From the IMG/VR virus record IMGVR_UViG_3300016484_001188, positions 1 through 43,475 of that record: a DNA stretch of 43,475 nt. One strand, 5' to 3'. Position numbers and translations under genes: made by a program. Below the pieces are notes generated by a model. The model did no database searches and had not been told where the DNA came from. It was given only the letters and a program-made list of their open reading frames with translations. Positions 1 through 43,475 of this stretch are shown here, piece by piece. Numbering within the stretch: the first letter of the stretch is position 1; the number at the start of each line of letters is the position of its first letter. The stretch is from a virus. Its lineage: Duplodnaviria; Caudoviricetes.

Positions 1-22
1 GAACCGCAGGCGCAGGGTGCCG
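1..22. repeat. Terminal direct repeat (assembly overlap of a circular genome), identical to 43454..43475
   Basis: GAACCGCAGGCGCAGGGTGCCG occurs at both ends; the tail chaperone frame continues across the join. Confidence 0.95.
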
Positions 23-93
23 GGCTTGGCTTCGCCGGGGCGGGTGATCTGGACATCGGCCGAGAACTCGGGGGTTGCGGTGAGCTTGAACAT
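1..93 (-). CDS. Tail assembly chaperone (gpG-like), 5' part; continues at 43453..43217 (109 aa total)
   Basis: ATG at 93 gives MFKLTATPEFSADVQITRPGEAKPGTLRLRF, in frame with RHKGRKAF...ESRTGN* at the other end; lies between tail tube and tape measure genes. Confidence 0.85.
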   Translation of the reverse strand, partial: MFKLTATPEFSADVQITRPGEAKPGTLRLRF

Positions 94-113
94 GAGCAGG
101 AGCGCGGCAGCGA

Positions 114-1112
114 TCACATCGCCGCGAGGATCAGGTCGTCGTTTCCGGCGTTGGGCAGCACGTTGAACGTGTAGCCCGACAGCAGCAGGCCGGCGTCGTC
201 CTGGGTCTCGTGATCGATGAACTGCGTGCGCGGCATGAAGAACTTGACCGTCTCGCCGGGGTAAGCGCCGCCGCCGAGCATTTGCGACAGCGACGTGTAG
301 GTGTTGGCCACCAGATCGGCGTAGAACGAGGCGCGCGTGGCCGCATCGAGATCGAACGAGACGTTCACCTTGATGTCGCGATCTGTGATCGGGCAGTTGT
401 CGCCGCCCCAGCCAAGGAACGGGCGCGCATTGCACTCGTTTTCCACCGTGATGGACATGCCCTTGGACTTCTGCTCGGTGCCGCCGGTGATAGCACCGGT
501 GCCCATGTTCAAGGCGGCGCCCAGCACGATGTTGTTGGCCGCGAACTCGTTCAGCACGGCGCGCGGCAGCTTCCACTGCGTGAGCGTCGGGGTCGGGGCG
601 GAGGTAGGCACCAGAGCGTTGTCGACACCCGCGCGGGCCGCACCGACGATCGTCCACGTGCACATCGGGATGCCGTTGACACCCAAGCCGATGGCCAAGC
701 GCCGAACGCGCGCGCCGCGCATGTTGCGCCGCACGCCCCCGAAGAAGTAGCTCATCGACAGGGCTTCCATCGACTCGCTGATCGGCGTGTAAAACACCGC
801 GACGCCAGACACCACAGTTTGGGCAAACCCTGCAGCACGCATGAGCGTGCCCCAGGCCGGCGCCGTGCCGGGGGTGCCTGAACTGGCGAGCTCTGTGTCG
901 AAGGTGATTTCGTCGAAGGTGAAGCCGGACAGGCTGTCAGCCCCGCCCATGACCTCGCGCAGGCGGTCACGCTCCAACCGCGCCACGTTCTGCTTGTAGG
1001 TCACGTTCGAGCCGATCATCACGGCGTCAGAGCCGGCAGACGGCGCGGTGTAGGTGCCCGGCGTGGGTTCGACCTTCGCCAGGACAACGACATTGCGTGA
1101 GGCAAAGGTCAT
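114..1112 (-). CDS. Major tail tube protein
   Basis: 332 aa, beta-rich; motifs VVLAKVE..GTY and SG.PGTAPAWG.LMRA.GF typical of siphovirus tail tubes; upstream of chaperone and tape measure. Confidence 0.85.
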   Translation of the reverse strand: MTFASRNVVVLAKVEPTPGTYTAPSAGSDAVMIGSNVTYKQNVARLERDRLREVMGGADSLSGFTFDEITFDTELASSGTPGTAPAWGTLMRAAGFAQTVVSGVAVFYTPISESMEALSMSYFFGGVRRNMRGARVRRLAIGLGVNGIPMCTWTIVGAARAGVDNALVPTSAPTPTLTQWKLPRAVLNEFAANNIVLGAALNMGTGAITGGTEQKSKGMSITVENECNARPFLGWGGDNCPITDRDIKVNVSFDLDAATRASFYADLVANTYTSLSQMLGGGAYPGETVKFFMPRTQFIDHETQDDAGLLLSGYTFNVLPNAGNDDLILAAM

Positions 1113-1119
1113 CGTGTGC

Positions 1120-1239
1120 TCACTCGGTGATGGGGGTCAGCTCGCCGGTCTCGGGGTCGCGCTCGAAGCAACCGCCCCGCTGCGGCATGGGGACCACGGG
1201 ATCGATGGGGGGCGCCTCGGCGGGCGCCTCTTCGCTCAC
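1120..1239 (-). CDS. Small hypothetical protein (39 aa), not in the ORF track
   Basis: GTG start overlaps upstream stop (GTGA); MSEEAPAEAPPIDPVVPMPQRGGCFERDPETGELTPITE fills the gap to the tail tube gene. Confidence 0.6.
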   Translation of the reverse strand: MSEEAPAEAPPIDPVVPMPQRGGCFERDPETGELTPITE

Positions 1240-1784
1240 TTGGCACCTCGGCGGGTGGTCTTGGCTGCGGAGTAGGCGGGCCCAGCCTGGGACTGCTCCG
1301 CAGGGGCGGCTGGCGCTTCACCGGCTTCAGCGGAATCCTCGGCTGCCTGCTCGGCTGCCTGCTCCGGCGCGGCGGCCAGGGCTTCGACCATGGGCGCCTC
1401 AGCGGGCGGGGCCGGCGGCAGCGACTCGCCGGAGCCATCGCCGTCCACTTGGTCGCCGACCAGCCCAGCCTGGGACTGCTCGTCGCGATCGGCGGCCAGC
1501 TCGGCCACAGCCTCACGAGCCGAGGCCAGCAGCGCCTCGCCCGGCTCGTCGCGAATCACCGTGCAGTCGACCGCCGACAGCGCGTAGGCTTCGTGCAGCG
1601 GGTCGTAGGCCCCGCCTGGCGGGACCATGACCATGTCCGCCCGCTCGGGGGCGTCCTTGAACACCAGCCAGGTGTCGGCGTCACGCACCAGCACCCGGTG
1701 GCCGGCCGTGCGCATCGTCGCAGCGAGTTCCTCGGCCTGGACCAGGGACGAGGTAACGGCGAAGAGGATCAGGAGCTTGCTCAT
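1236..1784 (-). CDS. Hypothetical protein after capsid, with low-complexity acidic/Ala/Pro C-terminus
   Basis: 182 aa ORF in operon orientation directly downstream of the major capsid gene. Confidence 0.7.
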   Translation of the reverse strand: MSKLLILFAVTSSLVQAEELAATMRTAGHRVLVRDADTWLVFKDAPERADMVMVPPGGAYDPLHEAYALSAVDCTVIRDEPGEALLASAREAVAELAADRDEQSQAGLVGDQVDGDGSGESLPPAPPAEAPMVEALAAAPEQAAEQAAEDSAEAGEAPAAPAEQSQAGPAYSAAKTTRRGAK

Positions 1785-1801
1785 TGCGCGTCAGCTCCCG
1801 A

Positions 1802-2800
1802 TCAGCCCGAGATGCAGACGGCGCCCAGCAGATCCTTGTAGCTGGTGGCGGTCTGATCCCAGTTGGTGGCGGTGCCGACTGCGGCATTGCTTGGGTTCAC
1901 GCCACCGTTGGCCATGTCCCACTTGTAGCCCTTGAGCGAAAGGTTGTAGGCGAACTCGCCCTGCATCCGGTGCACCAGGTTCTCGAGGCCGGTCACCAGC
2001 GTGAAGGCCATCTCCTGGTCTTCGCTGTTCTCGATCTCGATGGCGTCGTCGGTCAGCGCCAGCGTGCGGTACAGGTCCGGCGACCCCGTGACCACGAGCG
2101 AGGGGCTGTCGGTGACGTAGACCGGGCGGTTCAGCGTGAGCGGCGTGGCCGCCGCGACGATGCCGGCCGCGAGTTCGCCACCCGACGAGGACGCGCTGGC
2201 CTGGTACTGGAACAGGTCGAAGAAGACCTTGGAGTGCATCACCCAGGCCTTGATTCGGCTGGATGCATCGCCCATCTTCGACAGCGTCGTAATGAGCGCT
2301 GGCGTGTTCATCGTGCCGTTGGCCGCGATGGTGTGCACGTTGGTCGATGCTTGCGCGATCGCCACCCGGGCAGCCAGCAGCGCGGTGTCGAGCATCTCGA
2401 TCGCCACGTCCTTGGCGAACATCTTGCCGAGGTAGCGCGAGAAGGCCTCGGCGCCGTTGTCGCCTTGGCTGGCGTCAGCGAAGGGCAGCGCCGCCTTGCG
2501 CCAGGCGTCCAGCGTCTGCTCGATGGGGCCGATCTTGCGGTTGAGCTTGACGCTCACGTTCTCGTCCATCGGCACAGCGATGCCGGTGACAGCCGCGGTG
2601 CTCGTGGTGTCGCGGCGCGTCACGGCGCCGCTGATCTTCTTGATGAAGCTGCGAACGTCGTAGTCGCCGCGGATCGACCGCGAGGACACGCGAATGCCGA
2701 CGCTGCCCAGCGCATTGGTTTGCTGGACAGCCTCTTCGACCAGCCCGGAGTAGAACTGGTCGTTGTAGATCTTGAAGTCGGATGCCTTGCCGGTAGCCAT
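1802..2800 (-). CDS. Major capsid protein
   Basis: 332 aa; motifs GDYD, GPIEQT, WVMHSKVFFDL, LNRPVYVTDSP, LKGYKWD..NGGVNP resemble HK97-fold capsids; follows scaffold. Confidence 0.9.
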   Translation of the reverse strand: MATGKASDFKIYNDQFYSGLVEEAVQQTNALGSVGIRVSSRSIRGDYDVRSFIKKISGAVTRRDTTSTAAVTGIAVPMDENVSVKLNRKIGPIEQTLDAWRKAALPFADASQGDNGAEAFSRYLGKMFAKDVAIEMLDTALLAARVAIAQASTNVHTIAANGTMNTPALITTLSKMGDASSRIKAWVMHSKVFFDLFQYQASASSSGGELAAGIVAAATPLTLNRPVYVTDSPSLVVTGSPDLYRTLALTDDAIEIENSEDQEMAFTLVTGLENLVHRMQGEFAYNLSLKGYKWDMANGGVNPSNAAVGTATNWDQTATSYKDLLGAVCISG

Positions 2801-2841
2801 GGTGGTGGTGTTCCTAGAGAGGGGTCAGGGGTTGATGCCAG

Positions 2842-3537
2842 TCAGTGGGTCGCCGAGCCGTCACCCTGGCGGAACCACTTGGTCTCGGCCTTGGTGAACT
2901 CGATGTCGTTCGGGTAGTCCTTGCGCTCGGGCTTGATGGCCGGCGCACCGCTGCCTTGGCCGGCGGGCTTCACGCCCGAGCCGCCATTGCCGCCGGCGGG
3001 CTTGACCAGGTGTGGCTTGCTCTTTGCCAACCAGGCCACGCCGTCGTCCAGCTTCACCAACTTGCCGTCGGCGCCGGTGAACATCAGTTCGCCGTCGTCG
3101 TTGGCCTTCACCCGCGAGCCGATGAGGGTCGCGGCGTCCTCCGCGTCGATGAAGTTGTGCTTCGCGGCCGCCTTGGCGATGGCCGTCGAGCGACGCTCGG
3201 TGGCCAGCTCGCCCTTGAGGGTCTCGTGAGCCGTCTTCTCTTCGGTGAGGGCCGCCTCGGCCTTCTTCAGCTTGGCCTCGATCTGCTTGACCGCGTCGGC
3301 CTGGCCTTTGGCGTCGGGCAGCGCTTCGAGCTCCTCCATCGTGGTCACGCCCAGCTTCTCGAACGCGGTGTCGCGCTCGGCCTTGAGCTGCTTGCGGCCG
3401 TCAATGGATTCCTTCTGCGCCTTGGTCGCCTTGCCCTCGGCCGTCTCGGCGCGGGCTTCCAGTCCTTCAACGTGGGCCTTCAGTTCGCCGAGCAGTGCGT
3501 CGTCGATCGTCTTGCCCTTGAGCTTCTCGAGATCCAT
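2842..3537 (-). CDS. Capsid scaffolding protein
   Basis: 231 aa charged coiled-coil, then KPHLVK and a Gly-rich GGNGGSG tail; directly upstream of the capsid gene. Confidence 0.85.
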   Translation of the reverse strand: MDLEKLKGKTIDDALLGELKAHVEGLEARAETAEGKATKAQKESIDGRKQLKAERDTAFEKLGVTTMEELEALPDAKGQADAVKQIEAKLKKAEAALTEEKTAHETLKGELATERRSTAIAKAAAKHNFIDAEDAATLIGSRVKANDDGELMFTGADGKLVKLDDGVAWLAKSKPHLVKPAGGNGGSGVKPAGQGSGAPAIKPERKDYPNDIEFTKAETKWFRQGDGSATH

Positions 3538-3690
3538 GGTTCGCTTCAGTCCTACCGTGGTCCGGGTGCCGTCGCAGCTCCCGGGGTTGCAGGGGCGGCA
3601 TCACGCCTCTCCCATGGGCGGGCAATGTGCGAGGCAGCCGTGCGACGGATTGCCACAGCGCAGCACAGTTGCCCTTGACCATGCGCGCCC
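3538..3690. promoter_or_regulatory. Divergent late-promoter region between scaffold (-) and portal (+)
   Basis: Non-coding gap between head-to-head structural operons; imperfect inverted repeat GGGCAATGTGC (3620-3630)/GCACAGTTGCCC (3663-3674) around a dyad CCGT-GCG-ACGG (3638-3648). Confidence 0.55.
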
Positions 3691-5109
3691 ATGGACTGGA
3701 ACCGGACCAAGGCGCGCTTCGAATTCCTCGCGCAGGCCTTCAATGGCGAAGGCGGCTTCGCGCCGAACATCAAGTGGCAAGCGGGCGACGACGGCAAGTC
3801 GACGCCGACCGTCTCCGGCCCGTGCTTCTTGGTGCCCTACGTGCGCGAGTCGGGGGTGAAATACGCAGCGCGCGCGGCGTGCGCCGTCTACGAGAACCAC
3901 CTCCGTGAGGCGTGCGAGCGCTTCGTCGGCTACCTCGGCCGCAAGAAGCCCCAGCGCGAGGGCATCGAGGCGCCGCTGGTCGAGCTGCTGCTGAACGACT
4001 GCGACCTGCGCGGGACCAAGCTCGACGCTTTCCTCGGCGCGCTGTCGCTGGATTGCAAGGCGCGCGGCTCGATGCTGCTGCTGCTGGACATGCCGCCCGA
4101 GGATCAGGCGCCGCCGGTGTCGCTGGCCGACCAGGTGGCGCGCCGCAAGGTGCCCTTCCTCACCGCGATCGAGCCCGAGCGCGTGGCCGAGTGGGAGACG
4201 GACGCCCACGGGCTGTTCACACACGTGGGCATCACAGACTGCGAAGAGGTGGACGGCAAGCCCCAGGAGGTGGTGCACCACTGGGACGCCACCGACTGGT
4301 GGGTGATGCACAAGGACCAGGAGCTGCGCCGAGGCCAGCATCCGTTCGGCCAGTGCCCGATGCTGGTGCTCACCGAGTCCGGGAAGCCTTTCCCGGTCAT
4401 CGGCAAGTACGCCCAAGTGGCCGACCTGTCCAAGCGCCTGTTCAATGCGCGCAGCGAGCGCGACGAGATCCTGCGCGGCCAGACCTTCAGCCTGCTGTGC
4501 CTGCAGATTCCCCAGGAGCATGCCGAGAACTGGGACGCCGCGAAGGCCACGGCCACCATCGGCACGAATTCGATGCTCGTGCACACCGGCGAGATGCCCG
4601 GCTTCATCGCGCCGCCGGACGGCCCGGCCACCATCTACGCGAACACTATCGCCGAGCTTGAGGGCTCCATCCGGCGCATTGGCCAGGACTTCAGCAGCCA
4701 GGAGAGCGCGCAGCAAGAGAGCGGCGTCGCCCGCAAGCTGCGCTTCGAGCAGCTCAATGCGGACCTGGCCACCTACGCGCAGGGCCTGCAGGGCCTGGAG
4801 ACGCGCGTGTGGGCGCTGTTCCACAAGGCGCTGGGCACGAGCAATGGCACAAAGGCCGTCTACCCCACCGACTTCAACCTGACCGACACCCAGGCCGAGC
4901 TCGACATCCTGACCGGGATGCAGCTGGGCGGCATGCCCGAGGCGGTGCTGGCGGCCAAGAAACGCGCCATCGTCGCGGCCGAGTTCGACAACGCCGACGA
5001 AGACGAGAAAAAGGAGATGGCCGACGCCATCGACCAGCAGGTGCAGGCGGGCCAGTTGGGCGGCACGGCCGGCGCACGGCTTGGCGCCGCGGGAGGGATG
5101 GCGGCATGA
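3691..5109 (+). CDS. Portal protein
   Basis: 472 aa; RES..KY..R...A.YEN, HPFGQCP, SGVARKLRF..LN..L and YP.DFNL motifs of SPP1-like portals. Confidence 0.85.
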   Translation: MDWNRTKARFEFLAQAFNGEGGFAPNIKWQAGDDGKSTPTVSGPCFLVPYVRESGVKYAARAACAVYENHLREACERFVGYLGRKKPQREGIEAPLVELLLNDCDLRGTKLDAFLGALSLDCKARGSMLLLLDMPPEDQAPPVSLADQVARRKVPFLTAIEPERVAEWETDAHGLFTHVGITDCEEVDGKPQEVVHHWDATDWWVMHKDQELRRGQHPFGQCPMLVLTESGKPFPVIGKYAQVADLSKRLFNARSERDEILRGQTFSLLCLQIPQEHAENWDAAKATATIGTNSMLVHTGEMPGFIAPPDGPATIYANTIAELEGSIRRIGQDFSSQESAQQESGVARKLRFEQLNADLATYAQGLQGLETRVWALFHKALGTSNGTKAVYPTDFNLTDTQAELDILTGMQLGGMPEAVLAAKKRAIVAAEFDNADEDEKKEMADAIDQQVQAGQLGGTAGARLGAAGGMAA

Positions 5110-5552
5110 ACCTGAACATCGACGTGCGCGGCGACGACCGGGTGCGCGCCATGTTCGCGCGCATCAACGACCAGCTGGCCCAGCGCGCGATCGCGGCGAC
5201 CGCGGTGAGCGCCGAGGACGAGATCGAGCTGGCCGTCGGCAAGCACACCAAGACCGGCGCCCTCTTCCAGTCGATCTACAAGACCCGCATCCGGCCGCTG
5301 GCCTGGGAGCTTGGCCACAACCGGCAGCAGGCGCCGCATGCCCTGTTCGTGCACTGGGGTACCAAGCCGCACCGCATCGCGCCGAAGAACAAGAAGGCCA
5401 TGCGCTGGGCCGGCCCGAACGGGTTCCGGTTCGCGCGAGGGGTGAATCACCCCGGCTATCGGGGCGACCCATGGCTGACACGTGCCGCGCGCGAGGCGCC
5501 GCGCCACTTTGAGCAACACGTCGCGCAGACCCTGCGCTCCCTCTCCACCTGA
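5106..5552 (+). CDS. HK97 gp10-like neck/tail-completion protein
   Basis: ATG overlaps portal stop (ATGA); KTGALFQSI, APHALFVHWGT.PH.I.PK, VNHPG..G.PWL motifs. Confidence 0.8.
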   Translation: MNLNIDVRGDDRVRAMFARINDQLAQRAIAATAVSAEDEIELAVGKHTKTGALFQSIYKTRIRPLAWELGHNRQQAPHALFVHWGTKPHRIAPKNKKAMRWAGPNGFRFARGVNHPGYRGDPWLTRAAREAPRHFEQHVAQTLRSLST

Positions 5553-5562
5553 AGGCGAACCC

Positions 5563-6393
5563 ATGGCCACTATCAACGCCCCCACCCTATCCGCCCAGCC
5601 GCTGGCTGCCGGCCTCGTGGCCACGATCTCCGCGCCTGCGCGCGGCCAGGCGCTCGTGCAGGTCACTGCCGGTGGCGCGATCGTCGCCCAGGCCGTCATC
5701 GGCACGGGCCAGACCCAGCGGTTTGGCCCGTACACCACCGCGACCACTGTCAATGTGCGCGCCGACGATGGCTCGATCGAGTTCGACGCCCTGCCCCCAG
5801 ACACGCTGGACTGGGCGGGTCTGCTGGCGAAGGTCGGCAGCTACGACGGCCAATTGCAGCGCGTGAAGTTTCCGGGCGGTCTGAGCTTCTGGATGGAGTG
5901 GGAGGCCGCGACCGCCGCGTGGTGGCCGATGGGCGGCGAACAGCTCTACTACGTCGGCGCGCCGGTCTCCGACACGAACAGCGCCGGCCTGCAGACAGTG
6001 GCGTTCCCGACGGTCGCGCACCCCGCCAACTTCTGGCGTACGGGTCTGGGCATGATCGCTGAGATCTTCGCCGAGACCAGCATCGCCACCACTGCGCGCA
6101 CTTTCTCTCTGGCCGTAGGCGGCGAAGACATGCTCAACCTACCGACGGCCGCGAACCGTGCTGCGGGCGTGCGCGGCGGCTTCCTGGCCGACGGCCCCAC
6201 CAGCGGCTGGTCGTTCATTCGCGCTGGGTCCGCTGACTACGACATGCCGGGCTCAGCCAACCAGGGCAAGACCCCGCTCACCCGCACGTGGGCCAATGCC
6301 TTGAGCCTCACCGGCTCGGCCAGCTTCACCACGGCGGCGAGCGCGGCCACGGCCACGATGCGCCGATTCCGACTCTCGCTCATCCGGGGCTGA
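5563..6393 (+). CDS. Hypothetical beta-rich protein, probably virion-associated
   Basis: Start at MATINAP after GAAGG; 276 aa, Ala/Thr/Gly-rich; inside the neck operon. Confidence 0.7.
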   Translation: MATINAPTLSAQPLAAGLVATISAPARGQALVQVTAGGAIVAQAVIGTGQTQRFGPYTTATTVNVRADDGSIEFDALPPDTLDWAGLLAKVGSYDGQLQRVKFPGGLSFWMEWEAATAAWWPMGGEQLYYVGAPVSDTNSAGLQTVAFPTVAHPANFWRTGLGMIAEIFAETSIATTARTFSLAVGGEDMLNLPTAANRAAGVRGGFLADGPTSGWSFIRAGSADYDMPGSANQGKTPLTRTWANALSLTGSASFTTAASAATATMRRFRLSLIRG

Positions 6394-6394
6394 C

Positions 6395-8722
6395 ATGAAG
6401 GTCTGGCGAACGCGTCGCGCGCGCTGGGTACGCTGGCTCATGGGCGGGAATCCTCCCCCGCCGCCCCCACCTCCGCCGCCTCCTCCTCCACCGCCGCCGC
6501 CGCCCCCGCCTCCGCCCGACAACACCTGGGCCGGTCAGCGGCTGCTGGGCGCGAACGCGGCGCCGCTGCGCGACTACGACAAAACCAAGGTGTACGTGAA
6601 CCTGCTGCACCAGGCGCGGGCTTTCTGCCCGTTGACCGATGGCGGCGGTTACGGCTACAGCAACGTCGAGTTGAAGCCGGGCAACAAGTACCCCGTGGCC
6701 GGCTCCGACTTCGGCATGGTGTTCCTGTCCGACGTCACGACGGATGACCATGGCGTCTACCAGTGCAGCGCCACCGGCAACCTCACCGGCAGCAAGGTGC
6801 AGTCGCTGGGCAGCAACCACGGCACGCTGAGCGCGCGCACCTACACCGCTGGCACGAACAAAACGACCTGGACGGTCACGCTCGGCAGTGGTGACACGTT
6901 GCTGGCGCTGGAGTTCAACGACGTGCCGGCCGACTTCGGCGACCTTGAGGTGAACTGCCCTGGCCACGCTCCCGGCACAGCCCAGGTCTACAGAACCGAG
7001 GTGCTGGAGCACTACGAGCCGTTCTCCACCATCCGCTTCATGGACTGGCTGGACACCAATGGGCCAGAGGTGGGCGGCGGGAACCCTGATGTGAACTGGT
7101 CTGGCTCGATTGCTGCGAACACCGGCCCGATCGGCTACCGGCACAGCCTGGCCGGTTGCATGGCGTTCGCGCAGGCCTGCAACGCGCATCCCTGGACGAA
7201 CATCCCGGTGAGCGCCAGCGACGCCTACTTCGACGCCTACGTGGCGGCCGGTCTTGCTGCGCTGCAGGCGGGCAAGATCTGGACGATCGAGTTTTGCAAC
7301 GAGCCGTGGAACCCCAGCTTCCCGGGCTACAACACGGGCGAAGCTGCGGCCCACGCAGCCGCCGGCGCGCGCGTGGGAGGCTCGGCCATCGTCAGCTGCA
7401 GCAAGTCGGGCGGCACGGCCACACTGGTGCTCGCGGACGCGCACGGCAAGAGCGCGGGGCAGCAGGTCAAGGTCTCCGGCATCGGCGGCATCTCCGGCGG
7501 CACTGTGGCGCTCACCGCCGCCAGCGGCTCGACGCTGAGCTGGTCGGAGAGCGGCTCGGCCACCGGCACGATCAACGGCAACAGCTACGTGTTCCTCGAC
7601 CCCTCACACCACCTGGTGGCGCCCATTGGCGACGGCTGGTGGGAGGACGGCATCACCGTCGTGAAGGTGAAGATGCGCTACGAGGTCACCCGGGCCCGCC
7701 GCATCTGGCAGGCGATCGAGGCCGCAGGCGCCACGGACCGCGTGCGCGTCGTCATCGGCGGCTGGCTCGCCCAGAAGCTGAGCATCTACGACGTGCTGGC
7801 CTGGGCCTATGCCTACTACGGCGACCTGTCGTGGCTGCACTCCTACTGCCCCGCTGCCTATGTGGAGGCCGACGACCCCGGCACGGACCCGAACGAGGCG
7901 CTCGACATCGCCAGCGTGGACGACGTTTTCGATCTGTTCGCGCTCTACCGTCCCCTGGTCGCGCAGAACGTGCTCGAGCACAGCAACGCGCTGCGCTCGT
8001 GGAACTTGGTGCCGATCGCATACGAGGGCATTCCTCACACCCACGTCAAGACCTCTGACACGGCGCCGTTCATTGCCGCTGCGCACATGGACGCGCGCAT
8101 GCGAGACATGATCAAGGGCGTGCTGCAGGACTGGCGCAACCGCGGCGGCGGCGTCTTCTGCTACTACTACGCCGGCGCCGGGCGCACCTTCGGCGGCACC
8201 GGCAACAACACCTGGCCGCTCGCGCTGGGTGACGTGGCGGACGGGGCGAGCCAGCCGAAGTTCCAGGCCATGCTGCAGACGGCTGCCGCCAGCGCCATCC
8301 CCCAGGCGGTCGACGGCGTCAACAGCGGCCTGATCCGCCTGGTCGACGTGCTGCCCGATGGGTTCCTGGCCTGGCCGAACAACAGCCAGTACATCATCAA
8401 CCCGAGCACGCGGATCCCGAACCCGGCCGTGCACGTGGCCGCGCCCACCGCCGGAACCTACACGCTCACGGTCTACGTCGGCGTGACGTCCGGCGCGTGC
8501 TCGATCGGCGTGCTCGTCGATGGCGTCTCGGTCGGGTCGGCGAATGCGCCGGTCGTGGCCGTCAACAGCCTGCCGCCTGGCGCGAACCTCAGCGCCTACA
8601 CCGCGCTGACGGTCGACGTGGACGACGTGGCCGCCGGGTCTCACACCGTGCAGATCGTGCTGCCCGACCCCTCGCGCAGCGGACAGGTCGGGCTCTACGG
8701 CATCAACTGGGAACCAGCATGA
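6395..8722 (+). CDS. Putative clan GH-A glycoside hydrolase with N-terminal poly-Pro linker and C-terminal CBM-like beta-sandwich
   Basis: IRFMDW..TN, W.NIP..ASDAY, IEFCNEPWN (acid/base-type NE) and AYEG (nucleophile-type E); C-terminal AGTYTLTVY...VLVDG...AGSHTVQI. Confidence 0.7.
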   Translation: MKVWRTRRARWVRWLMGGNPPPPPPPPPPPPPPPPPPPPPPDNTWAGQRLLGANAAPLRDYDKTKVYVNLLHQARAFCPLTDGGGYGYSNVELKPGNKYPVAGSDFGMVFLSDVTTDDHGVYQCSATGNLTGSKVQSLGSNHGTLSARTYTAGTNKTTWTVTLGSGDTLLALEFNDVPADFGDLEVNCPGHAPGTAQVYRTEVLEHYEPFSTIRFMDWLDTNGPEVGGGNPDVNWSGSIAANTGPIGYRHSLAGCMAFAQACNAHPWTNIPVSASDAYFDAYVAAGLAALQAGKIWTIEFCNEPWNPSFPGYNTGEAAAHAAAGARVGGSAIVSCSKSGGTATLVLADAHGKSAGQQVKVSGIGGISGGTVALTAASGSTLSWSESGSATGTINGNSYVFLDPSHHLVAPIGDGWWEDGITVVKVKMRYEVTRARRIWQAIEAAGATDRVRVVIGGWLAQKLSIYDVLAWAYAYYGDLSWLHSYCPAAYVEADDPGTDPNEALDIASVDDVFDLFALYRPLVAQNVLEHSNALRSWNLVPIAYEGIPHTHVKTSDTAPFIAAAHMDARMRDMIKGVLQDWRNRGGGVFCYYYAGAGRTFGGTGNNTWPLALGDVADGASQPKFQAMLQTAAASAIPQAVDGVNSGLIRLVDVLPDGFLAWPNNSQYIINPSTRIPNPAVHVAAPTAGTYTLTVYVGVTSGACSIGVLVDGVSVGSANAPVVAVNSLPPGANLSAYTALTVDVDDVAAGSHTVQIVLPDPSRSGQVGLYGINWEPA
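6452..6517 (+). repeat. Poly-proline tract (22 consecutive Pro codons)
   Basis: CCN codons of mixed synonymous type from 6452 to 6517. Confidence 0.9.
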
Positions 8723-9045
8723 CCACCCTCACCTACTCCGACGCCTACCTGAAGGCCCACGTCACCGAGGCGCGCGAACTGCGCGCGACCGTTGAGATGG
8801 CCGAGTTCGGCCCTCTGCCTGCCAACTGGGTGCAGCGCCTGACCGTCGTGAGGGCCTACATGGTCACGTGCCTGGAGTGCATGACCACCAGCGATGACAC
8901 TTTCGCCGCGAAGCTGGCCGCCTACCGCAAAGAGTTCGACCTGACCCTCGGCCAGGCCCGGGCAGCCCAGGCGCTGCTCGACGCCGCGGCAGGCAAGCTC
9001 ACCGGCGGTGGCAGCATGTTCACCGTGCCGCTGGAACGAGGCTGA
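8719..9045 (+). CDS. Putative head-tail connector/adaptor
   Basis: 108 aa helical protein MTTLTYSDAYL...; ATGA overlap; size and position fit an adaptor. Confidence 0.6.
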   Translation: MTTLTYSDAYLKAHVTEARELRATVEMAEFGPLPANWVQRLTVVRAYMVTCLECMTTSDDTFAAKLAAYRKEFDLTLGQARAAQALLDAAAGKLTGGGSMFTVPLERG

Positions 9046-9047
9046 GC

Positions 9048-9455
9048 ATGGCCGCCGCGATCGCCACCCTGATGGCCGCTCTGCGCGCGCGCCTGGCCAC
9101 CATCTCCGGCGTGCAGACCTGCCGCATCGGCCTGGAGTCGAACATGACGCCCGAGGACTACCCGATCATCCGCATCGTGCCCACGCGACTCATGCCGGCG
9201 CGCGTGCTGGGCCGACGGCGCGCCGAGGTGCTGGTCTACTTCGGTAACCCGATCCAGGCGTTCGAGGAAGGGCTGCTGCCCGAGGAATCGGGCCTCGAAG
9301 GTCTCTATGCCCAGCTGTTCGAGCGCGAGGAGGAGATCATTGCCGCCGCCGGCACCGCGCCAGAATTCGCTGCCGTGTACCTCGACACCGTCATGGACGA
9401 AGACCGCACGGCCGCATACAAGCTGATGGCGCTGCGTTTCGACATCGAGGGCTGA
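9048..9455 (+). CDS. Putative tail terminator/completion protein
   Basis: 135 aa acidic; N-terminal helix, YPIIRIVP strand, C-terminal LRFDI strand as in gpU-like terminators. Confidence 0.6.
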   Translation: MAAAIATLMAALRARLATISGVQTCRIGLESNMTPEDYPIIRIVPTRLMPARVLGRRRAEVLVYFGNPIQAFEEGLLPEESGLEGLYAQLFEREEEIIAAAGTAPEFAAVYLDTVMDEDRTAAYKLMALRFDIEG

Positions 9456-9459
9456 GCCC

Positions 9460-9792
9460 TCAGTAGCACAGGCCCGGCAGCGGATTGCCGTCGTCGTCGG
9501 TCGGCGGATCCCCGCGCTCGGGCGCCGGGGGATAGTGCTTGAGCAGCTCCGGCGGCAGAGCCCACTCGCTGCCGACGATGGCCGCCATGTCCTCCCAGCT
9601 GCGCAGCGGATCCGGGCCCAGCTTCCAGGACCACGGCAGCGGGTGAGCCGCCACCGTCTCCCAGCCGGCCATCTTGCGCACGAGCTCGGCATCCGGGCCC
9701 GACACCTCGCCGGTGTCGCTGTCCCAGGTGAACACCAGCGGCTCGGCCAGGAGGCTGCCGCTCAGCGGGTCGCAGTTGAAGTTCAGCTTCAT
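9460..9792 (-). CDS. Putative immunity protein for the MuF toxin domain
   Basis: 110 aa from MKLNFNCD; ATG overlaps the MuF stop; Trp/Pro/Asp-rich. Confidence 0.5.
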   Translation of the reverse strand: MKLNFNCDPLSGSLLAEPLVFTWDSDTGEVSGPDAELVRKMAGWETVAAHPLPWSWKLGPDPLRSWEDMAAIVGSEWALPPELLKHYPPAPERGDPPTDDDGNPLPGLCY

Positions 9793-11663
9793 GGCTTCCA
9801 GTGCAGCAACAGGCCGACAACAAGGTCGACCATCTCCCTGTCGATCGTCCACATGTTGACGAAACTCTGCTCGGCCCTGCCCCAGCTGGCGTCCCGGCCG
9901 CCAGCCTGACCGAGCACCGTCTCGAAGGCCATGGTCATAACCTCCAAGGCACCGCGGCTGCCGTATTCCTTGCCCTGGTAGGGCGTGTAGTAGCTGTCCT
10001 CACGCGTCACCTCGGATAGATCGTAGCGGTAGCCCGGGGACAGGTCGGCAAGCCGCTTGAGCTTGTCCCCAGCGGTGCGCCGCCGGTGCAGATCCTGGAA
10101 GACCTGGTCAAGCCCTGGCAGCGCCGCCTGCAGCCGGTGGGCGTACTCGTGGATCGCGTTGCCGAGATCGGCGGGCCGCACGCTGATGAAGCCGTCGCCG
10201 GGCCGGACGTCGTCAACGACCCCGAACGGTGAGCCAATGCGCACGCGCCGGTAAGCCTGATCGGCTGTGAATGCCCAGCCGCGGCCTTCGCGGTCAGCGC
10301 GCACATGCAAGCGGCCCAGGGCGTCGGCGGCCGCGTTCCACGAAGCCGGGTACAGCTTCGAGGCGCGCTGCACGGCGTCGGCACCGGCGCCGCGGCCGTT
10401 GACCTTGCACGGCACCCCGTTGATCCCCTCCAGCTTGGCCAGGATCGCCTCGAAGCACCCCCGGGGATCCTTGGCCCCATCGGGCAGCTCGCTGGTCACC
10501 TTGCGCCCGGCCACGATGAAGTCGTCGAGCGTGACCGGACTGGCGGGCCTCGCCTCGCGGCCCGGCTGCAGCAGCGGGTAATCGCCCGCCCGCTGACTGC
10601 CCAGCCTCACCAGGTGATAGGCCGGATCCTTGCCGTCGTTGATCACGGCATCGACCGGCCGGCCGGCGAACACTTGGTTCGCCCGCTCAGCCGACCCCAT
10701 CACGCGCGCAGCGCCGCCTGCACCAAGGCTGCGCAGGTATTCGGCAGCAGCACCAGGCAACTCCCTGGCCGTGGCGGCGTCAAGATCCGGCCGTGAGCGC
10801 AGCTTGCAGCGGCAGAACGGGTGATAGGTGGGCTGCGGCGCCTTCGCCTTCGGGTAGCGGCCGGGCCCGAGTCCCCAGAGGTCAGCCCGGGCGTGCAGGT
10901 CGCAGATGTCGGCGCGCGGGTGCATGGGGTTGATGCGCACCTCGACAACCTGGATGGTCGGGTCAGCCATGAACTCACGCGCCTGCTGAGCCGCATTCGC
11001 CCGGGCCAGCTCGGTGACAGCGATGCGGTTCGCGAAGAAGCGGTTCTTCTCCCGCACCGCAATGTCAAGGCGGCGATTGAGCGCCTCCCTGCCCTCTTTG
11101 GCCTCCCACCCCTTGAACGCCTCCAGGTAGGCCGCGCGCAGGGCTGGCGTGCGCAGCTTGGCGGCTTGGCGCTGGCCCTCCTCGAGCAGCCGCGTCAGCC
11201 GGCGCCGGGCCGGGACGTCTTGGGTGAGCGCACGCAGAGCGGCCGGCAGATCGCCCCGCGCGCTGCCCTCCAGGGGCCGGCGCACCCCGTCCTTCGGGTC
11301 GTAGCCGTCGTACAGGCGCAAGGCCAGCTGGCGCGCCTGCTGCAGCCCGGCCGCGTGCTGGCTGACCAATGCCGTCACCTCGGCCGTCACCTGGTTGGCC
11401 TGCAGGTAGAGCGCGCGCGACAGCGGCATCTCGCCGATCGGCAGGCCGAGCAGCTCCTCGCGGCCCACCACGCGCTGCAGCAAGTCGGTGAAGGCTCCGC
11501 GCACCTCCTCGACGAATCGCCCCTGGAACGCGGTCATCACCTGCTCAATCGCCTCGCGCGGGCTTTGTCCGGCCTCGATGAGGGCCAGCAACCGCTCGAA
11601 ACCGCGCTGCGCCTCTTCGTCGATCGCCTGGGCCACGCTGTCAATCAGGCGATCGGTTTCCAT
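9789..11663 (-). CDS. MuF (SPP1 gp7-like) minor head protein with C-terminal zincin metallopeptidase domain
   Basis: RIAVTELARA, DICD, P.YHPFCRC MuF motifs; C-terminal IHEYAHRLQ (HEXXH) and downstream EVMTMAFE. Confidence 0.85.
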   Translation of the reverse strand: METDRLIDSVAQAIDEEAQRGFERLLALIEAGQSPREAIEQVMTAFQGRFVEEVRGAFTDLLQRVVGREELLGLPIGEMPLSRALYLQANQVTAEVTALVSQHAAGLQQARQLALRLYDGYDPKDGVRRPLEGSARGDLPAALRALTQDVPARRRLTRLLEEGQRQAAKLRTPALRAAYLEAFKGWEAKEGREALNRRLDIAVREKNRFFANRIAVTELARANAAQQAREFMADPTIQVVEVRINPMHPRADICDLHARADLWGLGPGRYPKAKAPQPTYHPFCRCKLRSRPDLDAATARELPGAAAEYLRSLGAGGAARVMGSAERANQVFAGRPVDAVINDGKDPAYHLVRLGSQRAGDYPLLQPGREARPASPVTLDDFIVAGRKVTSELPDGAKDPRGCFEAILAKLEGINGVPCKVNGRGAGADAVQRASKLYPASWNAAADALGRLHVRADREGRGWAFTADQAYRRVRIGSPFGVVDDVRPGDGFISVRPADLGNAIHEYAHRLQAALPGLDQVFQDLHRRRTAGDKLKRLADLSPGYRYDLSEVTREDSYYTPYQGKEYGSRGALEVMTMAFETVLGQAGGRDASWGRAEQSFVNMWTIDREMVDLVVGLLLHWKP

Positions 11664-11982
11664 CCGCCTGGGCCTTTCCGCGCTCGTCGAGCGCTTCCTT
11701 GATGAGCTCGTAGGCCTTGCGGCGCGACACCCGCGAGTGCTCCATCAGCGCATCGCGGGTTTCCGCAACCGTGCGACCGGTGGCCAGGAAGGCGAGCGCC
11801 TGGGCCACCTCGTGCGGCCGGCTGATCACGGCGCGCGAGAAGAACACCCGGCGGCCCGCCAGCGTGCGCAGAACGCGCCGCACCTCGGCCTTCGTGCGAG
11901 CACAACCGGGGATCAGGTCGATCTCGCGCAGCAGCCATTCCAGGTCGCTGATCTCGTCGGGGGTTGGGCCGCGGCGCTTCAT
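11641..11982 (-). CDS. Mor/C-like transcriptional activator (HTH)
   Basis: 113 aa; LAGRRVFFS resembles the Mor/C GG..(V/I)YIP strand; C-terminal VSRRKAYELIKE HTH. Confidence 0.55.
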   Translation of the reverse strand: MKRRGPTPDEISDLEWLLREIDLIPGCARTKAEVRRVLRTLAGRRVFFSRAVISRPHEVAQALAFLATGRTVAETRDALMEHSRVSRRKAYELIKEALDERGKAQADGNRSPD

Positions 11983-13400
11983 AGGCCAGCGGGGCTCGTG
12001 CCCTCGAGCTTGAAGCCTGGGACCATCAGCGCCTCGGCGGCGCGCGACAGTCCGTCGACCTGGTCGTCGAAGGCGCCGTTCGGGAACGCGCGCAGCTCGT
12101 CGGTGAATTCCTTGTTCCAGGGCCCGATCACCATCAGCACGTTGCCGACGTTGATCTGGCTGGCGATCGGCTCGGCCCGGGTTTCCTTGTCGCCACTCTC
12201 AGGCGACGTGTGCACCGGGTAGCCGGCAAGCATGCGCGTCAGGTGCAGGATCTGCGTCTTGCCCGCTTGGCCGGGGTCTTGCGGCAGGCTGATGCGCACC
12301 TGCTTGCCATCGGCGGCGGCTGTGTTGCGCAGCACGGCGTCTCGCTCGTCCGGCGCCTCACGCACGCGCCGAACGTCGGCGATGATGAACCGGCCGTCGG
12401 CCAGTGCGCCCAGCTTGGGCCCGGCGGTCCAGTCACCGGTGGTGGTGGCACCCAGGTCCCAGCCGCGGCACCAGCGGATGGCCACGCCGGCAGGGATGGC
12501 CTTGACCGGCACCAAGCGGTCGGGCTTGAAGAAGCCACCCTCGGCCGGCGATGGCCGCTGCTGGTACTGGCCGCTGAAGTGGTACGGCGCGGCCGTCTGC
12601 ATGCTGCGCAGCTGCTCGGCGGTGTGCTTCTCGGGCCACAGGGCCGTGCCGTCCGGCCGCAGCGCGGGCAAGCACAGGTGTTCCCACGTCTCGCCATTGC
12701 CGCCTTCGAGCAGCCAGCCGGCCAGGTCCTGCTGATGCAGGCGCTGCATCACGACGATCTGCGGCGTGGCCCGGCCGGCAGCGTTGCCGCGGCTCTCGAC
12801 CGTGTTCTGGTACCAGTCGATCACGCCCTCTCGGATGGGCTTCGACTTCGCCTCGTCGGCCTTGTGCGGGTCGTCCAGGATGATCGCGCCGCCGAAGCCG
12901 GGCCGATCCTTGCCGGCGCCGAAGCCAGTCATCGAGCCCCCGGTGCCGGTGGTGAACATCTGCCCGCCATCGGTAGTGCGCCAGTGCGACTTCGCGTCGT
13001 TGGCCAGCTCGACCTCGGGGAAGACCTCGGCGTAGGCCTCGTGCTGGATGACCTGCAGCACCTTGCCGCTGTTGGCACTGGCCAGGGTGCCGGCGTAGCT
13101 GGCGTGGATGAACTCGCTGTCGGGTGCCTTGCCGATGCACCAGGCGATGAACATGACCACCACCAGCTCAGTCTTCGAGTACCGCGGCGGCAGGTTCACG
13201 ATCAGGCGCGTGCACTCGCCGCGGAACACCCGCATGAGGGCGGCGCAGATCATCGGGTGGTGCGGAGCGCGCCGCCAGTGGCTGCCGCGCATGCGCAGGA
13301 ACATCCAGCGCACGAAGAAGTAGAAGTCGTCCTGGGCCAGCTTCGCGGCCTCAGCTGTGAGCGTTCGTGCAACCTCGACGGTGACAGCGTCGGTGGTCAT
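11979..13400 (-). CDS. terL: Terminase large subunit
   Basis: VNLPPRYSKT Walker A, IILDDPHK Walker B, VMQRLH, WDLG and FPNGAFDDQVD nuclease motifs. Confidence 0.95.
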   Translation of the reverse strand: MTTDAVTVEVARTLTAEAAKLAQDDFYFFVRWMFLRMRGSHWRRAPHHPMICAALMRVFRGECTRLIVNLPPRYSKTELVVVMFIAWCIGKAPDSEFIHASYAGTLASANSGKVLQVIQHEAYAEVFPEVELANDAKSHWRTTDGGQMFTTGTGGSMTGFGAGKDRPGFGGAIILDDPHKADEAKSKPIREGVIDWYQNTVESRGNAAGRATPQIVVMQRLHQQDLAGWLLEGGNGETWEHLCLPALRPDGTALWPEKHTAEQLRSMQTAAPYHFSGQYQQRPSPAEGGFFKPDRLVPVKAIPAGVAIRWCRGWDLGATTTGDWTAGPKLGALADGRFIIADVRRVREAPDERDAVLRNTAAADGKQVRISLPQDPGQAGKTQILHLTRMLAGYPVHTSPESGDKETRAEPIASQINVGNVLMVIGPWNKEFTDELRAFPNGAFDDQVDGLSRAAEALMVPGFKLEGTSPAGL

Positions 13401-13864
13401 ACCTTGTCGATCAGCCCCTTCACGATGGCCAGCACGCGCGGGTCGGCCTGCTGCTGCACGGGGATGGGCTCACCCTCCTCCGGCCCGCCGACGGCCGCGT
13501 CGATGCGGTCGCGCCAGTCCTTGCGGTTGCGGTTCTTCAGCCAGAAGATGCAGGCGGTGGTGTCGGGGGGGTAGCGCCGGCGGATCGGGGTCTGCACGAC
13601 CTTGCCATCGACCACGCGGATGTCGGTTTCGTCGCACTCGTAGCCGACGGCGCGCCGGTACAGCGACATCTCGACTCGCTTGTCGGCGGTGGCCTTGCTG
13701 GGCCTTAGGGCATCCGAAAACGCCTTGTGCTGCACCTTCCACAGCGCGACGGTGGACACGGTCACCTTGAAGAAGTCGGCCAGCTCGGCGTCGGTGGCGC
13801 CCAGGCGGCAAAGGTGGCGGGCCTGCTCCACGAACTCGGGCTTGAACTTGCTGGGGCGGGCCAT
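13397..13864 (-). CDS. terS: Terminase small subunit
   Basis: MARPSKFKPEF..., N-terminal HTH (GATDAELADFFKV), SLYRRAVGYE, PPDTTACIFWLKNR. Confidence 0.92.
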   Translation of the reverse strand: MARPSKFKPEFVEQARHLCRLGATDAELADFFKVTVSTVALWKVQHKAFSDALRPSKATADKRVEMSLYRRAVGYECDETDIRVVDGKVVQTPIRRRYPPDTTACIFWLKNRNRKDWRDRIDAAVGGPEEGEPIPVQQQADPRVLAIVKGLIDKV

Positions 13865-14025
13865 CAGGCGCGCACCTCCGACACCCGATAGACCACCCCG
13901 AACAGCTCGACGCGCTGGCCCACCCGGGCCTGCACCGGCGTGGGCATCTCGGCCTGGCGTTGCGGGTCGTAGGCCAGGCGCACGGGGCTCCAGTTCCCGC
14001 GGCCGACGCGGCGAAGGATCAGCAT
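13864..14025 (-). CDS. Small hypothetical protein (53 aa)
   Basis: MLILRRVGRGNWSP...; stop/start overlaps on both sides. Confidence 0.65.
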   Translation of the reverse strand: MLILRRVGRGNWSPVRLAYDPQRQAEMPTPVQARVGQRVELFGVVYRVSEVRA

Positions 14026-14267
14026 CACGCGTCGCTCCCGGCATGCAGCACGTCGGCCTTGGCTGCCTCCAGCACCTGGCCATGGGTGACGTCCACCAGC
14101 TGCAGCTCGTCGCGGTAGCGGCGGTCTTGCTTGCCCTCGGCGCGGGCGCGGGCGAAGTTGGGGCCGCGGCTGACGGCGCGCGCGGCGCAGCCCTTGCAGC
14201 CCATCGTGAAGCCGTGCCAGGTCGTGAGCGTGGCCTGGGTGCAGTCGGCGCAGGGTTCGGTGCTCAT
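14025..14267 (-). CDS. Small Zn-finger-like hypothetical protein
   Basis: 80 aa with CADC and CKGC; translationally coupled. Confidence 0.7.
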   Translation of the reverse strand: MSTEPCADCTQATLTTWHGFTMGCKGCAARAVSRGPNFARARAEGKQDRRYRDELQLVDVTHGQVLEAAKADVLHAGSDA

Positions 14268-14806
14268 GCGACGAGCTCCAGTTGCGGCCGCCGCGTCGTG
14301 CCGGGCCTGGGCAGCACCACGACCGGCTCATCCAGCCCGAAGTGCGCGATAAGGATCGCCTCGGCCCGGTTGTGGTGCTTGGCAAGACGCAGGTCGGCCA
14401 GCGGGTACAGGGCGCGCGCGACGGCGAGCGACTCGCCCTTGTCCTTGCCGATGAGGCCGTAGTGGCGCTTCCAGGTCTGCGGCTGGATCACACGGCGCTC
14501 GATGCGCAGGATGTCGACGACGGCCTCGATGGCGCCGCGGCTGCGCATGAGCGAGCCCTGGCTGTGCATCGAGTTGCCGTGCTTGCCGCCGTTGCCAGAT
14601 GGGCGTGGCCGCACGTCCTCGAACAGCAGCAGCCCGGCCTCGCCTGCTGGCACGAACTGGCGCAGCAGGTGCAGCAGGGCTCGCCCGTCGATCCGGTTGC
14701 CCTTGCCGTCGGGCAGCGTGGGCATGTCAGTCACCGAGCACGAGCCCAGGCTGTCGACCGCCGCAATGGCGCCGGTCAGGCCGATGTCGATTCCGATGGC
14801 GATCAT
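14264..14806 (-). CDS. RuvC-like Holliday junction resolvase
   Basis: IGIDIGLTGAIA, LLFED, PQTWKRHYGL, NRAEAILIA RNase H-fold motifs; start placed at MIAIG. Confidence 0.85.
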   Translation of the reverse strand: MIAIGIDIGLTGAIAAVDSLGSCSVTDMPTLPDGKGNRIDGRALLHLLRQFVPAGEAGLLLFEDVRPRPSGNGGKHGNSMHSQGSLMRSRGAIEAVVDILRIERRVIQPQTWKRHYGLIGKDKGESLAVARALYPLADLRLAKHHNRAEAILIAHFGLDEPVVVLPRPGTTRRPQLELVA

Positions 14807-14979
14807 GCTGCCGCGCTCCTGCGGTTGGGCGGGGCACGAACCGGCTCTGGCGCCCTTGAGCACAGACGCAACGGCGAGAGGTCGCCCGTCGCGCGCAGCG
14901 CGGTGATGATTGCCAAGGTGCTGACCTTGGCGCCGGCCTGCGCTGCGTCCAGCAGGCGGTGGGCTTCTTTGCGGGTCAT
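14803..14979 (-). CDS. Small hypothetical protein (58 aa), not in the ORF track
   Basis: MTRKEAHRLLDAAQAG...ALRATGDL; ATGA overlaps at both ends. Confidence 0.65.
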   Translation of the reverse strand: MTRKEAHRLLDAAQAGAKVSTLAIITALRATGDLSPLRLCSRAPEPVRAPPNRRSAAA

Positions 14980-15176
14980 GTTTCAGGCTCCTGGGTGATG
15001 GGCTCGCCCTCCAGCGCCTTGCGCTCAGCGAGACGCAACTCGCACTCCTGGCGGATCAATGCGAGGCGGGCGCGAACGTCTGCCGGCATGCGGCAACCGA
15101 GCAGCGGCTTCGACCCCGGGGCTGGCTTGGCCATCTTCTCGGCGGTACGGCGGCGGATGTCGACGACCTTGCTCAT
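14976..15176 (-). CDS. Small hypothetical protein (66 aa)
   Basis: MSKVVDIRRR...; ATGA overlap with the replication gene stop. Confidence 0.6.
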   Translation of the reverse strand: MSKVVDIRRRTAEKMAKPAPGSKPLLGCRMPADVRARLALIRQECELRLAERKALEGEPITQEPET

Positions 15177-16132
15177 GCGGTACCTCGGATGGCCTTGAGT
15201 GCGGCCACGCCGGCCTGAACGGCCTGAGGTGTGGAACGAACGTCGCGCTGCGCCTGCAGCAGCTTCTGCGTCTGCACCGGGTCGGGCGCACCATTGGTGG
15301 CCTCGCGGGGCGCCGAGGCTTGCGGCATGGCGCCGCGGTGCAGTTGGCCGGCATCTTGGGCCGCGCGCTTGCGCTCGCCCTCGACGGCGCCGAGGATCCA
15401 CAGGAACCCGGCGGCCTTGGTCTGGGCGGCAGGGACGAACCCGATGAACTCGGCTTCGACGGCACCGGCTGCGAGGAGCGCTGCCAGGCGTGGATGCCCC
15501 GGGTTCACGTCGGCGATGCCGGCCTGCTTGAGAGCGCGGCAGATGGCACCGGCCGGGGTGGGCGCGTGGCCGCTTGTGTCCGGGATTTCCGACCCCGCCA
15601 CCTCAGGGGGTGGTAGTACCTCTACGTTTCCAGAAGAAGATGAAGATGGAGATGAAGAAGAAGAGCCGTCACCAAAGGGGGGCTTTGGTGAGGCCTTCGG
15701 TGTCGGCTTTGGTGTGCGCTTCGGTGGCTCGCCGCCTTCACCGAAGCGCGTGGATTCGCCCCGCACGGTGCGGATGTACTCGTCCCGCACCATGCGGCTG
15801 GAGAACCAAATCGGGCCGGGCTGGGATGGCAGGAGGATCACCGGCTCGCCGTCACGCCGCCCGCTGCGTGGCACGTAGACGAAGGGCTCAACCAGGTCGG
15901 TGTCGCTGCCCTTGAACACGTCCTTGGACACGATGCCGCGCAGCAGCGCGGGTGTGCAGCCGACGGCCTGGGCGATCTCTTTCAGGGCCCAGCGCAGGAC
16001 CCCGTATTCCGGCTGGTCGTGCAGCAGGCACATCACGTCGACCCACGCGCCCTTCTCGGCGTGCGAGCACCGGCGCAGGTTGCTGTTGGCCTGCCAGTCG
16101 CCGGGATAGAACTGGAAGGAGGGCCGCTTCAC
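15173..16132 (-). CDS. Replication initiator (lambda O/YdaU-like)
   Basis: KRPSFQFYPGDW N-terminus, SSRMVRDE, internal repeat linker and poly-Ser; downstream of cII-like gene; GTG start (16147 is an alternative). Confidence 0.8.
   Translation of the reverse strand: MKRPSFQFYPGDWQANSNLRRCSHAEKGAWVDVMCLLHDQPEYGVLRWALKEIAQAVGCTPALLRGIVSKDVFKGSDTDLVEPFVYVPRSGRRDGEPVILLPSQPGPIWFSSRMVRDEYIRTVRGESTRFGEGGEPPKRTPKPTPKASPKPPFGDGSSSSSPSSSSSGNVEVLPPPEVAGSEIPDTSGHAPTPAGAICRALKQAGIADVNPGHPRLAALLAAGAVEAEFIGFVPAAQTKAAGFLWILGAVEGERKRAAQDAGQLHRGAMPQASAPREATNGAPDPVQTQKLLQAQRDVRSTPQAVQAGVAALKAIRGTA
15631..15748. other. Putative replication origin (iterons within the initiator gene)
   Basis: Four CTTYGGTG-containing repeats with 12-bp period (units starting 15681, 15693, 15705, 15717), inverted copies at 15670 and 15739, and an adjacent purine tract 15631-15665. 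Confidence 0.7.
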
Positions 16133-16160
16133 AGCGTCGCCCCCCATCCGTGCTGAAGGC

Positions 16161-16394
16161 TTACCCTTCGTCGGGCTCGAACGACTTCTTGGCTTCTTCG
16201 GTCAGAGCCTTCGTGACCTGCCGAACCAGCGACCGCGGGATGACGATCACCGGATCGTCGTCGCCAAAACGCGCCTGCTGTCGCAGGACGATGTCTCCGT
16301 GCGGGTTCGTGTAGACCGCGATGGCGTCCACTGACGGAACGACCGTTGACTCTTTCGAACTTTCGTCGTGCCAGTTCCAGTCGCTGCTTGGCAT
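16161..16394 (-). CDS. Hypothetical protein (77 aa)
   Basis: AGGAGG 5 nt before ATG; AIAVYTNPHGDIVLRQ looks like a folded beta domain. Confidence 0.7.
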   Translation of the reverse strand: MPSSDWNWHDESSKESTVVPSVDAIAVYTNPHGDIVLRQQARFGDDDPVIVIPRSLVRQVTKALTEEAKKSFEPDEG

Positions 16395-16493
16395 CCATGC
16401 CTCCTGAGATGTGGATTGGGCCTGGAATCATGCACCAGCGCCGGTCGACCTCGGCCGGCACCAGCGGCGCGGCTGCTGATGGTTCGGGATGGC

Positions 16494-17171
16494 TCAAAGC
16501 GGCGGCCCCTCCCTCTCGATCCCCATCACCCGATCGAGGTAGTCGAACAGCGACTGGCTGTCCTCGCGTGGCATCTCCAGGCGCTGGCCGGCGTGCTCGA
16601 TCACGAGCGTCCCGTCGTTCCAGAGGGCGCAGCGCAGCGGCCGCGATGGGCACGCCTGGCTGATGATCGGTGCGCGGTCTTGGCGCAGGCGATCCAGGTC
16701 GGCGATGGTGATGCCGCGGTCGCGCGAGCGCTGTGCCGGCTCGGCCAGTGGTGGCGCGTCCGCGTTGAAGACGGGGATCTCCGGCGCGGGCTCTGGCTCT
16801 GGCTCGGGCGCTGCCTCGATGACAGGTTCCGGGTCAGGTTGCGCCTCGGGAGCAGCTGCCGGTGCCTGCAGCAACCCGTCGTCAGCCGCTGGCGGCGCAG
16901 CCTCAACGCGCGTCACTGGGGCCTGACCCCAAGGCGCGCTGTGCAGCGTTCGCTCGCCCGGTGCGAGGCCGTACGAGGTGCGGCCGTCTTCCACCAGCAT
17001 GACCAGCAGGCCATGTCCGATCGCGGCCTTCAGGTAGGCAAACAGGCTGGATCGCGGTATGCCAAAGCGGTCGGCCATGAGCGTGTCGCTATGGACGCTG
17101 CCGGCGGGCTGCCGACGCAGCCAGTCGATGACCCGGTCTGGCACGCTTCCGCGCTGTGGGGTGTAGCTCAT
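16494..17171 (-). CDS. Hypothetical protein with N-terminal winged HTH
   Basis: MSYTPQRGS..DRVIDWL, MADRFGIPRSSLFAYL; Pro/Glu linker; C-terminal CALWNDGTLVIE domain. Confidence 0.7.
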   Translation of the reverse strand: MSYTPQRGSVPDRVIDWLRRQPAGSVHSDTLMADRFGIPRSSLFAYLKAAIGHGLLVMLVEDGRTSYGLAPGERTLHSAPWGQAPVTRVEAAPPAADDGLLQAPAAAPEAQPDPEPVIEAAPEPEPEPAPEIPVFNADAPPLAEPAQRSRDRGITIADLDRLRQDRAPIISQACPSRPLRCALWNDGTLVIEHAGQRLEMPREDSQSLFDYLDRVMGIEREGPPL

Positions 17172-17184
17172 CGGAAATCTCCGG

Positions 17185-17547
17185 TCAGGCCTTGAGCGAC
17201 GCGATCGCGCGCTCCAGTTCGGTGGCGAGGGCTTCAACCCGGGCGACGGCGCGCGCCTTGCGCGCCTCATCACCGCCGGCCATGAACTTGGCGGCGAGGT
17301 ACTCGATCACCGCCGGCGCGTCGCTGGTGCTGGCGAGGTAGCCTTCCAGGTCGTCGACCGTGAAGCGGCTGGTGTCGGCCTCACCGGGGTTCAGCTTGCG
17401 GCTGAGCGCGCTGGGGCTCAGGTCCATGTCGGCCGCGATGACCTTGGCCGGCTTGGCTTGCATGGTCGAGCGGTGCGCGATGAAGGCGCGCAGCGTGCTG
17501 AATCGCTCTGGCAGCGCGGGCTCGAAACTGAGGGTCAGTTGATTCAT
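17185..17547 (-). CDS. CII-like transcriptional regulator
   Basis: KVIAADMDLSPSALSRKLNP HTH; downstream of cro. Confidence 0.75.
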   Translation of the reverse strand: MNQLTLSFEPALPERFSTLRAFIAHRSTMQAKPAKVIAADMDLSPSALSRKLNPGEADTSRFTVDDLEGYLASTSDAPAVIEYLAAKFMAGGDEARKARAVARVEALATELERAIASLKA

Positions 17548-17567
17548 GGCAACTGGTGTCAAGCCGC

Positions 17568-17587
17568 GTTGAGATCAGTTGAGATCA
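17568..17587 (+). promoter_or_regulatory. Putative CII-binding direct repeat (PRE-like)
   Basis: GTTGAGATCA twice in tandem (TTGA-N6-TTGA) just upstream of the cII start, oriented toward cI. Confidence 0.5.
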
Positions 17588-17619
17588 CGGCGACGGGCAA
17601 AAAAACGAGACTGGCCGCC

Positions 17620-17715
17620 ATGACGAACACCGAACTCCAAGCCTGGTCCCAGCGCAAGGTGCTGGCGCTGGTGGCGCGCCTGGTGGAGCTGTGGCGCCAG
17701 GGAGTGCGGCTGTGA
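17620..17715 (+). CDS. Small antisense ORF (31 aa)
   Basis: MTNTELQAWSQRKVLALVARLVELWRQGVRL; amphipathic helix; downstream of the PRE-like repeat. Confidence 0.4.
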   Translation: MTNTELQAWSQRKVLALVARLVELWRQGVRL

Positions 17716-17909
17716 CGCCGCTGGTGGGCCCCGCGTCGGCGGGATACCCGGCTGCCCATGGGGCCGACGCCCGGGCGCTCGTGTTGGGGGAGCGTGGCGA
17801 GAGCCGGGGCGCCGTTTGCGCTTCCGCCGGTCGGGCTCTCGCACCCTTCCGGCCCCATGCCTTCACGCGCGCGTTCGAACCGCGCTTGATCCCCCTTGGT
17901 GGATCCCAT

Positions 17910-18152
17910 TCAGGCCGCCCTCGCCTCGGTCTCGGGCGCGGCGGGCGCGCCGTCGGTGGGCTGCATGGCCGCGATCGGCATCGTCAGCACTTCAGGGGCA
18001 TGGGCCCGGGCCAGCGCAGCCTGAACTCGATCGACGATCGACTGAGGCAATTCATCGGGCCACTGGGAGACACCCTGCGGCGTGATGCCCACGGCCTGCG
18101 CCGCAGACCTGATCGTGCCGCCCAGCAATTTGATCGCGTCAGGCTTTTTCAT
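17910..18152 (-). CDS. cro: Cro-like repressor
   Basis: MKKPDAIKLLGG...AAQAVGITPQGVSQW HTH; divergent from cI. Confidence 0.9.
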   Translation of the reverse strand: MKKPDAIKLLGGTIRSAAQAVGITPQGVSQWPDELPQSIVDRVQAALARAHAPEVLTMPIAAMQPTDGAPAAPETEARAA

Positions 18153-18159
18153 GCGACGC

Positions 18160-18223
18160 ATTAAAGCACGCTTTCACCTCAAGATGCAACCATACTTACG
18201 CCACACGAAAGCACACTTTCGTG
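18160..18223. promoter_or_regulatory. OR operator/promoter region (three operators and PR)
   Basis: AAAGCACGCTTT (18163-74), CAACCATACTTA (18187-98), AAAGCACACTTT (18208-19); minus-strand TTGCAT-N18-TTTAAT ends 7 nt before the cro ATG. Confidence 0.75.
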
Positions 18224-18224
18224 C

Positions 18225-18683
18225 ATGTCATATTCAGAGCGCTTCCGGCAGGCATTGCTCCGCCCCGGCAAGAGCCGCGCGGGTGTCGCTGCAGCCATGG
18301 GGGTCAGCGTCCAGGCTGTCGGTCAGATCGTGCGAGGAACAACAAAATCGGCGACGGCGGCCAACAACGCTCTGGCAGCTGCGTATTTCGGCTGCGACCC
18401 CAACTGGCTCGCTACAGGCAGGGGCACGCCGGGTTGGAGCGATGAGCCGGCGACGTTGATCGCTTCAGAAGCGCCAAGGCCCTACGGGGAGCCACCCGCC
18501 CCGCCGCCAGACTTTGCAGATTCGATGAATCCAAGCGACAGCGAATGGGCGCTGCTCCAGGACATTCGGCAACTGCCTCAGCAAGAGCGTGAGCAACTAA
18601 CGCGCGAGCTTCGTGCACGAGCGGAAATTTTCCGGGCCTACACCGCCGAGGTGCTGGCGAAGGTCAAGGCAAAGCAGGACTGA
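18225..18683 (+). CDS. cI: CI-like repressor (XRE HTH) lacking an S24 peptidase domain
   Basis: VAAAMGVSVQAVGQIVRG HTH and CDPNWLATGRG; 152 aa with a short helical C-terminus. Confidence 0.85.
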   Translation: MSYSERFRQALLRPGKSRAGVAAAMGVSVQAVGQIVRGTTKSATAANNALAAAYFGCDPNWLATGRGTPGWSDEPATLIASEAPRPYGEPPAPPPDFADSMNPSDSEWALLQDIRQLPQQEREQLTRELRARAEIFRAYTAEVLAKVKAKQD

Positions 18684-18685
18684 GC

Positions 18686-19204
18686 ATGGCGCTTGTTGCG
18701 TGCCACGAATGCGGCGAGCCTGTGAGCACTCAAGCGCGCGCGTGTCCGAAGTGCGGTGCCGCGCCTCGCGTTGCGAAGAAGGGCGGCGCGCTTCTAATTG
18801 CTGGACTGTTCGGCCTGTTTCTTGTCGGGGTTGTTGCCGTAAACAGCAGCAAATCGCCAGAACTGGCCAGGCCGACCGTGAAGACAGAGGCCGAGACCAA
18901 GCGAGACGCACAGCTCACCAATGCCGCAACCCACGCGGTGCTGCTCAAACAGTCGATGAAGGATCCACAGTCATTCGATCTGCTATCGCTCATCGTGCAG
19001 GCTGACGGAGCCGCCTGCTTTGAATATCGATCGAAGAACGGATTCGGGGCCTACATGAAGGGGCAGGCAGTCCTTTCGCGCGACGGCGCACTCCTCACGC
19101 GCGAGCGAGACAGGAACAAGTTCGTGAAGGCTTGGAACTCCGCGTGCCTCACTCCCGGAGGGCAGGAACTGGCGCCGTTGATGAAAGAACGCGGCATCGG
19201 ATAG
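18686..19204 (+). CDS. Zinc-ribbon single-pass membrane protein, co-transcribed with cI
   Basis: CHECG...CPKCG, hydrophobic segment LLIAGLFGLFLVGVVAV, YRSKNGFGAY domain; visibly lower GC. Confidence 0.8.
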   Translation: MALVACHECGEPVSTQARACPKCGAAPRVAKKGGALLIAGLFGLFLVGVVAVNSSKSPELARPTVKTEAETKRDAQLTNAATHAVLLKQSMKDPQSFDLLSLIVQADGAACFEYRSKNGFGAYMKGQAVLSRDGALLTRERDRNKFVKAWNSACLTPGGQELAPLMKERGIG

Positions 19205-19237
19205 CCACGCACTCGCCGCCTCCAGCGACCTCCAACG

Positions 19238-19261
19238 AAGCCCGCCTTGCGCGGGCTTTTT
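19238..19261 (+). terminator. Intrinsic terminator of the cI operon
   Basis: AAGCCCGC-CTTGC-GCGGGCTT followed by a T run. Confidence 0.85.
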
Positions 19262-19289
19262 GTTGCGCCTCGCAGTTACATCGCGAATT

Positions 19290-19330
19290 TGAAAGCATGC
19301 TTGACTCTCAGATGAAAGCATGGTTTACTT
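19290..19330 (+). promoter_or_regulatory. OL operators and PL-like promoter
   Basis: AAAGCATGCTTG (19292-303) and AAAGCATGGTTT (19315-26) overlap TTGACT-N17-TTTACT. Confidence 0.75.
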
Positions 19331-19370
19331 GCCTCCAACGCGCCACCCAACCGGCGCAGAGGAGGCAGAG

Positions 19371-19688
19371 ATGGACATCACGGAGATCTGCGCAGCGATC
19401 CGCAAGGCCGGGCCGCTCGCACCTGAGGCCGCGCGCCAGCTGGTGGCGACGGTCACCACTGGCTTCACCGACTGGCTGGGCCACGAGCGCGTCAAGACCG
19501 CCGCCAGCGAAGACGCGACGGAGGCACTGGCCGGCGCGTTCGAAACGCTCGACCACCTGCACGACACCCTCAACCCGGTGGACAGCGATGCGCTGTTCGC
19601 CGAGCTGGCGTGCGATGACGCCCGCGATCGCGCGAACTTCGCCCGGGCCACGGGCGCGGCTGCTGCACTGCGCGGGATGGCGTCATGA
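19371..19688 (+). CDS. First gene of the PL arm, hypothetical
   Basis: GAGGAGG RBS before MDITEICAA; 105 aa. Confidence 0.75.
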   Translation: MDITEICAAIRKAGPLAPEAARQLVATVTTGFTDWLGHERVKTAASEDATEALAGAFETLDHLHDTLNPVDSDALFAELACDDARDRANFARATGAAAALRGMAS

Positions 19689-19867
19689 GCCGCGACGACG
19701 AGCTGAAGAACGGCCACGCGTGGCTTGCGGTGCTGATCGTGATGTTGGTGTCGATCGCCTGCGCCGGGCTGCTGTCGGCATGCGGCGGCGGTGATGCCGA
19801 CGACGACCGGAACCTGCGCTGCGAGGTCGACGGCCTGCCGCGCAAGCCGGAGGTCTGCAACCGATGA
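19685..19867 (+). CDS. Putative small lipoprotein
   Basis: Hydrophobic stretch then lipobox-like LSAC followed by GGG. Confidence 0.6.
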   Translation: MSRDDELKNGHAWLAVLIVMLVSIACAGLLSACGGGDADDDRNLRCEVDGLPRKPEVCNR

Positions 19868-19965
19868 GCCCCGCCCTCACGCCCGGCCAGCGTCTGGCCA
19901 TCACCTACCTCGTTGCCCTGTTCGGCGCCTTCGTGCTGATGCACCTGGCGGCCGTGGAGTTCTGA
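19864..19965 (+). CDS. Small membrane protein (33 aa), not in the ORF track
   Basis: MSPALTPGQRLAITYLVALFGAFVLMHLAAVEF; ATGA overlap. Confidence 0.6.
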   Translation: MSPALTPGQRLAITYLVALFGAFVLMHLAAVEF

Positions 19966-19967
19966 CC

Positions 19968-20399
19968 ATGACCATGACCATGCTCTCCGCCCGCGGCCAC
20001 ACGGCCGACTCGCGCGATGTCCTGCTGTCGATCACCGCCCGCGTGCCGCTGGAGCTGGTGGTCAACAACGCCCACCGCGTCATCCCGTCGCAGCTGTTGA
20101 CGCCCAGCGCCCGCGAGCTGCGCCACAAGCTCCCGGTGCCCACGTGCTGCCTCGACCAGCGAGAGGCCGAGCGCGACGTGTATCGGCAGCTGGACGCCGC
20201 GGCGCGCCCGCAGATGGCCGAGCCACAGCCCGGCGAGCGCTGCGCCTGGTGCAACCCGGCCGGCTGCATGTGGCCGATGTGCGGCGAGGAAATGGCGTGC
20301 GCTGCTCCGTCGTCGCCGAGCGTGCCGACGCGGCGCGTGCGGCGGCTGCCCACCCTGCCCTGGTGGCGCCGGCTGGCCTTGCGCTGGCTGGGCCGCTGA
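19968..20399 (+). CDS. Cys-rich hypothetical protein
   Basis: CAWC...C...C cluster; Trp/Arg-rich C-terminal helix. Confidence 0.6.
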   Translation: MTMTMLSARGHTADSRDVLLSITARVPLELVVNNAHRVIPSQLLTPSARELRHKLPVPTCCLDQREAERDVYRQLDAAARPQMAEPQPGERCAWCNPAGCMWPMCGEEMACAAPSSPSVPTRRVRRLPTLPWWRRLALRWLGR

Positions 20400-20434
20400 C
20401 CCCTCACCCACCACCAACTCACCACGAGGATCGC

Positions 20435-21361
20435 ATGAACGACCTTGCCCTCTCCCCTGCTGACCAGCCCCTGACGGGCACGGCGGCCACCATCATGACC
20501 CCCGGCGCGCTGAACGCGCTGGTGGAGTTCTCCAAGCTCATGGCCGCCTCGGCCGTGACCGTGCCGGACCACCTGCGCGGCAAGCCGGCCGACTGCCTGG
20601 CCGTGGCCATGCAGGCCGCCCAGTGGGGCATGAACCCCTTCGCGGTGGCGCAGAAGACGCATATTGTGAGCGGCCGCCTGGGCTACGAGGCGCAGCTGGT
20701 GAATGCGGTCATCCAGGCCAGCGGCGCCATCATCGGCGCGCCCAGCTACGAGTTCCGCGGCGATGGCCTGGCGCTCGAATGCCGCGTCGGCTGCGTGCTG
20801 CGCGGCGAGGCGCAGATCACCTGGGGCGAGTGGCTGCGCAACGGCGACGTGCAGACGAAGAACTCGCCGCTGTGGAAGGTCAATCCGAAGCAGCAGCTGG
20901 GCTACCTGCAGCTCAAGAACTGGGCGCGGCTGTATGCCCCCGGCGCGATCCTTGGCGTGTACACGCCCGACGAACTGGACGCGGCCGCCAACGAGGCCAC
21001 GGGCGCGCGCGACATGGGCATGGCCGACGTGGTGAACACCGGCGGGGTGCGCCGGCGCAGCGACGCCCTGCCCGCGGCCAATGTGGCGCCAGCCGACCAG
21101 GGGATGGTCGACGCGGCCACCGGCGAGATCACCCAGCCTGCGCAGGCGCCTGCAGCCAGCAAGCCCGCAAAGGCGGCGCCGGCCGCCGCCGGCAACGACG
21201 GCGGCATCACCGGCGGCCAGGTGGCCTACCTGCGCAACAAGCTCAAGGCGGCCGGCGTCGACGAGCAGACCATCCTCGACCGCTTCCAGGTCGCCAGCCT
21301 GGAGCTGCTGGGCGTCGTGCAGTTCGACGCGCTCAAGGCAGAACTCCTCGCGGCGGCGTGA
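20435..21361 (+). CDS. recT: RecT-family ssDNA annealing protein
   Basis: VPDHLRGKPADCLAV.MQA.QWGMNPFAVAQKT, P.QQL.Y...K.WARLY.P..ILGVYTPDEL; GAGGA RBS. Confidence 0.85.
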   Translation: MNDLALSPADQPLTGTAATIMTPGALNALVEFSKLMAASAVTVPDHLRGKPADCLAVAMQAAQWGMNPFAVAQKTHIVSGRLGYEAQLVNAVIQASGAIIGAPSYEFRGDGLALECRVGCVLRGEAQITWGEWLRNGDVQTKNSPLWKVNPKQQLGYLQLKNWARLYAPGAILGVYTPDELDAAANEATGARDMGMADVVNTGGVRRRSDALPAANVAPADQGMVDAATGEITQPAQAPAASKPAKAAPAAAGNDGGITGGQVAYLRNKLKAAGVDEQTILDRFQVASLELLGVVQFDALKAELLAAA

Positions 21362-21362
21362 C

Positions 21363-21953
21363 ATGGGCGCGCGTGACCCGCTCACCTTCGACGAGGCGGC
21401 CCACGTCTACCGCTTCATGGGCGACGTGGTGCCAGGCGTCACGTCGATTCTGCGGCCCCTGACCAGCTTCGACGGCATTCCGCCGGCGGTGCTGCAGGCC
21501 AAGGCCGAACTGGGCCGGCAGGTGCACTTGGCCTGCCAACTGCTCGACGAGGACGACCTCGACTGGGCCAGCTTGCCGCCCGAGGTCGGCGGCTACCTCG
21601 ACGCCTGGATGAGCTTTCGCCGAGACACCGGCTGTTCGGTGCTTCAGGTCGAGCAGCGCGTATTCGATCCGATGCTCATGTACGCCGGCACGCTCGACCG
21701 CGTGCTGGCCTTCAAGGGCGCGAAGTGGCTGATCGACCTCAAGACCAGCTTCGCCACCCCGATGGCCGCCGGCCCGCAAACGGCCGCCTACCTGCGCGCG
21801 CTGGGTGACACCAGCGTGACCCACCGCGCCGCCCTGCGCCTGCGCCCGGACGGCACCTATCGCCTCGACCCACTCACCGGCGCGGACGACTGGGCCGTCT
21901 TCATGGCCTGCCTCTCCCTCCACCGTTTTAAGGAAGCCCACCGTGACCACTGA
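21363..21953 (+). CDS. PD-(D/E)xK exonuclease (RecT partner)
   Basis: FDEAAHVY, PGVTSIL, YAGTLD, LIDLKT, QTAAY. Confidence 0.85.
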   Translation: MGARDPLTFDEAAHVYRFMGDVVPGVTSILRPLTSFDGIPPAVLQAKAELGRQVHLACQLLDEDDLDWASLPPEVGGYLDAWMSFRRDTGCSVLQVEQRVFDPMLMYAGTLDRVLAFKGAKWLIDLKTSFATPMAAGPQTAAYLRALGDTSVTHRAALRLRPDGTYRLDPLTGADDWAVFMACLSLHRFKEAHRDH

Positions 21954-22737
21954 CAGCCTCCTGGCGCCTGTCGCCAACCTCACCCTGCCCGACGCTTCGA
22001 CCCTCACCGGCCGCGCGCAGCAGGCCCTGGCCTTCATCCAGGAATTCCAGATCACCGACCAAGATACCTACGCGCTGGCCGCCGACGAGCTCAAGGCGAT
22101 CAAGGCCAAGGCCAACACGCTGGAAGACCAGCGCACGGGCATCACCGGGCCGATCAACCAGGCGCTCAAGGGCATCAACGCGCTGTTCAAGGGGCCGGCG
22201 GACCTGCTACAGCTGGCCGAGCGCACGCTCAAAACCAAGATGCTCGGCTGGCAGGCGGAGCAAGACCGCATCGCCGCCGAGGCGCGCCGCAAGGCCGATG
22301 AGATCGCGGCCGCCGAACGCGCCCGGCTGGCCGAGGAAGCTGCCGCGCGCCAACGCGAGGCCGACGCCCAGGCCGCTGCAGCCGCGAAGGCCGCCGCCGC
22401 CGGAGACGAGCAGGCCGCCCAGATCGCGCAGGCCGAAGCGCAGCGCGCCGCAGCGCAGGCCCAGGCTGCCGCCGCCACAGCGCAAATGGTCGTCGCGCCT
22501 GTGACGGTTGTGGCACCCGTGAAGACCAAGGGCATCAGCACCAGCACGAAGGTGGATTTCGAGGTGGTGAACCTGCACGACCTGGTCAAGCACGTTGCCG
22601 CGCACCCCGAACTGATCAGCCTGCTGGCGCCCGACTCGGTGCGGCTGCGCGCCTACGTCAAGGGCCTGGGCACCGCGTGCGCGCTGCCCGGTGTACGCGT
22701 GTTCGAGGACAAGGTTCTCAGCGCCCGCGCCGCCTGA
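21943..22737 (+). CDS. Coiled-coil hypothetical protein
   Basis: Ala/Glu-rich helix and C-terminal LPGVRVFE; common next to phage recombination genes. Confidence 0.75.
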   Translation: MTTDSLLAPVANLTLPDASTLTGRAQQALAFIQEFQITDQDTYALAADELKAIKAKANTLEDQRTGITGPINQALKGINALFKGPADLLQLAERTLKTKMLGWQAEQDRIAAEARRKADEIAAAERARLAEEAAARQREADAQAAAAAKAAAAGDEQAAQIAQAEAQRAAAQAQAAAATAQMVVAPVTVVAPVKTKGISTSTKVDFEVVNLHDLVKHVAAHPELISLLAPDSVRLRAYVKGLGTACALPGVRVFEDKVLSARAA

Positions 22738-22856
22738 CCCCCTTCCCGGGGCGACCCCAGCGGCGCGGGCCAGGTTCCCTCCTCGCACTACCCGTTCCCA
22801 CGCCGCGCCGGCTCGCCGGCCGCCCGCTTCTATCCCTGACCACCACCGGAGCCCAC

Positions 22857-24152
22857 ATGGCCAAGAAGACCACGAAGGCCGCCGCCGCGGCCGCGATTGA
22901 GATCACACGCCACTGCACCCGTGACCGCAGCGGCTTCGGCGCGCTGCCCGGCCTCGGCATCAGCGATGGCGACACACTGGAGCGCGCCGAGGTATCGGCG
23001 CTCAAGGCGCGTTTGCTGGCCGCTGGCTTCGAGTCGCTGGAAGTCAGCTTCGTCGAGCACCTGGCCGGCATGGAAGACGGCGACGACAAGGACACGCTGT
23101 CGGACTGCTGGGAGGACGGCGACTGCCTTGGATGGGTGCCAGCCGCCGAGGGCGCCGGTTGGACGCTGGTTGCGGTCGTGTTCGTCGACGGCAAGATCGC
23201 CAGCGGCGAGGGTGACGACGCAGTGGCCGTCTTCGCCCGCCCCGCTGGCATGGTCGACCAGGCGCCCGCACTCACGCCGGTGAAGGCCTGGCCCTTCCCG
23301 AAGACCGAGGGCGGCGGGCCGGATGCAAGCAGCACCCAGGGCGAGCAGGATGAGCAGCCGCCCGAGCCGTCGGCGGTGCCTGACTTGCCGGCTTGTACTG
23401 GATCGCAAACTGTCGCCGCCCAGCCTGGTGCGATGACAAAGGCAGACGCGCGCCTGGGCCGCAAGAGCGCCCAGTTCGAACTGCTGGAGCCCACCGACGC
23501 GCTGCTGAAGACCTTCACCCCGCGCGTGGAGAAGCACGGCGATGACGACGTGTCTGCTGCCAGCCTGGGCCTGCAGATCGAAGCGCCGAACACCATCCTC
23601 GACCTGCTGTCGCCGTCGCTGCGGCGCACGCTGTACGCGGCGCCCGAGGGCCAGACCACGCTGCCGGGCGTCGAGGAATCGACGCCGCTCCTGCGCACGA
23701 AGGTGATCGACACCGTCAAGCTCACGAACAGCTACGAGGGCTGGCTCGTGCGCATCAGCCGCGGCATGGACGACACCATCGACATCAGCGGCTGCAAGGT
23801 CGACAAGTTCGTCGTCACTCCGCGCGACGGCGGCAGCGTGCAGCTCGACCTGCGCATCGGTAGCAGCGACATCGACGAGGAAGAGGCTGGCTGGCTGTAT
23901 GGCCACCTGCGCCACGACATCGAGATCACCCTGCACGCGCCCCAGGCCAAGCCCGAGGCGATCGACGGAAGCGTGGCGGCGTTCCAGGCCGACCACCCCG
24001 ACGCTGAGCAGCCGGACGCTGGTGACTTGTTTGCAGCCGCGCACGGCGGCGACGACACGGCGGACGGAGGCAGCGACGAGCGCGTGGCCACCGATGACAG
24101 CGACGACGCCGGCATCGCCGACGAGCTCGACGAGGAAGGGGCTGAGTCATGA
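22857..24152 (+). CDS. Two-domain acidic hypothetical protein
   Basis: GGAG RBS before MAKKTT; two folded-looking regions joined by a Pro/Gln linker; acidic tail. Confidence 0.75.
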   Translation: MAKKTTKAAAAAAIEITRHCTRDRSGFGALPGLGISDGDTLERAEVSALKARLLAAGFESLEVSFVEHLAGMEDGDDKDTLSDCWEDGDCLGWVPAAEGAGWTLVAVVFVDGKIASGEGDDAVAVFARPAGMVDQAPALTPVKAWPFPKTEGGGPDASSTQGEQDEQPPEPSAVPDLPACTGSQTVAAQPGAMTKADARLGRKSAQFELLEPTDALLKTFTPRVEKHGDDDVSAASLGLQIEAPNTILDLLSPSLRRTLYAAPEGQTTLPGVEESTPLLRTKVIDTVKLTNSYEGWLVRISRGMDDTIDISGCKVDKFVVTPRDGGSVQLDLRIGSSDIDEEEAGWLYGHLRHDIEITLHAPQAKPEAIDGSVAAFQADHPDAEQPDAGDLFAAAHGGDDTADGGSDERVATDDSDDAGIADELDEEGAES

Positions 24153-24538
24153 GCGTCGGCACCATGCTTTTCAACCCGTTCACCGGCATGCCGCGGCACC
24201 CGGACGACATCAAGTCGGATCCGCGCGGCGTGCTGGTGTGGGACGGCGATGAGCCGCTCAAGGCGGCCGCGCCTACCCACCGGGTCAACCACCTCACAGC
24301 CGAGCGCGAGAAGGCGCTCGACGAGGCGCTGGCGAAGGTTCGTGCCGAGGTGTTGCGCGCCATCACCAAGTTCCCGCCCTTCAACAGCGCGCACGAGGGC
24401 TTCGCCGTCTTGCGCGAGGAGGTCGACGAGCTGTGGGACGACGTGAAGCGTGATCACCCGGCCGGCGCGCTGGACGAAGCGGTCCAGGTGGCCGCCATGG
24501 GTGTGCGCTTCATGATGGACGTGAGGGCCAAGCGGTGA
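24149..24538 (+). CDS. MazG-like nucleotide pyrophosphohydrolase domain protein
   Basis: FNSAHEG.AVLREEVDELWD...EAVQVAAM (EExxE and ExxQ helical pattern). Confidence 0.6.
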   Translation: MSVGTMLFNPFTGMPRHPDDIKSDPRGVLVWDGDEPLKAAAPTHRVNHLTAEREKALDEALAKVRAEVLRAITKFPPFNSAHEGFAVLREEVDELWDDVKRDHPAGALDEAVQVAAMGVRFMMDVRAKR

Positions 24539-24948
24539 AGAAGGTTTACCTCAGCGGCCCCATGTCCGGAATGCCGGAGCACAACTTTCCTGCCTTCAAC
24601 GCCGAAGCGGCTCGCCTGCGCGCGCTCGGCTACGAGGTGGTCAACCCAGTCGACATCAACCCCGACCCGGGCAAGGGCTGGAAGGACTGCCTGCGCGCCG
24701 ACCTGGTGGCGATGTTGGCCTGCGACACTCTGGCCCTGCTGCCGGGCTGGCAGAACAGCCAGGGCGCTCAGCTCGAGCTGCACGTCGCGCACCGCGTGGG
24801 CATGGAGATCGCGCTGTCGTCCGAGATGCAGCCGGCTGGCCCGATGTGCTGGAACTGCGGCACCGCGATGCCGGTCGGTTGCAGTGGCGCGTTCCAGGAC
24901 GAGGCGCAATGCCTGTTCGGCAAGGCGCTGGAGGGCCCGAAGCAATGA
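24535..24948 (+). CDS. DUF4406 (nucleoside deoxyribosyltransferase-like) protein
   Basis: KVYLSGPMSG, NFPAF, VVNP, CD...LLPGW.NS.GA.LE. Confidence 0.85.
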   Translation: MKKVYLSGPMSGMPEHNFPAFNAEAARLRALGYEVVNPVDINPDPGKGWKDCLRADLVAMLACDTLALLPGWQNSQGAQLELHVAHRVGMEIALSSEMQPAGPMCWNCGTAMPVGCSGAFQDEAQCLFGKALEGPKQ

Positions 24949-25097
24949 CCATCGCGACCCGCGAAAAGGTGCTGGCTGCCGTGCAGCGCGCCCTGGATCT
25001 CGGCGCCAGCCAGACCGACGCGATCGAGTCAGCGGCGCAGGCGCTGTGGCTGCCGGTTGAGGCGGTGCGCGAGGTGGTGGAGGGCCAGGAGGCATGA
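24945..25097 (+). CDS. Small hypothetical protein (50 aa)
   Basis: MTIATREKVLAAV...; ATGA overlaps at both ends. Confidence 0.6.
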   Translation: MTIATREKVLAAVQRALDLGASQTDAIESAAQALWLPVEAVREVVEGQEA

Positions 25098-26326
25098 GCC
25101 GCGTCGAGATCCGCCAGGCAGGCCTGTTCGGCACAGGCCAACGCCTGCAGATGACCGAGAGCATCGAGCTGAGCATCCAGTCGATGCACGCCTATGGCCG
25201 GGATCATGCCCACTGGGGGATCGCGTGGTCCGGCGGCAAGGACAGCAGCGCGACGCTCACCCTGCTGATGTGGATGCTCGACACCGGCAAGATCGCCCGG
25301 CCCGAGACGTTGACGGTGTTCTACGCCGACACGCGACAGGAGCTGCCCCCGCTGGCGGTGGCGGCCGCGCAGATCATGGACGAGCTGCGCGAGCGCGGCG
25401 TCAGCGTCGAGGTCGTGATGGCGCCCATGGACAAGCGCTTCATGGTCTACATCCTCGGCCGTGGCGTGCCGCCGCCGAACAACAACACGCTGCGCTGGTG
25501 CACTCGGCAGATCAAGATCGACCCGATGGAAGAGGCGCTGCGCGCTCGCCTCGATCAGCTGGCCGGCAACATCCTCATGATCACCGGCGTGCGCCAAGGT
25601 GAGAGCGCAGTGCGCGACGCCCGCATCGAGATGAGCTGCGGTAAGGACGGCGCCGAGTGTGGCCAGGGGTGGTACCAGCAGATCCTGCCGAACGCGAAGG
25701 GCCTGCGCGGCCGCCTGGCCACGCTCGCGCCGCTGCTGCATTGGCGCGTTTGCCACGTGTGGGAATGGCTGCGCCACTGGGCGCCTGAAGCGGAGTTCGG
25801 CGACTGGTCAACGGCCATGATCGCCCAGGCCTACGGTGGCGACGAGGCCGAAGAGATCAACGCACGCACTGGCTGCATTGGCTGCCCACTGGCCTCGGAA
25901 GAGAAGGCGCTCGAGAACGTGCTGGCCATGGATGCGTGGGCCTACCTGGCGCCGCTGCGCGGCCTGAAGCCACTGTGGCGTGAACTGCGCGCGCCGCACC
26001 ACCGGCTGAAGAAGGCCGGCCTGGAGCGCCTGAAGGACGGCAGCATCGCTAAGAACCCGCAACGCATGGGCCCGCTGACCTTCGCCGCTCGCCTGATGGC
26101 GCTCGACCGCATCCTGGGCATCCAGTCCGAGGTCAACGCCGCGGCCGCGCTGCTCGGGCGCCCCACGATCAACCTGATCGACGCCGAGGAAGAGGCGCGC
26201 ATCCGAGATCTGATCGCTGCCGAGACCTGGCCCGATGGCTGGGCCGGCGATGAGCCAACCGGCGACACGGTGCTGCCTGTCGTCTTCCAGAACGGCGCGG
26301 TGCAGCCGCTGCTTTTCCGCACCTAG
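25094..26326 (+). CDS. PAPS-reductase family (DndC-like) PP-loop protein
   Basis: WSGGKDS PP-loop, DTRQE, LRWCT..IKI.P, GVR.GES..R, RTGCIGCP. Confidence 0.85.
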   Translation: MSRVEIRQAGLFGTGQRLQMTESIELSIQSMHAYGRDHAHWGIAWSGGKDSSATLTLLMWMLDTGKIARPETLTVFYADTRQELPPLAVAAAQIMDELRERGVSVEVVMAPMDKRFMVYILGRGVPPPNNNTLRWCTRQIKIDPMEEALRARLDQLAGNILMITGVRQGESAVRDARIEMSCGKDGAECGQGWYQQILPNAKGLRGRLATLAPLLHWRVCHVWEWLRHWAPEAEFGDWSTAMIAQAYGGDEAEEINARTGCIGCPLASEEKALENVLAMDAWAYLAPLRGLKPLWRELRAPHHRLKKAGLERLKDGSIAKNPQRMGPLTFAARLMALDRILGIQSEVNAAAALLGRPTINLIDAEEEARIRDLIAAETWPDGWAGDEPTGDTVLPVVFQNGAVQPLLFRT

Positions 26327-26334
26327 GAAGCCGC

Positions 26335-26715
26335 GTGAGAAACATCAGCTTCGCCCTGACCGTGCCCCAGGTGATGGAGGGCACGAAGACCGTCACGCGG
26401 CGCCTGGGCTGGATGCACCTGAAGGTGGGCGACCAGCTGCGCCCCGTGCGCAAGTGCATGGGCCTGCGGCCCGGCGAGAAGCTCGACGTGCTGCGCGATC
26501 CCATCATCGTGGTCGACGTGCGCCGGGAACCGCTGCGCCGTATGACCGACGACCTCGACTATGGCTTCACCGAGTGCGTGCTTGAGGGCTTCGGCGCGCA
26601 CCCGGACTACCGCTTCCCGAGCGCCTTCGTGGACATGTTCTGTGCCACGCACCGCGGCTGCACGCCCGACACGCTGGTGACGCGGATCGAGTTCGCATAC
26701 CGCCGGGAGGCCTGA
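26335..26715 (+). CDS. ASCH/PUA-like domain protein
   Basis: ISF......GTKTVTRR, EGF, TRIEF. Confidence 0.8.
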   Translation: MRNISFALTVPQVMEGTKTVTRRLGWMHLKVGDQLRPVRKCMGLRPGEKLDVLRDPIIVVDVRREPLRRMTDDLDYGFTECVLEGFGAHPDYRFPSAFVDMFCATHRGCTPDTLVTRIEFAYRREA

Positions 26716-27578
26716 TGCCAGTCACCCGCCCCGCCCTGCGCTACCACGGCGGCAAGTTCAGGCTGGCGCCGTGGATCTTGGGCTTCTTCCCAGACCACAG
26801 CGCCTACGTCGAGCCATTCGGCGGTGCCGGCTCGGTGCTGCTGCAGAAAGCGCCAGCCATGGCTGAGTGCTACAACGACCTAGACGGCCGCATCGTCTCG
26901 TTTTTTCGAGTACTGCGCGACCCCGTCAAGTCCGAAGAGTTGCGCCGGCGCGTCTCGCTTACACCGTACGCCCGCGCTGAGCTGGAATGGGCCTTCGGCG
27001 AGCCGATCGACGAAGTCGACGCTGCGCACCGCCTGGTAGTCCGGTCCTTCCTGGGGCATGGGTCGGACTCCGCCACGCGGACCACCCGCACCGGTTTTCG
27101 CGCCAGACTGACAGACGGCCGCGCGCTGCCATCGGCCGAATGGTCGACTTGGCCAGCGTCGATCGAGACCTTCCGCGAGCGCCTGGCCGGCGTACTCATC
27201 GACAACGACGACGCGGTGCGCGTCATCGACCGCATGGACCACCCGCGCACGCTCATCTACTGCGATCCGCCCTACGTCTTCAGCTCGCGCAGCAGCAAGA
27301 CGAACAAGCGCACCAGCACCACCCGCGGCTACCAGCACGAAATGACCGACGCCGACCACGAGCGGCTGGCCGAGCGCCTGCAGCGCGCCGCCGGGATGGT
27401 CGTCATCTCGGGCTACCCGAGCGCCCTCTACGACCGGCTGTACACCGGCTGGGAGCGCCACCAGCGGCAGGCGATCGCCGACTCGGCCAAGGTCCGCACC
27501 GAGGTGGTCTGGCTCAACCCCGCCTGCAGCCAGGCGCTGCAACGCTCGCGCGGCGGGCTTTTTGCGGAGCACGCGTGA
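26715..27578 (+). CDS. DNA adenine methyltransferase (Dam/D12 class)
   Basis: RYHGGK, YVEPFGGAGSV SAM motif, YND, YCDPPY catalytic motif. Confidence 0.92.
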   Translation: MPVTRPALRYHGGKFRLAPWILGFFPDHSAYVEPFGGAGSVLLQKAPAMAECYNDLDGRIVSFFRVLRDPVKSEELRRRVSLTPYARAELEWAFGEPIDEVDAAHRLVVRSFLGHGSDSATRTTRTGFRARLTDGRALPSAEWSTWPASIETFRERLAGVLIDNDDAVRVIDRMDHPRTLIYCDPPYVFSSRSSKTNKRTSTTRGYQHEMTDADHERLAERLQRAAGMVVISGYPSALYDRLYTGWERHQRQAIADSAKVRTEVVWLNPACSQALQRSRGGLFAEHA

Positions 27579-27802
27579 CCGACCTGGTGCTCACCGACGC
27601 CGAGCTGGTCGCCGTCACCGGCTACCGCCAATCGGCCGCCCAGCTGCGCGAACTGCTGGAGCGCGGCTTCTGGCTGGCCAGGCGCTCGGCGCTGACGGGC
27701 CGGGTAATCCTCGACCGCGCCCACTACGAGGCCGTCTGCCAGGGCGCCGACCGGGCGCCGGACACCGCGCCCCGCCGCAGGCCTATGCTGCGGGCTGTAT
27801 GA
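27575..27802 (+). CDS. Excisionase-like protein (DUF4224-like)
   Basis: LTDAELVAVTGY.Q..AQ.R.L; GTG start; directly upstream of the integrase. Confidence 0.75.
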   Translation: MTDLVLTDAELVAVTGYRQSAAQLRELLERGFWLARRSALTGRVILDRAHYEAVCQGADRAPDTAPRRRPMLRAV

Positions 27803-28791
27803 CCCGATCCGACCTGCCCCGCCGTGTCTACGAGAAGCACGGCGCCTACTACTTCGTGACGCCCGCGGCCAAGTGGATCAAGCTTTGCCGCGTCGACGAC
27901 GGCCTGCCGGCAATGTTCCGCGCGCTGGCCCGGCTGACCGACCAGGAGGCCCACAGCGGCCGCATGCCGGCCGTCATCGCCCGCTGGGTCGAGTCCAAGC
28001 GCAGCGAGTGGAGCGACGGCCACGCCGAGGACCAGGACCGAATCGCCAAGTACATGGGCACCAGGTTCGCCGACTTCCTGCCCTCGGACGTGACGACGCC
28101 CGTGTGCGCCGAGTACCTGAAGAAGCTGGCCAGCAAGCCGCGCACGCACAACCAGCACCGCACCATGCTGCGCCAGGTGCTCGCCTTCGCGGCCATCGAG
28201 GGTCTGCGCGAGGGCCACAACCCGGTCGACAACATCCCGGCCAAGAAGCTGGAGCAGCGGATCCGTATCGTCACCGACGACGAGGTCAAGGCCATGAAGG
28301 CGGCCGCGCTGCTGCAGACCCGCAACGCCGAGGCCCTGGTGCGCATGATCGACCTGGCCATGATCACCGGCCAGCGCATCGGCGACCTGATCCGCATCCG
28401 CTGGCAGGACGTGACCGACGCCGGTATCGTCGTGGTGCAGGGCAAGGGCCAGGGCCGGGTGCGGCTGCTGATCGAGTGGTCGCCGGCCCTGCGTGTCGCC
28501 GTCGAGGCCTGCGCCAAGGGCACCGAGAAGATCGGCCACCTGCTGAAGACACAGAGCGGCCACGGCTACCGCTACGCCGGCATCCGCTCAGCCTGGGACA
28601 GGGCCGCCGAGCGCGCGGGCATCGAGGATCTGCACATCCACGACCTGCGCGGCCGCTCCGGTGTCGACGCGCTGGAAGCCGCCGGCCAGGACATCAAGGC
28701 GGCGCAGAAACTGCTGGGGCATACCAGCGAGGCGATGACGCGCCAGTATGTCGAGGGCAAGTTCGCCAAGCGCGTGAAGCCGGCCCGCTGA
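27799..28791 (+). CDS. int: Tyrosine integrase
   Basis: TGQRIGD (R), HDLR (H-x-x-R), LLGH, TRQY; N-terminal arm-binding-type LPRRVYEKHGAYYF. Confidence 0.95.
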   Translation: MTRSDLPRRVYEKHGAYYFVTPAAKWIKLCRVDDGLPAMFRALARLTDQEAHSGRMPAVIARWVESKRSEWSDGHAEDQDRIAKYMGTRFADFLPSDVTTPVCAEYLKKLASKPRTHNQHRTMLRQVLAFAAIEGLREGHNPVDNIPAKKLEQRIRIVTDDEVKAMKAAALLQTRNAEALVRMIDLAMITGQRIGDLIRIRWQDVTDAGIVVVQGKGQGRVRLLIEWSPALRVAVEACAKGTEKIGHLLKTQSGHGYRYAGIRSAWDRAAERAGIEDLHIHDLRGRSGVDALEAAGQDIKAAQKLLGHTSEAMTRQYVEGKFAKRVKPAR

Positions 28792-28793
28792 GC

Positions 28794-28955
28794 TGTCTAA
28801 AAGGGTTTCGGCCCACCCGGGAAAACCTCGCGTTTTCTGCCTTTCCAGAATTAGACAAACCGGCCGCAAACCCGCATGAATGCTGGATAGCGCACCAGCC
28901 TTCTAAGCAGACGTTCACCCTATGACGGGTGTCTAAAAATACGGGCTTTGTCTAA
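28794..28955. other. attP: arm-type TGTCTAA repeats flanking a tRNA-Arg-like core (28883-28908)
   Basis: TGTCTAA at 28794, 28930 and 28949, inverted at 28851; core CTGGATAGCGCACCAGCCTTCTAAGC resembles a tRNA D-loop to anticodon segment. Confidence 0.75.
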
Positions 28956-28957
28956 AT

Positions 28958-29034
28958 CCGCCAGTAGCTCAACTGGATAGAGCACGCGCCTTCTAAGCGC
29001 GAGGTCGGGGGTTCGAGTCCCTCCTGGCGGGCCA
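28958..29034 (+). tRNA. tRNA-Arg (anticodon UCU)
   Basis: Full cloverleaf: acceptor CCGCCAG/CTGGCGG, D stem GCTC/GAGC, anticodon stem CGCGC/GCGCG with loop CTTCTAA, TTCGAGT T loop, encoded CCA. Confidence 0.97.
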
Positions 29035-29052
29035 ATTTCTCTGCCGACTTGA

Positions 29053-29072
29053 TACTGTATGCTCGTCCAGCA
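29053..29072. promoter_or_regulatory. Putative LexA (SOS) box
   Basis: TACTGTATGCTCGTCCAGCA fits CTG-N10-CAG with a consensus left half; abuts the ATG at 29072. Confidence 0.7.
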
Positions 29073-29404
29073 TGAGGCAGGTCGAGACATACCGATGGCG
29101 CGTCCAGTGGCTGGGCCGCTGGACCACCACGCGGCATCACACCAGCGAGGAAGACATCCGCGTTGAGCACCCGGAAGCGGTCGCCGTGCCGGGCTCGCTT
29201 ATCGTGCTGGAGGTGCCGGAGACCGACGACGAGCGCGAGGCCCTGAACGCCCGCATCACCTTCGGCCGCGTTGCGACGCCGGCGCCAGGGATGCCGCCTC
29301 TCAGGTCGGCTTGCTCGGCCGGCGCCAGTCCCAAGGGGCCACCGGCGCAGGATCAGCCCACAGGCCACGCCGCGATTCCCGCGCCGCCGCTTCAGCGGTC
29401 TTGA
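29072..29404 (+). CDS. Putative SOS-regulated small protein (candidate antirepressor)
   Basis: ORF starts at the LexA box; N-terminal 65 aa look protein-like; 3' part overlaps the convergent nuclease gene. Confidence 0.6.
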   Translation: MRQVETYRWRVQWLGRWTTTRHHTSEEDIRVEHPEAVAVPGSLIVLEVPETDDEREALNARITFGRVATPAPGMPPLRSACSAGASPKGPPAQDQPTGHAAIPAPPLQRS

Positions 29405-29723
29405 TGCTGGGATCGGTCAGGTACTTGGTGAACGCCCAGGCCATGCCCGCCCTCACCTGCTCGGCGCTCGCATCCTGGCCAGCGCACGACACGCGCGCCA
29501 CGGTGCGCCCGTAGCGGTCGCGGGTCTGCGGCCGCACTTCGGCGCGCAACTCGTGGCACAACTCGGCCAGATGCTGGCGGCTGCGTTCGCCCCAGGCTTG
29601 GGCTTTCTCGGGCGCGTCGATCTCGGCCAGGCGGATGATGGCCACGGGGTCATCGCCGCAGCGCACGCGCAGCGTGTCGCCGTCGGTGATGGCGACGACC
29701 AGGCAGAGCAACAGGGAATCCAT
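29301..29723 (-). CDS. Thermonuclease (SNase family)
   Basis: VVAITDGDTL, IRLAEIDAPE, DRYGRTVA, ARE.RRGLW. Confidence 0.92.
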   Translation of the reverse strand: MDSLLLCLVVAITDGDTLRVRCGDDPVAIIRLAEIDAPEKAQAWGERSRQHLAELCHELRAEVRPQTRDRYGRTVARVSCAGQDASAEQVRAGMAWAFTKYLTDPSIKTAEAAARESRRGLWADPAPVAPWDWRRPSKPT

Positions 29724-29784
29724 CGGGCGAGTGTCGGCGGCAACGGGGCTGCGTCAGCATCCCCCTGAGTGGGGGGAGCCGCGA

Positions 29785-30156
29785 TCAGCCGGCACCGAAA
29801 GCCGCGCGCACCTGGGCGGCGATCTGCGGCAGCGCACGATCCAGGGCGCCACGGTCACGGATGCGGAGATTGACCTCGCCCGGCACGCCGGCCGCCTCGA
29901 GCTGCGCGCATGCGGCTGCGTGGGCATCCATCCACAGCGCGCCGGCATCGCAGTGGCGCGCCGACATGCGGGGCTCCTGCGCCAGCATGTCCGACCGGTC
30001 GAGCTCGAACCAACAGTAGGCCGCCACCATCGGATCGACGTCGGACGCGTCGAACACTCCGGCTGCCGCGCAGCGAGCCGCATCCAGTGCGGACGCTTCG
30101 GCGCCATCGGCCTCGATCAGGATTTGCTCAAATGCGCTCATGACGCTGGGCATCAT
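29785..30156 (-). CDS. Hypothetical protein
   Basis: 123 aa ORF fills the gap between the nuclease and SRAP genes. Confidence 0.5.
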   Translation of the reverse strand: MMPSVMSAFEQILIEADGAEASALDAARCAAAGVFDASDVDPMVAAYCWFELDRSDMLAQEPRMSARHCDAGALWMDAHAAACAQLEAAGVPGEVNLRIRDRGALDRALPQIAAQVRAAFGAG

Positions 30157-30191
30157 AGCGACCGTGCCCGCGGCCTGCCTGGAGTGTGCCC

Positions 30192-30875
30192 ATGTGCTCG
30201 AACTACGTCGCGGTCACCAGCATTGACCGCTTGCTCAGCTTCTTCGGCGTAACACCGACCGGCGACATGGATCTGCCGGCCGAGGTGTACCCGCTGGGGC
30301 TCGCGCCGTTCATCCGCCTGGCTGAAGACGGTTCGGGCAACAAGATCGTGGAGGGCGGGCAGTTCGGCCTGCTGCCGGTGTTCGCCAAAGAAATCGCCTA
30401 CGGCCGGCGCACGTACAACGCGCGGTCGGAGACGGTGGCCACGTTGGCCAGCTTCCGCGACGCATGGAAGCGCGGCCAGCGCTGCATCATCCCCGCCGAA
30501 CTGGTCTACGAGCCCTGCTGGGAGACCGGGAAGGCCGTGCGGTGGGCCATCCAACAGCCTGGCGGCGTGCCGATGGGGATCGCCGGCATCTACCGGCGCT
30601 GGCGGGCGCCTGACGGGGTAGACCGGTGGACGTTCGCCATGCTGACCGTCAACGCGGATGGGCACCCGGTTTTCAAGCGCATGCACCGCCCTGAGGACGA
30701 GAAGCGCATGGTGGTGATCCTCAGCGAGGAGGATCAAGACCGGTGGCTGGGTTGCTCGGTCAGCGAGGCGCCCGCATTCTTCCGGCAGTGGACGGGCCCA
30801 TTGGAGGCGTTCGCAGCACCGAAGGGCGGTATGCCCCGCCCGAAGCCTCAGCCGCCGCAGCAGAACCTGTTCTGA
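30192..30875 (+). CDS. SOS response-associated peptidase (SRAP/YedK-like, abasic-site protecting)
   Basis: N-terminal MC, YNARSET, RCIIPA..VYE, MH...EKRM.VIL; GGAG RBS. Confidence 0.92.
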   Translation: MCSNYVAVTSIDRLLSFFGVTPTGDMDLPAEVYPLGLAPFIRLAEDGSGNKIVEGGQFGLLPVFAKEIAYGRRTYNARSETVATLASFRDAWKRGQRCIIPAELVYEPCWETGKAVRWAIQQPGGVPMGIAGIYRRWRAPDGVDRWTFAMLTVNADGHPVFKRMHRPEDEKRMVVILSEEDQDRWLGCSVSEAPAFFRQWTGPLEAFAAPKGGMPRPKPQPPQQNLF

Positions 30876-30900
30876 CGCTCAGGCTGCGCCCTTGACCTTC

Positions 30901-31344
30901 TCAGCGGTCGTGCCGCCCGCCCTCGCTGGTCGGCCGGCTCAGGGCTTCACGGGCCGCCCCACACTCTGCAAGGTGTCGGCGACCTTCTTCAAGTAGTCCA
31001 GCACCCTCCCCGAGTAGCTCAACAAGCCCGGCGACGGTGGCGCCGTCAGGCTGGGCGGTACCGGCTCGGGCGGCGGCGGCGATGCGATCGGCCTCGATGC
31101 GCACGCGCTCAGTGTCACGAGCAGCAGCAGCGGCAATGCTCTGCTCAGCCTGGAGGCGGCGGGCGAACCCGTCGAGTTGCTGGGTGCGCGTTCGCGCGGC
31201 GATGCGTTCTGCTTCACGGTTGACCTCGCTCTGTTCCAGGGCCTGCTCGGTGGCCGCGCTGTTTATGCGCCAGCCGTTGACCTGCCAGCCGGCCAGGAAT
31301 GCCACCAGGAGCGCGCCGGCGGCAAGCCACGGCCCGCCGATCAC
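30901..31344 (-). CDS. Rz-like inner-membrane spanin
   Basis: GTG overlaps endolysin stop; N-terminal TM (WLAAGALLVAFLAGWQVNGWR) then coiled coil. Confidence 0.8.
   Translation of the reverse strand: MIGGPWLAAGALLVAFLAGWQVNGWRINSAATEQALEQSEVNREAERIAARTRTQQLDGFARRLQAEQSIAAAAARDTERVRIEADRIAAAARAGTAQPDGATVAGLVELLGEGAGLLEEGRRHLAECGAAREALSRPTSEGGRHDR
30939..31217 (-). CDS. Rz1-like outer-membrane spanin lipoprotein embedded in Rz (start uncertain)
   Basis: LPLLLLVTLSAC lipobox then Pro-rich SPPPPEPVPPSLTAPP, in an alternate frame within Rz. Confidence 0.75.
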   Translation of the reverse strand: MKQNASPRERAPSNSTGSPAASRLSRALPLLLLVTLSACASRPIASPPPPEPVPPSLTAPPSPGLLSYSGRVLDYLKKVADTLQSVGRPVKP

Positions 31345-31781
31345 ACCGGCTCCTCGGCCGCGCGCACGATCTCCACTATCACCGCCTCGCCAGCCTTGAG
31401 CGCCCGGTCGATCTTCGGGATCAGGTAGTCGCACGCGGGTCTGCTCTGGCCGACGCCCTTGGCGTTGCGCACCAGGCCGGGCAGCAGGCAGCCCTCGGTG
31501 TCGGCCGAGGTGTTGCCCGGGTGGATTCGCACGCCGGCAAACCCTGGCACGTTCAGCAGGATGGGCAACAGCCGGCCGAAGCGCTTCGACCAGGTGATGT
31601 CCACTCGGTAGGCGCCGTAGGGAATAGCAGTCTTGCCGTAGACCTTCCACGCCTCCACCGGCTGCCCGAGCACCTCGCGCACGGCGTCCTCGCACACCCA
31701 GCAAAAGTGCTCGCCGTCGATCGACAGCGCGCCGATCGTCACGTCTGCGTCAAGCTGGACCCGTTCCAACATCATTCGCAT
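31341..31781 (-). CDS. Putative endolysin, DUF5675-like
   Basis: TIG.L, TAIP.G.Y, GVRIHPGN...DTEGCLL.G; lies between holin-like and spanin genes. Confidence 0.8.
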   Translation of the reverse strand: MRMMLERVQLDADVTIGALSIDGEHFCWVCEDAVREVLGQPVEAWKVYGKTAIPYGAYRVDITWSKRFGRLLPILLNVPGFAGVRIHPGNTSADTEGCLLPGLVRNAKGVGQSRPACDYLIPKIDRALKAGEAVIVEIVRAAEEPV

Positions 31782-31785
31782 GGGG

Positions 31786-32076
31786 TCACCTTTCGTCGTT
31801 AGAGAAGGCGCGCGGTGTGCCGCCACGCCAGTGGTGCGAGGTGGCCACCTGAACGGCGGCCACGCCCGCAAGCAGCAGCACCATGAGCCAGCTCGGCCCG
31901 CCCCAGCCGAGTGCCGGGCCGACCATGCAGGCGATGCTGGCAAGGGAGAGCACGAAGAAGCTGGCGCGGATGGTCGGGCGAGTCTGCGAGTCCATGCGCA
32001 CGAAGCGGCAGAAGCAGCTGTAGAAGACGGTCAGGGCCGCGGTCTGGTGTGCAACGTCGAGCAGCGTCTGCGTCAT
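31786..32076 (-). CDS. Holin-like membrane protein
   Basis: 96 aa from MTQTLLD with about three hydrophobic segments; in the lysis cassette. Confidence 0.65.
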   Translation of the reverse strand: MTQTLLDVAHQTAALTVFYSCFCRFVRMDSQTRPTIRASFFVLSLASIACMVGPALGWGGPSWLMVLLLAGVAAVQVATSHHWRGGTPRAFSNDER

Positions 32077-32465
32077 GGCGTACCCTCCCGCTTGGTCTGC
32101 TCGGCAACGCCTGCTCTTCGCAGCAGGACCCGGCCAATGCCGCGCACCAAGCGCGGCCAGTCGTCGCCGACCATGCCGATGGCAAGGGCCACCAACCCGA
32201 TGGCGTGGTGTACCGGCACGCCGAAGCGCTGCTCGATGAAGATGGCCGCCGGCATCGTGACGATGGTGGCGAGCGCCACCACGCGCACCACGAACCACAC
32301 GCCGGCCATCCGCGTGGTGGCTGGACGCTTGGCCAGTGGCCACATGGCGCCGGCGAGTGCAGCCCAAACGATCACCGCATACGGACCGAAAGTCGGGCCG
32401 AGCAGTGCCGCGAAGGCGGCCGCGATGCCGACACTGGCAGCAGCTGAAGAGGTCGGTTCTGGCAT
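32073..32465 (-). CDS. Holin-like membrane protein
   Basis: 130 aa with 3-4 hydrophobic segments and a basic C-terminus. Confidence 0.7.
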   Translation of the reverse strand: MPEPTSSAAASVGIAAAFAALLGPTFGPYAVIVWAALAGAMWPLAKRPATTRMAGVWFVVRVVALATIVTMPAAIFIEQRFGVPVHHAIGLVALAIGMVGDDWPRLVRGIGRVLLRRAGVAEQTKREGTP

Positions 32466-32474
32466 GTCTACCTT

Positions 32475-34418
32475 TCAGGCGTGCGCCACGTACCAGGTGA
32501 AACCGGGCGGGGGCGGCATGTCGGCGTTCAGGTTGGAGTTTGTGAAGACCTTCCAACCGCTGATCGAGCCCGAGCCTGGCCCTGTCAACTCGCGATCGGT
32601 CAGCTTGCGGGTGCGCGGCGTGCCAGGCGGCAGGGACTCGAGCATCAGGTAGAGCAGCGGGTAGAACAGCGTGGTCAGCTCCTGCCCGCTTGACTCGATC
32701 TCGTGCGGCCCTTGAGTGCCAGTAACGAGCAGGCGGTGCGTGCCCGGTCGAACCCCCTTGAGCAGCCACGGCATGTTGCTCAGGTGCTCGGAGAATCCGC
32801 AGCGGGCAGCGTTGTTCAGCGCCGTGTTGGCCGAGTCGGTGACCGGCTCATACGCCATGAAGTTCGTGGTGTCGCAATCGCACGAACCGCACGCCGCGAG
32901 ATAGTCGGCGTAGTCGGGATCCGTCTCAGGCTTGGCCGTCTCGAAGTAGACGGCGAACGGCGGCCGCGCGTTGAGTGCCGCGATCACCTTCTCGTCGGTC
33001 AGCGGGCCCTTGCCTGCGCCGAAGCCACAACCAGGCAAGCGAACACCGAACGCGTCGCGGATCGTCAGGTGGCCCTTGTAAAGGGCGCCCAGCGCGGCCT
33101 TGTAGTCGCTTGACGGCTTGAAGGTGATGTTCTGGAACACGACGTCGACGCTCCAGCGCCATGCGTCGTTGTTGGGCTTGTCGTTGTCGCCCTGCACCAG
33201 CACTCCACCCTCGATCTCACCGGCGCTGATCTCCAGGTTCTTGCAGCTCAGCACCTGCCCTACCCAGACACGCTCCCCGCCCACCACGTTGAAAAGCGTC
33301 GGGTAGATGGTGCCGGGCGACCAAGCGTCGATCTTCGACACCTTCAGGGACGCGCAGTTGTTGAACTTGAAGCCGCCAGACTTGCAACTTGCGCCGACCT
33401 GATCGACCTTGCCGTCCGACACGCTGTCCCAAACGATGCCAATGCCGTCGCAGTCCGTCGCCTTGAAGTTCCGGCCGCGCACCTGGTCGTTGTCTTCGAT
33501 CAGGATGCCGTGGCCCGGCATGTCGGCCACGATGAGGTTCTCGAGGTCAGGTGACCGGTCGGACTTGCTCACAACCGGTTTTGGCACGTGGATACCGTGC
33601 CGACGGTGCCCGGTCGGTTGAGCGCCCAGGTTGCCGCTCAACGTGAAGTTACGCAGGACTGGCTGCGGGTTGATGTTCCACTTCTTCTTGCCGTCGTCGC
33701 GATAGGTCAGCATCGCGTCGTCGGGCCCGGCCACGCCGCCCAGGCTGCTGTAGTCAGCACGCAGGACGCTGGCGCCTGGAGATGCGCCGCTGCCCTCAAT
33801 ACCCACACCGCGTCGCGAGACGAACAGCGGCCCAACCGAGCAGATGCCCGTCCGCAGCCGCACCAGGTTGCCGTTACCAACGTCCTGCCCGTGCGTCTCG
33901 GTCGCCGCCGCCTCGTCCAGGCTCGCCTGCACGGCGACGGTGCTGACGGCGGAGTAGTCGAACTTCGCCCCGTGGTCCCGCGCGGGGTCTCGCACGTTGA
34001 CCATGGCACCCAGCGCGTCGGTCGTCCACCCAGTGTTGCCGGTGCCGCTCGCCTTGTAGTACAGGGCCTGCGTGCTCGTGGCGTCGATGCGGCGGTAGGT
34101 CGCCCCAACCGGCGCCGCGATCACCCCCTCGGGCGAGCCCAGGCCCAGGATCTCTCCGTCGGGCACCCAGGCGCCGTTGATCACCACCCAGTTGCTGCCC
34201 CAGGTGCCGCGATCGAGCATCACCGCCATGGCGCCGGTCAGGGCCTTGAGGTCATCGCGCGCGTCCAGCTCGGCGAACGTCCCGATCGCGGGGCTGGTGC
34301 ACAGCGTGTGCCCCGCGGCGCGTCCGACCTTGAAGGTGCGGAACTCCAGCCCCGACCGCATGCGGTCGATAAGGCGATCGAACCATCCTTGGTCCTCGAT
34401 GAATCCACCCTTGCGCAT
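32475..34418 (-). CDS. Tail spike with pectate-lyase-like beta-helix (putative depolymerase)
   Basis: GSPEGVIAAPVGATY and NTGW linker, VNVRD..GAK.D....VQA.LD cap, repeated G.GI beta-helix turns. Confidence 0.75.
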   Translation of the reverse strand: MRKGGFIEDQGWFDRLIDRMRSGLEFRTFKVGRAAGHTLCTSPAIGTFAELDARDDLKALTGAMAVMLDRGTWGSNWVVINGAWVPDGEILGLGSPEGVIAAPVGATYRRIDATSTQALYYKASGTGNTGWTTDALGAMVNVRDPARDHGAKFDYSAVSTVAVQASLDEAAATETHGQDVGNGNLVRLRTGICSVGPLFVSRRGVGIEGSGASPGASVLRADYSSLGGVAGPDDAMLTYRDDGKKKWNINPQPVLRNFTLSGNLGAQPTGHRRHGIHVPKPVVSKSDRSPDLENLIVADMPGHGILIEDNDQVRGRNFKATDCDGIGIVWDSVSDGKVDQVGASCKSGGFKFNNCASLKVSKIDAWSPGTIYPTLFNVVGGERVWVGQVLSCKNLEISAGEIEGGVLVQGDNDKPNNDAWRWSVDVVFQNITFKPSSDYKAALGALYKGHLTIRDAFGVRLPGCGFGAGKGPLTDEKVIAALNARPPFAVYFETAKPETDPDYADYLAACGSCDCDTTNFMAYEPVTDSANTALNNAARCGFSEHLSNMPWLLKGVRPGTHRLLVTGTQGPHEIESSGQELTTLFYPLLYLMLESLPPGTPRTRKLTDRELTGPGSGSISGWKVFTNSNLNADMPPPPGFTWYVAHA

Positions 34419-34421
34419 GCC

Positions 34422-36659
34422 TTACCCCACGACTTGAAGACGTTGTTGCGGGCCCCAGGCGAGCGACACGCGGCCGCTGGCCACGTTGCCCGGGATCTCT
34501 TTGACCGTGACGCGCAGCGCGGCAGCTGTGTACGTGGCCACCGGCAGCCAGAAGCGCGGCGCGCGCAGCAGGCCTGAGAAGCCGGCGTCGAGCGCGCGGC
34601 CCAAGCCCGCCTGCTGGAACTGCCCGGCGTTGGCCAACGGCGCCGCGAGCCGATATTCCTGGCCGCCCGCGGTGGCGAACAGGCCCACGCTCACCCAGAT
34701 CACCTTGAGCTCGGGCACGGTCAGCGACAGCGGCAGCCACAGGTCGAGCCATCGGCCCTGCACGGCGGGGTCGTTGAGCGCGGTCAGCAGCGCCGGGTCG
34801 GCAAGCTCGGCCGCGAACGTGTAGCCCGGCGCGCTGCCCAGGCCGTCGATGTCAATGCGCCACTCGCCGCCACCCTCGAAGCGCGGGCCAAGGCTGCCAG
34901 CAGCCACCGAGGAGCCGCGCCCGGCCGTGAAGCCCATGGCCGAGCCCGCCGGCCCGTAGCCGCTACAGCCGGGGTTGGCCATGGCCACCTGGGTGGCCAC
35001 CAGGTTGCCCCACAGGCCCTTGAGCAGATTGCCGTTCTTCTTGCCGCCCGGCTCGGCCGGCGTGTTGACCTGCCGCGTGTCGGGCAGCATGAGCATCGCC
35101 GGAGCCGGCCAGTTGGCAGCGAACTCGGCCAGCTCGGCCGCCAGCGCTTCGCCGCGGACCCACGACCACGGATAGGCGCCGTGCACGCCATCGCTGGCCA
35201 GCATGGCGGCTTCCGGCCAGCCCTTGAGCACGTCCTCGGGCGGGTCGCTGTCCACAGCGGACCAGGCCTGCAGCATCGGCTCGATCGCCGGCGCCACCCG
35301 CACGAACGGGTAGGTACGCGGCAGCTCCGTCCACAGGCGGCGGTTGAGCACCAGCGCCGCGGTGTAGGTGGCGTCCGTCGGCGAGACGTCGCGGCTGCCC
35401 GGCAGCGACTCGACCAGGATCAGGCGCGGGCCCACCTCGTCGCGGATGAGCTCGATCAGGTCGCACAGCGCGGTGTAGGTTTCGTCTGCCGTCGCGCCGT
35501 AGCTCTTGATGGCATTGCCCAGGATGCCCGAGCCAATCAAGACCGCGTCGAACGGGCCCTGCGCGTCCAGCTGGGCCACGCGCTCGGCACCCCAGTCGGT
35601 GACCACGTTGGTCCCTCCGGTGGCCACCATGACGATGTCCAGCCGCGCGCCGAGGCAGTTGTTCAGGTGCACCGGGTAGCCGGCCGAGCAGGTCCAGCTC
35701 GACAGGTCCTGCACCGAGCCCGCGCCGCCCAGCGTGCCGGCCGCGATGTTCGAGCGCGCGTCGGCGTAGGTGATCGTGGTTGAGACGCCCGGGTTGACCG
35801 AGCAGGTCAAAACGGTGAAGGCGCCCTCAGCGCTCGGGCGGTTGCCGCAGGCGAAGCGGATCCGCTGGCCGGGAAGGAAGCGCTGGTCCTCGACCTGGTA
35901 GGCCATCGTGGCCGTAACAACGCCGCTCACGCGCTGGTAGTTCGCCGATGTCACTTCCCACATCGGGTGCGCACGCGCGCCGATGCTGGCGTCGACGATG
36001 CCCAGGCGCAGGCCGGCGCTGGTAATGGACTTGCCGATGAGCGCCGCGGCCTCCGGTGCCACGCCGGGATCGCCAGGGTCGCCTTTCTGTCCGGGCTCCC
36101 CAGCCAGCGACTCCAACCACTCCGGCTGCGTGCCGACGAATCCGTTGGCAAGGGCTACTTGGTAGGCACTCAGGCCTGGGTCGCCCTCTCCGACGAGCGA
36201 GGCCAACCATTGCGCTTCGTTTCCGACAAAGCCGTTGGCGACGGCCACCTCGTAGGCGCTGTCCCCAGGGTCGCCCGGGTCGCCCGGGTCACCAGGATCG
36301 CCCTTGTCTCCTTTCAGGCCCTGGATCACCAACGGCGGCACGTCGAAGTTGCGGTCGACGACGTGGTCCTCGGCGTTGATCGCCACCTCCTCCGGCACGT
36401 AGATCTTGTACTCGGCCACGACCATTGACTCGACACGCAGCGAGATCGTGTAGCGCGTGCCGGCGTCCCCGAGCGCGTTGGGCCACAGGTCGAAGACCAC
36501 GACGCCGCCGGCATCGGTGCGGCCCACGTGCTTGACGGGCACGACGAAGCCGTCGTAGACCTCGGGGCGCGATAGGCGGGCCACGACTTCGGCGTCAGCG
36601 ATGGGCGTGCCCTCGGCGCTGGCGAACGTGCAGGTTACTGCGCAGGTAGGGACAGGCAT
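34422..36659 (-). CDS. Tail fibre with collagen-like repeats and SGNH-hydrolase-like domain
   Basis: GDKGDPGDPGDP, two SAY..A..NGFVG....WL.SL repeats; LIGKSIT, ATGG, GNAI and DGVH blocks. Confidence 0.75.
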   Translation of the reverse strand: MPVPTCAVTCTFASAEGTPIADAEVVARLSRPEVYDGFVVPVKHVGRTDAGGVVVFDLWPNALGDAGTRYTISLRVESMVVAEYKIYVPEEVAINAEDHVVDRNFDVPPLVIQGLKGDKGDPGDPGDPGDPGDSAYEVAVANGFVGNEAQWLASLVGEGDPGLSAYQVALANGFVGTQPEWLESLAGEPGQKGDPGDPGVAPEAAALIGKSITSAGLRLGIVDASIGARAHPMWEVTSANYQRVSGVVTATMAYQVEDQRFLPGQRIRFACGNRPSAEGAFTVLTCSVNPGVSTTITYADARSNIAAGTLGGAGSVQDLSSWTCSAGYPVHLNNCLGARLDIVMVATGGTNVVTDWGAERVAQLDAQGPFDAVLIGSGILGNAIKSYGATADETYTALCDLIELIRDEVGPRLILVESLPGSRDVSPTDATYTAALVLNRRLWTELPRTYPFVRVAPAIEPMLQAWSAVDSDPPEDVLKGWPEAAMLASDGVHGAYPWSWVRGEALAAELAEFAANWPAPAMLMLPDTRQVNTPAEPGGKKNGNLLKGLWGNLVATQVAMANPGCSGYGPAGSAMGFTAGRGSSVAAGSLGPRFEGGGEWRIDIDGLGSAPGYTFAAELADPALLTALNDPAVQGRWLDLWLPLSLTVPELKVIWVSVGLFATAGGQEYRLAAPLANAGQFQQAGLGRALDAGFSGLLRAPRFWLPVATYTAAALRVTVKEIPGNVASGRVSLAWGPQQRLQVVG

Positions 36660-39355
36660 TACGGGAGCACCTTCGCGATGAAATACCAGTTGCTGAGCGT
36701 CTTGATCGACTCGCCGGTGTTCGTGGTGGCGATGTAGACGTCGATCGAGCCCTTCTTCTCACCTGGTCCGGACTGGAGGAAAACGATGGGGCGGCCGGTG
36801 CTGATCTGGTGCCAGGTGTCGAGCGCAGCGCTCAGCACGCCGTCTGGCGCCACCGTGCCGCGCTGCACGAACAGGCAGTAGTAGCCGTCACCGATCGTGG
36901 CCACGTCGGTGTGCGAGAACCATTGGCCGCTGGTCGACCAGTTGCCGTCGGTGTCCATCGCCGACATGGTTCCGTTGCGGTTCAGGCGCAGCCCGGCATA
37001 GCAGCTGTCAGGGAAGCTGTCGACGGCCCAGAAGGTCCGGCTGATGCTGGGCATCACGTCGCGTTCGCCGCTGTTGGTAGTGACCGAGACGCCGGCCGCG
37101 CTTGCGCTGTAGTTGCCGCTGTGATCGCGGTGCTTGGCGTACCACAGGTACGTGCCGGCGACGGGCGCCGTCCAGGTGGTGCCGGTGCCCGCGATGGTGA
37201 GGATCTCGTCGGGCGAGTCCCACGATCCACGGCGCAACTCGGTGACCGCGTAGTCCTTCTCCGGCGGCAGGTTCCAGCGCATCATCGCGCTCGCGCCAGC
37301 AGCGGCCGCGGTGAACCCCGTCACGTTGGAGACCGGGGTGTCGTCCCCTTCAATCGTGCCGACCACGACCACGCTCCACGGTCCGGCCAGCCCGAGCACG
37401 TTGACCGCGCGCACGCGCACGAGGTTGACACGCAGACGATCAAGCGGCGCCGCGTAGCCGCTGGTGGCCGCGCCGGACACGAAGGGGTCGGCCGTCCAGG
37501 TGACGACGTCGTCGCGCTTGTGCTCGATCTCGATGCGGCCGCCCTGCTGCACCCAGACATTGGCAGCGGCCGTCCACGTGACATAGCCGCGGATCAGCTC
37601 TGTCCCGTCCTCCAGCCGCACCATGTGCTCGGGGCCGGTGTCGACGGCGAGCCCCGACAGCGCGGCCGGGCGCTGGCCTGGCGCCGGAAGGTCCGTGTTC
37701 GGCGCCAGGTCCACCGTGGTGGCCTCGCCATAGTTCCAGTCCCACACGCCTGCAGCGGTGGCCTGCAGCAGCAGCTGCACGCGGTCTGCCTCGTCGCGCT
37801 TGTAGATGCGCTCGCGCACCACAAACAGCTTGTTCGTCCACCCCATGGCGGCGAACGACAGAGCCACCACGTCGTTGGGCTTGACGTTGTAGCCGCCGCG
37901 GATCTTGTAGGTCGCCTGGATGGTCTCGGCCTGGCGGGCGCGCTCCAGTTCGATCTTGGCCAGGCGCTGCGCGCGCATGCCCTCGTCGACCATCGGCATG
38001 GTCACGTCGCGGGTGATCTGCTCGCCGCCGTCTGCTGCCTGGTACGTCGGGTTCTCGACAACCGGGAACTGCCGATCGATGTAGCCACTGGCTGCGTCCA
38101 CGTAGGTGCCGGTGACCGCATTGAACAACGACCGCCGGCGCGCGAACGGCATGATCTGAATCGAGCCCGGCGCGAAGTCGCTCTCGGTGAGGTAGACGTC
38201 GGGCGCCTCGTGCGCACCGGCGCGGATACGCCACTTGCCAGCGACGAATGTGGCGCTGCCGGCCATGGGGACGACGAGCTGCTCGAGGTTGTCGCGCAGT
38301 GCATCCTCTGCCGACAGCGTGCCGTTGGTGGTGTAGCGCTTCTGGGTGGCACCGCCGACCTCGAGCTCGACATCCTCATCGCAGATGTTGGCGGCGGCCG
38401 AGACGTCGGTGTCGGTGATGGCCGCAGCCGGCTGCTTGAGGCCCATCTCCTGCTGGCGCAGCCACCAGCGCGTGATGAGCGCGCTGTTCTGCGACCAGCC
38501 CGTGAGGCCCGAGCGCGGGTCGTAGCACTTGGCGCCGCGGGTCACCACCGCGATGTTCGGCACACCGACGGCGCCGAACACGTCCTGGTCGTACTTCAGC
38601 CGCACGTACAGGTAGGCGATGCTGTCGCCGCGGTGCGCGCTTGTCCACTCGCCGCCCGACTCGGCCACGAGATCCGCGTCGGCAACCTGCCCGGGCTGAC
38701 CGCGGTGGAACTTGATGCGCACCAGGTTGGTTGCGGACGTCCTGGTGTAGTTGACCGTGTAGGTGTGCGGCCCCGACGGAGGCGAGGTGACCGTGATGGT
38801 GGCGCCGGATCGGGTGAACGCCACGGGCGTGCCCGCCGACAAAGGGTCGTCGCTCACCACGACGCTCTGCACGCTGGCCGGCACCTCGGGCAGGTTGAAG
38901 ACTCCGTCAGCGTCGGTCGTGCTGTAGACGTGGGTGGTGTCGTCGGCCTTGGCGAACTCACCCGAGGTGATGAAGCCGCCTGCGTCCGGCGTGGGCAGCG
39001 CCACGTCGTTGAAGTAGACCGTCTCGAATCCGTCCACCTCGTGGGCCGCGATGGCGATCACCAGGTGCAGATATTCCTTCTTGCTGCCGCTGCTGGTGAC
39101 GTAGACGACCGGACCGCTGACCTTGGCGCGGCCGACCACCATCTGACGCGGCGCGATGCCGGAGCGGATCATCACGCCCCGATCGGTGAGCGAGGCGTTG
39201 TAGGCGCGGCGGGCCTTCTTGCGCTGCTGCTCGGTCTGGTACGAGCTCACAGCGGCGGAGGCCACGGCTCCGAAGAGCAAGCCCCACCCTGCACCGAACA
39301 CGGTGCCGATGGCGCCGGTGTAGTACGTGATGAGCGCAGGGATGAGCGCCGGCAT
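36659..39355 (-). CDS. Central tail tip/host-specificity protein (gpJ-like)
   Basis: PRQMVVGRAKVSG, RGAKCYDPR, AANICDE, RAQRLAKIEL, C-terminal FN3-like repeats; start at MPALI. Confidence 0.9.
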   Translation of the reverse strand: MPALIPALITYYTGAIGTVFGAGWGLLFGAVASAAVSSYQTEQQRKKARRAYNASLTDRGVMIRSGIAPRQMVVGRAKVSGPVVYVTSSGSKKEYLHLVIAIAAHEVDGFETVYFNDVALPTPDAGGFITSGEFAKADDTTHVYSTTDADGVFNLPEVPASVQSVVVSDDPLSAGTPVAFTRSGATITVTSPPSGPHTYTVNYTRTSATNLVRIKFHRGQPGQVADADLVAESGGEWTSAHRGDSIAYLYVRLKYDQDVFGAVGVPNIAVVTRGAKCYDPRSGLTGWSQNSALITRWWLRQQEMGLKQPAAAITDTDVSAAANICDEDVELEVGGATQKRYTTNGTLSAEDALRDNLEQLVVPMAGSATFVAGKWRIRAGAHEAPDVYLTESDFAPGSIQIMPFARRRSLFNAVTGTYVDAASGYIDRQFPVVENPTYQAADGGEQITRDVTMPMVDEGMRAQRLAKIELERARQAETIQATYKIRGGYNVKPNDVVALSFAAMGWTNKLFVVRERIYKRDEADRVQLLLQATAAGVWDWNYGEATTVDLAPNTDLPAPGQRPAALSGLAVDTGPEHMVRLEDGTELIRGYVTWTAAANVWVQQGGRIEIEHKRDDVVTWTADPFVSGAATSGYAAPLDRLRVNLVRVRAVNVLGLAGPWSVVVVGTIEGDDTPVSNVTGFTAAAAGASAMMRWNLPPEKDYAVTELRRGSWDSPDEILTIAGTGTTWTAPVAGTYLWYAKHRDHSGNYSASAAGVSVTTNSGERDVMPSISRTFWAVDSFPDSCYAGLRLNRNGTMSAMDTDGNWSTSGQWFSHTDVATIGDGYYCLFVQRGTVAPDGVLSAALDTWHQISTGRPIVFLQSGPGEKKGSIDVYIATTNTGESIKTLSNWYFIAKVLP

Positions 39356-39359
39356 TCCG

Positions 39360-39782
39360 TCAGCTCCCCACTCGCCAGCACAGCGAGGCGTCGGCCAGCG
39401 GCCGCAGCGAGAGCCGGTCATGGCCAGGTGCACCGCACAAGTTGCCGAAGCAAACAGCCAGCGCGCCGGGCCAGCGGCCGCGCACGGCGCGGTGCGGCAT
39501 CAGAACGAGATCGCCACGGCGAGCCTGAAGGATCGACACCGGCGGCCCGAGGCGCTTGGAGACCGCCGCCTCAAAGCCGCCCATGGCCTGAAGCGCACGC
39601 GCTGCGGCACGCGCGTTCACCCACTGCGGCGTGCCCTGCAGATGATCCTCACCGGTCACAGCGAGCACCGCGCGCGCGGCGAACGTCACGCAGTCGTGAC
39701 GGCCCCAGGCAAAGGGCAGACCCAGCGTCTCGTCCATCAGGGCAGCCAGCCGGGCGGGCCAGTCGGGCAGTCGCTTCATCAT
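39360..39782 (-). CDS. NlpC/P60-like tail assembly protein (DUF6950-like)
   Basis: DWPARL, FAWGRHDC..FA, ARRGDLV. Confidence 0.8.
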   Translation of the reverse strand: MMKRLPDWPARLAALMDETLGLPFAWGRHDCVTFAARAVLAVTGEDHLQGTPQWVNARAAARALQAMGGFEAAVSKRLGPPVSILQARRGDLVLMPHRAVRGRWPGALAVCFGNLCGAPGHDRLSLRPLADASLCWRVGS

Positions 39783-40351
39783 TTCTTGAAGAACTCCTTC
39801 GCCGGCCACGTGATGGTCACGTCGGCCATGCGCTCGGCGAACTCGAAGAACCTGTCGCCAGGATGCAGGCGTTGCTGGTCCTGGTGGCTGAAGCGCAGTA
39901 GGTTCGGCTGGTCCCAGCGCGCCAGCGGGTGCTCGGCTGTGACGACGATCTGGGCCATGTTGCTGTCCAGTCCGATGGTCATCACGTCGAGCTTGCCGAC
40001 CCAGGCGTTCTCGTCCACGCTCAACGTGGTGCCGCTCAGCGTGGCCAGCATGAGCTTCACGGGTCGGTCTTGAATGTCCTCGGTGAGAGCGAGCGCGATC
40101 GAACTGGTGGGCACGCCGCTGAGCGTGAACTGCAGGCCGTTCACCTCCCCGTCGGTCTCGGTGATGTCGCTGACCGAGCCGATGCCGAACATGCTCAGCC
40201 AGGTGTGACCGTCCCACACGACGTCATGCGGCGCGTCGGTCATGTAGACCGTGCCGCCGTCGAAGTCCATCTGCACGAGGACGATGGAGATGACGTGCGG
40301 CTGCGCGATGTTGGTCGCAAAGCCGGAGGGCAGATCGCGGCCGTTGCTCAC
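39779..40351 (-). CDS. Minor tail protein (gpL-like)
   Basis: WDGHTW, GSVSDITE, LSGVP, QQRLHPGDRFFEF, ITW; GTG start. Confidence 0.8.
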   Translation of the reverse strand: MSNGRDLPSGFATNIAQPHVISIVLVQMDFDGGTVYMTDAPHDVVWDGHTWLSMFGIGSVSDITETDGEVNGLQFTLSGVPTSSIALALTEDIQDRPVKLMLATLSGTTLSVDENAWVGKLDVMTIGLDSNMAQIVVTAEHPLARWDQPNLLRFSHQDQQRLHPGDRFFEFAERMADVTITWPAKEFFKK

Positions 40352-40962
40352 GAGAACACCTCCACCAGGTCGATGGAGAAGGGCTCGGCGTGGCTGCCGT
40401 TGTAGCTCGCTGACCAATTGGCATCGGCCAGCACGTACAGAGCTGCCACGTCCGCGGTGGTGACCGCGGCGCCTGCTGCCACCGCGGCGCGCAGGATGTT
40501 GCGCACGGTGACGGTCATTACGCCGGAACCGTCGGCGGTAGCGTCGAGCACTGCCTTCACGGCCTGGCCCGTTGCGAGCTTCAACCAGTCACCGCGCTTG
40601 ATGGTGGCGCCCGCGCCGCAGTTGGCGAGCTGCACCTGGGTGCCGAACTGCGGAGCGGTGACGTTCATCGTCACGCCGGACAGCGCGATGGTTCCCTGCG
40701 GCGTCGGCGTCACCGGATCGATGAGCGAAATGCGGTGCTCACGGCCGTTCAGGCGCTCCAGGAAGGCGATGAGGCGGCGGCGCTCGGCGAAAGTCTGGTC
40801 GAAGAAGTTCAACCGCCAGCCCCAGCGGCTGCCCACCCTGGCGCTGGTCTGCACGTCGCCGTTCAGCGGGCTGTCGCTCTCGTTGGAGTAGGTGCGCGGC
40901 TGCCACACCGCGCCGGCGAGGCTGAACGCGATGTCGTTGGTTGGCCAGGAGAAGGTGGACAC
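40348..40962 (-). CDS. Distal tail protein (Dit-like)
   Basis: SPLNGDVQT...GSRW, FLERLNG; directly after the tape measure gene. Confidence 0.75.
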   Translation of the reverse strand: MSTFSWPTNDIAFSLAGAVWQPRTYSNESDSPLNGDVQTSARVGSRWGWRLNFFDQTFAERRRLIAFLERLNGREHRISLIDPVTPTPQGTIALSGVTMNVTAPQFGTQVQLANCGAGATIKRGDWLKLATGQAVKAVLDATADGSGVMTVTVRNILRAAVAAGAAVTTADVAALYVLADANWSASYNGSHAEPFSIDLVEVFS

Positions 40963-40966
40963 GGCC

Positions 40967-42880
40967 TTACCTGCTGAAGAAGCGGTTGCCGCGGTCCATG
41001 CGGCGCGTGATCTCGCCGACGGCTTCGTCTTTGGCCATGCGCATCGCGGCCACGACCTGGCCGGACTGCACGCCCTGGCCGATGTGGTTCGTCTGATAGA
41101 TCACCACCGACGCGCCGCCCATCCCACCGGCGGCGGGGTTGTAGCGAGCGGGCACCACGGCCTCGCCGCGGTGCAGCACCGCGCGGAAGCCGTCATAGGG
41201 CACGTAGTTCGTGCCGGTGGCCAGCTTCGTGCCGGCCGCTTCTTTCGGAGGGCCGACATCCGGCGATGCGCTGGCGCCGAACCCCCACCCGCCACCAGTG
41301 GCACCGGTGGAGACATAGCTCCACAACATCTCGCCCAGCTGGCCCATCTGCTTGGCCAGGATGCGGTCGTAGATCAGCTCGGTCAGCGTCTGAATGAACA
41401 GGTTCTTGAACCCGTCAGCGCTGAGCTTGCCCGTGCGCATGAACTCCTGGAAGGCGTCGCGGCCGGCATCGACGAAGCCGTCGCTGAAGCGGTTGCCGGC
41501 CTCCTGCATCGCGATGGTGGTGTTCTCCCAGTTCTCGGCCAACTTCTGCCACTCGGGCTTGAGCAGCTGGGTCATGTAGCGCGCGTCCTCGGCCGCCTGC
41601 TCTGCCATGCGGCGCAGGCCCGTGTCGGTCTCGTCGTAGCCCCCGATCTCCAGGCGCCGAAACGCCTGGTTGCCGCTGGCGTTGTCGCGCTGGCTGCGCA
41701 GGATCTCCGCAATGTCCGGGAAGGGGAACTGCTCGTCGAATGTGGGCGGGCCGATGTTTGGGTCGGCGGTGCGAAAGCCTCGCGGGCTGGTCGGGGTGCG
41801 TGCAGCCGCGGCGATGGCGGCTTGCTCCTGCGCCGCACGCGTTGAGGCACTGTCAGCCGCGCGACCCTGCAGCCGGATCGATTCGACAAGCGCGTCGCGG
41901 CGTGCCATTGCGTTGGCGAGCGCCTGGTCACGCCCGGGCCTGATCGTGCCGTTTCGCTGGGGCTGCTGCAGGTTGGCGATGCCCTTCTCAACCTCGGCCA
42001 GCTCCTCCTGCAGCGTCTTCGTGCGGCCGATGCTAAGCAGGGCATCCTTGTACTCGGACACCTTCTGCGTGAGCGAGCGCCACATGCGCTCCAACGACCC
42101 GAGGTTCTCCTCGTGGGCTTTGAACGGGCGAGCCAGCGCGTCGAACGTGATGGCCATGGCCTCGTTCGTCTTCCCCTGCTTCTCCATCGCCGCAATCAGC
42201 TTGTATTGCTCGACGGTCAGGAAGTGGTAACGCTCGTTCGCCTCCTGCGCCCACTTGGCCACACCAGCCTGTGCGCGGGCAAAGTCCTTGACGATGACGT
42301 CCACACTGGCGCCAGTGGCCTTCTGCATGGCCACCGCAGCACGCGCGGCGGCGTCCAGCGCCGGCGCCCCGACTCGACCCGTCTCAGCCAGCGCGAGCGT
42401 CATCTCACGCGCCTCGCCAATGGTGGCGGTTGAAGTGGCTGCGATCGTCTCCGCCAGGGTGTTGAATCGTCCGGCAGTGAGTCCTGCGGCATTCCCGGTC
42501 AGCGCGATCGCGTCGCGCAGGCGGTTGGACTCCTGCCAGCCTTGAACGGCCGCCGTGGCGACTGTTGCCACGCCCCCGGCCAGGCCCAGGGCCGCCACCC
42601 GCCCGAGCGTGAAGACCGAGGCCACAGCCCGCACCGCACCACCCAGCCCGCCGAACGTGTCACGCAACTGGCCGCCCTGCTGCATGAGGATCATGAACGG
42701 CGACTGCCCCGTCGCCAGACCCGACACGATGTCGGTCATCTGGAACGACAGCTGCTGCATCTGCTGCTTGGTGTACCCCGTGGCCGTGCCCACGCGCTTG
42801 AGGTGGTCCTCGGTGCGCTTGAGCGCCGCAGACGACTTCGTGTCGTCGGCCGACAGGATGAACCGGACTTCTTCAGTCAT
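40967..42880 (-). CDS. Tail tape measure protein
   Basis: QMTDIVSGLATGQSPFMILMQQGGQL lambda-type motif; Ala-rich helices; C-terminal ATGTNYVP.DG..A.LH.GEAVVP. Confidence 0.92.
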   Translation of the reverse strand: MTEEVRFILSADDTKSSAALKRTEDHLKRVGTATGYTKQQMQQLSFQMTDIVSGLATGQSPFMILMQQGGQLRDTFGGLGGAVRAVASVFTLGRVAALGLAGGVATVATAAVQGWQESNRLRDAIALTGNAAGLTAGRFNTLAETIAATSTATIGEAREMTLALAETGRVGAPALDAAARAAVAMQKATGASVDVIVKDFARAQAGVAKWAQEANERYHFLTVEQYKLIAAMEKQGKTNEAMAITFDALARPFKAHEENLGSLERMWRSLTQKVSEYKDALLSIGRTKTLQEELAEVEKGIANLQQPQRNGTIRPGRDQALANAMARRDALVESIRLQGRAADSASTRAAQEQAAIAAAARTPTSPRGFRTADPNIGPPTFDEQFPFPDIAEILRSQRDNASGNQAFRRLEIGGYDETDTGLRRMAEQAAEDARYMTQLLKPEWQKLAENWENTTIAMQEAGNRFSDGFVDAGRDAFQEFMRTGKLSADGFKNLFIQTLTELIYDRILAKQMGQLGEMLWSYVSTGATGGGWGFGASASPDVGPPKEAAGTKLATGTNYVPYDGFRAVLHRGEAVVPARYNPAAGGMGGASVVIYQTNHIGQGVQSGQVVAAMRMAKDEAVGEITRRMDRGNRFFSR

Positions 42881-43226
42881 GGCGCTGCGCCCTCCGCTCG
42901 CCCATCCAGTCGAGCGCCTCGGCTTCCATCACCTGCAGGTCGCTGAACGTGCGGTCGCGCTCCCTCCGGCCCGTGATGCGCAGGCGTTCCCACACGAGCG
43001 GCAGCGCCTCGTAGCGCAGGCCCACAGCACCACCCGGGCCCATCACCCACTGCGTGCGCATGGCGAGGAATGTGTCGAGCGCCGGCTGGTTGTCGGCCAG
43101 GTACTCGACCGGCTCGGGGTCCGGGTAGCTGGCCGGGTCGATGCCCGCGGCCTGCAGGTCTCGGCGAATCGATGCAACGTCCGGCCCGCCCTCCATCGCC
43201 GCCCGGGCGAGCCGCTTCAGTTTCCC
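42873..43226 (-). CDS. Tail chaperone frameshift extension (gpT/DUF1799-like)
   Basis: -1 frame from the slippery site gives GKLKRLARAA...TQW..G..G..GLRYEA...DLQVME.EAL. Confidence 0.8.
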   Translation of the reverse strand, partial: GKLKRLARAAMEGGPDVASIRRDLQAAGIDPASYPDPEPVEYLADNQPALDTFLAMRTQWVMGPGGAVGLRYEALPLVWERLRITGRRERDRTFSDLQVMEAEALDWMGERRAQRHD

Positions 43227-43475
43227 GTTCGGGACTCGTGCAGCGCCCGGCCGTAGGCCTGGAAGATGTCGAGGCCTGCGGCGGGGAAGACGTCGAGCAG
43301 CTGAGCGAACGCATCGCGGGAGAACTCCAGCGGCTGGCCGTCTTCGTCTGCCACGCCCTCCCAACCGGCCACAACCTCGAGCAGATAGTCGGGGTCGTCG
43401 CGGCCGCTGGCCGAGGCCAGCCACGCCTTGAAGGCCTTGCGGCCTTTGTGGCGGAACCGCAGGCGCAGGGTGCCG
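43217..43475 (-). CDS. Tail assembly chaperone (gpG-like), 3' part; joins 1..93
   Basis: ...VVAGWEGV.DEDG..LEFSRDA..QLLD.FP...ESRTGN*. Confidence 0.85.
   Translation of the reverse strand, partial: GTLRLRFRHKGRKAFKAWLASASGRDDPDYLLEVVAGWEGVADEDGQPLEFSRDAFAQLLDVFPAAGLDIFQAYGRALHESRTGN
43220..43226 (-). other. Programmed -1 ribosomal frameshift site G GGA AAC
   Basis: X XXY YYZ heptamer in frame immediately before the chaperone TGA. Confidence 0.85.

Follow-up and report, generated by a model that had tools for sequence, protein, structure and literature searches.

The window, a 43,475-nt virus contig analysed here at its full length, very probably carries the attP of a temperate phage that splits the single tRNA-Arg(UCU) gene of its host without rebuilding it, and that brings a complete spare tRNA to replace the broken gene. 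In the proposed mechanism, the integrase would recombine within the anticodon loop of the only tRNA-Arg(UCU) gene that the host has and leave it split, with neither half restored, and the complete spare behind the arm sites would take over its function. The host tRNA promoter would read through the stub and the arms into the spare. A UCU anticodon is required to read AGA codons, and a lysogen deprived of the spare would be expected to die. The altered anticodon stem of the spare may keep the integrase off it, and the window phage would itself integrate in this manner in a host of the Sphaerotilaceae type.

The phage and its attachment site

A 22-base repeat at the two ends of the contig indicates the excised (attP) form, and the window encodes head, portal, terminase, tape-measure and repressor-like proteins, so we take it to be a circular temperate phage and the site to be its attP. 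The integrase gene (int) stops 2 bases upstream of the first arm repeat, and the small gene that overlaps its start is likely to encode the excisionase, judging from its size and position. The features of the region are as follows.

27575..27802, + strand: small DUF4224 gene, overlapping the int start (DUF4224 E 1.1e-4, slightly beyond the cut-off)
27799..28791, + strand: tyrosine integrase, 330 aa (PF00589 E 1.3e-20; PF22022)
28794..28800, + strand: arm-type repeat TGTCTAA, outer P arm (same layout in relatives)
28821..28839, + strand: weak second copy of the repeated attP motif (leave-one-out matrix, p=0.005), likely a host-factor site
28851..28857, - strand: arm-type repeat, inner P arm (in 27/27 flanks, its distance to the core is 42-43 bases)
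28867..28889, + strand: core-proximal attP motif, matching 7/9 positions of what we take to be the IHF consensus; it contributes CCCG and CTGGAT to the tRNA likeness
28883..28908, + strand: partial tRNA-like stretch, made up of the motif end, the left core site and the loop (23/26 to the spare tRNA)
28900..28906, + strand: predicted crossover region CTTCTAA in the anticodon loop, from junctions in relatives
28916..28925, + strand: short conserved CACCCTATGA-like (CCTATGA-like) motif between the core and the P' arms, found by eye
28930..28936, + strand: arm-type repeat, first P' arm (TGTCTAA copy)
28949..28955, + strand: arm-type repeat, second P' arm (TGTCTAA copy)
28958..29034, + strand: complete spare tRNA-Arg(UCU) (ARAGORN score 119.7, encoded CCA)

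The sequence-only reading had described four TGTCTAA arm repeats around a partial tRNA copy, with a full tRNA-Arg(UCU) behind them, and each of these elements is borne out. The repeat occurs four times in the window, always within 28794-28955 (shuffled sequences have a mean of 0.37, and 0/100 reach four). The partial copy at 28883-28908 agrees with 28973-28998 at 23/26 positions, the next best ungapped match in the window being 16/26, and the tRNA that begins at 28958 is the sole ARAGORN tRNA in the window, lying 2 bases past the last arm and 50 past 28908. The common core measures 13 bp (28898-28910) or 17 bp (28892-28908), depending on the host allele. Past the loop, four bases follow the common host allele and the match to the 3' half is 13/38, so the tRNA 3' half is absent from attP, as had been read. 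The companion claim that there is no acceptor strand is nearly right, except that CCCG stands in register with acceptor positions 4-7. The motif at 28916-28925 was also spotted by eye in L089, L169, L021, L205, L175, L183, L174 and L104, and it appears in inverted form in L011, L015 and L173; it is possibly an excisionase or host-factor site.

Named close homologs of the integrase belong to Aquabacterium, Rubrivivax, Roseateles and Caldimonas (among the matches listed), which points to a Sphaerotilaceae-type host for the window phage. No close integrase was found among annotated phage records (best 35.7%), where the whole cassette was likewise without a match, and viral contigs scanned with the single protein gave relatives at 33-35% only. 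Among other genes nearby, those upstream of xis-int (25094-27578) encode a protein with a PAPS-reductase domain and an adenine methyltransferase of the D12 class, possibly a DNA-modification module; downstream of the tRNA (29301-30875) there are a staphylococcal-nuclease-like gene and an SRAP (SOS-associated peptidase) gene. A 647-aa ORF in the tail region (32475-34418; GC3 0.87) has a repeat-rich middle and may be a depolymerase-type tail protein.

Junctions in natural lysogens

A search for attL and attR in related prophages, suggested by the sequence-only reading, yielded both junctions in three genomes, namely G001 (element L011), G002 (L015) and G006 (L023). Their integrases are 58-64% identical to that of the window, which makes them the nearest lysogens; L173 provides a fourth attL, and L011 and L015 are from cultured Pelomonas isolates. 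In all three genomes the crossover lies in the anticodon loop and not at the tRNA 3' end, so the host tRNA is split where the earlier reading had placed the crossover. Each attL runs from the host 5' half through the core, phage sequence and two arms to the spare, and each attR, at the far junction, has an orphan host 3' half behind the P arm. The phage tRNA does land behind the host stub; measured from the start of the host tRNA, the distance is 119, 118 and 109 bases in G001, G002 and G006, respectively, and for the window we predict 90 bases. The orientation in G006 is that of the window. The elements in G001 and G002 carry phage genes but look partial (25 and 16 kb). For the window phage, an attB in the tRNA gene is deduced from the identical core. 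A single sequencing run, possibly the source of the record, was found to contain this phage, and no RNA run was among those listed. In the contigs of this run, attL/attR junctions are absent, and a 90-base "joint" considered as a junction there is most likely the tRNA of another organism.

The idea that neither junction rebuilds a tRNA holds for the natural attR sites, where 3/3 have no default ARAGORN call (that of G002 scores 97.9), but is less clear-cut for the window, whose simulated attR scores 91.1 with the common host allele and 102.0 with the CCAGC allele (ARAGORN threshold 100; real tRNAs 119-125). The 5'-like stretch could accordingly be thought to rebuild a usable tRNA at attR from a phage 5' half and the host 3' half, read through from int, so that the spare would be non-essential. 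The stretch matches the 5' half of the CCAGC allele at 25/26 bases, and int points into it in the window orientation. The fold behind the score of 102.0, however, has two acceptor-stem mismatches and a collapsed D arm, and in the true register 4/7 acceptor and 0/4 D-stem pairs form. Among 27 flanks tested, moreover, 1 (common allele) or 2 (CCAGC allele) exceed 100. Together with the low common-allele score and the natural junctions, this makes a rebuilt tRNA very unlikely, and a host gene that stays split is the reading that we prefer. The borderline score of 102.0 is the strongest observation against an integration in which no tRNA at all is restored.

In each of G001, G002 and G006 the spare is the sole full-length BLAST match, which indicates, for these draft assemblies, that the disrupted host gene is non-redundant; the conventional lysogens G003 and G004 retain a rebuilt host gene. 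A second tRNA-Arg(UCU) gene elsewhere in the host would make the split harmless and abolish any dependence on the spare. Two hits are present in 6/105 matched genomes in the genus of G007, and a search for a lysogen or host of the exact window phage found neither. Against this, several of the second copies in the five two-hit genomes that were fetched sit, by eye, in contexts typical of other organisms and so may be bin contamination, and 41/43 matched genomes in the genus of G001 have a single hit, the other two being explained by a stub and a spare in a lysogen and by a duplicate at a contig end. We therefore give little credence to a redundant host gene, and dependence of the lysogen on the spare is the better account.

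Replacement and conventional relatives

Genome, viral and metagenome contigs were searched with an alignment of 59 integrases (59 of 120 listed), and the best 80 loci of each set were considered. Integrase identity is at least 45% at 52 of these loci, including 10 duplicates and 5 without a readable site; the remaining 37 comprise 15 replacement sites, 18 conventional sites, 1 attR only and 3 other sites. We call a site conventional if the core is joined to the tRNA 3' half or the gene is rebuilt, and replacement if the core alone is followed by the P' arms and then by a full tRNA-Arg(UCU). The two types differ in the position of the first P' arm, whose distance from the core is 24 or ~44 bases at replacement sites and 71-76 at the majority of conventional sites. 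Both cassette orientations relative to int occur among the relatives. A single clade is rejected for the 16 replacement integrases, window included (p-AU 8e-44), so the cassette has been switched or exchanged repeatedly. Sister integrases below 45% identity mostly target tRNA-Pro(TGG) (14/17 tRNA calls).

A tRNA with the same anticodon stands behind the P' arms at 15/15 loci that lack the 3' half (it is broken in L021), versus 0/18 conventional relatives in the stretch examined. This distribution bears on whether the tRNA is simply cargo, for phage translation or against tRNA-cutting defences, with its place beside attP being incidental. Both roles have been proposed for phage tRNAs generally (PMC10865867, accessible text), and either could act additionally. 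As an explanation of the spare, cargo is nonetheless highly improbable, given the 15/15 versus 0/18 split and the fact that the spare is the only full copy in three lysogens. AGA makes up 14/13,037 phage codons in a rough ORF set (about 1 per 1000) and is absent from int, so translation of its own genes gives the phage little reason to carry the tRNA; replacement of the broken host gene accounts for it better.

Several relatives deserve separate mention. L021 (816-1030) has a replacement-type attP and a spare with an internal deletion, and the same bin has an intact host gene on another contig; it is a candidate natural non-lysogenizing mutant. L104 (2157-2330) combines a related integrase with the core CTACTAA and a short P' arm, with no tRNA nearby, and probably has a different target. 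The attP sites of L101, L102 and L179 fit G/C-stem host alleles, and the L102 3' half is the allele found in G148 and G546.

The tRNA-like stretch left of the crossover

The sequence-only reading took the attP to mimic the 5' half of the tRNA. The likeness is real and in register, but it is common to conventional relatives too, which match the host 5' half at a mean of 10.1 of 17 positions, compared with 10.8 for replacement sites (p=0.06; 10.2 versus 11.1 against the best host allele, p=0.12). The window is the top scorer, with 14/17, or 16/17 against the second host (CCAGC) allele. Left of the loop, the likeness consists of the left core site plus the motif that fits the IHF consensus; L205 and L103 have a perfect IHF consensus in place of this core-proximal motif. 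A second copy of the motif lies further out in 18/27 flanks, mostly at -89, outside any tRNA register. In our reading, the apparent mimic is a site for protein binding that occurs in repeated copies and may derive from tRNA sequence.

The spare tRNA

The window spare differs from the common host allele at 10 positions, six of them in the anticodon stem, and every stem is paired. In 12 spares and one host tRNA, 273/273 stem cells are paired, with changes on both sides in 13/21 pairs; this count leaves out L172, L179 and L182, and for L179 and L182, which are shorter tRNAs, the T-stem check is out of register. Full pairing with two-sided changes argues that the spares have been kept as tRNAs.

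The common host anticodon stem appears in 0/15 spares. Counting outward from the loop, the third base is G/C in 14/15 spares, whereas the same base is A/T in 26/27 left attP flanks and in 11/12 replacement right flanks. Among the attP sites the exception is L179, where both sides have G/C, in agreement with a G/C host allele, and the spare of G006 retains T at this key position. The spares are not independent, since they represent 9 distinct stems, 8 of them with G/C, and G/C is native at the third base in 24/111 host rows in the genus of G007. The pattern suggests that the integrase acts poorly on spares on account of their altered anticodon stem. This is of consequence, since the spare repeats the core in direct orientation at a distance of 90 bases.

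A scan of 28600-29300 with E. coli-type consensus sequences, which may not fit the promoters of these hosts, detected neither a promoter nor a terminator, and -10-like hexamers are visible by eye upstream of the host stub in three lysogens. These two observations make it likely that the spare is transcribed from the host tRNA promoter, an arrangement that we refer to as promoter capture.

Divergent, possibly phage-derived alleles at the native host locus

In the genus of G001, 43/47 genomes matched the tRNA-Arg(UCU) pattern. The locus has the common allele in 31 of these (0-2 differences; a contig end truncates one), a stub plus spare in 3 and a divergent allele in 9; one of the stub-plus-spare genomes, G422, carries another integrase type. 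The divergent alleles of these nine genomes are fully paired and differ from the common allele at 11-18 positions. Allele A, present in 4 genomes, agrees with the L183 phage spare at 77/77 bases, and in viral contigs the allele A/C pattern is confined to the contig of L183.

We propose, as a reading that stands about evenly between true and false, that phages act as tRNA gene-swappers. The stub and the prophage would be lost and the phage tRNA left at the native locus, and such an allele would now serve about 1 in 5 genomes of this genus (9/43), in most cases with an anticodon stem that has ceased to fit the window integrase. Some integrases would in turn be retargeted to new stems, and the result would be a cycle of allele turnover driven by conflict over the attachment site. 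A contrary reading, which we hold to be possible though somewhat doubtful, is that the divergent alleles are host variants spread by recombination and that phages took their spares from hosts, with no fixation from phage to host.

The clearest observation is in G449, where the 33 bases abutting CCA read as an integrase C-terminus plus stop (25/33, compared with 9.9 +/- 3.1 in other genomes). G412 matches the integrase end at 20/33, and one common-allele genome at 17/33. Elsewhere, an integrase end abutting CCA is seen in replacement phages only. The relic in G449 is good evidence, at the level of sequence, that a phage spare was fixed in a host, and like that in G412 it runs counter to recombination among hosts alone. 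So does the gap in divergence, there being no allele with 3-10 differences, and so does the finding that shared identity among carriers of one allele does not rise near the tRNA. A tree of the upstream gene (39 genomes; 7 without the gene or with too short a gene are left out) rejects one clade for A, B and C (p-AU 2e-98, 8e-4 and 1e-55, respectively). In 7/9 divergent-allele genomes, the downstream DNA is shared with common-allele genomes.

Other results favor a host origin. A leftover native 3' half is absent in 9/9 replaced genomes, and an exact phage copy exists for allele A only, with 0 exact matches to allele B in viral contigs. The gyrB tree, which is unstable (it missed a better tree), is compatible with one clade for A (p 0.07) and for B. 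In the genus of G007 (105/121 genomes matched, 111 rows), there are eight stems and the alleles are highly mixed, 41/111 rows being of the common type by hand count; with stems so mixed, phages may equally have drawn their spares from hosts. In the same genus, G506 has a native-looking locus that closely resembles the spare of L089. The genus of G009 offers 2 genomes only. On balance, fixation of phage spares in hosts is suggested, with about even odds for the general reading. If this is correct, gene-swapping by phages would be a mechanism for abrupt turnover of bacterial tRNA alleles and for heritable loss of an attachment site.

Relation to known systems

The sequence-only reading left it undecided whether such a system is documented in proteobacteria; it is, from sequence only, in two S. 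meliloti prophages (PMC11476347, accessible text). The core mechanism is already published, and the window is a well-supported betaproteobacterial example. On present sequence evidence, it works like the tRNA-dependent lysogeny of actinobacteriophages (Fionnbharth K4, Cluster L, Gaia X, Gordonia CQ2/DL; Guerrero-Bustamante and Hatfull 2024, mBio, PMC10865867, as far as its accessible text goes), with which it shares five of seven defining features, among them a tyrosine integrase with an arm-flanked attP, an attB in a host tRNA gene, a short core without the 3' half and a non-redundant host gene. In both systems, as that text describes the phages, a core of 8-17 bp lies in a tRNA gene, no tRNA is rebuilt (probably so in the window), the phage supplies a same-isotype tRNA, close relatives rebuild the gene conventionally and the origin is repeated. 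Unlike the actinobacteriophages, the window belongs to a betaproteobacterial host group and uses tRNA-Arg(UCU). Its spare abuts the P' arms and lands behind the host stub, whereas in Fionnbharth the tRNA is located elsewhere, with a measured promoter of its own (PMC10865867). The accessible portion of that paper raises the possibility that a phage tRNA could act as a second attB site, while the spares here look altered against that, and it does not describe fixation of a phage tRNA at the native locus.

In the Lo5R7ANS-like prophages of Sinorhizobium meliloti, the host tRNA-Leu(UAG) is broken centrally and a divergent prophage copy replaces it (PMC11476347, accessible text); on a proteobacterial case in print, see also the portions available of PMC12429752 and PMC13015707. 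The Lo5R7ANS spare, like that of the window, begins right after arm-like repeats. The order is different (arms, tRNA-Leu, core, arms; L352:8500-8840), with the spare inside attP, upstream of the core. Phage vB_MloP_Lo5R7ANS is presumably record KM199771. Integration would leave its spare at the opposite junction instead of behind the host promoter, in a mirror image of the window layout.

Conventional argU-type phages (DLP12 and epsilon34; PMC6379469, PMC2629481, accessible text) target the same tRNA isotype as the window, and our 18 conventional relatives share its core, arms and P-arm spacing. Both groups carry the 3' part in attP and rebuild the gene, unlike the window. The notion that DLP12 duplicates the 5' end of argU is contradicted by the accessible text of PMC6379469 and PMC2629481. 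In the Lactobacillus johnsonii prophage Lj965, as cited in the accessible text of PMC10865867, the tRNA is not rebuilt and a cognate tRNA is encoded, as here; its host is a Firmicute, unlike here.

Outside subscription journals, we found no publication on native-locus replacement or fixation by phage tRNAs, or on betaproteobacterial cases. What appears to be new is the compact cassette that would hand the host promoter to the phage tRNA, the alteration in nearly all spares of a core-site base that nearly all attP flanks keep, and the evidence that, in a considerable fraction of one genus, phage-type alleles have taken the place, at the locus itself, of a tRNA gene that is essential and was supposed to be inherited vertically. 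Island finders keyed to a 3' fragment will miss or misplace such prophages.

A second type of element (L270, at G422:C53:204768-204904; L357, in G569; L263, in G248; L264, in G374) breaks this tRNA gene too, at a point further downstream that lies within the T arm or close to it. Its spare tRNA-Arg(UCU) lies ~100-110 bases behind the host start, its integrase is of another family, and in G422 the far junction is 40 kb away. The AT-rich viral contigs L259 and L262 have the same stub-plus-spare tRNA-Arg(UCU) layout, with a distant integrase (24%) in L259, which suggests convergent use in another phylum.
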